64,000 nucleotides of DNA from an uncultured Lachnospiraceae bacterium (GCA_964498965.1 CAZCJU010000002.1:3798-67797); one strand, 5' to 3'; positions 1 to 64,000 are shown, counted from the stretch's first letter. The notes: generated by a model not told the origin, from the sequence alone. Translations and numbers: made by a program.

Positions 1-422
1 GCACCGATCCAGCAGTTTTTTCCTATATGCACGCTTGCGTTGTATTGCAATCCCTTCTTGCGTAATTCGGGGTCGATCGGGTGAGCGGCGGTGGCTATGG
101 TGACATTCGGAGCGATCAGCGTATTATCGCCTATGTAAATGTAAGTGTCGTCAACTAAGGTCAAATTGAAATTCGCATAGACGTTGTTTCCGAAATGTAC
201 ATGGTGACAGCCGAAGTTGGAATGTATCGGCGGCTCGATGTAACAGCCGACACCGACCGAGGCAAACATCTCTTTCATAAGCCGTTGTCGCTTTTCACAT
301 TCACACGGTCGCGTCGCATTGAAATCGTATAATTTTTCAAGGCAAAGCGTTTGCCGACGCATGATATCTTCGTCGGAGGGATCATATAACTCACAATTGT
401 GCATCTTTTCTTTTTGCGACAT
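1..422 (-). CDS. maltose/galactoside O-acetyltransferase family protein (hexapeptide repeat); C-terminus lies outside the window
   Basis: This ORF is missing from the track because it runs off the window edge. My own minus-strand translation from the ATG at 420-422 gives MSQKEKMHNCELYDPSDEDIMRRQTLCLEKLYDFNATRP...NVYANFNLTLVDDTYIYIGDNTLIAPNVTIATAAHPIDPELR...IGKNCWIG. This shows the Mac-type N-terminus followed by left-handed beta-helix hexapeptide repeats. Confidence 0.75.
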   Translation of the reverse strand, partial: MSQKEKMHNCELYDPSDEDIMRRQTLCLEKLYDFNATRPCECEKRQRLMKEMFASVGVGCYIEPPIHSNFGCHHVHFGNNVYANFNLTLVDDTYIYIGDNTLIAPNVTIATAAHPIDPELRKKGLQYNASVHIGKNCWIG

Positions 423-440
423 ATCGTAACTCCGTTTCCG

Positions 441-1457
441 TCAGAAGACAAGGGTAAGTACCCAAGGCAGATGATCGGAGGTTATCAACGCATCCCGATC
501 CTTTATAGGCAAATAAGATTTTAATGCTACACCCGTCACGAAAGCATGGTCTATTATGTTGTCCGATTCCGACGGCTCATAGTAACTGTATTCTCCCGTC
601 TGTGAATCGTATGTTGCGTAGCCGCCGTAATATCCGAGCTTCTCGTACTTTTCCGCTGCCTCCGACGCAACACTCAATTCCGCTTTCAGCGTGTTATATG
701 CTTCGCTGTTCGGCAAACAGTTCAGATCGCCGCCGAATATCACGGGAATGCTTGCATATTCCGCCTTGGAAGATTTTATCTCTTCAATGAGAGCCAAAAT
801 GCGTTTTGCGTTGTCCGCACGAACGGCGTCCGCCTGCTCATATGTAAGCTTCGACTTGTCGGTCCACATAAAGTGTGCGTTTACCGTGAGGAACAGCTTG
901 CCCGTCGATTTTTCCCTGAATACGCCCCATGCGTACGACTTTGTGTTACTGTTGTTTCCGTACAGTTTCTCGCCGTTTATGGTGACCCACTCGGGGAACA
1001 GCTCGCCGCCGCTTTCAACGAGCGTCAGCTTGTCGGTACGGTAAAAAATAGGCTCGCAGTTTATGGAATCCTTGTAAAGAACATTGCCGTTAGAGTCTAT
1101 AGCAACCTCCTTGTAGCCCTTGCTCTGCAATTGTCGTAACGCTCCGCTGCGGTGGGTGCTGTCGAATTCCTGCATGCAGACTATGTCGGCTTCGGAGGCG
1201 GCTATCATTTCGACCTGTATCCGCAATCTGTCGGGTACGGTTATCTTACTGTATCCGTAAACATTGTAGTACATTATCTTCAGCTCTTCGGTGAGTTTTT
1301 CTTCTTCCGCTGCCACCGTACTCGATTCGGTGCTTTCTTCATTCGGAGAAGTATCACCTTCGGAGACGGTCGTCACTCCGTCATTTCCTTTGCCGCACGC
1401 CGTAAGACCTATAAGCAGGGCGAGCAAACAGAATAATGAAGTAATTCTTTTTTTCAT
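441..1457 (-). CDS. endonuclease/exonuclease/phosphatase (EEP) family lipoprotein
   Basis: The 338-aa ORF has a lipoprotein signal peptide (MKKRITSLFCLLALLIGLTAC-GK). EEP-like motifs are present: IVCMQEFD, GGDLN and a C-terminal SDHLPW. Confidence 0.7.
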   Translation of the reverse strand: MKKRITSLFCLLALLIGLTACGKGNDGVTTVSEGDTSPNEESTESSTVAAEEEKLTEELKIMYYNVYGYSKITVPDRLRIQVEMIAASEADIVCMQEFDSTHRSGALRQLQSKGYKEVAIDSNGNVLYKDSINCEPIFYRTDKLTLVESGGELFPEWVTINGEKLYGNNSNTKSYAWGVFREKSTGKLFLTVNAHFMWTDKSKLTYEQADAVRADNAKRILALIEEIKSSKAEYASIPVIFGGDLNCLPNSEAYNTLKAELSVASEAAEKYEKLGYYGGYATYDSQTGEYSYYEPSESDNIIDHAFVTGVALKSYLPIKDRDALITSDHLPWVLTLVF

Positions 1458-1733
1458 TTCGCTATCTCCTTTTGTAACTTGTTGTGTTTTTAATTTCGAT
1501 CCTCGCTTAGAATATCATAAAATACCCGTTTTGTCAATATTTAATTCAAAATCCGAAAATTATCGTTCTTTTTTATACTTTTCCGCATATTTTCGGGTAT
1601 TCAAAAAGAGAAGCATGGGTTTTGAAACGCCGAAGAAACGTCCGAGTGCTTCGACACTCGATTACTTTTCGTCGCTCATAAAACCGAATTGCGATTCATA
1701 TTTATGAATGAAATCATAAGGTGCGGTGTTTCG

Positions 1734-3278
1734 ATGAAGCTGTTAAAAAAATTTGCGTTAAACACGTGTGTACTCGTTATCACCTCCGTTTTCATGCGGC
1801 TCGTTTCGATGCTTTTCAATGTTTGGCTCACAAAAAGCATCGGCAGTGCGGGCATGGGTCTTTTTTCGCTCGTATTGAGCGTTTATTCGTTGGGTATAAC
1901 ATTCGCCTCGTCGGGTATAAATCTTGCCGCCACCCGTCTTGTTTCCGAGGAGCTTGCTTCGAATTCTCGGTTCGGAGCGATAAATGCGGTAAAAAAATGT
2001 ATTGTATATTCGCTGATATTCGGTTCATGCGGCTTTTTAATGCTCTTTTTCGGTGCGGAGCATATTGCGACAAACTGGCTCTGCGACTCCCGAGCCGCAC
2101 TTTCGCTTAAGATCCTCGCCGTCGCACTTCCGTTCATTTCTCTTTCTTCGGTATTCGTCGGTTATTTTTCCGCCGTCCGCCGTGTCGTAAAAAATGCGGT
2201 GACGAGCATTTTGGAGCAATTTCTGAGGATCTTCGTCACCGTGATCTTGATCTCGCTTTTATCGAAAAAAGATGTCGAGGGTGCGACCGCAGCCGTATCC
2301 GTCGGCATAGTTCTTTCGGAGCTTCTTTCTTTTATAACGTCGTTAGTCCTGTATCTGTCGGATATCAAACATCACAGAGAGGAAAGCACCGCCCGACCGT
2401 CCTCGAAAATAACGGTCAGACTTCTTAAAATGACCGTCCCGGTTGCGTTGTCCGCATATGTTCGTTCGGCACTGATGACGCTTGAGGACATTTTGATACC
2501 GTCACGTCTTTCCGAGAACGGACTGGATCGTCAAACCGCCCTGTCGACGTACGGTATCATAACGGGAATGGTGTTTCCGATAATATTTTTTCCGCTCGCA
2601 TTTTTGTCTGCGGCTTCCTCACTTCTTATTCCCGAGCTTACACGCTGTAAGGCACGCAGTGAAAAAAGACGTATAAATTACATTGTAAACAGGTATTTTC
2701 GTTTCTGCATCATTTTTTCCGTCGCCGTGTCGGGATTGTTCATTTATTTTTCCGACCTGCTCGGCGTTATGATATACGACAGTGCGTCATCCGGAAGGCA
2801 TATAAAGATATTTGCCGCACTGATCCCCGTAAGCTACCTCGACAACTCCGTCGATGCCATGCTTAAAGGACTGGGCGAGCAGTTTTCCTCCATGAAATAC
2901 AATATAATAGATGCGTTATCGGGAGTAATACTCGTATACTTTCTTCTTCCTCCGCTCGGTGTCGGCGGCTATGTGATAACGGTGTTTGCGTGTGAACTTT
3001 TGAATTTTTCCCTGTCACTTAAACGGCTTTCCGAAATAACGGTCTTGGATTTCAAGCCGAGTGCATGGGTGATATCTCCCGTTTTGGGCATTATCGGTGC
3101 GACGGGTCTTTGCACTTTAATATTCAATGTATTGAACATTTCCTATCATTACGATATCGTTTCCGTGTGCGTTAGTTCGGCGATATGTTTCATACTGTAC
3201 TATTCTTTCCTGCGTCTTACTAATTGTGTGACGGACGAGGACGAAAAGTGGTTTTTGCAGATCTTCGAGAAAAAATAA
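1734..3278 (+). CDS. MOP-superfamily polysaccharide/lipid-II flippase, SpoVB-like
   Basis: The ORF is 1689-3278. I prefer the ATG at 1734 (MKLLKKFALNT...), which has AAGGTG about 10 nt upstream. The protein is polytopic (about 14 hydrophobic segments), and its N-terminus resembles SpoVB/MurJ-type flippases (...GMGLFSLVLSVYSLGITFASSGINLAATRLVSEE). Confidence 0.65.
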   Translation: MKLLKKFALNTCVLVITSVFMRLVSMLFNVWLTKSIGSAGMGLFSLVLSVYSLGITFASSGINLAATRLVSEELASNSRFGAINAVKKCIVYSLIFGSCGFLMLFFGAEHIATNWLCDSRAALSLKILAVALPFISLSSVFVGYFSAVRRVVKNAVTSILEQFLRIFVTVILISLLSKKDVEGATAAVSVGIVLSELLSFITSLVLYLSDIKHHREESTARPSSKITVRLLKMTVPVALSAYVRSALMTLEDILIPSRLSENGLDRQTALSTYGIITGMVFPIIFFPLAFLSAASSLLIPELTRCKARSEKRRINYIVNRYFRFCIIFSVAVSGLFIYFSDLLGVMIYDSASSGRHIKIFAALIPVSYLDNSVDAMLKGLGEQFSSMKYNIIDALSGVILVYFLLPPLGVGGYVITVFACELLNFSLSLKRLSEITVLDFKPSAWVISPVLGIIGATGLCTLIFNVLNISYHYDIVSVCVSSAICFILYYSFLRLTNCVTDEDEKWFLQIFEKK

Positions 3279-3346
3279 TTCGATTGATAACTGTAGCCTT
3301 GTGCATTCTGTACAATTATTTCACTGAAATTTGTGGAAAATGTGCA

Positions 3347-3375
3347 TTGACATTTTTTGCGTGTTAATCTATAAT
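3347..3375 (+). promoter_or_regulatory. sigma-A-type promoter for the surface-protein gene
   Basis: TTGACA (3347-3352), a 17-nt spacer, then TATAAT (3370-3375), about 75 nt upstream of the start codon. Confidence 0.5.
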
Positions 3376-3448
3376 AAGATCGAGGGTATTTTGCATTCTG
3401 CCGAGAATGTACAGTTGTTTTCCATACAAAAACAGGGGAGATTTTTAA

Positions 3449-6400
3449 ATGAAAAAAAGAATTGTAAGCACAATACTTTCGTTTTGTATGCTTTTGTCGC
3501 TTTTTCCGATGACATCGGCTTGGGCGGCGGACGATACAACCGAACTGCAAAAGAAGCTCGACAACGGCGGCACGGTCACACTTTCTAAAGATTGCGAAAT
3601 AACAACAACGCTCACAATAAATAAGACCGTCACGCTTGACCTTAACGGCTACGTTCTTAAAATGACCGGCGAAGGATCCGTTATTATGCTTAAGAACAGC
3701 GGGGCAGGCTTGACGATCGCAGACAGCACCCCGAACAGAACACACGGTGATTCGTCTTTTCCGGCAGGTGGAGTTATTACCGGCGGAACGGGTTCTACTC
3801 AAGGCAATACCTCCGTTATACGATGCGGCGGCGGCGTGTATATCGGTGATAGCTGCACAGCCGAAATGACCGGCGGAACAATTTACGCTTGCTCTGCCTA
3901 TTACGGCGGCGGTGTCTATCTTAAATACGAGTCCAAATTTATAATGAGCGGAGGCAGCATTTCCGACTGCCATGCCGGAGGTAGAACTGCGTCCTACAAT
4001 GCCGGTGACGGTATTTACATGGGCAGATATTGCACTTTCAAGCTGAAAGGCGGCAGCGTAAATTCGGGCATAGTGAATTTAGACGGTAGTATGGAAGCGA
4101 GCGGCGGTGTAATAAACGACAATGTGATTATCGTTTGGGAGAGTGGTATCCTTCCGTTATCTTGTGCCGCCACTGCGGAATCCTATCCCGAATTCAGAGG
4201 CGATGTTATTGTGGAGGGTACTCTGAAAAATATCACATTGGATAATGTTTCGGGGGGGGTATTCTGTCGCGGAATCAAAAACTTTGAGATCTCTCAAACA
4301 AACGGCACACAACATGCATATACGGTAAGCTTCGACTTTAACGGCGGTAACGGAACAGCTCTGCCTACCCAATGGTTTTTAAACGCTTCGGGTGCGAAGG
4401 CGGTGAAGCCCGAAATCGCTCCCACAAGATCCGGCTATGCGTTTGTCGGCTGGTACAACGGCGATAAAGAATATACCTTCACCGAAACCGTTACGCAAAG
4501 CATAACATTGAAAGCGAAATGGGAAAGCATCGGCGTAAGCTCCGAGAACGAGCTGAAAAACAAGCTTGCGATGGGACTCGAGCTTGTTAAACTGGAAAAG
4601 GATCTTTCACTTTCCTCGACCCTCGATATCAGCGATAAAACACTTACGATAGACCTTAACGGTCACGTTCTCACGGGAAATATCAATATAGCCGATACCT
4701 CGTCGTCGAATGCGTCCGAACTTACCCTCATCGACAGCACCCCCTCGGCAACACATTCCGATACAAGTCTGCCGTCGGGTGGCGTGTTGAAAGGAAATAT
4801 AACACTGTCAAGAGGCAACGGCGGCAGTAAGAGCGTCCTTAACGCAAACGGCGGTAACGTCACCGGTAACCTGAATCTCCACAGCTACGCCGCAAAGGTG
4901 TATAATACCTGTGATAACAAAACAACTACCTCGTTTTACGGTAAAGCGAACGCTTCGATACCGAATGCCGAGGTCTACGGCGGTATATACTACGGCGGTA
5001 TCGACGAAAACTTCAAAACCTGTGTAAAGGGAATACTTCTGACCTTCTATGTTGACGATGCCGAATACTGCTATGAGGTCTATACCGAGATCAATCCCGA
5101 CCACAGAATGCATAATACGATAGCTCCCGTCGATCCCGTGAAAGAGGGCTATAGCTTCTCGAGTTGGAAATATACAAACATCGGCAGCAGCGTCGATTGG
5201 CGTTTCGGCACGAACTATTATATCTTCCCCAGAAAACTTGATGCCGCATTCACTGCCGATACATATACGATAAGCTATGACTTAAACGGCGGCGATCCGG
5301 GCGATAAAACAAATCCATCGACATATACGGCGGAAAGCAATTCCATCACCTTAAATAATCCCACAAAAAACGGTTATGATTTTACCGGCTGGAGCGGTAC
5401 GGGACTGACGGGCGAAAATAATACGAACGTTATTATATACAAGGGCAGTATAGGCAACAGAGAATACACGGCTCATTACTCACCCAAGAGCGGCTATTCC
5501 GTTATATTCGATTCAAACGGCGGAAGTACCGTTGACGGCAAAACAGACGTAAAATGGACGGATAAGGTACTTAGCGGTGCTTCCGAACCCACGAAAAAAG
5601 GCTATACTTTTAAAGGCTGGAAATGCGTAAGCATTGACGTTGACGAAAATACGACATATGCCGATCTCGCAACGGACGATAAAACAACGAGCGTTACTCT
5701 TACGGCACAGTGGGAGGTAAAGAGCGGCTATTCCGTTACATTCGATTCAAACGGCGGAAGTACCGTTGACGGCAAAACAGACGTAAAATGGACGGATAAG
5801 GTACTTAGCGGTGCTTCCGAACCCACGAAAAAAGGCTATACTTTTAAAGGCTGGAAATGCGTAAGCATTGACGTTGACGAAAATACGACATATGCCGATC
5901 TCGCAACGGACGATAAAACAACGAGCGTTACTCTTACGGCACAGTGGGAGGTAAAGAGCGGCTATTCCGTTACATTCGATTCAAACGGCGGAAGTACCGT
6001 TAACGGCAAAACAGACGTAAAATGGACGGATAAGGTGCTTGACGGTGTTTCCGAACCCACAAGACCGGGATATATATTCAACGGATGGAAATGCGGTACG
6101 GTAAAAGTATCTTCAAACATCACATACGCAAGCCTCGCAAAAAACGATAACGTTTTGAACGTTGACTTGACGGCACAGTGGAAGCAGGGACCCGCAAATA
6201 CACTTAGGTTCAACGGCAACGGCGGACTGAGAAACGGTTCGGCGACATATTCCGTATATACAAACGCCGATCACTATACGATATCGAATGATACGAATAA
6301 CGGCTTTATACGCACCGACTACGTGTTCGTCGGCTGGAATACCGAACCCGACGGCAAAGGCAAAAACATTGTCAAAGACGATCGTATAAGCTTCGGTCTC

Positions 6401-7030
6401 GCACATAACGGTGAGATAGTCGTATTATATGCACAGTGGCTCGATGCGATATCACCCGTTATCTCGGGTGTCGAGGACGGTAAGACCTATTGCGAAGCAA
6501 GGGAAGTGACCGTATCGGATAATATCGGTATAGCGAGCGTTACGGTAAACGGTAATTCCGTTACACCCGAAAACGGTAAATTTACACTGTCTCCCGCCGA
6601 CGGCACACAGAATATAACCGTTACCGATACCGACGGGAATGTGACAGAGGTCACCGTGACCGTGAATAACGGTCATACCGGCGGCACGGCAACGTGCATT
6701 AATAAAGCCGTGTGCGAGATATGTGATGCGGAATACGGTGATATCGACGCCAATAAGCATACGATGTTAAAACACGTCGAAGCGGTCGAAGCCACGACCG
6801 AAAGCGAGGGCAATATCGAATATTGGTACTGCGAGGATTGCGGTAAATATTTCGGTGACGCAAACGGAGAAAACGAGATCGACCTCGCCGACACGGTGGT
6901 CGGAAAGCTTCCCGAGGTGATCCCTCCGCAGACCGCCGACAGCTCACTCATTCCGCTTTCCCTCATTTCGGCTCTGATAAGCGGTATCGCCGCTGTGTAT
7001 GTTTACGCAAAAAAGAAATGCGGAAGATGA
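3449..7030 (+). CDS. large cell-surface protein with Listeria-Bacteroides (Flg_new / InlB B-repeat type) modules and a C-terminal anchor
   Basis: The 1193-aa ORF has a GGAG RBS and a signal peptide (MKKRIVSTILSFCMLLSLFPMTSAWA). It contains two G-rich beta-helix-like blocks (GGVITGGTG..., GGVLKGN...). About seven ~70-aa modules follow the pattern Y.V.FD.NGG....GY.F.GW....L.A.W. A Cys/His-rich segment (CINKAVCEICDAEYG...YWYCEDCGKYF) precedes the C-terminal tail PPQTAD + hydrophobic helix + KKKCGR. Confidence 0.85.
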   Translation: MKKRIVSTILSFCMLLSLFPMTSAWAADDTTELQKKLDNGGTVTLSKDCEITTTLTINKTVTLDLNGYVLKMTGEGSVIMLKNSGAGLTIADSTPNRTHGDSSFPAGGVITGGTGSTQGNTSVIRCGGGVYIGDSCTAEMTGGTIYACSAYYGGGVYLKYESKFIMSGGSISDCHAGGRTASYNAGDGIYMGRYCTFKLKGGSVNSGIVNLDGSMEASGGVINDNVIIVWESGILPLSCAATAESYPEFRGDVIVEGTLKNITLDNVSGGVFCRGIKNFEISQTNGTQHAYTVSFDFNGGNGTALPTQWFLNASGAKAVKPEIAPTRSGYAFVGWYNGDKEYTFTETVTQSITLKAKWESIGVSSENELKNKLAMGLELVKLEKDLSLSSTLDISDKTLTIDLNGHVLTGNINIADTSSSNASELTLIDSTPSATHSDTSLPSGGVLKGNITLSRGNGGSKSVLNANGGNVTGNLNLHSYAAKVYNTCDNKTTTSFYGKANASIPNAEVYGGIYYGGIDENFKTCVKGILLTFYVDDAEYCYEVYTEINPDHRMHNTIAPVDPVKEGYSFSSWKYTNIGSSVDWRFGTNYYIFPRKLDAAFTADTYTISYDLNGGDPGDKTNPSTYTAESNSITLNNPTKNGYDFTGWSGTGLTGENNTNVIIYKGSIGNREYTAHYSPKSGYSVIFDSNGGSTVDGKTDVKWTDKVLSGASEPTKKGYTFKGWKCVSIDVDENTTYADLATDDKTTSVTLTAQWEVKSGYSVTFDSNGGSTVDGKTDVKWTDKVLSGASEPTKKGYTFKGWKCVSIDVDENTTYADLATDDKTTSVTLTAQWEVKSGYSVTFDSNGGSTVNGKTDVKWTDKVLDGVSEPTRPGYIFNGWKCGTVKVSSNITYASLAKNDNVLNVDLTAQWKQGPANTLRFNGNGGLRNGSATYSVYTNADHYTISNDTNNGFIRTDYVFVGWNTEPDGKGKNIVKDDRISFGLAHNGEIVVLYAQWLDAISPVISGVEDGKTYCEAREVTVSDNIGIASVTVNGNSVTPENGKFTLSPADGTQNITVTDTDGNVTEVTVTVNNGHTGGTATCINKAVCEICDAEYGDIDANKHTMLKHVEAVEATTESEGNIEYWYCEDCGKYFGDANGENEIDLADTVVGKLPEVIPPQTADSSLIPLSLISALISGIAAVYVYAKKKCGR
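5486..6187. repeat. three tandem 234-bp (78-codon) repeats inside the surface-protein CDS
   Basis: The units start at 5486, 5720 and 5954. Units 1 and 2 are identical at every position I compared except one (gttatattc versus gttacattc). Unit 3 has diverged. Each unit encodes one KSGYSV.FDSNGGSTV.GKTDVKWTDKVL...GY.F.GWKC...LTAQW module. Confidence 0.9.
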
Positions 7031-7067
7031 TTTGAAACTTGATCGAGCAATTTAAATATAATCGCAA

Positions 7068-7096
7068 CAGGGGCAGATATCTGCCCCTGCTTTTGT
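7068..7096 (+). terminator. rho-independent terminator after the surface-protein gene
   Basis: The hairpin is caggggcag-atat-ctgcccctg (9-bp GC-rich stem), followed by cttttgt. Confidence 0.6.
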
Positions 7097-7187
7097 CCAA
7101 AGTGCTTTAACGGTTCATTTTGTTTTAGTCGATATTTATTGATTTTCGTCAAAAAACGAAAAATCGGATTTTTTTTTGAAAAAGGTA

Positions 7188-7216
7188 TTGATTTTTTTGT
7201 GAAAGTATGATATAAT
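7188..7216 (+). promoter_or_regulatory. sigma-A-type promoter for tRNA-Glu
   Basis: TTGATT (7188-7193), a 17-nt spacer, then TATAAT (7211-7216), which is preceded by TGA. It lies about 20 nt upstream of the tRNA 5' end. Confidence 0.5.
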
Positions 7217-7235
7217 ACTGCCGTTGACCGAAGAT

Positions 7236-7310
7236 GGCCTGTTGGTCAAGTGGCTAAGACTCCGCCCTCTCACGGCGGCGACAGGGGTTCGACTCCCCTA
7301 CAGGTCACCA
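7236..7310 (+). tRNA. tRNA-Glu, anticodon CUC, with encoded CCA
   Basis: The hand-folded cloverleaf has an acceptor stem ggcctgt/acaggtc (one G-U pair) and a 3-bp D stem gtc/gac. The anticodon stem is ccgcc/ggcgg with loop c-t-CTC-a-c. The T arm is agggg-ttcgact-cccct, followed by discriminator a and cca. The anticodon and T arms closely resemble E. coli tRNA-Glu. Confidence 0.85.
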
Positions 7311-7318
7311 TCAAATAA

Positions 7319-7352
7319 CGCACTTTTGTCTACCGACAAGAGTGCGTTTTTT
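7319..7352 (+). terminator. rho-independent terminator after tRNA-Glu
   Basis: The stem is cgcacttttgtc / gacaagagtgcg (12 bp, one G-U pair) with loop tacc, followed by tttttt. Confidence 0.7.
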
Positions 7353-7379
7353 AACTCAATTACCGAAAGGAAAACGATC

Positions 7380-8204
7380 ATGGTCGATACTCAAAAGATC
7401 AGTACGGAAAAAAGAAACGAAAACACAATGAACATAGACAAGCTCGAAACGCTTGACATGGTCACTCTCATGCACAAAGAAAGTCGTCGGGCGTTCGATG
7501 CCATAGACGATGTACTGCCTCAAGTAGCAAAAGCGGTAGAGGCGATCGCCGCCGCATTTGAAAACGGAGGTCATTTATACTATGTGGGTGCGGGAACGAG
7601 CGGACGCATAGGCGTACTCGACGCAAGCGAATGCCCACCCACCTTCGGTGTCGATCCCTCCCTCGTGGTGGGTATAATCGCAGGCGGCGACAAGGCATTA
7701 CGTAAAAGCTCCGAAGGTGCGGAGGATTTCGAAGAAAACGGCTACGGGGAAATCAAAGAGCTTTGCCTTACCGAAAACGATGTACTTGTCGGAATTGCGG
7801 CGAGCGGCAGAACTCCGTATGTTGCCGGTGCCATGAAAGCGGCTCGTGAAGCCGGAGCCGTCGTTTGCTCCGTAACGAGCAATCCCGGCGGTTACATAGA
7901 TACTCTCGCCGATATCAAAATATCCCCCGACACAGGTGCGGAGGTAATAACGGGTTCTACACGTCTTAAGAGCGGCACGGCACAAAAGCTCATACTCAAT
8001 ATGCTTTCGACTTGTGCGATGATAAAAACCGGCAAGGTATACAGTAATCTTATGATCAATGTAAGTGCCGCAAACGAGAAGCTCAAAAGCCGTGCGGCTT
8101 CCATAACCTCCGAGATCCTCGAAATTAGCAAGGACGAGGCATACGAGCTGTTAAGCAAAAACAATTTTGTTATCAAAGATGCCGTTAAGGCGTACAACAA
8201 ATAA
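7380..8204 (+). CDS. murQ: N-acetylmuramic acid 6-phosphate etherase
   Basis: The track ORF 7224-8204 overlaps the tRNA, so the real start is the ATG at 7380 (MVDTQKISTEKRNENTMNIDKLETLDMV...). The SIS domain is recognisable: GGHLYYVGAGTSGRIGVLDASECPPTFG...LVGIAASGRTPYV...TGSTRLKSGTAQK. Confidence 0.85.
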   Translation: MVDTQKISTEKRNENTMNIDKLETLDMVTLMHKESRRAFDAIDDVLPQVAKAVEAIAAAFENGGHLYYVGAGTSGRIGVLDASECPPTFGVDPSLVVGIIAGGDKALRKSSEGAEDFEENGYGEIKELCLTENDVLVGIAASGRTPYVAGAMKAAREAGAVVCSVTSNPGGYIDTLADIKISPDTGAEVITGSTRLKSGTAQKLILNMLSTCAMIKTGKVYSNLMINVSAANEKLKSRAASITSEILEISKDEAYELLSKNNFVIKDAVKAYNK

Positions 8205-8228
8205 TCGTCAGATCAAAGGAGGGTACGG

Positions 8229-9362
8229 ATGTCGTATCGGCAATACAACAGAATACCCGTACCCGAGGTACAGCGAGATGAGAAGAAACCCTTATCTCAA
8301 TTGCGTGACGAGCTGTCCTTCGTAAACGGCGGTGTCGATGCTTCGGACAAAGAAAAGCCTCGTTCCGCCGCAAGACCGAAAAGCATCGTTGTACCGAAAA
8401 CCGGTGAAAAGCGTCGATCGTCGTCGGTCGTGCAGTCCTCGGAAAAGCGGGTCAATCAAAAAATTCACCCGGGATATGAAAAACCTTATGATGCCGACAG
8501 GCAAAGAAGGCTTGAAGAACGAAAGCGTGCCGAATACATTCACCGCAAACAGCTTGCCGAAAAGCGACGCCGTGCGGAAAAGGCACGGCAAAAGGAGCTT
8601 GCCGCCTCAAAGCGTTTGAAGAGGGAAGCAAAGCGGGAAAGAGAACTCGAAAATAAAAAAATGCTTTACCGCAAACAGCAACGCCGTAGGCTCAATGCCG
8701 AACGAAACAAGCGGTACAGCCATGAGCTTTCGGTCGAAGAAAACGCACGCATAAGGATAAAAAAAGAACGTGAGAAAAAGCGTCGCATGGAAAAGGCTCG
8801 GTTGTTTGCCGTGCGTGCCGCCGCTTCCGTCGTTCTCGGTATTCTGCTGTTTTCTTTCGGCTTTGCAATGCATATTTTCTCGCTAAACCGCTATGCCGCT
8901 TACTCGTTGTCCGTGTATGTACGTGTCGGCGAAAACGAGCGTTACAAAGCGGAAAAGGGAAATATATTCATTTTGGGTGAGCAGATCTCACAGCTATGCG
9001 ATTTCACGGCTTTGGAAAACGAAAACGGCGTAAAGTACATTTCGTCGGCTTCGGGAAACGAATATATAACGTTTACATTCGATGTCCCGTCGGCAACGGT
9101 AAACGGAAACAAGGTGCGGATTGAAGCTTCGCCTTACATAAAGAACGGAAAAATATATGTTCCGCTGTCATTTTTCGAGGAATACTGCTCCGGACTTAAC
9201 ATACTGTACGATGAAAAAAGCAACACGGTCGGCGTATCACGTCAAATAACGAATGAAAAAGCCGTAGCTTCAAACGGTGCGGCACCTATCTACGAGCCGG
9301 TCACCTTTACCTTAAAAGAAAACGGCACGCTCACTCGAATAGACGAGCGACTTGTGCCTTAA
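8229..9362 (+). CDS. single-pass membrane protein with a K/R/E-rich N-terminal region and a copper-amine-oxidase-N-terminal-like (stalk) C-terminal domain
   Basis: The 377-aa ORF has a GGAGGG RBS. Residues ~90-190 are almost pure K/R/E/Q (RRLEERKRAEYIHRKQLAEKRRRAEKARQKE...). One TM segment follows (AASVVLGILLFSFGFAMHIF). The C-terminal part (...ATVNGNKVRIEASPYIKNGKIYVPLSFFEEY...) resembles Cu_amine_oxidN1-type domains. Confidence 0.6.
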   Translation: MSYRQYNRIPVPEVQRDEKKPLSQLRDELSFVNGGVDASDKEKPRSAARPKSIVVPKTGEKRRSSSVVQSSEKRVNQKIHPGYEKPYDADRQRRLEERKRAEYIHRKQLAEKRRRAEKARQKELAASKRLKREAKRERELENKKMLYRKQQRRRLNAERNKRYSHELSVEENARIRIKKEREKKRRMEKARLFAVRAAASVVLGILLFSFGFAMHIFSLNRYAAYSLSVYVRVGENERYKAEKGNIFILGEQISQLCDFTALENENGVKYISSASGNEYITFTFDVPSATVNGNKVRIEASPYIKNGKIYVPLSFFEEYCSGLNILYDEKSNTVGVSRQITNEKAVASNGAAPIYEPVTFTLKENGTLTRIDERLVP

Positions 9363-9373
9363 CGGAGATAAAA

Positions 9374-9868
9374 ATGCAGATCGAAAAATGCACGTCGGAG
9401 ATGTTGCCGACGGTATTGCGAATATACGACGACGCTCGAAAATATATGCGTGAAAACGGAAACCCGATGCAGTGGGGCGACGATTATCCGTCGTCGGCTC
9501 TTATACGAAGCGATATTGCCTCGGGAAATTTATACATATGTGCCGAGGCGGATGAAATCGTCGGCGTATTTTATTACCGCACGGGAGTCGATCCGACTTA
9601 TGAAACAACATATGACGGCGAATGGCTCAATTCTCTTTCCTACGGCGTTATTCACCGAATAGCCGTTTCAAGACATAAAAAAGGAGTTGCCTCCTTTTGC
9701 TTCGATCACTGCCTTTCGCTTTGCGGCAATCTTAAGATCGACACACACGCCGATAATATACCCATGCAACGTTCACTTGCGAAAAACGGTTTTCGTTATT
9801 GCGGCACGATCCGTCTTGAAAACGGTGAGGAACGGTTAGCCTACCAAAAATTCAGTCAAGATACGTAA
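9374..9868 (+). CDS. GNAT family N-acetyltransferase
   Basis: This 164-aa ORF has the size and motif layout typical of GNAT proteins (...HRIAVSRHKKGVASFCF...NIPMQRSLAKNGFRYCG). Confidence 0.65.
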   Translation: MQIEKCTSEMLPTVLRIYDDARKYMRENGNPMQWGDDYPSSALIRSDIASGNLYICAEADEIVGVFYYRTGVDPTYETTYDGEWLNSLSYGVIHRIAVSRHKKGVASFCFDHCLSLCGNLKIDTHADNIPMQRSLAKNGFRYCGTIRLENGEERLAYQKFSQDT

Positions 9869-10064
9869 AACGCATACATTCGATGCCGTTTGATATTACC
9901 GTATCAAACCACATAGATGCGGGACGTATCCATATTTCGCCGTTTCCGTACAATGCCTTATATACTACCAGGCTTTCCGAGGTTTCCGAATGTCTGCCTA
10001 CGCAAAGCACCTCATATTCATTACCTTTAAAGTGGCGGTAACGCCCTTTTTTTATTTCGTTCAT
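9852..10064 (-). CDS. DUF1653 family small protein
   Basis: I shortened the track ORF 9852-10397 to start at the ATG at 10062-10064. The product is MNEIKKGRYRHFKGNEYEVLCVGRHSETSESLVVYKALYGNGEIWIRPASMWFD..., and the YRHFKG..Y pattern with a later W.RP..MF is characteristic of DUF1653. Confidence 0.6.
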   Translation of the reverse strand: MNEIKKGRYRHFKGNEYEVLCVGRHSETSESLVVYKALYGNGEIWIRPASMWFDTVISNGIECMRFTYLD

Positions 10065-10187
10065 TTCTGCTCCCTTAATTATATTGTGAAAAATATCGAT
10101 AATTATGAAATAGCCGTTGCAATTTATCAATAACTGTGATAGAATATACTCAGCCGACAAATACATCGAATCGGCAGAGGTAGTAAT

Positions 10188-11480
10188 ATGAAAATCAAAG
10201 TCAAAACCAAAAGCTACAAAGAGGTCATCGAAATTCAAAAGCCAAAACACAAAAAACCGCTTAAGCAGAGTTATGCGTTTCGGCTTTTGCTTAAGCTTGT
10301 TTCCATGCCCGAGCTTATCGCTACGAGCTTCAAATACGAAAAACTCGGCATGGAGCGGTTGGGCAAGGACGAACCCGCACTTTTTCTGATGAATCATTCC
10401 TCGTTTATAGATTTAAAAATAGCTTCGTCACTGTTATTTCCCAAGCCGTTTAACATAGTTTGCACGTCGGATGGCTTCGTCGGCAAAGAACGCTTAATGC
10501 GTTTGCTCGGCTGTATTCCGACAAAAAAATTTCTATTTGACATCAGCCTTGTGCTTGACATTAAATATGCCGTAAACAAGCTTCATTCATCGATTCTTAT
10601 GTATCCGGAGGCAAGCTACACATTTGACGGCCGTGCAACACCGTTACCGGACAGTATCGGCAAGCTGGTAAAATCGCTCGGGATACCCGTTGTAATGATA
10701 AGCACCTGCGGTGCATTTGCACGTCAGCCTCTTTATAACAACTTAAAAACAAGAAATGTACGGGTAAATGCGAAAATGGAATATCTTCTTTCACCGAGTG
10801 ATATATCGGGATACGATGCGGAGCGGATAAACGATATTGTCAATGCGAAATTCGGGTTTGACGGCTTTAAATACCAGCAAAGCAATAAGATAAAGATAGA
10901 TTCCGCAGACCGAGCGGAAGGCTTGCACCGTGTTTTATACAAATGCCCGAGTTGCGGGAGCGAGGGTGCTACCGTCGGCATCGGCGAAAAGCTCGTTTGC
11001 GAAAACTGCGGAAAAACCTACATTTTAGATGAATACGGTTATATCGAAGCCGAAAGCGGCACTACGGAATTTTCGCATATTCCCGATTGGTACGCATGGC
11101 AACGCAAGTGCGTAAGACAACAACTCGAGCAGGGAACGTATCTTATGGATACGGAGGTCGAGATATATATGCTCGTCGATGCAAAATGCGTATACAAAGT
11201 AGGCGACGGACGGCTGACTCATTCCGCCGACGGCTTTCATTTGACGGGATGTGACGGTGAACTTGATTTCACGCAAAAGCCTATAGCGTCATACAGTCTT
11301 TACTCCGATTTTTATTGGTACGAGCTGGGCGATATAATATGCATAGGAAACCAAAAAGCGTTATATTACTGTTTTCCCAAGGATCAAAACGGGATAGTCG
11401 CAAAAGCACGGCTGGCAACAGAAGAACTTTATAAACTCAGCAGACTCAAAAGCCCCGCCGCTCTCCGACAAGCTTTATAA
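10188..11480 (+). CDS. lysophospholipid (1-acyl-sn-glycerol-3-phosphate-type) acyltransferase family protein with a zinc-ribbon insert
   Basis: The 430-aa ORF carries the acyltransferase HxxxxD box (NHSSFID) and a downstream YPEAS motif. A CPSCG...CENCG zinc ribbon is present in the C-terminal half. Confidence 0.65.
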   Translation: MKIKVKTKSYKEVIEIQKPKHKKPLKQSYAFRLLLKLVSMPELIATSFKYEKLGMERLGKDEPALFLMNHSSFIDLKIASSLLFPKPFNIVCTSDGFVGKERLMRLLGCIPTKKFLFDISLVLDIKYAVNKLHSSILMYPEASYTFDGRATPLPDSIGKLVKSLGIPVVMISTCGAFARQPLYNNLKTRNVRVNAKMEYLLSPSDISGYDAERINDIVNAKFGFDGFKYQQSNKIKIDSADRAEGLHRVLYKCPSCGSEGATVGIGEKLVCENCGKTYILDEYGYIEAESGTTEFSHIPDWYAWQRKCVRQQLEQGTYLMDTEVEIYMLVDAKCVYKVGDGRLTHSADGFHLTGCDGELDFTQKPIASYSLYSDFYWYELGDIICIGNQKALYYCFPKDQNGIVAKARLATEELYKLSRLKSPAALRQAL

Positions 11481-12174
11481 ATATTATTTCCGGAGCATTC
11501 ATTATTCTCGGGAAAGGCCACGGATTTCCCAAGCCGCGACTTACGAGAAGCTTACCGTATATTCCCGAGGTATATTTCGGGAACAGACCTTGCCCGGGAG
11601 AAAATACGCCTCGGTCGAAGAATCTCCACTGCCCACCGTGAGCGTGTCCCGAAAGCACTATATCGATCCGTTTGTCCTTCAGATATGCGGGATAGTATTC
11701 CGGATGGTGAGAAAGCAGGAGCTTGTACCCGTTCAATGCGGAAAATTCGTTTATAAATTCAACATCGGGTGCGGGCGTTTTTTTCAGCTCACCTTGCTTT
11801 TCGTTCTGCCTGTATCCGGATGACAATCCACCGATAAAGACACCCGAAAACTCCGCATAAGCATTGTCGAGCAACGTCACACCTGCTTCTTTTATAAGCG
11901 GAAGCGGATCGAATTTCAATTTCCGCTCGTGATTGCCTATCGAGCAAAACACGGGTGCGATATCGTTCGCAAGACGCAAAAACTTGATCCCCCGCTCATA
12001 TCTTTCCGTATTGTGGACAAAATCTCCCGCAACCAAAACGCCGTTCGGACGGCGTTTTTTTATTTCGTCGAGTATCGGCTCGTTTTCCGTATCGTGCAGA
12101 TCCGAAACAAACGCAAAGCACAGATCTACGGGGGAGGCGAATGTATACTCGTTTATCTCCGTTTTTCGGCTCAT
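11446..12174 (-). CDS. metallophosphoesterase (calcineurin-like, YkuE-type)
   Basis: The track ORF starts at a TTG (12195) inside nadE, so I prefer the ATG at 12172-12174 (MSRKTEINEY...). The motifs DLHD, GDFVH, GNHE and SGHAHGGQ are present. Confidence 0.75.
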   Translation of the reverse strand: MSRKTEINEYTFASPVDLCFAFVSDLHDTENEPILDEIKKRRPNGVLVAGDFVHNTERYERGIKFLRLANDIAPVFCSIGNHERKLKFDPLPLIKEAGVTLLDNAYAEFSGVFIGGLSSGYRQNEKQGELKKTPAPDVEFINEFSALNGYKLLLSHHPEYYPAYLKDKRIDIVLSGHAHGGQWRFFDRGVFSPGQGLFPKYTSGIYGKLLVSRGLGNPWPFPRIMNAPEIIFIKLVGERRGF

Positions 12175-12181
12175 TTTCGAC

Positions 12182-12922
12182 CTATTTTTGATCAAGATTC
12201 GGTTCGAAACAGGGCATGAGCTGTAGCTTGAAGAGATTATTCTTGTGCATTCTGTCGATTTTTTCTTTTTTGCTCAAATCATCGATCTTTCCGGTACGAA
12301 TATATCTGTCAAGCTCCGCATACGTGAAGCCGAGGTTTTCTTCATCGCTTTTTCCGCACAGTCCGTCTATCGGAATTTTGTCAACAAGGCTTGCGGGCAA
12401 ATTAAGTACACGACCGAGCTGTTTCACCTCGTCAACCGTAAGTCTGGAAAGAGGACTGAAATCGCCGACTGAATCGCCGTATCTTGTCGAATATCCCACC
12501 CAATCCTCGGAAAGGTTACACGTGTTTGCTACACGTCCGTTGCAACATTGCGATACGGCATACACAGTTGCCATTCTTATACGGGGCGGAAGATTGTTGC
12601 TTGCCTGTTGAGTAAATGTCAGTTCCGTCGGCATCGCACCTTTCAATCCGTCTACGGCGGCTTTGATATTTACCTCGTAATACTTGATATTCAGATGCTT
12701 TACAAGCAGATATGCGGCATCTATATCGTGCTGTTGACCGCAGGGCATGAGAACTCCCACAACTCTGTCGGTGCCGAGTGCTTCAACGCACAGTGCCGCG
12801 GTCACGGAACTGTCTTTTCCTCCCGATATTCCCACGACCGCATTGCAGTCCTTGCCGTTCGCCTCAAAAAAAGCTTTTATCCATTCGACACATTCGTTCT
12901 TTATTTTCAAAGCATCAAACAT
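12182..12922 (-). CDS. nadE: ammonia-dependent NAD+ synthetase
   Basis: The 246-aa ORF has the PP-loop SGGKDSS in the context VVGISGGKDSSVTAAL, and its overall length is typical of NadE. Confidence 0.85.
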   Translation of the reverse strand: MFDALKIKNECVEWIKAFFEANGKDCNAVVGISGGKDSSVTAALCVEALGTDRVVGVLMPCGQQHDIDAAYLLVKHLNIKYYEVNIKAAVDGLKGAMPTELTFTQQASNNLPPRIRMATVYAVSQCCNGRVANTCNLSEDWVGYSTRYGDSVGDFSPLSRLTVDEVKQLGRVLNLPASLVDKIPIDGLCGKSDEENLGFTYAELDRYIRTGKIDDLSKKEKIDRMHKNNLFKLQLMPCFEPNLDQK

Positions 12923-12950
12923 AATGACACCTCCCGAAATTTATGCCTGT

Positions 12951-12979
12951 ATTGTATCATAAACATTTGCCTTTGTCAA
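12951..12979 (-). promoter_or_regulatory. sigma-A-type promoter for nadE
   Basis: On the minus strand: TTGACA (12974-12979), a 17-nt spacer, then TACAAT (12951-12956), preceded by TGA. Confidence 0.45.
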
Positions 12980-13152
12980 TCGTTTTCACAATTCTCGATT
13001 TATCCGTTCTTATTTTTTCAAGCTTCGCCGTGTCAACATCTATTGTAATACTGTGCGGATTTTTTTGTTATTTCGTCAAAGCTATTGAAAAACGGAGCGA
13101 CCTATGATAAAATAACGTGAAATAAATTGCAAATACGAGAAAGGTGAGCAAA

Positions 13153-14397
13153 ATGAAACACCCGGAAAAAAAAGAAGCGAAACGATACGACAGCACTTGT
13201 CGCTGTGCGGAATTCACGGACACAGTCTATAGCGGCAAAAACAGAACGAGAGCCGAATTGAGTGAAAAGCTTCGTGCCGCACAGCAAAGCTTTTTACCTC
13301 CTCCGCACATGCTCAAGGCGTTTACGGGCGAACTGCACGGACACACAACACTTTCGGACGGATGTGTTGATATAGATACGTATTTTACGAACCTGCGTGA
13401 TAAGGCACGGCTCGATTTTGCCGCAATCACGGATCACGACCACGGCGGTGTCGGTGGCGACGAGCTTTGGAACGGCAAATGGGAAATTATAAAGAAAAAG
13501 GTCAAAGAATATCGTCGTGACGGCGAATTCGTTACGATACTCGCATACGAACGTGATTCCTATCCGTATTATTCCAATATGGTGCTTTATTTTGAAAATG
13601 ACGACGGCGAGCCGATACGGGGCGTGCGGGACGGAGAGATAACATGCGATGAATTGAAACGGATGCTTACACGTACCGATGTTGTTGCGGCGTGCCACGA
13701 CACGTATCGCTTGTCGTGTTATGTTGATTTTCAGACACTCGACGACACCCTGTTTTTGCCGTACATCGAAGTGATATCCAGAGGAGATGCCGCCGAGTAT
13801 ATGGGCAATCCCGCATGGCGTGAGAGGGATTGCTGTGAGGGCGGTTTTTGGCGTGACGCACTCGACAGAGGTGCAAAAATAGGTGTCATAGGCGGCAGTG
13901 ATGACCACGTAGGCATGGGCGGCAGAGTCGATCGTAGGTTAGGATATCCCGCAATGTATCCCGGTGTCACGGGCGTATGGGCAGTGGAAAACACACACAA
14001 GGCGATATTCGAGGCCTTGAAAGCGAAAAGGACATATGCGTATATGCTCGGCAATTACGACGGAGAAATGCACGGACGCATAGAGATAGAATTCAGAATA
14101 AACGGCTATTGGATGGGCAGTGAGCTTAAACTCGGCGACAACGAGGAATTGATCATATATTTTAAAGTCGGCTCGGACGTGCCGATAAAGGAGGTAACGC
14201 TTGTTAAAAACTGCCGTGACCGTATAAAATGGTACGGCAAGAATGAGGACACGGTTCTCGATTACAAACAGGAACGAGAAACGGACAGCTATTACCTGCG
14301 TGTCGAGCTTGAGGACGGCCGCTTCGGATGGACGAGTCCGATCTGGACAGAACGAGAAAGAAAAAGCAAAATCAATGAATGTGTATCGGCTTTTTAA
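13153..14397 (+). CDS. PHP-domain (polymerase/histidinol-phosphatase-like) metallohydrolase family protein
   Basis: The track ORF begins at a GTG (13144). The ATG at 13153 sits 7 nt after AAAGGTGA, so I use it. Motifs include GELHGHTTLSDG (H-x-H), AAITDHDHG and GGSDDH. Confidence 0.55.
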   Translation: MKHPEKKEAKRYDSTCRCAEFTDTVYSGKNRTRAELSEKLRAAQQSFLPPPHMLKAFTGELHGHTTLSDGCVDIDTYFTNLRDKARLDFAAITDHDHGGVGGDELWNGKWEIIKKKVKEYRRDGEFVTILAYERDSYPYYSNMVLYFENDDGEPIRGVRDGEITCDELKRMLTRTDVVAACHDTYRLSCYVDFQTLDDTLFLPYIEVISRGDAAEYMGNPAWRERDCCEGGFWRDALDRGAKIGVIGGSDDHVGMGGRVDRRLGYPAMYPGVTGVWAVENTHKAIFEALKAKRTYAYMLGNYDGEMHGRIEIEFRINGYWMGSELKLGDNEELIIYFKVGSDVPIKEVTLVKNCRDRIKWYGKNEDTVLDYKQERETDSYYLRVELEDGRFGWTSPIWTERERKSKINECVSAF

Positions 14398-14611
14398 AAA
14401 TTAATTTTATTTGCAATTTCGATTTTTGTTGTCAGCCGTACCCTCTATAAAGCCTTCCCCACTTGGGGGAAGACAGGCAAAGCCGACAGATGAGGGCATC
14501 GCCACACCGTACTTACTAAGTTAGTTTGCACGGCTTCATTCACATCTTTCGAATTTATCGCTTGCATATATTATAGAATGGAAAAACGAACGCCAAAATG
14601 CGATTTTGGTA

Positions 14612-14640
14612 TTGACATTTGAACAAAAATTTGGTATATT
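14612..14640 (+). promoter_or_regulatory. sigma-A-type promoter for hppA
   Basis: TTGACA (14612-14617), a 17-nt spacer, then TATATT (14635-14640). Confidence 0.5.
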
Positions 14641-14702
14641 AAAATGTAGTATTATTTGTCGCAAAACTCGGAATAAAAAAATAAGATAGGAGGACGGTAA
14701 AA

Positions 14703-16841
14703 ATGATGGATTTGTGGTTTTTACTGCCTATAGGTGCGTTGGCGGCGTTGGCGTTTGCCGCATATAATGCATATAAGGTCAAAAAATGCGATTGCGGAAA
14801 CGAAACTGTCAAGAGCCTTTCGGATTCGATCAAGGCGGGTGCAAACGCCTACTTGAAGCGTCAGTATAAGACCGTCGTAATATTTTTCGGAATCGTGTTC
14901 GTGCTGCTTTTCGCTCTTTCGCAGATCAAACCGGGCGAAAACGGTCAGGCACTGATCTCGAGGTTTACCCCGTTCGCTTTTCTGACGGGTGGATTTTTCT
15001 CCGGACTTTCCGGATTCTTGGGAATGAAGATCGCAACAAGTGCGAATTGCAGGACGACAACAGCCGCATCGCAAAGCCTTAATAGGGGACTGCGTGTTGC
15101 GTTTTCGGCAGGCTCCGTAATGGGCTTCGTTGTGGTCGGACTCGGTCTGCTCGATGTTTCTATGTGGTATCTCGCACTCAGATTTTTGTTCGGAATCGAG
15201 GATATGCGTGAGCTTACGACCAATATGATAACGTTCGGTATCGGTGCTTCCACAATGGCGCTTTTTGCAAGAGTCGGCGGAGGAATATTCACTAAAGCCG
15301 CCGATGTCGGTGCCGATCTCGTCGGGAAAGTCGAAGCGGGAATACCTGAGGACGATGCGAGAAACCCCGCCACAATTGCGGATAACGTCGGCGATAACGT
15401 CGGCGACGTTGCGGGCATGGGAGCGGATCTTTACGAATCGTACGTCGGTTCTATAATTTCCGCATTTTCGCTTGCCGTTACGGCGGGCTTCGGTGAACCG
15501 TCAAAAGCAATATTGCCGATGCTACTTGCCGTACTCGGAATCGTTTGCTCGATTGTGGGAACGTTTTTTGTTCGCTGCGGCGATTCTATCGAACAGAAAA
15601 AACTCCTTTCCGCTTTGAGAAGGGGAACATATGCGGCAGCGATTTTGTTTGCCGCTTGCTCGCTTCCGCTGATATATTCGGTCTTGGGCAAGGGAAGCCT
15701 TGGAGTTTACGGCGCCGTTCTTTCCGGACTTGTTGCCGGAGTCCTTATAGGATATTTCACAGAGTACTTTACCTCGGATACATATAAACCTACACAAAAA
15801 CTCGCACAAACCTCGAAAACAGGCTCGGCCACTATCATAATCAGCGGTTTTTCGCTCGGTATGAAAAGTGTGATAGCTCCTATCGTGATCATCTCGATCT
15901 CCGTTCTGGCTTCGTTCTTCCTTGCCGGCTTCGGTCATAACGATGAGGGCAAGATCGTTCTCGATGCCGCAAAAGGACTTTTCGGAATTTCGATATCGGC
16001 TGTCGGTATGCTTTCAACGCTCGGAATAACGCTTGCGACCGATGCGTATGGACCGATAGCGGATAATGCTGGCGGTATCGCTCAAATGGCGGGACTTGAC
16101 GAAACGGTGAGAGAACGCACGGACGCACTCGATTCGCTCGGCAATACGACCGCCGCGACCGGAAAAGGCTTTGCGATAGGCTCTGCGGCTCTTACTGCGC
16201 TGTCATTGATCGTCGCATTTAAGGAACAGCTGAAATATTTCGGATTTGAAAGCTTTAAGCTCGATATAACCGACCCCATCGTTCTTGTCGGCGTGTTTAT
16301 AGGAGCGATGCTCCCGTTCGTTTTTGCCGCAATGACAATGGATTCGGTAGGTCAAGCAGCTCAAAGCATAGTTGTGGAGGTTCGCCGTCAATTCAGAGAA
16401 ATGACGGGGATTATGGAGGGAAAAAACAAGCCGGACTATAAACGTTGCGTGGATATTTGCACGAAAGCGTCGCTCGGCAAAATGGTCGCACCTTCCGTTT
16501 GTGCGGTTGTTGTTCCCGTCGCAGTCGGTGTTCTGCTCGGTCCGGGCGGCGTTTCGGGCATGCTGTGCGGTGCTTTGGTTACGGGATTTTTGCTTGCCGT
16601 TTTGATGTCGAATGCCGGAGGAGCATGGGATAACGCAAAAAAGTATATCGAAAGCGGAAAACTCGGCGGAAAGGGAAGTGATGCCCATAAAGCGGCGGTT
16701 GTCGGAGATACCGTCGGCGATCCGTTCAAGGATACGAGCGGTCCGTCAATCAATATTTTGATAAAATTGCTTTCGATAGTTTCGATAGTTTTCGCATATA
16801 TAATCGCGAATACCAATTTTATAGGCAGATTCTTTATGTAA
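14703..16841 (+). CDS. hppA: membrane-integral, ion-translocating pyrophosphatase (K+-dependent subfamily)
   Basis: The 712-aa polytopic protein has an AGGAGG RBS and the signatures GGGIFTKAADVGADLVGKVE, DNVGDNVGD and GDTVGDPFKDT. The motif GNTTAATGKG has Ala rather than Lys after GNTT, which in this family marks K+-dependent (H+ or Na+) enzymes. Confidence 0.9.
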   Translation: MMDLWFLLPIGALAALAFAAYNAYKVKKCDCGNETVKSLSDSIKAGANAYLKRQYKTVVIFFGIVFVLLFALSQIKPGENGQALISRFTPFAFLTGGFFSGLSGFLGMKIATSANCRTTTAASQSLNRGLRVAFSAGSVMGFVVVGLGLLDVSMWYLALRFLFGIEDMRELTTNMITFGIGASTMALFARVGGGIFTKAADVGADLVGKVEAGIPEDDARNPATIADNVGDNVGDVAGMGADLYESYVGSIISAFSLAVTAGFGEPSKAILPMLLAVLGIVCSIVGTFFVRCGDSIEQKKLLSALRRGTYAAAILFAACSLPLIYSVLGKGSLGVYGAVLSGLVAGVLIGYFTEYFTSDTYKPTQKLAQTSKTGSATIIISGFSLGMKSVIAPIVIISISVLASFFLAGFGHNDEGKIVLDAAKGLFGISISAVGMLSTLGITLATDAYGPIADNAGGIAQMAGLDETVRERTDALDSLGNTTAATGKGFAIGSAALTALSLIVAFKEQLKYFGFESFKLDITDPIVLVGVFIGAMLPFVFAAMTMDSVGQAAQSIVVEVRRQFREMTGIMEGKNKPDYKRCVDICTKASLGKMVAPSVCAVVVPVAVGVLLGPGGVSGMLCGALVTGFLLAVLMSNAGGAWDNAKKYIESGKLGGKGSDAHKAAVVGDTVGDPFKDTSGPSINILIKLLSIVSIVFAYIIANTNFIGRFFM

Positions 16842-16885
16842 AAAAGTGCGTTTCGGAGTTTTTCCGAAACGCACTTTTTTATTTT
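16842..16885. terminator. bidirectional rho-independent terminator between convergent genes
   Basis: The stem is agtgcgtttcgga / tccgaaacgcact (13 bp), flanked by an A-run on the left and a T-run on the right. It sits between the hppA stop (16841) and the stop of the 566-aa gene (16879). Confidence 0.7.
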
Positions 16886-18579
16886 CTTTTTGCGAAAAAA
16901 TCACATATCGCCATGTCACCGCCGAAGCCTATGAAGCTTATCAAGAATATCATCAGCCATGGCATTTGCGAAAGTGCTTCGGGTATATCGCCTACATCGA
17001 AAAGCAGTGCGGTTACCGAGGAAACTATAACTACAACCATAAGCATTATGAGAATTGCAAATAATGCTCCGCAAAACAAAAATTCCGTTATAAATGTCAA
17101 ACGGGAGAACGGCTCGGCCGAAAAAACATCGGTAAATTCTTTGCGTTCCTCCTTGCTTAAGCTTAAACATTCGGCTTTTTTCGTTGCGATAAGTACCGAC
17201 AGATCAACTTTTTGATTGTTACATTCAAATGACTTAAACAGCCGTCTGCCGCCCACATTGAAGCAGCATGAATAAATATCGCATATATTCTCGCCTTTTT
17301 TTAACAGTGCCGTGCCGCACAGAAACGTGATAACCAATTCGTTTCCGATAACTTTTTCAAGACATTCCACTCTGTATTCGACGTTTTTTTCCGTACCGAT
17401 AAAATAACTCATACCGTAGCTTTCGACAAGACGAATTTTACCGATCTTTCCTTTCTTGTAAAACGTCGGATATTCGCCGCTGTAGCCGAGAGCGTGGAAA
17501 CTTTTTTCCACATTTGCTCGCAATTCGTTAAACTCCGTGCAGTGCAATGCTTCCGACTTGCGGATATATTCCGCTTGCGAGTTTGTTATCAAATCGTATA
17601 ATTCACGCCACATTTCCTCGCATTTGCTTTTGTTCAGCTCTTCGTCAAGTCTGTAAAAACTCATATATGTGTCCGAAGCGTTATTGAGCTTTTTTGCGGC
17701 AATGTCGAAAAGAGGCGATAAATGCGATAAGCCGTATTTTGCGGAGTAACACTTTAGCAGACCGAAATCGATTTCGTCCGAATGAAATTTGTTTTCCCGA
17801 ACAAAAGGGTGCAAAAGGGTAAGCTCCCGTAAAAGCGGCAGAATTTCCGCTTCCCTATCGTTACAGCTGTTTCTTCTTTCTATGTTGTCGAGAATATCAT
17901 AAGCAAGATACGAAAGCATATGCCAAGGCGATTGTACGAAGTCGGTAAATTCAACACGGAAAAACGTCTTTATGCATTTTGCGGTGTCAAAGCATATATT
18001 CAGCAGTGTCGAATCGGAGGTCGCCTCGCATTCGCCCGTGCATTCCAATATATAACGGTCACGCTCTTTCAAAATACGGGCATCGGCAAAGGACAGGTAA
18101 TCGAAGCCGGCAATATCGATATCACGCGTTAAATGCAGAACAAGCGTTTCTTCATAAGAATCAAAATCATCTGATAAAAGATGTAGCTCTCCGTCGCTTT
18201 TTGTGATACATTCACAGCACCCGGATTCCTCGAAGAACCGATAAAAGACGTTTGCGACATCGGGTGAAAAGTCGGATACGGAGCGTTCGAAGCGTGTTCT
18301 GCTTTCTTCGGCTTCGGCAAGCACGTACTCGTTACAGTAGGACAAAAATTCGAAGAATTCATTGTTGCTTTTCGAATCGGCAGTGTATTCCGAAGGCTTG
18401 TTCTCGGAATCAAAGTAACGCAGATATTCTTTCCTTGTATGCTTGCGTATCTTTTTTTGCGTTTTTTCATCAGCCGTTATCGGATCGATGTCAAATGTCG
18501 TTTTTGCCGATGAATACAAGAAAGCATAGTATTCCATACTGTCTTTATCCAAATCGGAAACGTCAAAAGAACGATACAT
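16879..18579 (-). CDS. hypothetical protein with a large cytoplasmic domain and two C-terminal TM helices
   Basis: The 566-aa ORF starts in a TAATG overlap with the upstream gene's stop codon. I recognise no family motif. Cys clusters are present (ESGCCECITK, ECTGECEATS, IYSCCFNVGG). Two hydrophobic helices lie at the C-terminus (...FLFCGALFAILIMLMVVVIVSSVTALLF... and MPWLMIFLISFIGFGG). Confidence 0.6.
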   Translation of the reverse strand: MYRSFDVSDLDKDSMEYYAFLYSSAKTTFDIDPITADEKTQKKIRKHTRKEYLRYFDSENKPSEYTADSKSNNEFFEFLSYCNEYVLAEAEESRTRFERSVSDFSPDVANVFYRFFEESGCCECITKSDGELHLLSDDFDSYEETLVLHLTRDIDIAGFDYLSFADARILKERDRYILECTGECEATSDSTLLNICFDTAKCIKTFFRVEFTDFVQSPWHMLSYLAYDILDNIERRNSCNDREAEILPLLRELTLLHPFVRENKFHSDEIDFGLLKCYSAKYGLSHLSPLFDIAAKKLNNASDTYMSFYRLDEELNKSKCEEMWRELYDLITNSQAEYIRKSEALHCTEFNELRANVEKSFHALGYSGEYPTFYKKGKIGKIRLVESYGMSYFIGTEKNVEYRVECLEKVIGNELVITFLCGTALLKKGENICDIYSCCFNVGGRRLFKSFECNNQKVDLSVLIATKKAECLSLSKEERKEFTDVFSAEPFSRLTFITEFLFCGALFAILIMLMVVVIVSSVTALLFDVGDIPEALSQMPWLMIFLISFIGFGGDMAICDFFAKRK

Positions 18580-19259
18580 TATTTTTCCTCGATGTATTCC
18601 GAACCGCCCATGCGAAAGCCAGCCGTCTTGCTTACCGGTAATGAAAACGTTACAGCTCCCGCTTCCGAGTTCGGACCGGCATTGTTTAATATCGCTTTCA
18701 TTATCTCGGCCTTGTTATCCGTATTTGCGACGATGAGTATTATCTCTTTTTCGTCGGCAATGGATACGTTGTAGAATTTTTCGGCGTTTTTCCCGCCCGT
18801 ACCCTTTGCGTGAATAACGGTTCCGCCCCTTGCACCGGCGGAGCGTGCCGCATCCATGACCGTGTCAGTGTGTCCTTCATTGGCAATTGCGATTATAAGC
18901 TCGTAATCGTAACTTAATTCGGGCATTTTCTTTTCCTCATTTACTCCTTTATTTAAATACATAAGAGTCTTGCGTCCCCCGACGCTCTTTATAGGCAGTG
19001 CGACGGTTATTCCGTTGCCGGGAACGTCTATGTAAAGACGCGAACGTTGATACGCTATCAGTTTTTCCGTGTCCGCATCCCCCGCAATCGTCATGAAGAT
19101 CCTTCTTTCCCTCGATTCGATGCCGAGCAGATCGAGTGTCCGCTTACTCGCCGTTCCGTGTCCGAATACAAGTGATGAAATGTTCAGCTGAAGCTGCCTG
19201 CATATGTCGGTCATTATTGCGGAACCCTCGGGATTAATTATTGATATTACGTAATTCAT
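18579..19259 (-). CDS. tandem PII-like (GlnB-fold) signal-transduction protein
   Basis: I prefer the ATG at 19257-19259 (MNYVISIINPEG...), which lies 5 nt after AGGAGG. The protein has two ~105-aa halves with a beta-alpha-beta PII-like pattern. The second half (YELIIAIANEGHTDTVMDAARSAGARGGTVIHAKGTGG...EKEIILIVANTDNKAEIMKAI) looks like the PII-like proteins usually found next to DUF1538 genes. Confidence 0.6.
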   Translation of the reverse strand: MNYVISIINPEGSAIMTDICRQLQLNISSLVFGHGTASKRTLDLLGIESRERRIFMTIAGDADTEKLIAYQRSRLYIDVPGNGITVALPIKSVGGRKTLMYLNKGVNEEKKMPELSYDYELIIAIANEGHTDTVMDAARSAGARGGTVIHAKGTGGKNAEKFYNVSIADEKEIILIVANTDNKAEIMKAILNNAGPNSEAGAVTFSLPVSKTAGFRMGGSEYIEEK

Positions 19260-19274
19260 TGCTTCCTCCTGCAA

Positions 19275-20786
19275 TCAATTCCAAAGCTCTATTACGTCCT
19301 CGCCCTCAAGAGCATCGTACGTATCGCTTGCGTGCGACTTCTTCCTTGTGTAGATGAATCCGAGCAACTGAATGGATATGAGCGGCATCATGGCAACCAT
19401 GGCAACAAGACCGAACGAATCCGTTAAAATGTTGCCGCCCAAGGCATCGCACGCACCCATCATAAATTGCAGCATGAACGTGGCTGTCATCGGACCCGAC
19501 GCAACTCCGCCCGAGTCGAATGCGATTGCGGTAAATATATCCGGAACGAAAAACGAAAGAATGAGTGCTATTAAATATCCGGGAACGATAAACCACATTA
19601 TCGATATCCCCGTAATTACTCGAAGCATGGATAAGCCCATTGCCGACGATATGGCGATCGAAAGAGCAATCGTTATCGCTTTTCCCGAAATCGCTCCGGC
19701 ACTGACCTCTTCTATCTGCTTTTTGAGAACGTGTACGGCAGGCTCGGCAGATATGATGAACCAACCAATGAGCATCGACAGAGGGATAAGTATGTACTTC
19801 GTGTTTCCCTCGGCGAGCTTTGAGCCGAGAACCGTACCGAGAGCCGAAAAGCCCACGTTTACACCTGTCAAAAAGAGAACCAATCCTATGTAAGTGTAAA
19901 GAATTCCGAGAAGTATCTTAAATACCGATTTCTTCGGTAATTTAAACGAGAAAAATTGGAATATGAGAAATATTACCGCAATGGGGGAAAGTGATATTGC
20001 GATCTCGCCCATGTACTCGGGAAGTGCCGATAAATAAGACCTTCCGATTTCAACGGTGCTGTTCCATGTACTGGGCAATTCAAGCACCGCATTCGCATCG
20101 CCGCTGTAGAAAAATCCGAGTACCAAAACGGCTAAAATAGGTCCGATCGAGCAAAGTGCCACAAGACCGAAGCTGTCCGCTTCCGCTTTTTTGTCGCTTC
20201 GTATGTTGGCAACACCGACGCCGAGAGCGAGAATAAACGGAACTGTCATAGGTCCGGTGGTGACACCGCCCGCATCGAATGCGATGCTCAAAAAATCGGG
20301 ATCGGAAAAAGTCGCAAGCATGAATGCGAGTGCGTAAAAGAACATGAGCAGCCACCTGAGTCGCACTCCGTGTATGATCCTGAACATACATATGGCGAGA
20401 AACAGACCGACGCCTATGCTCACCGTCATTATCAAAACAAAACTGTCAATGTGCGGTACGGTGTCGGCAAGCACCTGCAGATCGGGTTCGGATACGGTGA
20501 TAGCAATACCGAGGATGAAGCTTACAAGTAAAATAAACCACATTCGTCTTGACTTTGTCAATGCTGTTCCGATCTTTGAACCGATCAACGTCATCGACAT
20601 ATCCGCACCGAGAGAAAAAAGTCCGATGCCGACAACGATCATTAATGAGCCGATAAGAAAAGAAAGCAAAAGGTCTGCGGAAATAGGTGCAACTGTCAAA
20701 CACAGCACCGTAACGGTCAAAATTATGGGTAAGACCGATATTGCGGATTCCCGCAACTTTTCGACAACGAGAGCCTTCTTTTTCAC
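19275..20786 (-). CDS. DUF1538 family membrane protein (two fused DUF1538 halves)
   Basis: The track ORF runs to a TTG at 20804. I prefer the GTG at 20784-20786 (MKKKALVVEKLRESAISVLPI...), which lies 7 nt after AAAGGA. The protein is polytopic and internally duplicated: compare ...AFDAGGVTTGPMTVPFILALGVGV... with ...AFDSGGVASGPMTATFMLQFMMG.... Confidence 0.65.
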   Translation of the reverse strand: MKKKALVVEKLRESAISVLPIILTVTVLCLTVAPISADLLLSFLIGSLMIVVGIGLFSLGADMSMTLIGSKIGTALTKSRRMWFILLVSFILGIAITVSEPDLQVLADTVPHIDSFVLIMTVSIGVGLFLAICMFRIIHGVRLRWLLMFFYALAFMLATFSDPDFLSIAFDAGGVTTGPMTVPFILALGVGVANIRSDKKAEADSFGLVALCSIGPILAVLVLGFFYSGDANAVLELPSTWNSTVEIGRSYLSALPEYMGEIAISLSPIAVIFLIFQFFSFKLPKKSVFKILLGILYTYIGLVLFLTGVNVGFSALGTVLGSKLAEGNTKYILIPLSMLIGWFIISAEPAVHVLKKQIEEVSAGAISGKAITIALSIAISSAMGLSMLRVITGISIMWFIVPGYLIALILSFFVPDIFTAIAFDSGGVASGPMTATFMLQFMMGACDALGGNILTDSFGLVAMVAMMPLISIQLLGFIYTRKKSHASDTYDALEGEDVIELWN

Positions 20787-21104
20787 CAAAACATCCTTTC
20801 TCAATATCCATCACTCCATTCGCCGTAAAAATCAATTAATTATATCATAAACGGATAACCGAATCGGTGAAAAATCGGTAAATTTTCTTCTGCGAAAAGA
20901 AAATTTATATAAATAATAATTGAAAAATCACGGTGCTTGTAAAATTTTCTTTAATATTTATCAAGATATAAGATTTATTAAATATTTTATGCTATTATAT
21001 AAAATCGGGTATGCGTATGCGTTGCCGAAACGCCGATGCTCATGCCGAAACATGATCGATACGATCGATGTGATCGATACGATTGAAATTTCAAGGAGAG
21101 TACG

Positions 21105-22937
21105 TTGAAAATTTACCGAATTGCCGCAGGCTTGCTGTGCCTGCTGCTCGTGCTGTCATCGTTTGCCTCTTGTGCCGGAAAAAACGCCGACACCTCGACC
21201 TTCGAAGCTGCGTCCGGCGGATCATCGACGAACGGCGACGAGAAGGAGAATGACAAAGACGACAAATACGTCAATGCCGAATTTTCTTTGAAAGGCGGCG
21301 TGTACGATTCAAAACAAATACTTGAATTGACACTGCCGAATAACGCTCCGAGCGGCTCGTACATAACCTATACCTTGAACGGTGACGAGCCGAAAGCCGA
21401 CGGAAAAAGGTATAATGACGGAATAACGGTATGCACTGCGGATTCGTCTGTTTGCGTAAGAGCCGTATGCTTTTCGGAGAATGGCGAGCAGCTCGGCAGG
21501 ATCAAGACCAATACCTATATCTATGCGAAAAAAAACAGATTCAATACGGCGATAGTATCTCTTGTAACGGATGAGAAAAATCTGTACGGGGATAGCGGAA
21601 TAATCTCGAATCCTCTATGCTCGGGCAAGGAGTGGGAGCGACCGTGTCACGTTGAAATGTTTACCTCGTCCGGCGAAGAAATGATATCACAAGATGCCGG
21701 TATAAGACTTTTCGGAGGCTCGTCGAGAACGCTTGCCCAAAAGTCGTTCAGACTTGTGGCAAGACGCGATGGCTATTACGATGAACTGAAATATAACGGA
21801 AACGGTTCGTTCGATTATCCGCTTTTCGAAAACAGATACGTAATGGCGGGAGAAAACAAGGGAAAGCTTCTTGAACGGTACGACAGAGTCATTTTGAGAA
21901 ACGGCGGAAACGATTCCATGCAACACCGCTCGGAGGATGGAACGTCGATGACGCTTTTGCGTGACGGTGTGGCGAATAATTATGCGTTGAAGTATGCCGA
22001 AGCCGTCCCCGCTCAGGCATCTCGATTCGTTGCGGTGTATCTCAACGGCGAGTATTACGGCATCTTGGATATGAAAGAGGATATAAACGACGATTATTTT
22101 TCGAATGTGTACGGCATAGAGAATAAAGACGAAGTGGCGATCATCAAATCGGAGCTTGACACATCGAGAAAATGCGAGCGACACAACAACGGCTCATATT
22201 GCAGATATTGCGGCACATGGTTTTATTACGAGCTTGATTGCGGTAATGACTCGGAGCTGGACGAATTCGAAGCGTTTTGTAAAAAGATAATAGGCTCAAA
22301 CGGGAACAACGACGAGGAGCTTTACCGTCAGCTGATGCAAGTGTTCGATATCGACAATTTGATACAGTATACCTTGCTTAATCTGTATATCTGTAATACG
22401 GACTGGGCACATAATAACCTGCGTATTTGGAGATATACGGGTCAAACCGATGCTTCGAATCCTTATAAGGACGGGCGTTGGAGGTTTACGACAAGAGATA
22501 TGGACTTTTCGTTCGGCAGATACGAAAGTATGTCCTTGCCCGAATTGTATACGCAGGCCGACACGGACACGTTTGCGTTCGTCCTCGGAGAATATAACGG
22601 AGATTACGGATACGGTAACGCTTACGGCGATCCGCTGTATCTGAAAGGAATATTGAATTTCTGCTTGAAAAACGGCGATTTCAAAACGAAATTCGAAGCT
22701 TATGCGAAAACCCTTATTTCCTCAAACGCCGTCGGCGACCTTACGACGCTGACAAAAGCGGCACGCAGTGAAATATCCGGAGAAATATCCTATCACATAA
22801 CACGGTGGTCCGATACGATCTCACGGTATATGAATAAGCGTGCTTGGGAAACAAGCTGTAGTCATCAGCTCGGCTGGATAAACGAGCGAAGCGAAAAATT
22901 CTCGGCATATCTCGAAAAATGCTTAAAAAAATATTGA
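21105..22937 (+). CDS. CotH kinase family lipoprotein with an N-terminal Fn3/chitobiase-C-like domain
   Basis: The 610-aa ORF starts at a TTG after AAGGAGAG. The lipoprotein signal is LLVLSSFASC-AGK. The CotH-like core includes SFRLVARRDGYY, ILRNGGNDS and RFVAVYLNGEYYGILDMKEDINDDYF. Confidence 0.7.
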   Translation: MKIYRIAAGLLCLLLVLSSFASCAGKNADTSTFEAASGGSSTNGDEKENDKDDKYVNAEFSLKGGVYDSKQILELTLPNNAPSGSYITYTLNGDEPKADGKRYNDGITVCTADSSVCVRAVCFSENGEQLGRIKTNTYIYAKKNRFNTAIVSLVTDEKNLYGDSGIISNPLCSGKEWERPCHVEMFTSSGEEMISQDAGIRLFGGSSRTLAQKSFRLVARRDGYYDELKYNGNGSFDYPLFENRYVMAGENKGKLLERYDRVILRNGGNDSMQHRSEDGTSMTLLRDGVANNYALKYAEAVPAQASRFVAVYLNGEYYGILDMKEDINDDYFSNVYGIENKDEVAIIKSELDTSRKCERHNNGSYCRYCGTWFYYELDCGNDSELDEFEAFCKKIIGSNGNNDEELYRQLMQVFDIDNLIQYTLLNLYICNTDWAHNNLRIWRYTGQTDASNPYKDGRWRFTTRDMDFSFGRYESMSLPELYTQADTDTFAFVLGEYNGDYGYGNAYGDPLYLKGILNFCLKNGDFKTKFEAYAKTLISSNAVGDLTTLTKAARSEISGEISYHITRWSDTISRYMNKRAWETSCSHQLGWINERSEKFSAYLEKCLKKY

Positions 22938-22952
22938 ATGGAGTGAATAAAA

Positions 22953-24143
22953 ATGGAAAGACTTATCGGAACGGTTTCAAGAGGCGTAAGAGCACCTATT
23001 ATCAGAGCGGGAGATGATATCGCACAGATAGTTGCGGACAGCGTACTTGCCGCCGCAAAGTCGGAGGACTTCGAGCTTCGCGATCGTGATGTTATAGCGG
23101 TAACGGAAGCGGTCGTGGCAAGAGCGCAAGGTAACTACGCAAGCGTAGAGCAGATCGGCAAGGATATCGCCGCAAAATTCCCCAAAGGTCATATCGGAGT
23201 TATTTTCCCGATACTCAGCCGTAACAGATTCGCCATTTGCCTTAAAGGCATCGCCATGGGTGCGAAAAAGATAACACTTATGCTCAGCTATCCCGCAGAC
23301 GAGGTAGGAAATCACCTTTTCGACGACGAGCTTCTCGACGAAAAGGACGTTGACCCCTACAGAGATGTTCTTGACGAGAAAAAATACAGAGAGCTGTTCG
23401 GCTATGTTAAACATCCCTTTACCGGCGTGGATTATGTCGAATATTATAAAGAGCTTATCGCATCGGTCGGATGTGAAGTAGAGGTTGTACTCGCAAACGA
23501 TTGCCGCACGATACTTAATTATACGAAAAACGTAATAAATTGTGATATCCATACACGTAAAATGACGGCACGCAGACTGAAAAAAGCGGGTGCCGAAACG
23601 GTCATGTCGCTCGACGAGATCATGACCGCCCCCGTTGACGGAAGCGGATATAACGAAAACTTCGGTCTGCTCGGCTCGAATAAGGCTACCGAAACCACGA
23701 TCAAGCTTTTCCCCAGAGATTGCAAGCCCGTAGTCGAAAAAATTCAAAAATTGGTAAATGAAGCGACGGGAAAGCACGTCGAGGTCATGGTGTACGGCGA
23801 CGGAGCGTTTAAGGACCCCGTGGGAAAAATTTGGGAACTTGCGGATCCCGTTGTATCCCCCGCTTATACCGACGGTCTTATCGGACAGCCTAATGAGGTG
23901 AAGCTGAAATATCTTGCCGATAATGATTTTGCACAGCTCTCGGGCGACGCTCTTAAGGAAGCTATATCCGAGTATATCAGAAATAAGGACGATAACCTCG
24001 TCGGAAAAATGGTATCTCAAGGCACAACGCCCAGACGTCTCACCGACCTCATAGGAAGCCTTTGCGATCTTACGTCGGGAAGCGGTGACAAGGGAACTCC
24101 TATCGTTTTGGTGCAGGGCTACTTCGACAACTACACAAAATAA
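22953..24143 (+). CDS. CofE/FbiB-like (F420-0:gamma-glutamyl ligase family) protein with a C-terminal extension
   Basis: The N-terminus of this 396-aa ORF matches the CofE-family pattern (...[18 protein letters not shown]...[21 protein letters not shown]). The protein is about 150 aa longer than archaeal CofE. This is a by-eye call only. Confidence 0.45.
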
Positions 24144-24158
24144 TCTGGAAAATTTGAA

Positions 24159-25046
24159 ATGATAAAGAGCATGACGGGCTACGGCAGAAGCCGTATGACG
24201 GTAAACGGACGTGATATCACCGTCGAAATGAAATCGGTAAACAATAGGTATTTCGAGTGCAACGTGAAGTTGCCCCGTTCGTATATGTACCTTGAAGAAA
24301 ATGTCAAAACGTATATTCAGGCGTGCGGCATATCAAGAGGAAAGCTCGACGTTTTCATTGCGATCGATATGCCGGAGGGAGAGGGAATTACCATCTCCCT
24401 CGACGAGGCTTATACAAACTCATATCTTCAGGCTCTGAACAAGCTTGTGAGCGAGTACGGACTTAAGGACGATATTTCGGCTATGCGTGTTGCCGCAAAC
24501 CGAGATATATTCACATTGAAAAAGCCGGAGGACGATCTTGAGGGCGAATGGGAAAACGTAAAGACAGTCTTGGCGAGTGCCATAGAAGCCTTCGATAAAG
24601 CAAGAACGGGAGAGGGAGAACGGTTAGAGAAAGATATCGAGATAAAAAAAGAGAATATCTCAGGTTGCATTTCGAAAATAGCCATGCTCGGCGATTCGGC
24701 GGCTAAACAATACGAGGAACGGCTTCGTATGCGGCTTAAAGATGTCATCGAGCAAAACGATATTACGTATTCCGAAAGCCGAATACTTACCGAATGTGCG
24801 TTGTTTGCGGACAGAGTTGCCATAGACGAGGAGATAGTTCGTCTGAAAAGCCATATTTGTGCATTCGACGAATATCTGCACTCTGATGAACCTGTCGGCA
24901 GAAAGCTTGATTTTCAGCTTCAGGAAATGAACCGAGAAGCCAATACCATAGGTTCAAAGGCACAAAACACGGATATAACACGGCTCGTGGTGGAGATCAA
25001 ATGCGATTTGGAAAAAATACGAGAACAAATACAAAATATAGAGTAG
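24159..25046 (+). CDS. yicC: YicC/YloC family endoribonuclease (stress-induced protein)
   Basis: The 295-aa ORF has the N-terminus MIKSMTGYGRS and the C-terminal motif EMNREANTIGSKA. Confidence 0.85.
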   Translation: MIKSMTGYGRSRMTVNGRDITVEMKSVNNRYFECNVKLPRSYMYLEENVKTYIQACGISRGKLDVFIAIDMPEGEGITISLDEAYTNSYLQALNKLVSEYGLKDDISAMRVAANRDIFTLKKPEDDLEGEWENVKTVLASAIEAFDKARTGEGERLEKDIEIKKENISGCISKIAMLGDSAAKQYEERLRMRLKDVIEQNDITYSESRILTECALFADRVAIDEEIVRLKSHICAFDEYLHSDEPVGRKLDFQLQEMNREANTIGSKAQNTDITRLVVEIKCDLEKIREQIQNIE

Positions 25047-25053
25047 AAACGCA

Positions 25054-25305
25054 ATGAAGCTGATTGATGTAGGCTATGGCAATATGGTTGCCGCCGAAAG
25101 GATAGTCGCACTCTGTTCGCCGGAATCGGCACCGATAAAGCGTCTTGTCGCAGAGGCAAAGGAAAACGGCTACGCTTTGGACGTGACTTGCGGAAAACGT
25201 ACGAAAAGCGTTATAATATTGGATAACGATACGGTAGTGCTGTGTTCTTATACGCCCGAAAAAGTTTCGGCACGCACCGAGGACGAGGAATACGAGGGCG
25301 AATAA
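25054..25305 (+). CDS. remA: RemA/DUF370 family regulator
   Basis: The 83-aa ORF reads MKLIDVGYGNMVAAERIVALCSPESAPIKRLV...GKRTKSVIILDNDTVVLCS and occupies the conserved position between yicC and gmk. Confidence 0.8.
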   Translation: MKLIDVGYGNMVAAERIVALCSPESAPIKRLVAEAKENGYALDVTCGKRTKSVIILDNDTVVLCSYTPEKVSARTEDEEYEGE

Positions 25306-25347
25306 AAGCGAATACGAATGAATAAATAAGGAACGGTCACATATATA

Positions 25348-25959
25348 ATGAAAAAAGGACTATTGTTTGTTGTGTCCGGCCCCGCCGGAAGCGGTAAGGG
25401 GACGGTGTTGGGCGAACTGTTTAAGGCAAGCGAAGAGTTTGCTTATTCGGTATCGGCAACGACACGCTCACCCAGACCGGGCGAGCAACACGGGAAAAAT
25501 TACTATTATATAACTAAGGACGAATTTCAAAGACTCGTTGAAGCGGACAGCTTTATCGAGTATGCCGAATATGTCGATAATTGCTATGGCACACTCAGAT
25601 CCGAAGTCGAAACAAGGCTTGAAAACGGCATAAACGTCGTTTTGGAGATCGAGGTGCAGGGTGCGTTGCAGGTCAAGGAAAGATTTCCCGAAGCGGTGTT
25701 CGTGCTTTTGCTTCCTCCAAACTATTCGACGCTTTCTTATCGCTTGCATAAGAGAGGAACGGAGCCTGAGGACGTGATACAGCAAAGACTTGAACAGGCG
25801 AAAAACGAATTGAAGTATTTTGACCTTTACGATTATGTTATCACAAACGAAAACGGCGTGATAGAACCGGCAGTTAAAACTCTTATGGCTATTGCGGATG
25901 CGGAAAAGCATAAGGTGTCGAGAACAAATAATTTTGTCGAAGAATTTCTTAATAACTAA
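25348..25959 (+). CDS. gmk: guanylate kinase
   Basis: The 203-aa ORF has the P-loop SGPAGSGKGT and the motif SATTRSPRPGE..G..YYY. Confidence 0.9.
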   Translation: MKKGLLFVVSGPAGSGKGTVLGELFKASEEFAYSVSATTRSPRPGEQHGKNYYYITKDEFQRLVEADSFIEYAEYVDNCYGTLRSEVETRLENGINVVLEIEVQGALQVKERFPEAVFVLLLPPNYSTLSYRLHKRGTEPEDVIQQRLEQAKNELKYFDLYDYVITNENGVIEPAVKTLMAIADAEKHKVSRTNNFVEEFLNN

Positions 25960-25981
25960 ACCCGAAAGGAATTGTACGGAA

Positions 25982-26263
25982 ATGATCAAACCGTCGATAG
26001 AAGAACTTACGCAAAACGGAAAATATAACAGATACGAGCTTGTTATCGCAACCTCAAAGTGTGCTCATATCGTTACCGACGAATATGTCCGTCAACGTGC
26101 GGAGGCAGAGCGTCGCATCAACAATAAGGAAGATCGCCCGCTTGTGTCCATGATAAGCAAGGATCTGCGTGACGAAAAAGCGGTAAAGAACGCAATAAGA
26201 ATGCTTTACAGCGGCGAATACGAGATCGCCGAGCAAAAGGAAGACGGAGAAACGGATATATAA
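25982..26263 (+). CDS. rpoZ: DNA-directed RNA polymerase subunit omega
   Basis: The first ATG after the gmk stop gives the start (MIKPSIEELTQNGKYNRYELVIATSKCAHIV...). The position after gmk is conserved. Confidence 0.75.
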   Translation: MIKPSIEELTQNGKYNRYELVIATSKCAHIVTDEYVRQRAEAERRINNKEDRPLVSMISKDLRDEKAVKNAIRMLYSGEYEIAEQKEDGETDI

Positions 26264-28773
26264 TGTTCATCGCAACGGTCAGTATCCTGTCGTTGCCCTA
26301 CGGAACGGATAACGAATACAGTTATATACTCGATGACCGAGCTGCGGCCGAACACATGAACGGAACGGAATTGCCCGACGTTGTCGGAATGTTTGCCGCT
26401 CTGCCGTTCGGTACGGGTAACCGGGAAACCGTGGGCCTTATTGTTGCCGTGCGTCGGGGCGGCGAAATGATAAAGGTTCTTAAAACAATACATTTTCTCT
26501 ACCAAAAGGAGTATTCCTTGGACGGTGAGTTGCTCGGCCTTTGTCGATATATCGCTTCGAATACCTTTTGTACGCTCGGCGACGTGGTAAGATGTGCTTT
26601 TCCTACCGCATTGCTCGGTCAGCTTGAGGACAGATTCGAAAAAACGGAAAAATCGCCCGAAGGCTTGAACATAAAACTGCAAATGCTGTATGATTATGTG
26701 GTGTCGAATCCGCAACTTTCGCTGGCAGAGCTTTGTGCCGAATTCGGCGATGAAGTGCAGGACGGACTTCGCTATCTTATCAAGGAAGGTTTTATCCGTG
26801 TTCAACCAACCGTAAAAAATGTCCCGACAATCAAGTATAAATGTATTTATTCGCTGAATATGCCGTATGATGAGGCAGTTCGAAATACGAAAAGCAAAAA
26901 AGCAAGACTTTTGGCGGAATACTTGAATACGGTCGCCTCGGAACAGGAAACATATATCAAAAAAGAGTATTCGCTCACCGGCAGAGAGCTTAAAGCCCTT
27001 TGTGATAAGGGAATACTGAAATCCGAACAGATCGAAGAATATAGAAATCCTTATATTTCATATGCGAAAACAGTCAAAAAAGACGATACTGTGCTTAATG
27101 ACGAGCAACAAAACGCATATGATACGATAAGCGGATTGCTCGATACCCGTAAGCCGCAGGCGGCATTGCTGTACGGTGTTACGGGAAGCGGAAAAACAAG
27201 AGTTATCAAAGCACTTTGCGATAAGGTGATAGCAGAAGGGAAAAGTGTTATTATGCTCGTTCCCGAAATATCACTGACTCCGCAGTCAACTGCGATCTTT
27301 TGTGCCTGCTACGGTGATCGAGTTGCCGTTATGCATTCCTCGCTTTCCGTGGGAGAACGCATAGATACGTGGAAACGCGTGAAAAGAGGACTCGTGGATA
27401 TGGTCATAGGCACGAGAAGTGCCATATTCGCCCCACTGTCCAATTTGGGAATGGTAGTTATAGATGAGGAACAAGAACATACCTATAAATCCGAAATGAC
27501 ACCGAAGTATCATGCGAGAGATGCGGCGAGATACAGATGTGCCGCTTCAAATGCGTTGATGCTCCTTGCGTCTGCGACTCCGAGCGTGGAGAGCTTCTAT
27601 AAAGCAAGTATAGGTAAGTATACGCTCGTCAGAATGATGAACAGATACGGAAGTGCCGGCGAGGCAAAAACGGTGCTTGCGGATATGCGTGTCGATGTGA
27701 GAAACGGAATAACCGATCCGATAGGCACGGAGCTTAAGAAAAAAATATTGGAAAATAAAATTTCGGGGAATCAAACGATACTGTTTTTGAACAGACGAGG
27801 CTATAACAGCTTTTTGAGTTGCAGAGAATGCGGTAACGTGTTGCTTTGCCCGAATTGCGATATATCGCTGACATACCATACCAACGGCTTCTTTTCCGCC
27901 GAAGCGGCACAACGCTTTGAAACTTCGTATACGGTAAGATCGAATAACGGCTATTTGATGTGCCATACCTGCGGATATAAAACTAAAATACCGGAAAAAT
28001 GCGAAAAATGCGGCTCGGAGCATATAGCGTATATGGGCTATGGCACACAAAAGATAGAAAACGATCTGAAGCAACTTGACCCGTCGCTTCGTGTGTTGCG
28101 TATGGATGCGGATACGACGGGCGGAAAGCTGTCGTATGAAAGAATACTTTCGGAATTCAAACAGGGAAACGCCGATATACTCTTGGGAACACAAATGGTA
28201 ACGAAGGGACATGATTTTCCGAACGTGACGCTTGTGGGCGTGCTTCTTGCGGATTTTTCTTTGTATGTAAATGATTACCGTGCGAATGAAAGAACATTTT
28301 CATTACTGACACAGGTAATAGGTCGTGCGGGAAGAAAGGATAAAGAGGGTGTAGCCGTCATACAAACCTTTAATCCCGAGCATGAAGTATTGTCCCTTTC
28401 CTCAAAACAGGATTATGACGCATTTTACAAGGGCGAGATCGCAATGCGTAAAGCCCTCGCTTATCCGCCGTTTTGCGATATGACCGTGTTTACGTTTTAT
28501 TCCGAAAACGAAAATATATCGCTTAAGCTGTCGTCTTCGTTCTATAATATGTTGCTTGAATTGCACGAAAAAGAGTATTCCGATGTGAAGCTCTTATTTT
28601 ACGGACCGTTTGAAGCACCCGTTTACAGAGTTAAGAGTACATACAGAATGCAGCTTATCTGTAAGTGCAAAATGAATAAAAGAACGAGAGAATTGTTTTC
28701 ACGCATGCTTTCCGATTTTATCAAGATCTGCGGAAAGGGCAGCGGCGTGAGCATTGACATTAACCCGATGTAA
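26263..28773 (+). CDS. priA: primosomal protein N' (replication restart helicase)
   Basis: The 836-aa ORF has Walker A GVTGSGKT, the DEEQ box VVIDEEQEH, a Cys-rich zinc-binding region (CRECGNVLLCPNC...CHTCGY...CEKCG), and the motif GTQMVTKGHDFPNVTLV. Confidence 0.9.
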   Translation: MFIATVSILSLPYGTDNEYSYILDDRAAAEHMNGTELPDVVGMFAALPFGTGNRETVGLIVAVRRGGEMIKVLKTIHFLYQKEYSLDGELLGLCRYIASNTFCTLGDVVRCAFPTALLGQLEDRFEKTEKSPEGLNIKLQMLYDYVVSNPQLSLAELCAEFGDEVQDGLRYLIKEGFIRVQPTVKNVPTIKYKCIYSLNMPYDEAVRNTKSKKARLLAEYLNTVASEQETYIKKEYSLTGRELKALCDKGILKSEQIEEYRNPYISYAKTVKKDDTVLNDEQQNAYDTISGLLDTRKPQAALLYGVTGSGKTRVIKALCDKVIAEGKSVIMLVPEISLTPQSTAIFCACYGDRVAVMHSSLSVGERIDTWKRVKRGLVDMVIGTRSAIFAPLSNLGMVVIDEEQEHTYKSEMTPKYHARDAARYRCAASNALMLLASATPSVESFYKASIGKYTLVRMMNRYGSAGEAKTVLADMRVDVRNGITDPIGTELKKKILENKISGNQTILFLNRRGYNSFLSCRECGNVLLCPNCDISLTYHTNGFFSAEAAQRFETSYTVRSNNGYLMCHTCGYKTKIPEKCEKCGSEHIAYMGYGTQKIENDLKQLDPSLRVLRMDADTTGGKLSYERILSEFKQGNADILLGTQMVTKGHDFPNVTLVGVLLADFSLYVNDYRANERTFSLLTQVIGRAGRKDKEGVAVIQTFNPEHEVLSLSSKQDYDAFYKGEIAMRKALAYPPFCDMTVFTFYSENENISLKLSSSFYNMLLELHEKEYSDVKLLFYGPFEAPVYRVKSTYRMQLICKCKMNKRTRELFSRMLSDFIKICGKGSGVSIDINPM

Positions 28774-28822
28774 AAGTGCCGAATGTTGGATAGAATATAA
28801 TTGAATATAAAGGAATGGTAAA

Positions 28823-29302
28823 ATGGCTGTACTTAATATCGTAAAAGAAAGAGAAGAAAATAACGAGGTGTTGCACCGTGTGTGTCGCCCGGTGGAAAAA
28901 ATAACGCCGAGAATATTGACTCTCCTTGATGATATGACGGAAACGCTTCATAAAGCAAACGGTTGCGGCCTTGCCGCTCCTCAGGTGGGTGTGCTTCGCC
29001 GCGTGGTGATAGTAGAAACGGAGCCGGGCGAGGTCATAGAGCTTATCAATCCAGAAATAATCGAGATGCAGGGAAGACAGCGTGAGGTAGAGGGTTGTCT
29101 TTCGCTCCCGAATGAGTGGGGAATTACAGAAAGACCTATGTGGGTCAAGGTCAAAGCCCTTAACAGACACGGCGAGGAAATAACGCTTGAGGGCAGCGGC
29201 TTGAAAGCACGTGCCTTTTGTCATGAGCTTGATCACCTGGACGGCGTGCTGTTTTGCGATAATGCGGTACGTATGCTTGCTCCGGATGAGATAGAGGTCT
29301 AA
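28823..29302 (+). CDS. def: peptide deformylase
   Basis: The 159-aa ORF carries the motifs GCGLAAPQVG, EGCLS and HELDHL. Confidence 0.9.
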   Translation: MAVLNIVKEREENNEVLHRVCRPVEKITPRILTLLDDMTETLHKANGCGLAAPQVGVLRRVVIVETEPGEVIELINPEIIEMQGRQREVEGCLSLPNEWGITERPMWVKVKALNRHGEEITLEGSGLKARAFCHELDHLDGVLFCDNAVRMLAPDEIEV

Positions 29303-29304
29303 TA

Positions 29305-30252
29305 ATGAGAATTCTTTTTATGGGAACGCCGGATATCGCAAGAGATATCCTGAAAGCCCTGCTCGATAACGGTCATGAGATCGTCGGCGTGTTTACACAG
29401 CCTGATAAACCTAAGGGCAGAGGCTACACGCTTACTCCGCCGCCGGTGAAGCTTTATGCACAGGAGCATTCCATACCCGTATATCAGCCGAAAAGCCTTC
29501 GGTGTGCCGAAGCCGCAGAACTTGTCGGTAGCACCGATGCCGAGCTTATAGTTGTCGTCGCATACGGTAAAATACTACCGGGCGAAATATTAACATTGCC
29601 GAAATATGGCTGCATAAATGTCCATGCCTCGTTGTTGCCGGAATACAGAGGCGCCGCCCCGATCCAACGCAGTATAATGGACGGGAAAAAAGAAACCGGC
29701 GTAACAACAATGTTTATGGACGAAGGACTTGATACGGGCGATATGCTTCTGACAAAAAAAGTCAATATAGACAATAATATGAATTGCCTCGATTTGACAC
29801 GGTTGCTCTCCGAAAAAGGTGCGGAAATATTGCTGGAAACAATAAAAATGCTTGAGAAAGGCACGCTTCGGAGAATTAAACAGGACGATTCAAAGGCAAC
29901 TTATGCGGCAAAAATAGAAAAAAGCGAATTGCAGATAGATTTTTCAAAAAGTGCCGAGCAAATACACGACCTCGTGCGTTCTGTGTATCCGTCGCTTGCG
30001 GCGTACACGTATGTGAATACACAAAAGGGAAGAAAACAGATAAAGCTCGCAAAAACCGAGGCGTTTGACTCGAATACGACCGCACGTGCCGGTGAAATAA
30101 TCGAGTGCGATGCGAAAAACGGCAAACTTGTTGTTGCCTGCGGTAAAGGAGTATTGTGGATCAACGAGCTTATACCCGAGGGAAAAAGCAAAATGGCTTG
30201 TGCCGATTTTATAAGAGGTCGTGCCGTCGCTAAGGGAGATGTTTTAGGATAA
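29305..30252 (+). CDS. fmt: methionyl-tRNA formyltransferase
   Basis: The 315-aa ORF starts MRILFMGTPD and contains NVHASLLPEYRGAAPIQ. It lies immediately after def. Confidence 0.9.
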   Translation: MRILFMGTPDIARDILKALLDNGHEIVGVFTQPDKPKGRGYTLTPPPVKLYAQEHSIPVYQPKSLRCAEAAELVGSTDAELIVVVAYGKILPGEILTLPKYGCINVHASLLPEYRGAAPIQRSIMDGKKETGVTTMFMDEGLDTGDMLLTKKVNIDNNMNCLDLTRLLSEKGAEILLETIKMLEKGTLRRIKQDDSKATYAAKIEKSELQIDFSKSAEQIHDLVRSVYPSLAAYTYVNTQKGRKQIKLAKTEAFDSNTTARAGEIIECDAKNGKLVVACGKGVLWINELIPEGKSKMACADFIRGRAVAKGDVLG

Positions 30253-30260
30253 TCGGATAA

Positions 30261-30959
30261 ATGAGTTATTATTACTACATTATTTTTATGTTGCCGGCAA
30301 TGCTCTTTGCTCTTATGTGCCAAGTGTCGGTGAAAGCAACGTTTTCAAAATACAGCAAAGTGTTGAATAAAAGAGGCATAAGCGGAGAAACGGCGGCAAG
30401 GATCGTTTTGACAAAGGGCGTTGACGGCGTGACCGCACATGATGTCAAGATAGCCTCCACAGAGGGCGAACTTACGGATCATTTCGACCCGAGAACAAAT
30501 ATAATATCACTTTCCAAGCCCGTATATTCGGCAACTACCGTTTCCGCTGTGGGTGTTGCGGCACATGAAGCGGGACACGCATTGCAATATGCGTCGGGAT
30601 ATTCCATGATGAAGCTCAGAGCCGCAATTATCCCCATGTGTAATTTCGGTGCGGCGGTATCTCCTTATTTGATCCTTATAGGTCTGGCGTTTGCAAACGA
30701 GTACCTGTATCTTATAGGAATAATCGCCTATTGTGCGGTCGCACTGTTTCAATTGGTAACATTGCCCGTCGAATTTAACGCATCAAGACGGGCATTGAGA
30801 GCAATAGAAAACTCGGCAATACTTACCGGCGATGAGATTGCCGGTGCGAAAAAGGTGCTGACGGCGGCGGCAATGACCTATGTTGCGGCATTGTTTTCTT
30901 CGTTTATGCAGATATTGTATTATTTAAGTCTGATGAATAACAGAAAGAATCGCAAATGA
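30261..30959 (+). CDS. membrane zinc metallopeptidase (YugP-like, peptidase family M-)
   Basis: The 232-aa ORF has an N-terminal TM segment, a HEAGHALQ zinc site and C-terminal TM helices. Confidence 0.7.
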   Translation: MSYYYYIIFMLPAMLFALMCQVSVKATFSKYSKVLNKRGISGETAARIVLTKGVDGVTAHDVKIASTEGELTDHFDPRTNIISLSKPVYSATTVSAVGVAAHEAGHALQYASGYSMMKLRAAIIPMCNFGAAVSPYLILIGLAFANEYLYLIGIIAYCAVALFQLVTLPVEFNASRRALRAIENSAILTGDEIAGAKKVLTAAAMTYVAALFSSFMQILYYLSLMNNRKNRK

Positions 30960-32254
30960 ATACAAGTGCAAGAGAAATAGCTTTATTGTCGCTTTGCAGA
31001 TACGAAAGAGAAGAAAAATACTCGAATATCGAGGCCGATGCGGCGATTAAAAAATTCAAGCTCGTCGGTGCGGAGAAAAAATTATATACGAAACTGCTAT
31101 ACGGCACGATCGAAAAAAAGCTCACACTCGATTATATAATTCAAAAGCTTTCATCGAGAAAGCTTGACGACCTGTCATTGCAAATGAAAAATATATTGCG
31201 TATGTCGATATATCAAATGCGTTATCTTGACAAGATCCCCGATAATGCTGCCGTTAATGAAGGCGTTGAGCTTGCGAAAAAATTTGAAAAACCCGCATCC
31301 GCATCATTCGCAAACGCAATATTACGCAGATATGCCGCAGACGGCGATAAGATCAAGCTGCCGAATAAGAGTGCCGGAGTAATCGAGTACCTGTCCGTTA
31401 ATTATTCCGTCGGATACGATATCGTAAAAGCGTTGACGGATTCGCTCGGCGAAAACGATGCCGAACTTATGCTGAAAAAAATAAACGACATCGAGCATTA
31501 TGTCACACTCCGTGTCAATACCCTGAAAACAACTCGGGAAGAACTGAAAGGTAAGCTTGCGGAGAATAATATCAAATGCGAAGAATGTAAAGCATCCCCG
31601 TTCGGCTTGCGAGTGCTATCCTATGTAGAAGTCCCCGCATTGCTCGCCATAGTCGGAAACGACGCATTTATAGAGGACGAGGCAAGTCAGCTTGCTGTCG
31701 CAACGCTTGATTGTAAGCCGAATTTCACAGTTGTGGATACTTGTGCCGCCCCCGGCGGGAAGACCGTAAGCTGTGCCGTCGAAATGAAAAACAGCGGCAA
31801 GATCTACGCATTCGATCTGCACGATAATAAGATAAAATTGATCGATAAAGCCGCTGAAAGGCTCGGAGTGACGATCATTAAAGCCGCTTGCCGTAACGGC
31901 AAGGATCCCGATGCGGAATTGTTCGGCAAAGCCGATCGTGTGCTTTGCGATGTGCCTTGCTCCAATATCGGAGTGATGGCGAAAAAACCGGAGGTAAGGT
32001 ATAAAAAGCTGTCCGATATCGATTCGCTTGTGCTGACACAACGACAAATATTGGAGCAAAGTGTAAAATACCTGAAAACAGGCGGAAAGCTTCTGTATTC
32101 GACTTGTACCGTCGATAAGAGAGAAAACGAGGAAAATATCAGTGACTTTTTGTCGAGTCACCCGAATTATTCTTTGGTATGCGAAAGGACCTTGACACCG
32201 CATAAGGACAACTGCGACGGATTTTATATAGCGGTGATAACGAAAAATGATTGA
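30956..32254 (+). CDS. rsmB: 16S rRNA (cytosine967-C5)-methyltransferase
   Basis: The 432-aa ORF has a NusB-like N-terminal domain and a SAM-methyltransferase core (VVDTCAAPGGKT and DRVLCDVPCSNIGV). The position after fmt is conserved. Confidence 0.85.
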   Translation: MNTSAREIALLSLCRYEREEKYSNIEADAAIKKFKLVGAEKKLYTKLLYGTIEKKLTLDYIIQKLSSRKLDDLSLQMKNILRMSIYQMRYLDKIPDNAAVNEGVELAKKFEKPASASFANAILRRYAADGDKIKLPNKSAGVIEYLSVNYSVGYDIVKALTDSLGENDAELMLKKINDIEHYVTLRVNTLKTTREELKGKLAENNIKCEECKASPFGLRVLSYVEVPALLAIVGNDAFIEDEASQLAVATLDCKPNFTVVDTCAAPGGKTVSCAVEMKNSGKIYAFDLHDNKIKLIDKAAERLGVTIIKAACRNGKDPDAELFGKADRVLCDVPCSNIGVMAKKPEVRYKKLSDIDSLVLTQRQILEQSVKYLKTGGKLLYSTCTVDKRENEENISDFLSSHPNYSLVCERTLTPHKDNCDGFYIAVITKND

Positions 32255-33284
32255 TATACTGTCGTTTGATAAAAAAGAACTCGAGGATTGGCTGATATCG
32301 TTAAAACAGCCGAAATACCGTGCCGCTCAAATATTCAAATGGCTTCACATGGGAGTTGATTTTGACGGTATGACCGATATACCGCTTTCACTCAGAAATT
32401 ATTTGAAGGAAAACGCCGAGATCCGTACACCCGCCGTCGCAAAAAAATTCGTTTCACATGACGGAACCGTGAAATACCTGATGAAATTGCATGACGGAGA
32501 AATAGTTGAAAGCGTGCTGATGAAATATAAACACGGTAATTCGGTCTGTATATCCTCTCAGGTCGGTTGCAGAATGGGATGTAAATTCTGTGCCTCTACC
32601 TTGAAAGGCATGAAACGCTCACTTTTGCCCTCCGAATTGCTCGGACAAGTGCTTGCGGTGCAGTGTGACAGCGGAGAAAGAATTTCAAATATAGTTATGA
32701 TGGGAATAGGCGAGCCGCTTGATAATTTCGATAATACGGTAAAATTTTTGCATCTTGTGAGCTGTGATGACGGAATAAATATCGGTACAAGACATATTTC
32801 GGTTTCAACTTGCGGTATCGTCCCGAAAATTTACGAGCTTGCACAAAAACAACTGCCGATAACGCTTTCAATCTCACTTCATGCCGTGAATGACGAAATG
32901 CGATCGAGTATAATGCCTGTAAATAAAAAATATAAAATTTCCGAGCTTCTTATGGCTTGCCGTGATTATTTTGAAAAAACAGGCAGAAGAATATCATTTG
33001 AGTATACTTTGATATCGAATGTGAACGACAGCGAGGACGAAGCGGTCAAATTGGCAAGGTTGCTCCATAGATATTTGGAAAATATGCCCGTACACGTCAA
33101 TTTGATACCGATAAACGAGGTAAAGGAAAGAAATTTCAAAAAAGGTACAGAGCTGTCCGTAAAACAATTTGCGGATAAGCTTAACGGTATGGGCGTAACG
33201 GCTACGGTGCGACGCAGCTTGGGAGGAGATATCAATGCCTCCTGCGGACAACTCAGAAATTCATACGAGGAACAAAATCGGTAA
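32247..33284 (+). CDS. rlmN: 23S rRNA (adenine2503-C2)-methyltransferase, radical SAM
   Basis: The 345-aa ORF contains PKYRAAQIFKWLH, the radical SAM cluster motif GCRMGCKFC and a C-terminal GGDINASCGQL. Confidence 0.9.
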   Translation: MIDILSFDKKELEDWLISLKQPKYRAAQIFKWLHMGVDFDGMTDIPLSLRNYLKENAEIRTPAVAKKFVSHDGTVKYLMKLHDGEIVESVLMKYKHGNSVCISSQVGCRMGCKFCASTLKGMKRSLLPSELLGQVLAVQCDSGERISNIVMMGIGEPLDNFDNTVKFLHLVSCDDGINIGTRHISVSTCGIVPKIYELAQKQLPITLSISLHAVNDEMRSSIMPVNKKYKISELLMACRDYFEKTGRRISFEYTLISNVNDSEDEAVKLARLLHRYLENMPVHVNLIPINEVKERNFKKGTELSVKQFADKLNGMGVTATVRRSLGGDINASCGQLRNSYEEQNR

Positions 33285-33331
33285 TTTTTCGATTTCGGTA
33301 AATGCCGGAGTAGAGCAAATGGAGATTATAT

Positions 33332-34093
33332 ATGAAATTATTCGGTCTATGCGACAAAGGAAAAACACGTGCGGTCAATCAAGATTCATTCAGAATCGAA
33401 GAGCTTTCGGACAGTGTTTGCCTTTGCACTGTATGTGACGGCATGGGAGGAGCAAATGCGGGCGATAAAGCAAGTACTCTTGCCGTGTACGTTTTTAATA
33501 CAACCGTAATACAAGTCTTAAAAAAGCACAGCGACGAGAACTATGTGCCGAGCATAAACGATATGCAGCTGCGTCGACTGTTTTTGTCGGCCGTGTCACG
33601 TGCAAATGCGGTGATCTTCGAGAAAAGCAGATCATCTTCCGAATTTGAAGGAATGGGTACGACCCTTGTTTCGACACTCGTTACTCCGAATAATATTTAT
33701 GCGGTAAACGTCGGCGACAGCCGCATGTACGGAATGAAAAACGGTATGCTCGAACAGATAACAAAAGACCATTCGTATGTGCAGTACCTTGTGGACGAGG
33801 GAGTTATAGAACCCGAACAAGCAAATAATCATCCGAAAAAAAACATCATCACAAGGGCAGTCGGAACGAATGATTATACAGAAGCCGATTTCTTCGTCGT
33901 CGAAAGGAAAAAATACGATAGATTGTTGCTTTGCTCTGACGGCTTGAGTAATTACGTCAATAACGATCAAATGTGCGAGATATTGAACGACGAGATCGGA
34001 AATGCGGTACATAGACTGATAGAAGCCGCAAACGAAAACGGCGGCGGTGATAACATTACAGCCGTGGCGGTTTCTTTGGAGGAGTGTGAATGA
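33332..34093 (+). CDS. stp: PP2C-family Ser/Thr phosphatase (Stp/PrpC)
   Basis: The 253-aa ORF contains the motifs NQDSF, DGMGG and DNITAV. It overlaps the downstream kinase gene by 4 nt. Confidence 0.85.
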   Translation: MKLFGLCDKGKTRAVNQDSFRIEELSDSVCLCTVCDGMGGANAGDKASTLAVYVFNTTVIQVLKKHSDENYVPSINDMQLRRLFLSAVSRANAVIFEKSRSSSEFEGMGTTLVSTLVTPNNIYAVNVGDSRMYGMKNGMLEQITKDHSYVQYLVDEGVIEPEQANNHPKKNIITRAVGTNDYTEADFFVVERKKYDRLLLCSDGLSNYVNNDQMCEILNDEIGNAVHRLIEAANENGGGDNITAVAVSLEECE

Positions 34094-36000
34094 TGGGCGA
34101 ATACGATAGATACGTCGGAAAAACTATAGACGGCAGATTCAAAATAGAAAAGGTGATCGGCAGCGGCGGTATGTCGGTCGTATTTAAAGCCGAGGACACC
34201 GTGCTGAATAAGGTAGTTGCCGTAAAATTGCTTAAAGAGGATAAGCAAAATGATCCCACTTATATCAGAAGCTTTATAAACGAATCAAAAGCGGTGGCAA
34301 TGCTTTCCCATGAAAATATAGTGCATATCTACGATGTGTCCGTCAAGGAAAAAATGCAATATATCGTTATGGAATATATTGAAGGCATAACGCTTAAAAC
34401 TTATTTGAAAAGAAAAGGCGGTATACTCGATTGGCGTGAAACGCTTTCAATCACCGAACAAATATTACGTGCGTTGGATCATGCACATTCAAAAGGCATA
34501 ATACACCGCGATATAAAGCCGTCGAATATAATGTTGCTTCGTAACGGATTGATAAAAGTCGCCGATTTCGGTATAGCCAAATTGCCCGAAAACGATACAA
34601 TGACCAATACGAACCGTGCAATCGGAACAGTGCATTATATCAGCCCCGAGCAGGCGAAAAGCGAACAAATAGATGCGAAAAGCGACCTGTATTCCGTTGG
34701 AATAATGATGTATGAGCTTGCGTGCGGAAAGCTTCCGTTTACCGGGGACTCACCCGTTTCCGTTGCACTTAAGCAAATCGGAGAACAGGCAGTGCCGCCG
34801 AGAACGGTAAATCCCGAATTGCCGATAGGTGTGGAACAAATAATCGTCAGGGCGATGGAAAAAAGCCCCGAAAGAAGATACCAAAGTGCAAAGGCAATGC
34901 TTAAACACGTAACCGCTCTTAAGGAAAACCCGAAATTGCGATTCAGGAATCCGAACGATGAAAAACATGATGAGGAAGAGGGCGAAACCGTCATCGTTCC
35001 GAATGATAAACACGTCGTTGTGGAGGGACGTTCCGTTTTGCCGATAATTCTCGGTGTGCTGTCATCGTTTTTGATAGTAGCCGTGATACTCGCTTTTCGC
35101 GTGTTCGATAAGTTGTCCGAATCCATGAATGATACGAATTCCAAAACCGTAGTGGTTGAGGATTATGTCGGCAAAATACTCGATGACAGCTTGCGTTCAC
35201 AGCTCGAGGATATGGGCTATCGCATAAAAGAATATACCGGTGCGGGTGATGAGGGAAGTATTCTGAACGAGATCGTCGAACAGAGTATCGCCCCCGGAAG
35301 CAGTGAAAAATATATCCCGAACGAAAAATATATTGATATTACATTCTATGTGTATAAAGGCTCGAATACGGTAAAATTGCCGGATTTCACTTACAGAGAA
35401 TACGCAGCCGTAAAAACCGAATACATGAATATGTATGATATAAAGGTGGAACGAATATACGATGACTACGTCCCGTCGGGATATGTTATCCGCACAGAGC
35501 CTGCGGCGGGAAGCGACGTTACAATCGGCTCGCAGTTGAAGCTTTATGTAAGTAACGGTGTCGATTCCTCGTCCGTTAATAAAGTGAAGATGAAAAGCCT
35601 CGTCGGAATGACATCGGCGGAAGCACGCAAATGGCTCGTAGATAGCGGCTTAAAGCTCGGATATATCAATTTCGAGGAATCTGCCGATTACGATAAGGAT
35701 ATTATCTCATACCAAAGCGTAAGCGTAGGCTCGGAGGTCGCAGAGGGTACGGCTGTTGATGTTACCGTAAGCCTCGGCAAATATATCATTATGATCGATA
35801 TGTACGGCATGAACGAGGACGATGCTAAACAGTGGATCGAAGATAACGGCTTGAAGCTCGGCAAAGTCAAATATAAAAAAGCCGATGAAAAGGATTATAC
35901 AGTGATCTACCAAAGCATTGAACCAAATGAAAGAGTCGAGGCGGGAACAAGCGTGGATCTGAATATCTGCTCGAATAGCGTTTTCGATTGGTTTTCGTGA
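34090..36000 (+). CDS. prkC: Hanks-type Ser/Thr kinase with a TM helix and extracellular PASTA repeats
   Basis: The 636-aa ORF has the kinase motifs GSGGMSVVFKA, HRDIKPSN and DFGIA. One TM segment is present (VLPIILGVLSSFLIVAVILAF). Several ~65-aa PASTA-like repeats follow. Confidence 0.9.
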   Translation: MMGEYDRYVGKTIDGRFKIEKVIGSGGMSVVFKAEDTVLNKVVAVKLLKEDKQNDPTYIRSFINESKAVAMLSHENIVHIYDVSVKEKMQYIVMEYIEGITLKTYLKRKGGILDWRETLSITEQILRALDHAHSKGIIHRDIKPSNIMLLRNGLIKVADFGIAKLPENDTMTNTNRAIGTVHYISPEQAKSEQIDAKSDLYSVGIMMYELACGKLPFTGDSPVSVALKQIGEQAVPPRTVNPELPIGVEQIIVRAMEKSPERRYQSAKAMLKHVTALKENPKLRFRNPNDEKHDEEEGETVIVPNDKHVVVEGRSVLPIILGVLSSFLIVAVILAFRVFDKLSESMNDTNSKTVVVEDYVGKILDDSLRSQLEDMGYRIKEYTGAGDEGSILNEIVEQSIAPGSSEKYIPNEKYIDITFYVYKGSNTVKLPDFTYREYAAVKTEYMNMYDIKVERIYDDYVPSGYVIRTEPAAGSDVTIGSQLKLYVSNGVDSSSVNKVKMKSLVGMTSAEARKWLVDSGLKLGYINFEESADYDKDIISYQSVSVGSEVAEGTAVDVTVSLGKYIIMIDMYGMNEDDAKQWIEDNGLKLGKVKYKKADEKDYTVIYQSIEPNERVEAGTSVDLNICSNSVFDWFS

Positions 36001-36002
36001 AG

Positions 36003-36938
36003 ATGTGTGAGATTTACGGAAAAGTAGTCCTCGGTGTCGGAGGAAAATATAACGTCTGCGTAAAAGACACGGATGAAATAATCGAAAAGTGCCACGCACG
36101 CGGCGTGTTCAAGCACGATAAAATACGTGTGTTGCCGGGCGATGACGTAAAGCTTGATAATGTGGGCGGTGAGTATTGCATAAGCGAGGTCTTGCCGAGA
36201 AAAAACGTGCTGATCCGTCCGCCTATGGCAAATCTTGACATCATATTCGTTACACTCAGCATAAAAAGCCCGTTACCGGATACCGTATATGCGGACAAGT
36301 TGTGTGCGATATCAATATATAATAAGATAAAGCCCGTGATAGTTATCACAAAAGCAGAGCTTGATGAGCTAAACTCGGAAGAATTGAAAAACGTATATAA
36401 CAAAGCCGGTTTTGATGCATTTGCGGTTTCTTCCGAAGAGAATATCGGAATCGATGAGTTTAAATCATACGTCGGTAATTGCCTTCGTGATAAAACGGCG
36501 GCATTTTCCGGTGCTTCGGGAGCGGGAAAATCAACCTTGATCAATAAACTGTTTCCGTCTTTGATGTGCGAGGTCGGCGAAATCAGTAAAAAAATCGAAC
36601 GAGGCAAAAACACCACGAGAAAAATTCAGCTTTTCAGACTGAATAACGGTGCTTTCCTTGCGGATACTCCGGGCTTTTCCATGCTTGATTTGGAACGCTT
36701 CGAATTTTTCTCGATAAGCGATCTGCCGTACCTGTTTCCCGAATACGAAGAATATCTTTTCGGTTGTAAATATAAAAAATGCACCCATACAAAAGAGGAA
36801 GGATGCAGGATAATAGAAGCGGTGAAAAACGGCGAATTGTCACTTTCACGCCATGAAAGCTACGTTAAGATATTCAATGACCTTAAAGAGAAAAAACAGT
36901 GGGAGCATAAGGGCGAAGAGGAACATATTAAAATTTAA
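36003..36938 (+). CDS. rsgA: ribosome small-subunit-dependent GTPase A
   Basis: The track ORF starts at 35988. I prefer the ATG at 36003, which lies after the prkC stop. The circularly permuted GTPase shows ITKAEL, GASGAGKSTLIN and DTPGF, plus a C-terminal zinc knuckle (CKYKKCTHTKEEGC). Confidence 0.85.
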   Translation: MCEIYGKVVLGVGGKYNVCVKDTDEIIEKCHARGVFKHDKIRVLPGDDVKLDNVGGEYCISEVLPRKNVLIRPPMANLDIIFVTLSIKSPLPDTVYADKLCAISIYNKIKPVIVITKAELDELNSEELKNVYNKAGFDAFAVSSEENIGIDEFKSYVGNCLRDKTAAFSGASGAGKSTLINKLFPSLMCEVGEISKKIERGKNTTRKIQLFRLNNGAFLADTPGFSMLDLERFEFFSISDLPYLFPEYEEYLFGCKYKKCTHTKEEGCRIIEAVKNGELSLSRHESYVKIFNDLKEKKQWEHKGEEEHIKI

Positions 36939-36973
36939 TGTGCTATTTCATGTAAGCTCAAAACGAATAATAG

Positions 36974-37013
36974 AAAAAAGCTAACCGATTCGTAAAGATC
37001 GATTAGCTTTTTT
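36974..37013. terminator. bidirectional rho-independent terminator between rsgA and clpX
   Basis: An A6 run precedes the stem agctaaccgat / atcgattagct (11 bp, one mismatch), which is followed by a T-run. Confidence 0.55.
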
Positions 37014-37088
37014 GTGGATCTCAAATGACTTGCCGCATTCGTCGCACAAATGACGGTTAAAAGTAAATAGATCCTTGCATTTGAGAGA

Positions 37089-37144
37089 TCGACAGTCGAC
37101 AGTCGACAGTCGACAGTCGACAATCGACAATCGACAATCGATAA
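37089..37144. repeat. heptanucleotide tandem repeat (8 units)
   Basis: The array reads (tcgacag)x4, (tcgacaa)x3, (tcgataa)x1 head-to-tail. It lies in the 3' region of clpX, between its stop (37181) and the terminator. Confidence 0.95.
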
Positions 37145-37180
37145 ATATCGGCGAACGATGAACAAATGCAAGAATCTGTT

Positions 37181-38506
37181 TTATTTTGCCTCTTTCGACT
37201 TACGAATGTACGTCGGCGTGCCGCTTTTATTTACATAATCAGCTGTTATGATGACCTTTTCAATCGTGTTATCGGACGGAACATTGTACATAACGCCAAG
37301 CATTAAGCTCTCGATTATGGAACGCAAGCCCCTTGCACCCGTGCCTCTTTCAATGGCAAGCTTTGCTATCGCTTTGAGTGCCTCCGTATCGAATTCAAGC
37401 GTAACGCCGTCCATGTCGAGCAGTGCCGTGTATTGCTTTGTGAGAGAATTTTTCGGTTCGCAAAGAATTTTCGTCAACGCCTCCGTATTCAACGAATCAA
37501 GCGTCGTAATTATGGGAAGTCTGCCGACAAGCTCGGGTATCAATCCGTACTTTACTATGTCCTGTGCGATAACGTGACGGTATATCTGTGCCTTGTCGCC
37601 GATATCGGCTTTCTTTTGTTCGTTGCCGAAGCCGATAATCTGATTGCCCATTCGACGTTCGATGATATCCGATAAGCCGTCGAACGCACCGCCGCATATG
37701 AAAAGTATGTTTTCGGTATTTATTTGTATAAATTCCTGATTCGGGTGCTTACGCCCGCCTTGCGGGGGAACATTGGACACCGTACCCTCGAGAATTTTCA
37801 AAAGTGCCTGCTGAACACCCTCGCCGGAAACATCACGGGTAATGGAACGGTTTTCACTGCGTCTTGATATTTTATCTATCTCGTCAATGTAAATTATGCC
37901 TTTTTCGGCAAGTTCGATATCATAGTCGGCTGCCTGAATAAGTCGTAACAGTATGTTCTCAACGTCCTCACCGACATACCCCGCCTCCGTGAGAGTCGTT
38001 GCGTCGGCTATGGCAAACGGAACACGCATGGCTTTGGCAAGTGTTTGTGCGATATATGTCTTACCGACACCCGTCGGTCCGAGAAGAAGAACGTTACTCT
38101 TTTGAATTTCGACTTCTTCTTTCTTTGTATCGTCTTTATTTACGTCTTTCTTGCCTTTTTTGCCTTTTTTAGTCTTTTTAATCGTGTCGGCACGGAGAAT
38201 ACGTTTGTAGTGATTGTATACCGCAACCGAAAGTGCTACCTTGGCATCGTCCTGCCCGATCACATATTCGTCGAGCGATGCTTTTATATCTTTGGGCTTG
38301 GGCAAATTTTCAAGTGTCAATTTATCGGTATCGCCGCCGTTTTCACCTGATATATCGAACTGTTCGTCTATGATTTCGTTGCATAGCTCAATGCATATAT
38401 CGCATATCATAGCTCCGGTGTGGGAGGGAATCAGAAAATGAACCTGACTTTCATCCCTCCCGCAAAATGAGCAACGATGCAATGTGCTTTTTGTATTTGA
38501 AGCCAT
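37181..38506 (-). CDS. clpX: ATP-dependent Clp protease ATP-binding subunit ClpX
   Basis: The 441-aa ORF has an N-terminal zinc finger (CSFCG...CDICIELC), Walker A GPTGVGKT and Walker [10 protein letters not shown]. Confidence 0.95.
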
Positions 38507-38514
38507 AAGAATCC

Positions 38515-39102
38515 TTATTGTTTATTTACGATGATCTTATCGATAAGACCGTAGTCGAGTGCTTGCTGTGCAGATAAATAATTATCACGGTCGGTATCAA
38601 TGCAAATTTGCTCGTATGACTTGCCCGTGTTTTCGGCGAGAATACGATTCATCTTCTCTCGAATTTGGATAATATGGTCGGCGTGGATCTTAATATCAGA
38701 TGCCTGACCGCCCAATCCGTTCATCAAGGGCTGGTGTATCATGATCTCGCTGTTGGGCAATGCAAAACGCTTACCTTTAGTACCTGCGGCAAGGAGAAAC
38801 GAACCCATGCTTGCCGCCATACCGATGCAGATCGTCGAAACGTCGCATTTAATGTAATTCATCGTGTCGTATATTGCCATTCCGTCGGAAATGGAACCGC
38901 CGGGGCTGTTTATATAAAAGTAGATATCCTTTTCGGGATCCTGTGCCTCGAGAAACAGTAATTGTGCTACGATGAGTGCGGAAGTGGTCGGATTTACGTC
39001 CTCGTACAGCAGAATGATCCTGTCCGTTAAAAGACGGGAAAATATGTCGTAGGAACGTTCTCCGCGATTCGTTTGTTCAATGACATAAGGTATACTTGGC
39101 AT
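38515..39102 (-). CDS. clpP: ATP-dependent Clp protease proteolytic subunit
   Basis: The 195-aa ORF contains [18 protein letters not shown] (catalytic Ser) and IMIHQP. Confidence 0.95.
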
Positions 39103-39125
39103 ATGTTCTCCTTTGTGGGTGTGAA

Positions 39126-40430
39126 TTATTCGGCACTTTCCTCGGGTGTAACTACCTTGATTTCGGCACTTTCCTTGACGAGGTCAACTGCTTTTCTGAC
39201 TTTGATATCGGTCGCCAGATCATCCTTGTAGATTGCGGCTTTTATCTTGTCAAGCTCCATTTCGTATATTTTCGCAAGCTCCGCATATTCCTTTTCTATA
39301 TCCTCTTCGGTAGCTTCGAAATTCTCCGTCTTTGCTATTTCTTCGAGAATAAGGCGAAGCTTGACCTGCTTTTCCGCCTGAGGACGTGTGCTTTCCTTAA
39401 GCTGTTCGATCGTCGATGATGTGTACTTGAGGTACATATCGAGCGACATTCCCTGCTGTGCAAGACGTGCCTCGTAGTTGCGAAGCTCGTTTTCAACCTC
39501 GCTGTCGATCATAGGTGCGGGTACATCGACCTCGGTTGCGGCGATAAGATGATCCAAAAGCTGCTCTTCGGTTATGTTGGAGGCGATGTCCTCGTTTCTC
39601 TTTTCAATCTTTGCCTTCATATCGGCTCTGTATTCAGCATAGGTATCGAAATCCGAAACGTCTTTAGCAAATTCGTCGTCAAGCTCGGGAAGCTCCTCGA
39701 ATTCAATCTTGTGAAGCTTGCAGGCGAATACCGCTGCCTTGCCCGAAAGCTCCTCCGAATGGTACTCTTCGGGGAAGGTTACGTTTACATCAAATTCGTC
39801 GCCTATGTTCTTGCCTACGATCTGTTCCTCAAAGCCGGGAATAAAGTGCTTTGAACCGAGTTTGAGCTTCTGCTCGCTTGCTGTGCCGCCCTCAAAAGGA
39901 ACGGAATCTACAGTACCGCAGTAATCTATCGTGACCGTATCATCCATTGCGGCGGGACGGTCGGTTATCTCTACCATACGGGAGTTTCTGTGTCTTATCT
40001 TGTCGATTTCGTTATCAACGTCCTCTTCCGTGGTTTCCTTGATGTTCTTTTCCGCAGTTAAGCCCTTGTATTGACCGAGAACTATCTCGGGACGAACATA
40101 GAACTTAGCCTTAACGAGAAAGCCCTCTTCGTCGTTGCCGTCAAAGTCGAATTCGGGAGAGCTTACGGGATCAACATCGGCTTCTTTGAGTGCCGCATCG
40201 TATGCGTCGGGAAGAATAACGTTTAATGCGTCATTGTAAAAGAAATCGGCACCGTACATTTTTTCGATTATAGCCTTGGGAGCTTTACCGGGACGAAAAC
40301 CGGGTATCCTTACTTTGCTTGAATTTGCCTTGTATGCGTTGTATACGGCCTTTTCAAACTGATTGCGATCGATTATGAATTCAATTTCACGTACGTTCTT
40401 CTCGGGTGTCGAAACATTTCTTAATTTCAT
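39126..40430 (-). CDS. tig: trigger factor
   Basis: The 434-aa ORF contains [10 protein letters not shown] and an FKBP-type middle domain. It occupies the conserved position upstream of clpP-clpX. Confidence 0.9.
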
Positions 40431-40453
40431 TTTAATAATCCTCTTAATTTTCC

Positions 40454-40497
40454 ATTATATATCAAATCTATTGTACTTACAAAAACAGATTTGTCAA
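40454..40497 (-). promoter_or_regulatory. candidate overlapping sigma-A promoters for tig-clpP-clpX
   Basis: Two candidates are on the minus strand. One is TTGACA (40492-40497), a 16-nt spacer and TACAAT (40470-40475). The other is TTGTAA (40477-40482), a 17-nt spacer and TATAAT (40454-40459). Confidence 0.45.
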
Positions 40498-40513
40498 TAT
40501 ATATCCATGAAAT

Positions 40514-41224
40514 TTAAATAAAAATTTTATACGGCTTAAAATTTAAAGCGTCGGCGGCTACTAAATTGAATACGATCCCGTCGTGCGTAAACGAAAGCGG
40601 TCGGTCGTATATGCCGTGTATGTGACCGAAAAAGCACTGCGTTACACCGTGTTTCTTCAATACCTCTATGAGCGGCGGACAGATGTACGTTCCGAATACG
40701 GGCGGGAAATGAAGAAATACCGCTTTCTTTGCGTCGGGATCATTCTTTTCCGCATGTGTCAAGCTCATATCAAGACGTATCGCTTCTCTTGCCACTATCG
40801 CAGTACTGTCGGCACTGTTTTCCGGTATAATACGCTCCGGGGTGTACCAACCTCTTGAACCGCATATTGCGTAATTTTCGGCAAGTACGGAGTTGCATCT
40901 CAAAAATGTGTAGTTAAAGTTGTTTTTTAAACAAAATTCTTCTAATTTTTTCAAAGATTGCCACCAAAAGTCATGATTGCCCTCAATAAGCACTTTTTTG
41001 CCGGGCAGAGAATCGATGAAGCGAAAATCCTCGATCCCGCCTTCGAGCGTCATAGCCCATGAGAAATCACCGGCAATTACGACTGTGTCATTTTCGTTTA
41101 CGGTGCTTTCCCACTCGTGTTTGATTTTTTCCGAATAATTTTTCCACCTGCCGCCGAAAACGTCCATTCGTTTTTTCGGATCGCCCAGTGCAAGATGAAG
41201 ATCGGCTATTGCGTAAAGCGACAT
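40514..41224 (-). CDS. metallophosphoesterase family protein
   Basis: I shortened the track ORF (to 41383) to the ATG at 41222-41224 (MSLYAIADLHLALG...). The motifs DLH, GDFSW, GNHD and GHIHG are present. Confidence 0.7.
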   Translation of the reverse strand: MSLYAIADLHLALGDPKKRMDVFGGRWKNYSEKIKHEWESTVNENDTVVIAGDFSWAMTLEGGIEDFRFIDSLPGKKVLIEGNHDFWWQSLKKLEEFCLKNNFNYTFLRCNSVLAENYAICGSRGWYTPERIIPENSADSTAIVAREAIRLDMSLTHAEKNDPDAKKAVFLHFPPVFGTYICPPLIEVLKKHGVTQCFFGHIHGIYDRPLSFTHDGIVFNLVAADALNFKPYKIFI

Positions 41225-41299
41225 ACTGTTTCCTCGTCGTGTGAATATCTTTTCGAAAATCGTAAATAATAATAGCAACAAAGCAAGGAGGGAATTAAA

Positions 41300-41491
41300 A
41301 TGGCAAATTGTAATGACGGACAAAAATGTACGGTAAAGCATATAAAGGGCATAGGCTGTGACGTGAAAAACTGCGTTTATCATGACGGCGACAGCTATTG
41401 CACAGCCGAAAAGGTGTCAATAGGTCCCGGTTTCGCAAGCTGCTGTACCGATACCGTATGCACGACCTTTAAACAGAAAAATTTCGACTAA
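41300..41491 (+). CDS. DUF1540 family small Cys-rich protein
   Basis: The 63-aa ORF follows an AAGGAGGGA RBS. Its duplicated C.V..C.Y......C.A..I pattern (CTVKHIKGIGCDVKNCVYHDGDSYCTAEKVSI...CCTDTVC) is typical of DUF1540 proteins in spore-forming Firmicutes. Confidence 0.6.
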   Translation: MANCNDGQKCTVKHIKGIGCDVKNCVYHDGDSYCTAEKVSIGPGFASCCTDTVCTTFKQKNFD

Positions 41492-42864
41492 AGCAATTGC
41501 GTCAGTCGGTTTATATCGCCGGCTCCCATCACAACCACAATATCGTCCTCACGGACGGTATTTTTTATATATTCGGCTATTTGCTCGAAATTACCGATGT
41601 ATACGCCGTTTTCGGTTCTTTCCGCAAGCAATGAACCGCTCATGCCGAGCGTGTCTGTTTCTCTTGCCGGATATATGTCCGCAAATATGACCTGAAAGCA
41701 TTTTCCGAATGATGAAGTGAAATCATCGAACAATCCTTTTGTACGTGTATATGTGTGTGACTGGAAAACACAAAATAATCTTCCGGTGCATATTCTTGCG
41801 GCGGAATCAAGTGTGGCTCGGATCTCAGTCGGGTGATGTGCGTAATCGTCGAAAACCTTTGCTCCGTTACACGTTTTTTTGTATTCGAATCGACGACCGA
41901 CTCCGTGAAAATCGCTCAATGACGCAGCGACGTGCTTTCCGTCGATACCATATAATACGGCAACACCGCACGCACAAAGTGCGTTGCTTATGTTATGAAA
42001 GCCGCAAACACCGAGAGTGATGTGACAGTACGGCTCACCCTTGTAAAAAACATCAAAATCCGGGTGTGAGTCGATATACGTGATATTTTCGGCACGCACA
42101 TCGGCGGATTTGCCCGTACCGCACCGGATGACGTTATTTAAATCGTTTACGATATCGTTTGCGGCATCGCAATCCGAATTTATGACGACAGAATGCTTTG
42201 CACTCTGTGCATACTTTATAAACGAAGTAACGTAATTTTCAAAATTGCCGAAATAGTCCACGTGATCAAGTTCGCAGTTGAGTATGACAGCACAGGACGG
42301 AAAAAATGAAAGAAACGAATCTTTGTATTCACAAGCCTCGAAAACAAGATTCTCGAATCCACCCTGCCTGTACGAGCCGTTTAACGACGGTATATCGGCA
42401 CCGTTCAAAATCGTCGGGTCACGCTTGGCGTGCATGAATATTTCGGATATCATACCCGTTGTTGTGCTTTTTCCGTGCGTTCCCGCAACACCGATCGAAT
42501 TCTCGTACTTTGCTATGATATATCCCAAAAAATCGGCACGGTATATCAAATCATAACCGTTGTCCCTTGCATATCGATATTCGGGATTACCGTCGTTTAT
42601 GGCGGCGTTATACACGAAAACCGTAAAGCCGGAAGCGTTGTCGGCGGAATGACCTATGTGTACTTCTATTCCTTCGCTTTTCAAATCGTCCGTAAGCTGC
42701 GAGCGTGTTCTGTCCGAGCCGCCTACGTTATATCCGTCTTTTGTGCATATTCGTGCAAGAGATGACATGGAAACACCGCCTATTCCTATGAAGTAAACGT
42801 TTCTTTGATCCTTCAATAAAGCATCGATCTCGCTCGGCGAATAGTATTTTCCGTTGTCGGACAT
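41488..42864 (-). CDS. murC: UDP-N-acetylmuramate--L-alanine ligase
   Basis: The 458-aa ORF contains GIGGVSMSSLA and GVAGTHGKSTTTGM, and has the Mur ligase C-terminal domain. Confidence 0.9.
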   Translation of the reverse strand: MSDNGKYYSPSEIDALLKDQRNVYFIGIGGVSMSSLARICTKDGYNVGGSDRTRSQLTDDLKSEGIEVHIGHSADNASGFTVFVYNAAINDGNPEYRYARDNGYDLIYRADFLGYIIAKYENSIGVAGTHGKSTTTGMISEIFMHAKRDPTILNGADIPSLNGSYRQGGFENLVFEACEYKDSFLSFFPSCAVILNCELDHVDYFGNFENYVTSFIKYAQSAKHSVVINSDCDAANDIVNDLNNVIRCGTGKSADVRAENITYIDSHPDFDVFYKGEPYCHITLGVCGFHNISNALCACGVAVLYGIDGKHVAASLSDFHGVGRRFEYKKTCNGAKVFDDYAHHPTEIRATLDSAARICTGRLFCVFQSHTYTRTKGLFDDFTSSFGKCFQVIFADIYPARETDTLGMSGSLLAERTENGVYIGNFEQIAEYIKNTVREDDIVVVMGAGDINRLTQLL

Positions 42865-43080
42865 TTTTTACCTCCGAATACTTTTGATTGTTAAAAAAAT
42901 AACTGAATACATAATACTTGTTAAATAAATGGACAAAATGCAATAACCTGGCATTCAACAGAGTTAACAATTATTTCAAACAATATTTTTCTAAGCTTGT
43001 TTTATGTTTAACATCTGTATAGTATAATTACGATAAAGCTTGCCGTACGGTAAGCGAAAAAATGGAGAGAGGAAATTACT

Positions 43081-43374
43081 ATGGAGATCTCGGATATCAA
43101 AATCAGAAAAATCTTTGAAGAAGGCCCTATGAAAGCGATCGTGTCGGTGACATTCGACAATCAGCTGGCGGTTCATGACATAAAGGTTATTTATGCTCGT
43201 GAAAAATACTTTATCGTAATGCCCAGCAGAAAGAATCCCGATAACACGTATCGTGACATCGTTCACCCTATCAATTCTGATTTCCGCAAGGTACTTGAAA
43301 GTGCTGTAATCGAAACATTCCATGCACAGAGGGATTCGATACTTGCCGAGCAGAGCATGAACGGAGAATTCTGA
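43081..43374 (+). CDS. spoVG: septation protein SpoVG
   Basis: The 97-aa ORF reads MEISDIKIRKI...KAIVSVTFDNQLAVHDIKVI...FIVMPSRK...YRDIVHPIN. Confidence 0.9.
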   Translation: MEISDIKIRKIFEEGPMKAIVSVTFDNQLAVHDIKVIYAREKYFIVMPSRKNPDNTYRDIVHPINSDFRKVLESAVIETFHAQRDSILAEQSMNGEF

Positions 43375-43384
43375 ATGCATCTGT

Positions 43385-43420
43385 AAAAACGCTGCCGCCG
43401 AAAACGGCGGCGTTTTTATT
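43385..43420. terminator. bidirectional rho-independent terminator (spoVG on + / GT2 gene on -)
   Basis: An A5 run precedes the stem gccgccg / cggcggc (loop aaaa), which is followed by gttttta. Confidence 0.65.
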
Positions 43421-44135
43421 TGTATCTTTTCTTTACGTTTTTCTTTATTTTCATCAAATCATGAAGCATTTTGAAGGAGTCGGAAAAAACGTGTACCGTG
43501 GATTGACGATGGTTGATGATCTTTACGGGAACCTCCTCACATTTGCAGTCCGATTTGTGTGCGGAAAGAAGCACCTCGAAGTCAAATGCGAAGCCGTCGG
43601 TCGTGCATTGAGCGAATATTTCTCTCGCCTTATCTCCTTTGAAGCCTTTGATGCCGCATTGCGAATCCGTCAGCTTGAAGCCCGCAATAAGACATATAAA
43701 TTTAATGTAGATCTTTGACGCTATTTTTCTCAAAAGCGTGTAGCCCTCGTATCCGTCGGCGGAAAGATTACGCGAACCTGCAATGACATCTATGCTCGGA
43801 TCGCTCATAAAACGATCGTATACCCTTTTTACAACATCTACGCCGAATGCAAGGTCGCAATCAGTGTAGATCACGATATCTCCGCTGCTTTTCAGCACGC
43901 CGGTGCGTACCGCACAGCCCTTGCCTCTGTTTTTTTCGTATCTTGAAAGAATTATACGTTCGTCTGTTTCCGAGTACTTCTTTACGATATCGCCGCAACC
44001 GTCGGTAGAACCGTCGTCGGAAAAGATCAATTCGTAGTCATCGAAATTTTCGGACATAAAGCTCGAAAAAACCTCGATCGAGTCCGATATGATCGGGCTT
44101 TCGTTATACATAGGTATTATAACCGATACTTTCAT
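43416..44135 (-). CDS. family 2 glycosyltransferase (dolichyl/polyprenyl-phosphate glycosyltransferase-like)
   Basis: The 239-aa ORF starts MKVSVIIPMYNE and contains FSDDGSTDG, NRGKGCAVRTG and DCDL. Confidence 0.8.
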   Translation of the reverse strand: MKVSVIIPMYNESPIISDSIEVFSSFMSENFDDYELIFSDDGSTDGCGDIVKKYSETDERIILSRYEKNRGKGCAVRTGVLKSSGDIVIYTDCDLAFGVDVVKRVYDRFMSDPSIDVIAGSRNLSADGYEGYTLLRKIASKIYIKFICLIAGFKLTDSQCGIKGFKGDKAREIFAQCTTDGFAFDFEVLLSAHKSDCKCEEVPVKIINHRQSTVHVFSDSFKMLHDLMKIKKNVKKRYK

Positions 44136-44174
44136 AATTTAACCTTTCGATCTGGATATCCTATCCCGCAAATG

Positions 44175-45158
44175 TCATTTCGATACGCTTACGAGCTTTG
44201 CATGAATGGCCCAACGCTTGTTGTCACGCATATTGGTACACGTGGAAAGCGTAAGAAGCTTGTCGCCGGCAGCGAAGGAGATATCTTTGCTGTACAGTGA
44301 TTTTTGACGGCAAGTTTCTACGAATGAGAGAAAATGCTCACTGTTGGCAAAATAAGTGCGAATGTAATTGTATGTTGAAACCGTGGAATAAATTGAAAAT
44401 ACCTCATAGGTATATATTCCGTCAAGCGTTGAAATTATTACGGGTCTTGAATTGAAAACGTCCTCTCGGGTGTAATCGACAAGCTGAGAAAACATTATGC
44501 CCGTGGTGGACATATTGTGTCCGTAAACAATAAGATTTTTGTTGTCCTCAAGATGTTCCTCGGTTCGTCCGTCGGCGAATATCGCACCGTTTTTGTTGTT
44601 TTCCTTGGAAACCGAGTGTGTGAGATAGTAATCGTTATCTCCGCTGAACATTATGGGAAAATCTATATCCGTTCCGGGTATCGTGATCCAGCCCCAAATA
44701 TCGGAGTTGTAACGCTTTAAGGCGAGAATTTTCGTCTTAATGTTCTCGTATTCCTCGTTGTACGTTCCCTGCGAATAGTCAACGTCGATGACCTCGCCTG
44801 CGTGCGAACGGTCTACGGACAGCGTGGATACGTTTTCGGCAGTTTTGTTGTCGGCGGTGAACAGATTTCCGCTGTCATCTCTGAATATATTTTTGTAAAA
44901 TTCGTTCTCGTTCGATGCATTTATATAATCCATGGCGTAAAGCACGAGTGCAGAACAGCTGGCAACGAAAACGAGCGTGCTTAAGGTGAGCATGAAATAT
45001 CTGAATGCACCCATGAGCAATCTTTTTGTGCTTTTTCTTTCGTATATGCCTCGTCTTACAGGCAGATCCGAGCAACGAAGCGAGTCAAGCTCCTTAATAA
45101 ATGAAGAATCAACTTGCTTTTGTTCGAAAAACACTGTTTGTTTTGATGATTTTTTCAT
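44175..45158 (-). CDS. srtB: class B sortase with an extended N-terminal region
   Basis: The 327-aa ORF has an N-terminal TM segment (FRYFMLTLSTLVFVASCSALVLY). It carries IWGWITIPGTDIDFPIM, VYGHNM and the active-site context LLTLSTCT, followed by R.AIHAKL. Confidence 0.8.
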   Translation of the reverse strand: MKKSSKQTVFFEQKQVDSSFIKELDSLRCSDLPVRRGIYERKSTKRLLMGAFRYFMLTLSTLVFVASCSALVLYAMDYINASNENEFYKNIFRDDSGNLFTADNKTAENVSTLSVDRSHAGEVIDVDYSQGTYNEEYENIKTKILALKRYNSDIWGWITIPGTDIDFPIMFSGDNDYYLTHSVSKENNKNGAIFADGRTEEHLEDNKNLIVYGHNMSTTGIMFSQLVDYTREDVFNSRPVIISTLDGIYTYEVFSIYSTVSTYNYIRTYFANSEHFLSFVETCRQKSLYSKDISFAAGDKLLTLSTCTNMRDNKRWAIHAKLVSVSK

Positions 45159-45349
45159 TTTTATATTTCTGTTATCGGTGATAAAATAATCGTATACGGA
45201 AAAACTTCGTCTGTGTTCAATAAGAAAACTACCTTACCATTATATTGTATTCCTTATTTTTAAATTTATCAAGTCAAAGATGTACCATTTTTAAAAACAG
45301 TAAATCTTGCCGAAGCTTCTTCATCAAAACGGGATAAAACATGAAAATA

Positions 45350-45387
45350 CTCCGGTAGCATCGGCACACGGACCGAAGCTGCCGGAG
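45350..45387 (-). terminator. probable terminator after the UPF0237/UPF0210 operon
   Basis: A long imperfect hairpin forms between ctccggtagcatcgg and ccgaagctgccggag. On the minus strand it is followed by a T-rich tract (tattttcatgtttt). Confidence 0.45.
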
Positions 45388-45401
45388 AAAATTTAAACGT
45401 A

Positions 45402-46760
45402 TCAGTTTTTTAAGCTGTGGATCGGAGCGGGTATGCGTCCGCCTCGGTTTATGAAGATCGCAGGAGAATTTCCGTTGACAGGCATTACCGGAGCTTCACC
45501 GAGCAGACCGCCGAAAGCTACGGTGTCCCCCGCCGATTTGCCGTATGCGGGAATAACACGTACAGCGGTCGTTTTTGTGTTTGCGACTCCTATCGAGATC
45601 TCATCGGCGATTATTCCGCAGATTATGCTCTCGTCCGTATCGCCGGGTATCGCTATCATATCAAGACCTACCGAGCATACAGCCGTCATCGCCTCAAGTT
45701 TTTCCAAGGATAATGCTCCGGACTTGACCGCATTTATCATGCCCTCGTCCTCAGATACGGGAATAAACGCTCCCGACAAACCGCCGACTTGGCTTGATGC
45801 CATGACGCCGCCCTTTTTAACTGCGTCGTTGAGCAGTGCAAGTGCCGCAGTCGTGCCGTGACCGCCGCAGATTTCGATTCCCATACCCTCGAGTATGCGG
45901 GCGACCGAATCACCTATGGCAGGTGTGGGTGCAAGTGACAGATCGACTATTCCGAAAGGAACATCGAGCCGCTTTGAGGCTTCGGCGGCTACAAGCTGTC
46001 CCATTCTCGTTATCTTGAAAGCGGTTTTCTTTATAGTTTCGGCAAGTGCTGAAAGATCGCAATCGCCGGCACGGCGAACCGCCGCACATACTACGCCGGG
46101 GCCGGAAACGCCTACGTTAATTACACATTCAGGCTCGCCCATTCCGTGAAATGCTCCCGCCATGAAAGGATTGTCCTCCGGAACGTTTGCAAATACAACA
46201 AGTTTTGCACAGCCTATCGAATCCTCGTTGCGTGTGAGGTAAGCCGTCTTTTTTATCGCTTGTCCCATGAGAGAAACGGCGTCCATATTGATTCCCGCCT
46301 TGGTCGAGGCAACATTCACTGACGAGCATACAAGTTTCGTGCTTGCAAGTGCCTCGGGAATGGAGGCGATGAGATTTTTTGCGTTGACGGTAAAGCCCTT
46401 TTGTACCAATGCACCATAGCCGCCGATAAAGTTTATGCCGAGTGTGGCGGCGGCACGGTCAAGCGTTTTCGCTATTTTTACGTAATCTTCGGGAGAAAAA
46501 TCACCCGCTACGAGTGAAACGGGCGTTACCGAAACACGCTTGTTTATTATCGGTATTCCGTATTCCTTTTCTATATCTTCACCGGTGGCTACAAGCCTTT
46601 CTGCACTTGCCGTGATTTTGTCGTAAATTTTAGTGCAGACCGTATCGATGCTGTTCCCACCGCAAGTGAGCAGGGAAATACCCATCGTTATCGTTCGTAT
46701 ATCGAGATTTTCGTCTTTGATCATATTGATCGTTTCGAGAATGTCATGTGTTTCAAGCAT
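45402..46760 (-). CDS. UPF0210 / DUF711 (PFL-like) family protein
   Basis: The 452-aa ORF has the characteristic N-terminus [25 protein letters not shown] and a Gly-rich body. Confidence 0.8.
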
Positions 46761-46814
46761 AAGCTCAGCCCCTTTCGGTATTTACCTCAATTAAAATTAT
46801 TTGTATCGTCGGTG

Positions 46815-47084
46815 TCAGATCTTGTGCATGGAATTGAAAATGTCCTCATGCATTGCACGTATGTCGAGACTGCGTTCCGTTCCGAGGCGGCGAAGTTTGT
46901 CAACGAAATCGGTAAACGGCATCGTTATATTGTCGATATCGACTATCATGATCATTGCAAAATATTCCTTTAATACGCTTTGACTTATATCTACGATGTT
47001 TGCACCGACTTCGGCACAGCAAGCACTTACGGAAGCGATGATGCCGACGCTGTCGACTCCCACTACGGTTACTACTGCTTTCAT
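46815..47084 (-). CDS. ACT-domain protein, UPF0237 family
   Basis: The 89-aa ORF reads MKAVVTVVGVDSVGIIASVSACCAEVGANIVDISQSVLKEYFAMIMIVDI. It is the usual partner gene of UPF0210. Confidence 0.8.
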   Translation of the reverse strand: MKAVVTVVGVDSVGIIASVSACCAEVGANIVDISQSVLKEYFAMIMIVDIDNITMPFTDFVDKLRRLGTERSLDIRAMHEDIFNSMHKI

Positions 47085-47116
47085 TTTAATTCCTCCGAAA
47101 AAACTGTATTTTATTT

Positions 47117-47145
47117 ATTATACAACATTTTTTTGCAAATTGCAA
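47117..47145 (-). promoter_or_regulatory. sigma-A-type promoter for the ACT/UPF0210 operon
   Basis: On the minus strand: TTGCAA (47140-47145), a 17-nt spacer, then TATAAT (47117-47122). Confidence 0.45.
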
Positions 47146-47225
47146 CATATAAACGTGAAAAAATTCGATTTTGAGAAAAATACGAATTATTTTGATTGAT
47201 ATCCGTTGTTTAATTCGAATCGATG

Positions 47226-47260
47226 AATAAAAACGGGCGGCAGATATACGCTGCCGCCGA
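47226..47260 (-). terminator. rho-independent terminator after the metY-like gene
   Basis: The stem is ggcggcag / ctgccgcc (8 bp) with a 7-nt loop. On the minus strand it is followed by cgttttta. Confidence 0.6.
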
Positions 47261-47281
47261 ATGAATGTTGAAAAATCAATG

Positions 47282-48550
47282 TTAAAGCTCTACGACCGAA
47301 AGTGCCTGTTCAATGTCCGATATAATATCGTCAATCGATTCAAGACCTACCGAAAGGCGTATCATTCCGGGATTTATTCCGCAGGCAATAAGCTGCTCGT
47401 CGGTCAGCTGACGGTGAGTTGCGGAAGCCGGGTGAAGTATACAGGTGCGTATGTCGGCAACGTGTACCTCGTTTGAAGTCATCTTCAATGCGTCGAGAAA
47501 TTTTACAGCCGCCGCCTTGCCGCCCTTTATAACGAATGTGACAACACCGCAGATTCCGTCGGGCATATATTTTTCCATAAGAGCATGATATTTGTTGTTT
47601 TCGAGTGCCGGATAATTTACTTGCTCTATCTTGTCGCTTGCGTCGAGATATTTTGCAACCGTAAGACCGTTTTCATAGTACTGACGCATTCTCACGGGAA
47701 GCGTTTCAAGTCCCAAATTCAACAGAAATGCCGAATGTGCGGCAGGATAACAGCCGAAATCACGCATGAGCTGCATCCTTGCTTTCGTAATGTACGCCGC
47801 TGCTCCCATGTCGCGTGTGTATACGATCCCGTGATACGACTCGTCCGGCTCGGTGAATGCGGGGAACTTTCCGTTGGCCCAATCGAATTTGCCGCTGTCG
47901 ACGATGACACCGCCGACTTGCAGAGCATGACCGTCCATGTATTTTGTTGTCGAGTGCGTAACAATGTCCGCACCATGCTCGATGGGACGGCAGAAAACGG
48001 GTGTCGGAAATGTGTTGTCTATGATGAGCGGAACCCCCATTTTGTGTGCCGCATTGGCGTATGTTTCAATATCCAAAACCGTCATTGACGGGTTTGCGAG
48101 CGTTTCACCGAAAACAGCTTTCGTGTTCGGTTTGAATAGCTTTATAAGTTCTTCCTCGCTTGCGTCGGCAGGAGCGAAAATACACTCTATGCCGAATCTC
48201 TTCAAGGTTACGGAAAAAAGATTTACGGTGCCGCCGTAGATCTCCGCCGACGAGATGAACGAATCACCGGCAGAGCAAAGATTGAGTATCGCAAGCAGAT
48301 TTGCGGCTTGTCCCGACGATGTGAGCATCGCTCCCGCACCGCCCTCAAGCTCTGCGATCTTTTTTTCGACCGCTTCACACGTGGGATTTGAAAATCTCGA
48401 ATACATATGTGCCGTGGGCATATCGAATAATTCGCTTACACGCTCCGTCGTGTCGAATACATATGTCGTACTTTGTACGATCGGAACCATTTTAGGCTCT
48501 CCGTTTTTCGGAGTGTAGCCGGAATGAATGCATTTTGTATCAATTTTCAT
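47282..48550 (-). CDS. metY: O-acetylhomoserine aminocarboxypropyltransferase / cysteine synthase family (PLP-dependent)
   Basis: The 422-aa ORF belongs to the Cys/Met-metabolism PLP family, with the PLP lysine in the context HSTTKYMDGH. Its N-terminus (TKCIHSGY....GE...PI.QSTTY.F) is typical of MetY. Confidence 0.8.
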   Translation of the reverse strand: MKIDTKCIHSGYTPKNGEPKMVPIVQSTTYVFDTTERVSELFDMPTAHMYSRFSNPTCEAVEKKIAELEGGAGAMLTSSGQAANLLAILNLCSAGDSFISSAEIYGGTVNLFSVTLKRFGIECIFAPADASEEELIKLFKPNTKAVFGETLANPSMTVLDIETYANAAHKMGVPLIIDNTFPTPVFCRPIEHGADIVTHSTTKYMDGHALQVGGVIVDSGKFDWANGKFPAFTEPDESYHGIVYTRDMGAAAYITKARMQLMRDFGCYPAAHSAFLLNLGLETLPVRMRQYYENGLTVAKYLDASDKIEQVNYPALENNKYHALMEKYMPDGICGVVTFVIKGGKAAAVKFLDALKMTSNEVHVADIRTCILHPASATHRQLTDEQLIACGINPGMIRLSVGLESIDDIISDIEQALSVVEL

Positions 48551-48552
48551 GA

Positions 48553-49701
48553 TTAACCTCCTGAATATTTAATATCCAAGTGCCGTTTGTCGTTGTATGA
48601 ACAGACACTTAAAACGGCACCTAAACACATATAAAGAGCGAGAACCGACGAGCCGCCGGAACTCATGAATGGCAGGGTAATACCGATTACGGGCAACATT
48701 CCCAGACACATTCCGACGTTTTCAAGCGTTTGAAAAATAAAAACCGCCGCCACACCCGTGCAAATGTATGTACCGCACGCCGTATTACTGCGTCTTGCTA
48801 TAATAAGAATCCGTACAACAAGCAGTATCATCAATGCGAAAAATATAAGTAGCCCCACAAAGCCGAATTCCTCGGCCATAACGGCAAATATCATGTCCGT
48901 TTCTCTTGCGGGCAGCACAGCTTCACTCGGATTCTGCGACAGCGTTCCGTTTTTGTAGCCGCAACCGAAAAGTCCGCCGTTCGATATCGCTTTCATGCTC
49001 TGCATTGCTTGATAGCCGTAACCGGTGGGATCTTGAGATGGGTCAAAGCCGACAAGAATACGCATCTGCTGGTATTTATCCAAAAATTTCCACAAAATCG
49101 GTGCTGCCGCACAAACCACGACTAATGCACCGGCGTAATACCATAGGCTTAAGCCCGCCGCAAAGCACATAAGTACAATTATACATATAAACATTATTGC
49201 CGCACCGAGGTCACCCTCAAGCATGAGAAATATAAGCAGTATTCCCGCATGAATCATTAGCTGTAAAATACTCGAAAACTTGTTTATATCGTTTTTCAGC
49301 TTTGACAGGTGATACGAAAACGTCAGAATGAATATGAGCTTAACGACCTCCGACGGCTGGAAACTGTAATTGATTACCGGAATCGTGATCCAGTTCTTGT
49401 TGTTTCCACCCCGTCCGCCCATTATAAGCGGTAACAGCAGTAAAAACAATGCGCCGAAGAACATCGGAAATTTAAATCGCTTGCACATCTCTTCGTAATC
49501 CAGCAGTGCTATGACCAGCATACAGGCTATACCCAATGCCGTAGCTACTATCTGCATTTTAACGAGTCTTGGCGTTTCGAGATACGCCGAAGCCGAGGAA
49601 ACAACGATTATTCCGTAGACAGAAAGAGTTAAAGCGGTGAGGATAAGTATCAGATCGATGTTTTTAAATGCGTGCAGAAACCTGTTTTCGCGTATCCGCA
49701 T
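48553..49701 (-). CDS. FtsW/RodA/SpoVE (SEDS) family peptidoglycan glycosyltransferase
   Basis: The 382-aa polytopic protein carries the SEDS motifs QPSEVVKL, ETDMIFAV and LPFMSSGGSS. Confidence 0.8.
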   Translation of the reverse strand: MRIRENRFLHAFKNIDLILILTALTLSVYGIIVVSSASAYLETPRLVKMQIVATALGIACMLVIALLDYEEMCKRFKFPMFFGALFLLLLPLIMGGRGGNNKNWITIPVINYSFQPSEVVKLIFILTFSYHLSKLKNDINKFSSILQLMIHAGILLIFLMLEGDLGAAIMFICIIVLMCFAAGLSLWYYAGALVVVCAAAPILWKFLDKYQQMRILVGFDPSQDPTGYGYQAMQSMKAISNGGLFGCGYKNGTLSQNPSEAVLPARETDMIFAVMAEEFGFVGLLIFFALMILLVVRILIIARRSNTACGTYICTGVAAVFIFQTLENVGMCLGMLPVIGITLPFMSSGGSSVLALYMCLGAVLSVCSYNDKRHLDIKYSGG

Positions 49702-49743
49702 ACTTATCCCCCCTTAATATTCGTAAAGACAAGTGCCGAGTGT

Positions 49744-51177
49744 TTAATAAGCCTTGCCCCAGTAAACGAGCTTTGTCGCCGGTCTGCCGCAACAGATACA
49801 TTTGTCACCGCAAGCACCCTCGCCGAACGGAATGCAACGTGAAGTAACATCGGCAAGTTCTTTGAGCTTCTCTTCGCATTCACGGTCACCGCACCACATG
49901 GCACGTATAAATCCGGGCTTTGTTTTAGCACTTTCGATAAATTTGTCAAGCTCCGTTTCGGTCGAAGTCATTTCGCGGCGACGCAGGAAAGCTTTTTCAT
50001 ACAGTGTCGCTTTATACTCGTCAAGCATTTTCAGCACGGTGTCCGCAAGATCGACTAGAGAAACGAAGGCTTTTTCTCTGTTATCTCGGCGAACTATCAC
50101 ACATTGATCGTTTTCGATATCCCTCGGACCGATCTCTATTCTGAGCGGTACACCCTTCATTTCGTATTCCGCAAATTTCCAGCCGGCAGTCTGCTCGCTT
50201 TCATCGAGCTTGACTCTGACAAAGGGCTTAAGTGTTGCGGCGATCTCACGGCACTTTTCAAGCACACCGGGCTTGTGCTGTGCTACGGGAACTATTACCG
50301 CCTGTATGGGAGCGACCGCAGGGGGGAGTACAAGACCGCTGTCGTCACCGTGTGCCATGATTATCGCTCCGATCATTCTCGTCGAAGCACCCCAAGAGGT
50401 CTGATGCGGGTTCTTGAGCTTGTTGTCCTTGTCGAGATATTGTATTCCGAACGCTTTGGCAAAACCGTTTCCGAAATAATGACTCGTACCGCCTTGGATA
50501 GCCTTGCCGTCATGCATGAGTGCCTCTACCGTGTATGTCGCTTCCGCACCGGCAAATTTTTCCTTGTCGGTCTTTCTGCCTCGAATTACGGGAATCGCAA
50601 GCTCCTTTTCATAGAAGTCCGCATATATGTTAAGCATCTGCAGGGTTTCCGCCTCGGCATCCTCGGCGGTAGCGTGCATTGTGTGTCCCTCTTGCCATAA
50701 AAATTCACGACTGCGTAAAAACGGACGTGTCGTCTTTTCCCAACGCACGACATTGCACCACTGATTGTACAGCTTAGGCAGATCACGATAGGACTTTATA
50801 ATATCTTTGTAGTGATCGCAAAAAAGCGTTTCCGATGTTGGACGTACACACATACGCTCGGCAAGTTGCTCATTGCCGCCCATGGTCACCCATGCGGTCT
50901 CGGGTGCGAAGCCCGCAATATGCTCCTTTTCCTTATTCAAAAGCGACTCCGGAATGAAAAGCGGCATATATATATTTTCATGTCCCGTTTCCTTGAAGCG
51001 TTGATCGAGAATCTTTTGAATATTCTCCCAAATAGCATAACCGTACGGACGTATTATCATGCAACCCTTTACACCGGAATAGTCGATAAGATCGGCTTTT
51101 TTTACTATGTCCGTGTACCAACGTGCAAAATCCTCTTCCATAGAGGTTATCTGTTCAACAAGTTTTTTATCTGCCAT
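49744..51177 (-). CDS. proS: proline--tRNA ligase (short, archaeal/eukaryote-like type)
   Basis: The 477-aa ORF has the N-terminus [35 protein letters not shown], class II synthetase motifs and a C-terminal zinc-binding Cys cluster. Confidence 0.9.
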
Positions 51178-51229
51178 AACAGTGGTATCTCCTTAAACAA
51201 AGTGTATCATAAATTATTATAACCGCAAT

Positions 51230-51258
51230 ATTATAACTCTGTTTTGCGGTGTTGTCAA
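51230..51258 (-). promoter_or_regulatory. sigma-A-type promoter for proS
   Basis: On the minus strand: TTGACA (51253-51258), a 17-nt spacer, then TATAAT (51230-51235). Confidence 0.55.
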
Positions 51259-51290
51259 TACCGCAAAAGCGAAAAATTATCGGTAAAGAC

Positions 51291-51319
51291 TTGAAAAAAC
51301 GAACAAAATGCTGTATAAT
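51291..51319 (+). promoter_or_regulatory. sigma-A-type promoter for the radical SAM gene
   Basis: TTGAAA (51291-51296), a 17-nt spacer, then TATAAT (51314-51319). Confidence 0.5.
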
Positions 51320-51391
51320 CGACCGAAGTACTGCTTGAATACCGCTTAAGTACGACAGAAGTACGATCGAATAACGATAAGAGGTCTTAGA

Positions 51392-52354
51392 ATGACGCAA
51401 AAACAAACAAATCCGTTTGAATATACCGACAGCAATAAGCGGTATCATACGTACGACTACTTCATGAAACGTAAATTCGGAATGAAATGTGCAAAGCTTT
51501 CACTTGACGGAGGTTTTACCTGCCCGAATAGGGACGGAACACGAGGAAAAGGCGGGTGCGTGTATTGCTCGTCAAGCGGAAGCGGCGAATTTACGCAAAA
51601 GGGAAGTATAAAAGAGCAAATAGCCGCCCAAAAATCGGTTTACGAAAGAAAATGGGGACAAAATAAGCTCGGATATATTGCGTATTTTCAGGCAAACACA
51701 AATACATATGCACCCGTAAATGTGCTTGAAAGATTGTATTGCGAGGCCCTCGAGCAGAAAGACGTTGTCGGCATGAGCGTTGCGACACGTGCCGATACAC
51801 TGCCCGACGACGTGTGCGAACTTCTCGGAGAGCTTTCGCAAAATACATTTCTTACGGTGGAGCTGGGCTTGCAGACCTGCCATGACAGCACAGCCGAGAA
51901 GATCAATCGTTGCCATACGACAAAAGAATTTTTGCACGGCTATGAGAAGCTGAAAAAATATGACAATATACGTATTTGCGTGCATATAATAAACGGCTTG
52001 ATGGGTGAAGATCCGAAAATGATGTTGGAAAATGCCGAATTTGTGTCGAATATAGGTGCGGACGGCATAAAAATACATTCATTGCTCGTCCTCGACGACA
52101 GCACGCTCGGCGGCGAATACCGAAGAAAGCCGTTTAAACTTCAAAGCCGAGAAGAATATATTAAAACCGTTGTTATGCAGCTCGAACATATCTCACCGCA
52201 CATCGTTGCCGAACGGCTTACAGCCGATCCCGATCCGTCCGAATTGCTTGCACCCGAGTGGACGAAAAATAAGATCGAGATCCTCAACGGTATAGATAAA
52301 ATGATGTATTCCGAAAATACATATCAAGGAAAACTTTTACGTGCCGAAATATGA
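51392..52354 (+). CDS. TIGR01212-family radical SAM protein (YtqA-like)
   Basis: The 320-aa ORF contains CPNRDGTRGKGGCVYC in the context typical of this family. Confidence 0.75.
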   Translation: MTQKQTNPFEYTDSNKRYHTYDYFMKRKFGMKCAKLSLDGGFTCPNRDGTRGKGGCVYCSSSGSGEFTQKGSIKEQIAAQKSVYERKWGQNKLGYIAYFQANTNTYAPVNVLERLYCEALEQKDVVGMSVATRADTLPDDVCELLGELSQNTFLTVELGLQTCHDSTAEKINRCHTTKEFLHGYEKLKKYDNIRICVHIINGLMGEDPKMMLENAEFVSNIGADGIKIHSLLVLDDSTLGGEYRRKPFKLQSREEYIKTVVMQLEHISPHIVAERLTADPDPSELLAPEWTKNKIEILNGIDKMMYSENTYQGKLLRAEI

Positions 52355-54853
52355 TACGGCATACGAAATGATTATCCAGAACAGCTGATAGAGTGTTATG
52401 TAGAAAGCGTTCAAATGAGAATTCGAACCCGAAAGAAGCGTTAAAAGTATTATTACCGCTCCTATCATGTAGGATAATATTGCCGTAAGAATACCGGTAC
52501 GGACGGTGCTGCGTGTCCTCTGACATAGGTTGAGCGTCCTAAGCAGGGACTTCGGCGAACCTTTGGAAATGATGTCGGCATCTGCGTTTTGTTTTGTTTC
52601 CGACATTTCGGATGCGTCATTGCATTTAAGCACCCTTATCGGGTATTTGTTGATATCTATCACATTGGAGAGCAGTGCGGTATCAATGTTCGGATCGAAT
52701 GTTTTTACGGCAATGCAAACACCGCTTTCCGCCAATTGCTTCAGCTCATCCGCAAAATCCGTGTCGATGTTGTATTTTATACTCATTTTGGAAATGATGC
52801 TTCCGTTAGATGCAACGTACATTATCCGCTTGTCGTTGCTCGTTTCGGAGCTTTCATCCTCGGAGGTGTAATGAGGAAGCATTCCATGCTCCTCCATATA
52901 TGCGGCGGAACCTATCAAAACGCAATCATTGTCCACCATAGCTTCCACTCCGTCGTCGAGAACCGAAATTATTCGCACACTGTCCGAAAGCGACAGTTCT
53001 TTTACCGTACTTGCGAATACAGTACCCAACGGACCGCCGAGCTTCTTGAATACACTTGCCAAAACAAACATCGTGTAATCCACACGTCCCGTGTCGTATT
53101 GCCTGAAATCACTTGTTTTTATGCCGTATGCGGGGAATATTTCCTTGTCCTCAAAGGATATGACGGAGGCGTTTGCAAAATCGTCTGCGGCACTTTCGCC
53201 TATAAACGCACTGTCAAGCCCAAAGGAAGCAGTTGCAAGCCTGTAAAACGGTAGGGTGAACGATGCGAATATTCCGCATGGCAGAATCACGCTTGTACAA
53301 GCAAATGCCGTCGATATCGAATCCGAAAGAGTGTTTTTCGCAAAAAGCATGATTGCGGCAACAAGTATGAAAACGGAGGGAACTATGGGCAGAAATATAT
53401 TGAGTACCGATTTGTCACGACAGTTACTGCGACTGTGTGAGAAGAAATTGCCGACGAAAGAGGTCTTGTTTATCTTCATCATTTTCGCATTTTCCGGTAA
53501 ATGTGCGAAAATATCGCTGTTTGACTTTTCCTCGTCGCTTATATCATAAGCCTCGAGAACGTATTTCGGTTTGACGGAACAAGCTATGCGAAATGACAAT
53601 ATCTCACGCTTGAGCGTTCGCTTTTGTGCGACGAGCGTGCATATGATACATAATGCCGCCGGCGAAAAATAAGTCGTGCCTAAAGAGCTTGCTGCGGTCG
53701 CCGCAGTATATGCACCGTAAAGCACGGTCAAAATGACATCGATCGCCGTGAGCGATTCAAGCCGGCAACAGCCCGAAAAAACGGACTTTAAACCGTCGGC
53801 TATGTACGTAAAGCAAAGAGCGGACGAAAAAACGAAAAGCTGAAGAAGTATAAGCACGTAGACCGTCGGATTTTTGTCTAAGCTCATGAAATGAGGAAAT
53901 TTCGCACCGAAAAACGCCGATGCTTCAATCAAAAGTATCACACAGGCGATGATAACGGAAAGTGCCGTTCTTACGTTCAATGACTTGTATTGATGCTTTT
54001 GGTATTCCGAAAAGGTCTTTTTTTGATTCATGGAAGTGAATTCGCAACCGGGTGCGGTGCGCTGACGGCTTTTCGCTTTTTCCGTTCTCTTTTTTATACG
54101 CTTTTCTTTTTCCGCACGCTTTTCTTCCTCCGTCTGTACCTCGCTGTAAAGCGAATCAAGATCGTATTTGAGTTCGCTTTTAACCGTTGCGGAATCGCCG
54201 AGTGCGTTCATTATTTTGTTTTCGTCCTCGGTGTAACCGTAATCGTCTGTTGATTCGGATTCGCTGTCCGAAACATAAGTCTGATTGAACGGTACACGCT
54301 CTGTGCCGCTTGTAGCGGTATCCGAAGTGTGCTTTTTTTCTTGCGGTTGCTCGATATCCGCATCGTCGGATGCCGGTTCGGCATCGTCAACGTCGATCAT
54401 TTTTGTGTCCGAATTCGGCTTTTTTTCTTTGACTATATAATCGCAGGTTATCTCGTCATCGGAGGACGAAAGTATATCGTCGCCGCCGTCGCCGAATATC
54501 CGGTCGAGTGTGTCGGAAAAGCCGAGCAAGCCGTCGTCAAATTCAAACGGAGTGATCTCGTCGGTTTCGCTTGCGAGCGTGTCGAATACGGACGTGTCAA
54601 ACGGTGCGTCGGAAGCTTTTTTAACACTTTTTTCGTCCGTGCCGTCGTTCGACTTGGTGCAGATCAACGTGTCGTCAAATTCCGACGGCTCTCCTTTTGC
54701 AATCGCTTCATCGTCTGCATGAACGGCTTCGTTTTCGTGCGAAACCTCCGAAATGTCCTCATCCTCGTCCTCGCCGGATATGCCCAAAACTCTGTTAAGC
54801 TCCTTTACAAGCTCTTTGGGCGACAGCTCTTTACCGTCGTTGCCGTTAGCCAT
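52337..54853 (-). CDS. degenerate P1B-type P-type-ATPase-like membrane protein with a long acidic N-terminal extension
   Basis: I prefer the ATG at 54851-54853 (MANGNDGKEL...), which follows AAAGGAGG. This start overlaps the rlmB stop (ATGGCTAA). The first ~275 aa are D/E/S-rich. The remainder follows the heavy-metal P-type ATPase layout, but the catalytic signatures are altered (see findings). Confidence 0.6.
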   Translation of the reverse strand: MANGNDGKELSPKELVKELNRVLGISGEDEDEDISEVSHENEAVHADDEAIAKGEPSEFDDTLICTKSNDGTDEKSVKKASDAPFDTSVFDTLASETDEITPFEFDDGLLGFSDTLDRIFGDGGDDILSSSDDEITCDYIVKEKKPNSDTKMIDVDDAEPASDDADIEQPQEKKHTSDTATSGTERVPFNQTYVSDSESESTDDYGYTEDENKIMNALGDSATVKSELKYDLDSLYSEVQTEEEKRAEKEKRIKKRTEKAKSRQRTAPGCEFTSMNQKKTFSEYQKHQYKSLNVRTALSVIIACVILLIEASAFFGAKFPHFMSLDKNPTVYVLILLQLFVFSSALCFTYIADGLKSVFSGCCRLESLTAIDVILTVLYGAYTAATAASSLGTTYFSPAALCIICTLVAQKRTLKREILSFRIACSVKPKYVLEAYDISDEEKSNSDIFAHLPENAKMMKINKTSFVGNFFSHSRSNCRDKSVLNIFLPIVPSVFILVAAIMLFAKNTLSDSISTAFACTSVILPCGIFASFTLPFYRLATASFGLDSAFIGESAADDFANASVISFEDKEIFPAYGIKTSDFRQYDTGRVDYTMFVLASVFKKLGGPLGTVFASTVKELSLSDSVRIISVLDDGVEAMVDNDCVLIGSAAYMEEHGMLPHYTSEDESSETSNDKRIMYVASNGSIISKMSIKYNIDTDFADELKQLAESGVCIAVKTFDPNIDTALLSNVIDINKYPIRVLKCNDASEMSETKQNADADIISKGSPKSLLRTLNLCQRTRSTVRTGILTAILSYMIGAVIILLTLLSGSNSHLNAFYITLYQLFWIIISYAVSYFGT

Positions 54854-55628
54854 TTTTCGACCTCCTTTGGTGTGCCGCCACGTTAAGCACCACGGCACCC
54901 GCCGCGGAAACGTTCAGGGAATTGATCTTGCCGTACATTGGTATTGAAATTATGTGATCGCATTTAGATCTTATAAGTTGCGAGATACCACCGTCCTCAC
55001 CGCCGAGTACTATTGCCGCTCCGCAATCGAAGTCGGCATCGAAAACGTCGTTGCCGTCAGCCTCCGCTCCGAATATCCACAACCCGCTGTCCTTTAAGCG
55101 GTCGATAGTCGAAGCGAGGTTCGGTACTCTTGCGATGGGTAAATACGAGCAAGCTCCGGCGGCGGCTTTTAAGGTGACCGGCGTTACCTGACTGCATCTG
55201 CGTTTGGGTATGATAAGCCCGTGTACACCGGCACATTCGCAACTGCGTATAACGGCTCCCAAATTTCCGGGATCTTCTATACCGTCGGCGATAACGATAA
55301 ACGGCTTTTCGCTCTTGTCCGCCGCACGGGCGAGTATATCCTCGATTCCGACGTACGAAACGCAGGAACAAACGGCGGCTACTCCCTGATGAACTCCTCG
55401 CACACAAAGCTCGTCCAGCTTGCTTTTGGTAACTTCGACTACCGGTATCTTCTTTTTCAGTGCAAGTGCGACTATCGTCGTTATCGAGCCTTCACGCTGA
55501 CCGGCTTGCACGAAAAGCTTGTCCGCTTGCCCGTCGCTTTTCAAAAGCTCCATTACGGAATTTCTGCCGTAAAGTATGTTTTCCGGTGCGTGTTCTTTAT
55601 GTTCTCTCTCTTTGATATCGTTTCTCAT
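54846..55628 (-). CDS. rlmB: 23S rRNA (guanosine2251-2'-O)-methyltransferase, TrmH/SpoU family
   Basis: The 260-aa ORF contains YGRNSVMELL, IEDPGNLGAIIRS and NSLNVSAAGAVVL. Confidence 0.85.
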   Translation of the reverse strand: MRNDIKEREHKEHAPENILYGRNSVMELLKSDGQADKLFVQAGQREGSITTIVALALKKKIPVVEVTKSKLDELCVRGVHQGVAAVCSCVSYVGIEDILARAADKSEKPFIVIADGIEDPGNLGAVIRSCECAGVHGLIIPKRRCSQVTPVTLKAAAGACSYLPIARVPNLASTIDRLKDSGLWIFGAEADGNDVFDADFDCGAAIVLGGEDGGISQLIRSKCDHIISIPMYGKINSLNVSAAGAVVLNVAAHQRRSKNG

Positions 55629-55736
55629 ATGTTGTTGATCCTTTTAGTTATTCCCGACGGATATATATACACGATACATTGTACCACAAAAAAACATTTT
55701 TGTATAGTCCTTTTACAAATATTTTTATTAATTTTT

Positions 55737-55765
55737 TTGACATTTTACCTGAAATATCATATAAT
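55737..55765 (+). promoter_or_regulatory. sigma-A-type promoter for the MecA-like gene
   Basis: TTGACA (55737-55742), a 17-nt spacer, then TATAAT (55760-55765). Confidence 0.5.
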
Positions 55766-55806
55766 ATCGAAGCGAAACCGAATTTATTTCATGAAAGGCC
55801 GCTTGT

Positions 55807-56394
55807 ATGGAAATAGTGCTGCTCAGCGAAAACAAATTAAAGATCACGCTTTCGAGCGGTGATGTCGCCGTTCTCGGCTTTCCCGAGGAAACACAGGACG
55901 CCGAAAAGATCAAAGCCTCAAGGGCGTTTAAAAGCCTTTTGGAAACCGCAAAGATAAAGACCGGCTTCGATGTGAACGACAGCAGACTTTTCATAAGTAT
56001 ATACCGTTGCCGAGATTACGGAATAGAAATGTATGTAACGAAATGCGGTAAAGATAAACAAAAAAACGGCAATTCCGAAAGAAAAGAAGCACTGATTTAC
56101 AGATTCGACACCTGCGAGAATCTGCTTCGAGCCTGTGCGGCATTGTATCGTTCGGAACACAAAAATACGAGTGACGCATATTGGGAATGCGACAACGACG
56201 GATACGCATATTATTTGAAGATAAACGGAGGCATGTCCGCTTACCTCCGATCCGTTGCGTGCGAGTACAGCGTCGGGAGGGAAAATATCACGGACGAAAG
56301 CGTTTCGGCACGTGTTTTCGAACACGGAAACATAATTTGTGAAAAAAATGCACTTGAAGTACTTGCAAAAACAGTACAAGATGTGGTATATTAA
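55807..56394 (+). CDS. MecA-like adaptor protein (tentative)
   Basis: The N-terminal pattern of this 195-aa ORF (MEIVLLSENKLKITLSSGDVAVLGF...LFISIYRCRDYGIEMYVTK) parallels the MecA N-domain (MEIERINEHTVKF..S..D...RGF...L.IQV......LEI.VTK). This is a by-eye call only. Confidence 0.45.
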   Translation: MEIVLLSENKLKITLSSGDVAVLGFPEETQDAEKIKASRAFKSLLETAKIKTGFDVNDSRLFISIYRCRDYGIEMYVTKCGKDKQKNGNSERKEALIYRFDTCENLLRACAALYRSEHKNTSDAYWECDNDGYAYYLKINGGMSAYLRSVACEYSVGRENITDESVSARVFEHGNIICEKNALEVLAKTVQDVVY

Positions 56395-56422
56395 AGCGTA
56401 AGCTACGGAAAGGGTAAAAATT

Positions 56423-56983
56423 ATGTCGTTAAAAGATCTGTACGAATCGTGTGTTGAGTGCGATAAATGTGCGTTATGTAAAACAAGAACGAAGCTCGTG
56501 TTCGGGACGGGGAACGAAAATGCCGATGTTATGTTCGTCGGCGAAGCTCCCGGAGAAAGCGAGGATCTGAGCGGTATTCCTTTCGTCGGTCGTGCGGGAA
56601 AGCTTTTGGATAAGCTCTTAACAGCCTGCGATATCGACAGAGAACGGGTGTATATCACCAATATTCTGAAATGCCGACCGCCGAAAAACAGGGATCCGCA
56701 AAGCGAAGAAGAGGACGCTTGCATAGACTATCTTCGCTCGCAGGTGCGTTGCATCGAGCCGAAAATGATAGTATGCCTCGGTAGGATAGCCGCAATGAGA
56801 TTGATAAGCCCGAATTTCAAAATAACAGCACAACACGGAGTGTTCTACGAGAAAAAAGGTATATTGCTTACTGCGGTATATCACCCGTCGGCACTGCTGC
56901 GAGATGTGAAGAAAAAAGACGATGCGATACTCGATTTGCAAAAGATAAAAAAATATGCGGACGAAAAGGAGCTTGAAATATGA
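56423..56983 (+). CDS. family 4 uracil-DNA glycosylase
   Basis: The 186-aa ORF has the Fe-S Cys pattern C..C..C and the motif GEAPGESEDLSGIPFVGRAGKLLD, followed by YHPS. Confidence 0.85.
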   Translation: MSLKDLYESCVECDKCALCKTRTKLVFGTGNENADVMFVGEAPGESEDLSGIPFVGRAGKLLDKLLTACDIDRERVYITNILKCRPPKNRDPQSEEEDACIDYLRSQVRCIEPKMIVCLGRIAAMRLISPNFKITAQHGVFYEKKGILLTAVYHPSALLRDVKKKDDAILDLQKIKKYADEKELEI

Positions 56984-57930
56984 CTGTCGATACCTCCGGA
57001 ATAACCTCTACCGTCATAGAGCTGTTTATCGTACTTGCGGTGGGTTATGCCGCGTATAAGCTGAAATTTATGGACGACGCATTTTTGAAAAAGATCTCGA
57101 ATTTCGTAATATGTGTCGCAAATCCGTTTATGATACTCGGCGGCTTGCTCGGCGAGGAAAAATCACCGGAAAATTTGAAAAAAGGCTTCACCGTGCTTGC
57201 CGTTGCATTCGTCGTTTTCCTGATCTGCGGCGTTATTGCGTATCTGTCATGTGCGTGGTTCAAGGACTACGACAAGCGGAAGATCGGCGAATTTTCGACG
57301 ATATTCTCAAATTGCGGCTTTATGGGCTTTCCCGTTTTGTACGCCGCAATGGGAAGCCGCGGAAAGTTTTATTGTGCGTTCTTCTTGGTCGCCTTTAATC
57401 TCGTGCTTTGGACTTACGGTATATCCGTTATGGCACGCAAAAGACCGGATATCAAACGAAATCTTCTGAACACGTTCTTTAATTTCGGTACGGTGCCGTG
57501 TTTCATCGGGATCATACTGTACATAATTCCGTATGATTTGCCCGTTGCTTTGACAGACGCATTCGATATGATGGGAGGCATTTGTACTCCGTTCGCGATG
57601 TTCATCATCGGCGGCTTGCTTGCGTCCGTTCCCTTGAAAAAACTGTTTAATGAGCCTAAAGTCTATTATCTCGGCTTTGTGAAGCTTATCTTTTTGCCGC
57701 TCATCATTGCGGTATTATGCAAATGCGTCGGTATGAGCGAGGAATTTGTCTACTTTTTTACGCTCATGGTGGCAATGCCGTCGGCATCGAATACCGCTAT
57801 GTACGCCGAAAAATACGATATAGTACCCGTTTTCGGTGCAACGATTGCCGGAATGTCTACCGCAATGTCGGTGATAACGATCCCGCTCGTTGTAAAATTG
57901 ACCGAATTGCTTATAAATTTAAAAATATGA
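56980..57930 (+). CDS. AEC (auxin efflux carrier) family transporter
   Basis: The 316-aa protein has about 10 TM helices, and its size and hydrophobic pattern fit the AEC family. It overlaps the previous gene by 4 nt. Confidence 0.7.
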   Translation: MTVDTSGITSTVIELFIVLAVGYAAYKLKFMDDAFLKKISNFVICVANPFMILGGLLGEEKSPENLKKGFTVLAVAFVVFLICGVIAYLSCAWFKDYDKRKIGEFSTIFSNCGFMGFPVLYAAMGSRGKFYCAFFLVAFNLVLWTYGISVMARKRPDIKRNLLNTFFNFGTVPCFIGIILYIIPYDLPVALTDAFDMMGGICTPFAMFIIGGLLASVPLKKLFNEPKVYYLGFVKLIFLPLIIAVLCKCVGMSEEFVYFFTLMVAMPSASNTAMYAEKYDIVPVFGATIAGMSTAMSVITIPLVVKLTELLINLKI

Positions 57931-57991
57931 TTGACTTTTTCACCAAAATGTGATAGAATAGTGCAAAGAAAAGCGGAAAGGAATTACGCAT

Positions 57992-59500
57992 ATGAAAAAA
58001 ACCAAAGCATTTATCTGCGTTGTTGTCGCCGTGCTTATGATGACCTCGTGCTTCTTTGTATCGTGCGGTACCGGCGATGATAAACCGACAGATGCCGTCA
58101 CCGTTCAGCCGAAGAACGAAAACGAGGAAACTTATTTCATTCCGGAAACAAAATACAATGCCGAAATAACGATTTTGTGTCCGAATAACGACAGCGAGTG
58201 GTCGTGCAACGATTTCTACCAGGAAACCGACAGCCAAGACCCCGTGCCGAATGCAGTGTATCAGAGAAATAATCTGATCGAAAACACGTTCGGAGTGACG
58301 ATCAAAACAAAAGAAAACGTTTCGAGAACTTCGATCAACCAGTATGTTATGAATTCATATAACTCCGGCGATATGGATTACGACATAGTAATGCAAACGG
58401 TCAACAGATGCTATACGCTTGCTCAAAGCGGATATCTTATGAACCTCGACGATGTCGAGAATTTGGATCTTACCTCGGAAGCGTGGGATCAGTCGTATCT
58501 CGCACAAACATCGATAGGTAACCAAAACTATTTCGCTACAGGCGAAATAACGACAATGGATAACGACGCAACGTGGGTCATGATGTTCAATAAGAAGCTC
58601 GCCGAAAAACGTAACCTCTCCGATATGTACGACGGTCAAAGCATATACGACCTCGTTAAAGCGGGAAAATGGACAATGGATACGTTGCTTGCAATGGCTA
58701 AGGACGTTTACGAGGACACCGATAATAACGGTCAGATAAGCTCGGGCGACAGCTTCGGTATTGCTACCACGATCGACTTTATCCAAGGTCTGTTTTACGG
58801 TGCAAACGCAAAGCTCGTTGTTAAGGACGATAACGACGAACCCCAACTGAGTTTCTATAACAAAACCAACCTCAATGTCATCGAAAAAATAATCGAAATT
58901 TATTACAGTGCAAATAAGGTGACTTTCGATTGCCATGACTACATAAGCGAAAATCCTCAGGCACACCTTATCGCTCAGGAAATGTTTGAATCCGACAGAG
59001 CGTTGTTCTATTCGGAGGTAATGCAGTGCGTTATAAGACTTCGCGAAATGGATACGGATTTCGGTATAATCCCCGTTCCGAAGTTCAGCGAAACGCAGAA
59101 AAACTATACCACTCACTCGGTAGCCGACGTTACTCTGTGCTGCTGCTTCCCGAAGATACTCGAAAAGGATAGTTCGAGAGTGGCTATGTCCGGTGCTATC
59201 GCTCAGGCATTGGCGGTAGAGGGCAAAAACATACTTACACCCGCATATTACGAAAGATCGATCATAGGTAAGGGTGCAAGAGATGACGAATCACTCGAAA
59301 TGCTCGAAATAATATTTAAAAATCGTACCGCAGATCTCGGCTACATAACCGGAAACGACGATATATCATCGCTGATGTCCGGTATGCGCAGCAATATAAA
59401 GGCGGGAAAGAGCGATTTGGCTTCCTTGGTAAGAAGATACGAATCTCGTGTTAAAAGGGCACTTGTCGAGATGACCGAAAGCTTTGAAAATGTAGATTAA
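57992..59500 (+). CDS. lipoprotein, ABC-transporter extracellular solute-binding protein-like (large LplA/LipO type)
   Basis: The 502-aa ORF has a lipoprotein signal (VAVLMMTSCFFVSC-GTG). Its size and internal pattern (...DTDNNGQISSGDSFGIAT...) resemble family-1 sugar-binding lipoproteins. No permease or ATPase genes lie adjacent. Confidence 0.55.
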   Translation: MKKTKAFICVVVAVLMMTSCFFVSCGTGDDKPTDAVTVQPKNENEETYFIPETKYNAEITILCPNNDSEWSCNDFYQETDSQDPVPNAVYQRNNLIENTFGVTIKTKENVSRTSINQYVMNSYNSGDMDYDIVMQTVNRCYTLAQSGYLMNLDDVENLDLTSEAWDQSYLAQTSIGNQNYFATGEITTMDNDATWVMMFNKKLAEKRNLSDMYDGQSIYDLVKAGKWTMDTLLAMAKDVYEDTDNNGQISSGDSFGIATTIDFIQGLFYGANAKLVVKDDNDEPQLSFYNKTNLNVIEKIIEIYYSANKVTFDCHDYISENPQAHLIAQEMFESDRALFYSEVMQCVIRLREMDTDFGIIPVPKFSETQKNYTTHSVADVTLCCCFPKILEKDSSRVAMSGAIAQALAVEGKNILTPAYYERSIIGKGARDDESLEMLEIIFKNRTADLGYITGNDDISSLMSGMRSNIKAGKSDLASLVRRYESRVKRALVEMTESFENVD

Positions 59501-59512
59501 ATATTAGGTTTG

Positions 59513-59544
59513 AAAAAAATACCGCTTCGGCGGTATTTTTTTTG
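59513..59544 (+). terminator. rho-independent terminator
   Basis: An A7 run precedes the stem ataccgc-ttcg-gcggtat, which is followed by T8. Confidence 0.75.
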
Positions 59545-59672
59545 CAAATAGGGCAATACTCGTATAGCTTAATAAGGTACAGCGTTTATCAATGCAATTA
59601 CGGTATACCGTATTTTAATACCCGAATGTCGCTTGATATATCGCCGTGCCGAAAACACTTAGGAGGTATTGT

Positions 59673-60122
59673 ATGTTTAATCAAAAAGAATGCGGATTGT
59701 TGCAGGACTTGAAAAAGAAAGAGGAGCTTTGCATCGAAAAGTATACAAAGTATGAGCATAATGCCGCAAACGAAAAATTAAAGGGACTTATGAGCAAATT
59801 GGCTCAGGATGAAAGGGAACACCTTAAGACTGTTAATTCGATCATTAATTCCAATGTTCCGCCCGTTCCGCAGACGAAAAAAGCCGCATCGCCACAGCCC
59901 GTTGCGGGATATACGAACGGTAGCCCGGAATATATCAACGATAAATTCATTCTCGAAGATCTGCTTTCAACGGAAAAATATGTATCCTCGGTGTATGATA
60001 CAAGCGTATTCGAATTCAAAGACGTAAACGTAAGAGCAAATCTGAATCATATCCAAACCGAGGAACAACAGCACGGTGAAATGCTCTATTCTTATATGGC
60101 ACAGAACGGAATGTATAACTGA
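59673..60122 (+). CDS. spore coat protein, CotF (Coat_F) family
   Basis: I shortened the track ORF 59646-60122 to the ATG at 59673, which lies 6 nt after AGGAGG. The product starts MFNQKECGLLQDLKKKEELCIEKYTKYEHNA...DEREHL and has a second ferritin-like half containing EEQQHGE. Confidence 0.7.
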   Translation: MFNQKECGLLQDLKKKEELCIEKYTKYEHNAANEKLKGLMSKLAQDEREHLKTVNSIINSNVPPVPQTKKAASPQPVAGYTNGSPEYINDKFILEDLLSTEKYVSSVYDTSVFEFKDVNVRANLNHIQTEEQQHGEMLYSYMAQNGMYN

Positions 60123-60127
60123 AAATG

Positions 60128-60165
60128 AAAAACGAGCAGGAGAAGATTCTCCTGCTCGTTTGATT
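60128..60165. terminator. rho-independent terminator between convergent genes (strongest for the minus-strand gene)
   Basis: The perfect 13-bp stem is aacgagcaggaga / tctcctgctcgtt. On the minus strand it is followed by tttttcatttt. Confidence 0.7.
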
Positions 60166-60170
60166 GATGA

Positions 60171-62984
60171 TCAGTTTGCGGATCTCGCCGCATTTACCAT
60201 CATTACTATGTCGTTGAAGTTGTATGCCGAATCACCGCTTATGTCTATTGCTTCTTTATAATCAACGGCTGTACCCGATGTAACGAATTTTTCTGCCATG
60301 AGTATATCGTTTGCCGTGCAGATTCCGTCACCGTCAAGGTCACCCTCAACTATGATGATAACCGTATCTACAAGATCGTCACCGTCGTAACGGAGAGCCT
60401 TAAAGCCCGTGCCGACAACACCGGTTGCGGCATTTCCGTTTCTGTCCACTATCTTGCAGGTTTCGTTGAACATTGCGGCTACATCTTCGGCTGTGGACTT
60501 GAATCCGAAGCCCTTTGCGACCGCCTTATCACTGCGGCTGACGGTAATGCCCGAGCTGTCTTTAGCTGTCAGCTGAAGATCTGCGGCACTTGCCTTGATT
60601 GCAATTGTAACGGAACCGATATACTTGTAAGTACCGTTTTCAAGTAATGCACGTGTCGTGAATGTATGCTCGCCGATGGAAAGCGAAGAAGAATCGTAAT
60701 CGATGTAGTATGCGTGGGTTACACTGCTGTCCGCTATGTAGCTCGAATATGCCGCTATAACATCGGTACGTACTACGTTGGGAAGCACCATTGCTTCACC
60801 GTCATCTACAATAAGCTCGAATTGCTTGATAACGAGGTTGGAAGCTCCCCACCCCTTAACGGCAACGGTTTCGCCGCGTCTTACGGATGTCGAATCGGTG
60901 GGAGAGTCGTAGTGGCTATGGAATTCCGTTGCGGCGATGATCGTTATCTTTACCGTTTTGTCTACGGAATCGTTATCGGTGTCTTTGAAAAGAACTATCT
61001 TATATGAACCTGCCGCCATCGTCCTCGATGTCGATTTTGTTCCGTCGAGAAGATTTACATCAACACCGCTGTTGGAGCCGACTTTCACGGAGTAGAAAGG
61101 AGTCGCCGTCGATACGGTGTCACTTTCAAGGAACAAACCTACCCATGCGTTGGGGTTTTTGCTCGTCGCCTTAATTACGATGCCGTCGCCCAGCTCGTAG
61201 GAAGTGTTGTTTGTCGTAAGACTCGAATCGGGGTCGCGAATGATTACACCTGCCGTACCTACGGTGAACTTGTCACCCGATACGGGATATGCGTAGATGT
61301 AAAGCAAATGTGTGCCGATCGAAAGGGAAGAAGTGGAAACGGTATCGTTAAAACCGTTTACGCTCGCACATGATGTTGCGTAATCGGGATATGCGTTGAG
61401 TACGTCGGTTCTGTGCTGTGTAGCAAGAACGGTTTCTTCTCCGCCGTCATAGCAGTATGTGAACTTGCTTATACCGGAAGCGTGAAGTCCCCAGCCTCTC
61501 ACATCGAAGCCCGTACCCTGGTTTACATATTTGGTGCTTGTAGGCTCGTCGAGGCAAGCGAGATTTGCATTTGTAAGTGTGATGTCGATCACATCGCTGT
61601 AGGTGTAGCCCTCGTCGATAAACAGCATGAGCTTATATGAACCGGGAGTGAGATCTCCTCTGCTGTTCGTCTTTCCTTGGGAGATAAGATCGAATGTGGT
61701 TTCCGTCGAACCCATTTCATACCATACGTAGGAAGCAACGTCGCCGGGAACGTCTGTCGAAGCGAACAGACCTACCCAAGCCTTGGAATTGTCACCCTTT
61801 GCGGTTATCACCATGCTGTCGTTTACCGCATATGTTGAGGCGTGACCGTCGGCAAGCTTCATCCATGTTGTGCCGGAGGCGGGGAATACGTGAAGCGTAA
61901 GTGTACCTACGTTGAACACGTCGCCCTTCGGCGAAACGCCTCTTATCGCAATAGAATGTGTACCGGAGGTGAGACCGGCAAGAGAAATCTCCTGATTGTA
62001 TGCGTTTACACCGGTGCCTACGCAGTTGGGGTATTGTGCTTTCGTTGCGTTTTCAACGTCCGTGCGGTATTCGCCGTCAAGCAAGCCCCATGCGGTATTG
62101 TCCAAATTCCATTCGAAATGGTCAACACCGTTCGTATGAACACCCCAGCCCTTGAGTACGAATGTGTCGTCGGATTCTCCGCCGTTGTTCGCACCCTTGC
62201 GTACGGACTTAATGTTCGTAACCGCGGCGTTTTGCTTGGATACGGAACCCGAGTCGCTCGTGTCTATTGTCGAAATGTAATTGGCTGTGGCAACCGAATC
62301 ACCGCTCGTATATGCGGGCTTGCATATGTAAACTATGTAAGTGTTCGATATTGAGTAGGATTTTGCCGCAACCGCACCGCCGTTTGTGGATATTGTGGCG
62401 GACGAGGTGTTACCCTCGACTGTGTATACCGTGCCGTTCGAGTAGCTCGTTACGATACCGATGTGATTCGTCGGGTTGGAGTTACGTGACGACTTGAAGT
62501 ATATGATATCACCCGCAATGGGAGTGTAGGAACCTGCCGCCACGGTAGCACGCGAATACGCTTGACCTTTATTCTGAAACCAGCTCAAGCCTGAGGGCGT
62601 GTAGGAGTGCGAGGGAACTATCGAGGTCGATACGCCGGCTACGTGTGCACACCACGAAACGAACATTGCGCACCACATATCCTGCAAGCCGTACCAACGA
62701 CCGTACTCGGTGTAGTTGTTATTGCCTCTTACCGTACCGGAGAGCTGTGAAGAGCTGCTACCCTCCTGGTAGCCCACCTGCGATTTAGCCACGTTCACAA
62801 TGTCAACACGCTGATTGCCCGTTTTTGTAACGGATACAAGATTAGAATAATACGGTCCGCTCATATAAGAGGAGGAACCGGAATAGGAAATAGCCGATGA
62901 CTGCATCGGAACAATCGATGCGATCATCATAACTGTAAGTATAACGGCAAGAACCCTCTTACCGAATACATGACCGGATTTCAT
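60171..62984 (-). CDS. secreted CHAP-domain peptidoglycan hydrolase with alternating repeated domains and a C-terminal dockerin
   Basis: I prefer the ATG at 62982-62984 (MKSGHVFGKRVLAVILTVMMIASIVPMQSSA, a signal peptide). The CHAP motifs are YGRWYGLQDMWCAMFVSWCAHVAG and GDIIYF...NHIGIV...VEGNTS. The C-terminus carries two Ca-binding dockerin loops (GDLDGDGICTANDILMAEKF and DISGDSAYNFNDIVMMVN). Confidence 0.8.
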   Translation of the reverse strand: MKSGHVFGKRVLAVILTVMMIASIVPMQSSAISYSGSSSYMSGPYYSNLVSVTKTGNQRVDIVNVAKSQVGYQEGSSSSQLSGTVRGNNNYTEYGRWYGLQDMWCAMFVSWCAHVAGVSTSIVPSHSYTPSGLSWFQNKGQAYSRATVAAGSYTPIAGDIIYFKSSRNSNPTNHIGIVTSYSNGTVYTVEGNTSSATISTNGGAVAAKSYSISNTYIVYICKPAYTSGDSVATANYISTIDTSDSGSVSKQNAAVTNIKSVRKGANNGGESDDTFVLKGWGVHTNGVDHFEWNLDNTAWGLLDGEYRTDVENATKAQYPNCVGTGVNAYNQEISLAGLTSGTHSIAIRGVSPKGDVFNVGTLTLHVFPASGTTWMKLADGHASTYAVNDSMVITAKGDNSKAWVGLFASTDVPGDVASYVWYEMGSTETTFDLISQGKTNSRGDLTPGSYKLMLFIDEGYTYSDVIDITLTNANLACLDEPTSTKYVNQGTGFDVRGWGLHASGISKFTYCYDGGEETVLATQHRTDVLNAYPDYATSCASVNGFNDTVSTSSLSIGTHLLYIYAYPVSGDKFTVGTAGVIIRDPDSSLTTNNTSYELGDGIVIKATSKNPNAWVGLFLESDTVSTATPFYSVKVGSNSGVDVNLLDGTKSTSRTMAAGSYKIVLFKDTDNDSVDKTVKITIIAATEFHSHYDSPTDSTSVRRGETVAVKGWGASNLVIKQFELIVDDGEAMVLPNVVRTDVIAAYSSYIADSSVTHAYYIDYDSSSLSIGEHTFTTRALLENGTYKYIGSVTIAIKASAADLQLTAKDSSGITVSRSDKAVAKGFGFKSTAEDVAAMFNETCKIVDRNGNAATGVVGTGFKALRYDGDDLVDTVIIIVEGDLDGDGICTANDILMAEKFVTSGTAVDYKEAIDISGDSAYNFNDIVMMVNAARSAN

Positions 62985-63061
62985 AATATCTCCGCCTTTC
63001 GTTAATCTCGGTTTGCAATTTATATTCGACACAATATAAATCAAACCATTCTACCGACACC

Positions 63062-63090
63062 ATTATACCACACGTTTTGTAATAAGTCAA
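63062..63090 (-). promoter_or_regulatory. sigma-A-type promoter (extended -10) for the CHAP-dockerin gene
   Basis: On the minus strand: TTGACT (63085-63090), a 17-nt spacer, then TGgTATAAT (-10 at 63062-67). It lies about 75 nt upstream of the start codon. Confidence 0.55.
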
Positions 63091-63158
63091 CAGATTATCG
63101 AACGTCAAATCGCACAAAAATGAACCCTCGAATTTGTGCATAATGCACAAAAGCCCGT

Positions 63159-63869
63159 CTATTCCATTATATAACCGATTCCTCTGACCGTTTTGATGAC
63201 GATCGGTATGCCGGATTTTTTCAATTTGTTGCGGAGATAATTTATGTACACGTCGCATATGTTCGTGCCGCTTCCGCATTTCCATACAGTGCCGATCAGC
63301 TCGTTGCGTGTCAAAACTTTTCCTCTGTTTTCGTACAGTACGGCGAAAAGCTCGAATTCTCTCGGCGACAAGCCGCATTTTTTGCCGTTTGCCGTGACGG
63401 TGAACAGCTTGTCATCGATCAATAACCGAGTGATCGTTTCTTCGCCGTCCGTCGTACATTCCGCTCCTTTTTTCGGAAACAACGCCGAATATAAGGTGCT
63501 TAAAAATTCATCGACCGAAAACGGCGTGCGAAAAAAATCGTGCATATGAACGTATTGTGCGGCACTGACCGGACTTGCTCCTCTGCCGTAAAGAATAAAA
63601 TCAATATCGTTTCTTTCCAAATTGCCGAGCAGCTTTTGAAGATTTCTTTCGTCACGACGTTCTATGGCATCCGATTCCCCGATAAAAAACCTTTCGCAGT
63701 CCTGTAATTTCGTGAAGATAAGCTCGTAAAGAACCTGCAATGCATTTTCCTTCTGAGCGTTGACGGTATATATGTTGAAATCTCCCAAATGCTCGAGCAG
63801 CTCTTTGCATTCGAGCTTAAGCATTTTAACAAAGCTCCCATCCGAGCCGTATATAATAATATTTTTCAT
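63159..63869 (-). CDS. OmpR/PhoB-family winged-helix transcriptional regulator with an atypical receiver-like N-domain
   Basis: The C-terminus of this 236-aa ORF has the Trans_reg_C pattern (LSPREFELFAVLYENRGKVLTRNELIGTVW...VYINYLRNKL...IKTVRGIGYIME). The N-terminal ~120 aa has receiver-like spacing, but I cannot find the conserved acidic pocket or the phospho-Asp. Confidence 0.7.
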   Translation of the reverse strand: MKNIIIYGSDGSFVKMLKLECKELLEHLGDFNIYTVNAQKENALQVLYELIFTKLQDCERFFIGESDAIERRDERNLQKLLGNLERNDIDFILYGRGASPVSAAQYVHMHDFFRTPFSVDEFLSTLYSALFPKKGAECTTDGEETITRLLIDDKLFTVTANGKKCGLSPREFELFAVLYENRGKVLTRNELIGTVWKCGSGTNICDVYINYLRNKLKKSGIPIVIKTVRGIGYIME

Positions 63870-64000
63870 TTGTATTTCCTTGTTTCATTGCGGTGATGCC
63901 CGCTTATGCTGTCGGCATATGCGTTGTCGTAAATGTGTTGTGCGGATCTCTTGCTCTATTATACATATTTTCGTTGTTTTGTCAATTGATTGACAAAACA

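Follow-up and report, generated by a model that had tools for sequence, protein, structure and literature searches.

The locus described here carries a conserved pair of genes, one for a fused double-DUF1538 membrane protein and one for a tandem PII-like protein, with a third gene inserted behind them in a narrow lineage. As a whole reading, we favor with moderate confidence a PII-partnered DUF1538 cation/proton transporter that forms a two-gene module, plus the inserted gene 3. The pair was found in a window of 64,000 nucleotides, the whole stretch of DNA analyzed, from an uncultured Lachnospiraceae bacterium.

Locus organization and the conserved gene pair

The minus strand carries three tightly packed genes, bounded by an AT-rich promoter region on one side and a strong bidirectional terminator on the other. 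Gene 1 (19275-20804) encodes the 509-aa membrane protein with its two fused DUF1538 units, gene 2 (18579-19259) the tandem PII-like protein of 226 aa counted from its ATG, and gene 3 (16879-18579) a DUF3878-related, Cys-rich protein of 566 aa. The TGA stop codon of gene 1 occupies 19277-19275 and is separated by 15 nt from the gene 2 ATG at 19259. An AGGAGG ribosome-binding site, read from the sequence, is found on the minus strand at 19265-19270, 5 nt upstream of that ATG. The stop of gene 2 and the start of gene 3 overlap by one base as TAATG at 18579. All of these ORFs and junctions agree with an earlier note on this DNA.

The same note's claims about the two boundaries also held. The intrinsic terminator (16838-16882) is a hairpin with a 20-bp stem containing 7 G-C pairs and a 5-nt loop. 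Since an A-run precedes the hairpin and a T-run follows it, it should be able to terminate in both directions, and it is common to the operon and a convergent membrane pyrophosphatase gene. At the other end, the divergent intergenic region (20805-21104) is the likely operon promoter, with a GC content of 31% (21.5% in its core) versus 45.5% in the window. The best minus-strand sigma-70-like hexamers, which are consensus matches only, are at 20873-20844, and the count of such sites in this region was not above that of shuffled sequence. An Rfam search found no riboswitch upstream of the operon.

We surveyed gene neighborhoods in one clade of each form of the DUF1538 protein, with minimum identities of 53% (fused form) and 55% (split form). 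Three contigs among the 80 fused-type loci end at or inside the DUF1538 gene. In each of the other 77, all evaluable species-representative loci, a tandem PII gene lies directly downstream of the fused DUF1538 gene on the same strand (77/77). The split form consists of two DUF1538 genes followed by one single-domain PII gene (~110 aa), an order seen in 60 of 62 metagenome loci and also on Alphaproteobacterial plasmids of Methylocystis and Chelativorans. On Peptostreptococcales plasmids of Paraclostridium and Peptoclostridium, the pairing holds at 37-42% DUF1538 identity; the plasmid records with this adjacency come from two phyla. It also holds at locus L182, where the tandem PII is only 33% identical. 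The proposal of a DUF1538 protein with a dedicated PII partner is supported by these counts.

Two DUF1538 units were always present in the surveyed loci, either fused or as adjacent genes, and neither survey gave a conserved third neighbor. The pair moves about as a self-contained unit, and its neighborhoods differ greatly. Dereplication of the split-type loci left 61 groups, 25 of them with more than 6 kb of sequence; a P2-type cation ATPase was a neighbor in 10 groups and a tandem Usp protein in 11. The recurrent neighbors in split-type loci were cation ATPases and stress proteins rather than genes for carbon or nitrogen assimilation. The conserved unit is two genes, DUF1538 and PII, and it is conserved across phyla.

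The DUF1538 membrane protein and its probable substrate

The Pfam DUF1538 profile (PF07556) matched the gene 1 protein in two stretches at 464 bits (cut-off 22.6, E = 5e-140), the best of which spans profile positions 1-211 of 211. Aligned over 225 aa, the two halves share 28% identity (E = 4e-28). Both the family and the internal duplication had been correctly recognized in the earlier note. AlphaFold2 predicted an all-helical protein with a pLDDT of 78.

The K+R bias of the loops is opposite in the two halves (12.4 vs 0.8 in the N-terminal half, 1.6 vs 6.6 in the C-terminal half), and it was opposite between the two units in 33 of 33 fusions and 46 of 46 split pairs. This opposite bias shows an antiparallel arrangement of the two DUF1538 units. 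SMR/EmrE-type, DUF606, and CrcB/Fluc pairs are similar in that adjacent homologs have opposite K+R bias and fusion gives an inverted repeat, but their units have 3-5 helices whereas those described here have 7. Our literature search found no paper placing DUF1538 among antiparallel homologous pairs. Three charged residues, an E, an R, and a D, do not vary across split and fused forms (E105/E353, R141/R394, and D176/D429 in the window protein), and the fused clade has a further invariant D (D209/D461). Family-conserved acidic residues at helix breaks are retained in both repeats.

The earlier note held that the substrate of DUF1538 proteins was undefined. That statement is outdated, and the family is not entirely uncharacterized. 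A study from 2017 (PMC5484666) reported that UmpAB, a DUF1538 pair from Halomonas zhaodongensis, works as a two-component Na+(Li+,K+)/H+ antiporter. NCBIfam carries models for UmpA and UmpB, and DUF1538 is one of the Pfam families that a machine-learning study linked to pH adaptation. UmpAB and the gene 1 protein belong to the same Pfam family, and in both cases two homologous 7-TM units are needed together; TAATG-type coupling between the units is a further likeness, seen in the split form. The conserved charged residues of UmpA and UmpB homologs are one R, two D, and one E (PMC5484666), and the same count is present here in both halves. The systems differ in that the units are fused here into one 509-aa chain, and the UmpAB study mentions neither a PII partner nor an antiparallel orientation. 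Scores against the NCBIfam models were also low, at 164.6 bits for UmpA (NF041627, equivalog cut-off 490) and 130.6 bits for UmpB (NF041628, cut-off 500). The gene 1 protein is therefore a homolog rather than an equivalog, and function is not automatically transferable.

By analogy with UmpAB, the gene 1 protein is probably a sodium/potassium-proton exchanger. It would be a single-chain version of an UmpA/UmpB-type DUF1538 pair, in which two homologous 7-helix units in opposite orientations would make up 14 helices and leave both termini cytoplasmic, and monovalent cations (Na+, K+, or Li+) would most likely be moved against protons. Because the scores are so far below the UmpA and UmpB cut-offs, the substrate is something we infer. 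The substrate reading draws on one heterologous study of a distant relative, and the cation ATPase and Usp neighbors in split-type loci lend it support from context.

The pair might instead be a PII-regulated transporter of something other than a monovalent cation, such as bicarbonate, ammonium, another anion, or a metabolite, with UmpAB antiport being a secondary activity that a sensitive E. coli assay picked up. We consider this rather unlikely. The low equivalog scores would fit it, as would the two characterized PII-transporter pairs, which carry ammonium and bicarbonate rather than Na+ or K+. No solved structural relative of the DUF1538 protein was found that could constrain the substrate, and no Na+, Li+, or c-di-AMP riboswitch was present upstream in the 31 loci tested. 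However, cation/H+ antiport is the sole experimental datum for the DUF1538 family, the recurrent split-type neighbors are the cation ATPases and stress proteins named above, and both repeats keep their acidic residues at the helix breaks.

The tandem PII-like partner

The Pfam P-II profile (PF00543) matches only residues 121-217 of the gene 2 protein (43.1 bits vs a cut-off of 25, E = 5.8e-11). The N-terminal unit is below Pfam detection, yet it is homologous to the C-terminal unit (hhalign 94%, E = 1.4e-7, 92 columns). Together, these matches uphold the PII homology that had been claimed. We place the divergent N-terminal PII unit at residues 1-105 and the C-terminal unit at about 117-220. 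AlphaFold2 predicted the beta-alpha-beta-beta-alpha-beta pattern twice, with moderate confidence (pLDDT 62) and with low-confidence T-loop regions at 36-48 and 151-168. Foldseek matched this model to GlnK1, GlnK2, plant PII, and PstA with target-normalized TM-scores of 0.56-0.75. Residues G35, T36, L45, G46, R53, G153, T154, G155, F162, S166, E170, and E172 in the T-loop regions are invariant, so that the N-terminal unit, while divergent, has invariant residues of its own.

The earlier note regarded both proteins as fusions of adjacent genes. In the split clade, DUF1538 is two genes. For gene 2 the statement needs correction: the split-gene clade sampled has one PII gene, which indicates that the tandem PII arose by duplication and not by fusion of neighboring genes. 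Canonical PII proteins (GlnB/GlnK) are homotrimers with inter-subunit ligand sites. A tandem chain implies an assembly unlike canonical PII, for example three chains forming two trimers.

The canonical ATP and 2-oxoglutarate contacts are R38, Q39, K58, K90, R101, and R103 in E. coli numbering, with R38, K90, R101, and R103 being the basic contacts to the ATP phosphates. In alignments of borderline significance to A. fulgidus GlnB-3 and to the family, R38, Q39, K90, R101, and R103 are replaced, and the only canonical positions kept are glycines and K171, the equivalent of K58. The basic ATP-contact residues are not conserved, so sensing of ATP and 2-oxoglutarate in the canonical way should not be taken for granted, and the tandem PII may have a structural role that involves no sensing. 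Our literature search returned nothing on the PII partner of DUF1538 or on its effector, consistent with the earlier note's view that the effector is undefined.

The natural reading of the pair is by analogy with GlnK-AmtB and SbtB-SbtA. As in GlnK-AmtB, a PII-fold gene adjoins a co-oriented membrane transport gene across phyla, and the modeled protein would have the beta-alpha-beta-beta-alpha-beta fold with a flexible T-loop. The differences are that DUF1538 is unrelated to Amt, that PII here is two units in one chain with a T-loop some six residues shorter than that of E. coli GlnB, that the ligand-contact residues are not conserved, and that the complex is putative. SbtB-SbtA likewise pairs an inverted-repeat transporter with a dedicated, co-expressed PII-like protein, but gene 1 has no sequence relation to SbtA, and no R-loop-type C-terminal extension is evident in gene 2. 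SbtB binds adenine nucleotides, cAMP, and c-di-AMP. The c-di-AMP-binding PstA/DarA proteins of Firmicutes share the PII-like fold (PstA was the match with a target-normalized TM-score of 0.75); in contrast, the C-terminal half of the gene 2 protein is P-II proper by Pfam, and PstA/DarA are single-domain proteins that are not linked to DUF1538.

UmpAB antiport was measured from an expressed clone without a PII gene (PMC5484666), so activity does not depend on the PII partner, which more likely has a regulatory role. In our preferred reading, the tandem PII-like protein would be translated from the same mRNA as the transporter and serve as its dedicated cytoplasmic partner, a putative sensor and regulator. 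It would bind a small effector, as in GlnK-AmtB and SbtB-SbtA, and use its conserved T-loop regions to dock on the transporter's cytoplasmic face; docking would then open or block transport.

More speculatively, the pair may represent a distinct, very widespread Clostridia class of effector-gated cation transporter. PII units lacking the canonical ATP/2-oxoglutarate site would respond to some other signal, such as an ion, c-di-AMP, or a different nucleotide messenger. The divergent N-terminal PII unit would have its own function, and the window lineage would have taken up the DUF3878 protein as an additional subunit. We think this combination improbable.

The membrane protein could also be mainly a sensor or anchor (a transceptor) that sequesters the tandem PII, with the real output being the action of PII on other cytoplasmic targets. 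There are precedents, since AmtB sequesters GlnK at the membrane and canonical PII proteins have many targets. The divergent N-terminal unit with its own invariant residues could face a second partner, and the tandem PII has extra domains in some cluster representatives. Even so, we judge this quite unlikely, given that the pair is self-contained across very different neighborhoods with no conserved third partner, and that UmpAB transports by itself.

Gene 3 and the place of the locus

The 566-aa protein had been described as having no recognizable family. It scored 20.7 bits against DUF3878 (PF12994), below the gathering cut-off of 27 (E = 2.8e-4). It has 46 homologs of about 560 aa, and all 31 aligned full-length homologs match DUF3878, with a best E of 7.8e-14. 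By these profile matches, it is probably a divergent DUF3878 member and not an orphan. The protein is Cys-rich and has two C-terminal hydrophobic segments (492-533 and 540-562) by which it is predicted to be membrane-anchored.

The TAATG overlap implies translational coupling of gene 3 to the PII gene. Outside the window, gene 3 was found beside the pair only where identity is 67-69% and the overall synteny is unchanged; in these relatives the overlap is kept as 1 or 4 nt. Homologs were present in none of the 80 surveyed fused-type loci, in a search whose positive controls worked. L016 lacks gene 3 although both of its flanks are the same, and L018, at 80% identity, lacks it too. Its GC content is 41.9%, versus 47-50% in neighboring genes, and four distant homologs lie in unrelated neighborhoods without DUF1538 or PII. 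Gene 3 is thus a recent lineage-specific insertion, a passenger and not a conserved component. The three-gene system proposed in the earlier note, in which the 566-aa protein would be a third subunit or accessory factor, is very improbable on this distribution, despite the retained coupling, the predicted anchor, and the lack of a terminator between genes 2 and 3. A local functional link of gene 3 to the pair may exist in the window lineage.

Under the two-gene reading that we prefer, the DUF3878 gene would have entered a single narrow lineage, landing between gene 2 and the terminator; there it would be co-transcribed with the pair while not being a general component. The locus is an ordinary member, one copy, of a very common and unstudied bacterial gene pair. 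That pair is a widespread, uncharacterized variant of the PII-plus-transporter theme.

A conserved DUF1538–PII pair

The operon consists of three minus-strand genes arranged head to tail: gene 1 (19275–20804), an ORF of 509 aa for the fused DUF1538 membrane protein; gene 2 (18579–19259), an ORF of 226 aa for the tandem PII-like protein; and gene 3 (16879–18579), an ORF of 566 aa for a DUF3878-type protein. The stop codon of gene 1 (TGA at 19277–19275) is followed by 15 nt, including an AGGAGG (19270–19265), and then by the ATG of gene 2 at 19259. We regard this start codon as fixed because nearly all homologues begin with the same MNY. The stop of gene 2 and the start of gene 3 overlap by one base, in a TAATG at 18579. 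A hairpin with a 20-bp stem (16838–16882), preceded by an A-run and followed by a T-run and so readable as a terminator in both directions, lies between the operon and the convergent gene (14703–16841). On the other side, the upstream intergenic region (20805–21104) has a GC content of 31%, against 45.5% for the window, and contains sigma-70-like hexamers at 20873–20844, although such matches are no commoner there than in shuffled sequence. The gene layout, junctions, terminator and AT-rich upstream region described in the earlier note were thus all confirmed from the sequence. Rfam detected neither riboswitches nor leaders ahead of the operon or beside the module in 30 related loci; T-box and lysine riboswitch matches in related loci belong to other genes. 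Scans of all three proteins against PHROGs and PADLOC gave no matches, which leaves a phage or defence role without support.

We surveyed 80 loci of one clade (L018–L097), each from a different GTDB species and each encoding a full-length fused DUF1538 protein at 53–80% identity. The tandem PII gene lies directly downstream on the same strand in 77 of them, and the other three contigs stop at or within the DUF1538 gene. No further neighbour is common to more than 12 of the 80 loci. Twelve of these loci have a MarR-family regulator gene directly before the pair, on the same strand, and seven have a small HTH_26 protein gene just upstream; both are absent from the window, and either might regulate transcription of the pair locally. 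The other neighbours are housekeeping genes. The pairing is also kept in Paraclostridium and Peptoclostridium, where DUF1538 identity is 37–42%, and with a tandem PII just 33% identical to that of the window.

Plasmids of Methylocystis and Chelativorans show a different arrangement: the DUF1538 units are encoded by two separate genes, with a single gene for a 112–122-aa "P-II family nitrogen regulator" behind them. A metagenome scan with a two-sequence alignment yielded 80 such split-type loci of one clade, 62 of them with sufficient downstream sequence, and exactly one single-domain PII gene directly follows the second DUF1538 gene in 60 of the 62. The DUF1538–PII pair is abundant and is present in gut Clostridia as well as Proteobacteria; the proposed transporter–PII partnership was right. 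The earlier note took both partners for fusions of usually separate genes. This is borne out for the membrane protein by the split DUF1538 gene pairs, but not for the PII partner, since the split loci have one single PII. In all 61 comparisons, that single PII resembles the C-terminal unit of the tandem protein more closely than the N-terminal one, and in the clades sampled the tandem form arose by duplication of the single partner gene.

Architecture of the two proteins

Pfam DUF1538 matches the gene 1 protein twice (E = 5e-140), and its two halves align over 225 residues at 28% identity (E = 4e-28), as expected from the homology and internal duplication first read from the sequence. The fused form, about 500–540 aa, is very common: clustering at 90% identity gives 8000 clusters or more, all annotated simply as "DUF1538 domain-containing protein". 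AlphaFold2 predicted an all-helical structure (pLDDT 78) with a helix pattern alike in both halves. A PDB sequence search with the gene 1 protein gave no match. VcINDY and M-PPase were considered as fold relatives and rejected, since the best Foldseek match in the PDB was non-significant (E = 0.026, TM ~0.2).

To orient the halves, lysine plus arginine residues were counted in the loops of one common alignment. In all 33 fused proteins, those of the N-terminal half are concentrated in the N-terminus and loops 2–3, 4–5 and 6–7 (mean 12.4 vs 0.8), whereas those of the C-terminal half favour the opposite loop set (1.6 vs 6.6). Split pairs behave in the same way, with opposite bias in the first and second gene in 46 of 46. 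By the positive-inside rule, this opposite bias indicates that the two seven-helix units are antiparallel. The fused protein is accordingly predicted to be a 14-helix inverted repeat with both termini cytoplasmic, and the DUF1538 family as a whole a predicted antiparallel pair, or inverted-repeat fusion, of seven-helix units. The paper on UmpAB, the DUF1538 pair of Halomonas zhaodongensis, predicts seven segments per subunit without discussing orientation (PMC5484666), and the literature searched holds no mention of the opposite loop bias or of an antiparallel orientation.

For the gene 2 protein, Pfam P-II matches residues 121–217 only (E = 5.8e-11). A profile of the N-terminal 100 residues nevertheless aligned with the C-terminal unit profile over 92 columns (hhalign 94%, E = 1.4e-7), and AlphaFold2 (pLDDT 62) modeled the beta-alpha-beta-beta-alpha-beta pattern twice, with low confidence in the two T-loop-equivalent loops. 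Foldseek with this model returned GlnK1, GlnK2, plant PII and PstA; the PDB sequence search gave borderline PII matches. Because the P-II match, the half-to-half alignment, the fold pattern and the Foldseek matches agree, the protein is a genuine tandem PII, as its division into two PII-like halves had suggested. The family comprises 5666 clusters at 90% identity and 2294 representatives at 50% identity, of which the best 150 are mostly 220–240 aa. Four of the 50%-identity representatives (P0317, P0339, P0355 and P0435) carry extra sequence, in the form of an AbrB/SpoVT-like N-terminus or of long extensions at either end; genuine domain fusion or chimeric gene calling could explain it.

In canonical PII proteins, a set of basic residues holds the ATP phosphates and 2-oxoglutarate. 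Archaeal GlnB and family alignments, of borderline significance, suggest that the glycine-rich segments and the K58 equivalent are kept in the tandem PII and that the basic residues at these positions are not. On these alignments, ATP or 2-oxoglutarate cannot be assumed as the effector. Literature searches on DUF1538, UmpAB and PII-like transporters returned nothing on the PII partner, its effector or the DUF1538–PII pairing, so the effector gap pointed out earlier still stands.

The third gene and the neighborhood

Gene 3 had been proposed as a third component without a recognisable family. We found 46 homologues of its protein, each about 560 aa long, and Pfam DUF3878 matches all 31 that were aligned, with the window protein itself below threshold. 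The soluble part of the window protein is acidic and rich in Cys, and the C-terminal end carries two hydrophobic segments. Against the PDB, sequence matches were at chance level only and the family profile found nothing.

Several observations place this gene outside the conserved system. The same search that recovers gene 3 at every known site found no homologue in the 80 fused-type loci. The window arrangement with gene 3 is confined to relatives at 67–69% identity, which share its whole synteny. Locus L016 has the flanks of the window (F420-ligase-like and CotH genes, then DUF1538 and PII, then the convergent membrane pyrophosphatase, a polysaccharide-synthesis gene and a SIS protein), but its pyrophosphatase gene lies 70 nt after the PII gene and gene 3 is absent. 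Four homologues (31–42% identity) lie in four different neighborhoods, none with DUF1538 or PII. The GC content of gene 3 is 41.9%, compared with 47–50% for its neighbors. Gene 3 was recently inserted at the 3' end of the operon and, judging from the gene junctions, is probably co-transcribed with it. Among the distant DUF3878 homologues, one directly follows phage terminase, portal and capsid genes (L006, 8001–9704), and another stands first in a run of small hypothetical genes, with DUF559 and HTH genes nearby (L003, 3013–4713); these contexts hint that the family travels with mobile elements.

The convergent gene that shares the operon terminator (14703–16841, plus strand) encodes a 712-aa membrane pyrophosphatase (Pfam H_PPase, 890 bits), whose GNTTAA motif we take to indicate the K+-dependent type. 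A pyrophosphatase adjoins the DUF1538–PII pair in three lineages, represented by L007–L011 and L016 (both convergent) and by L012 (same strand). A functional link was downgraded, as the two are adjacent in none of the 80 species-representative loci. Divergent from the operon (21105–24143, plus strand) are genes for a secreted protein that resembles CotH kinases and carries CHB_HEX_C and Fn3-associated domains, and for an F420-0:gamma-glutamyl-ligase-like protein, a pair that is syntenic in L007 and L016. Further away on the plus strand are a 417-aa protein (13144–14397) whose DUF3604 match is no more than marginal (20.3 bits; cut-off 20.4) and a single tRNA (7236–7307), the only gathering-level Rfam match in the 64-kb window.

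Probable function and significance

UmpA and UmpB form a hetero-dimer, must be co-expressed, and give E. coli KNabc pH-dependent Na+(Li+,K+)/H+ antiport (PMC5484666). Our literature searches found this to be the sole functional study of the DUF1538 family, other hits being citations of it; the earlier statement that no member has a defined substrate is out of date. The UmpAB clone was without a PII gene (PMC5484666), which means that the DUF1538 membrane pair works without PII and argues for a regulatory rather than structural role of the PII partner. The gene 1 protein scores 165 and 131 bits against the NCBIfam UmpA and UmpB models, falling well short of their equivalog cut-offs of 490 and 500.

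Split and fused DUF1538 proteins share three invariant charged residues: the Glu of an EP motif, an Arg, and the Asp of an FDxGG motif. The Asp of a DSFG motif is invariant in the fused clade only. The conserved charged residues of the UmpA/UmpB paper have the same count: one R, two D and one E (PMC5484666). Among 61 dereplicated split-type groups (25 with more than 6 kb of sequence), a P2-type cation ATPase lies within 4 kb in 10 and a tandem universal stress protein (Usp) in 11. CBS-domain proteins occur within 4 kb of the DUF1538–DUF1538–PII cluster in seven; split-type loci with such neighbors include L106, L107, L121, L163, L170 and L174. DUF1538 was also among the Pfam families predictive of optimal growth pH in a 2026 machine-learning study. 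Given the UmpAB activity, the conserved charged residues and the genomic context, we favor the reading that DUF1538–PII would be a PII-controlled monovalent cation/proton exchanger, the substrate being one that we infer.

Few signalling proteins are as widespread as PII proteins. To our knowledge, PII–transporter partnerships are understood mechanistically for AmtB and SbtA only. The logic of GlnK–AmtB and SbtB–SbtA is the same as that of DUF1538–PII. However, the DUF1538 partner is unrelated to AmtB or SbtA and is without a solved structure, the PII partner of the fused form is tandem, unlike theirs, and the canonical ligand site is not conserved in the borderline-significance alignments. We see DUF1538–PII as an uncharacterised version of an already known type of system, and the copy in the window as an ordinary example with nothing special beyond its passenger gene. 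Of the interpretation in the earlier note, the transporter–PII partnership and the effector gap stand, while the third gene and the lack of a characterised DUF1538 member do not.

The changes in the two partners run in parallel: where the DUF1538 genes are split the PII is single, and where they are fused into an inverted repeat it is tandem. This parallel, together with the clear antiparallel topology predicted here, is useful for experimental design. If the system is indeed a PII-gated cation/proton exchanger, ion and pH homeostasis would be tied to PII-type signalling, and transport under PII control would gain a third model, structurally unlike the other two.
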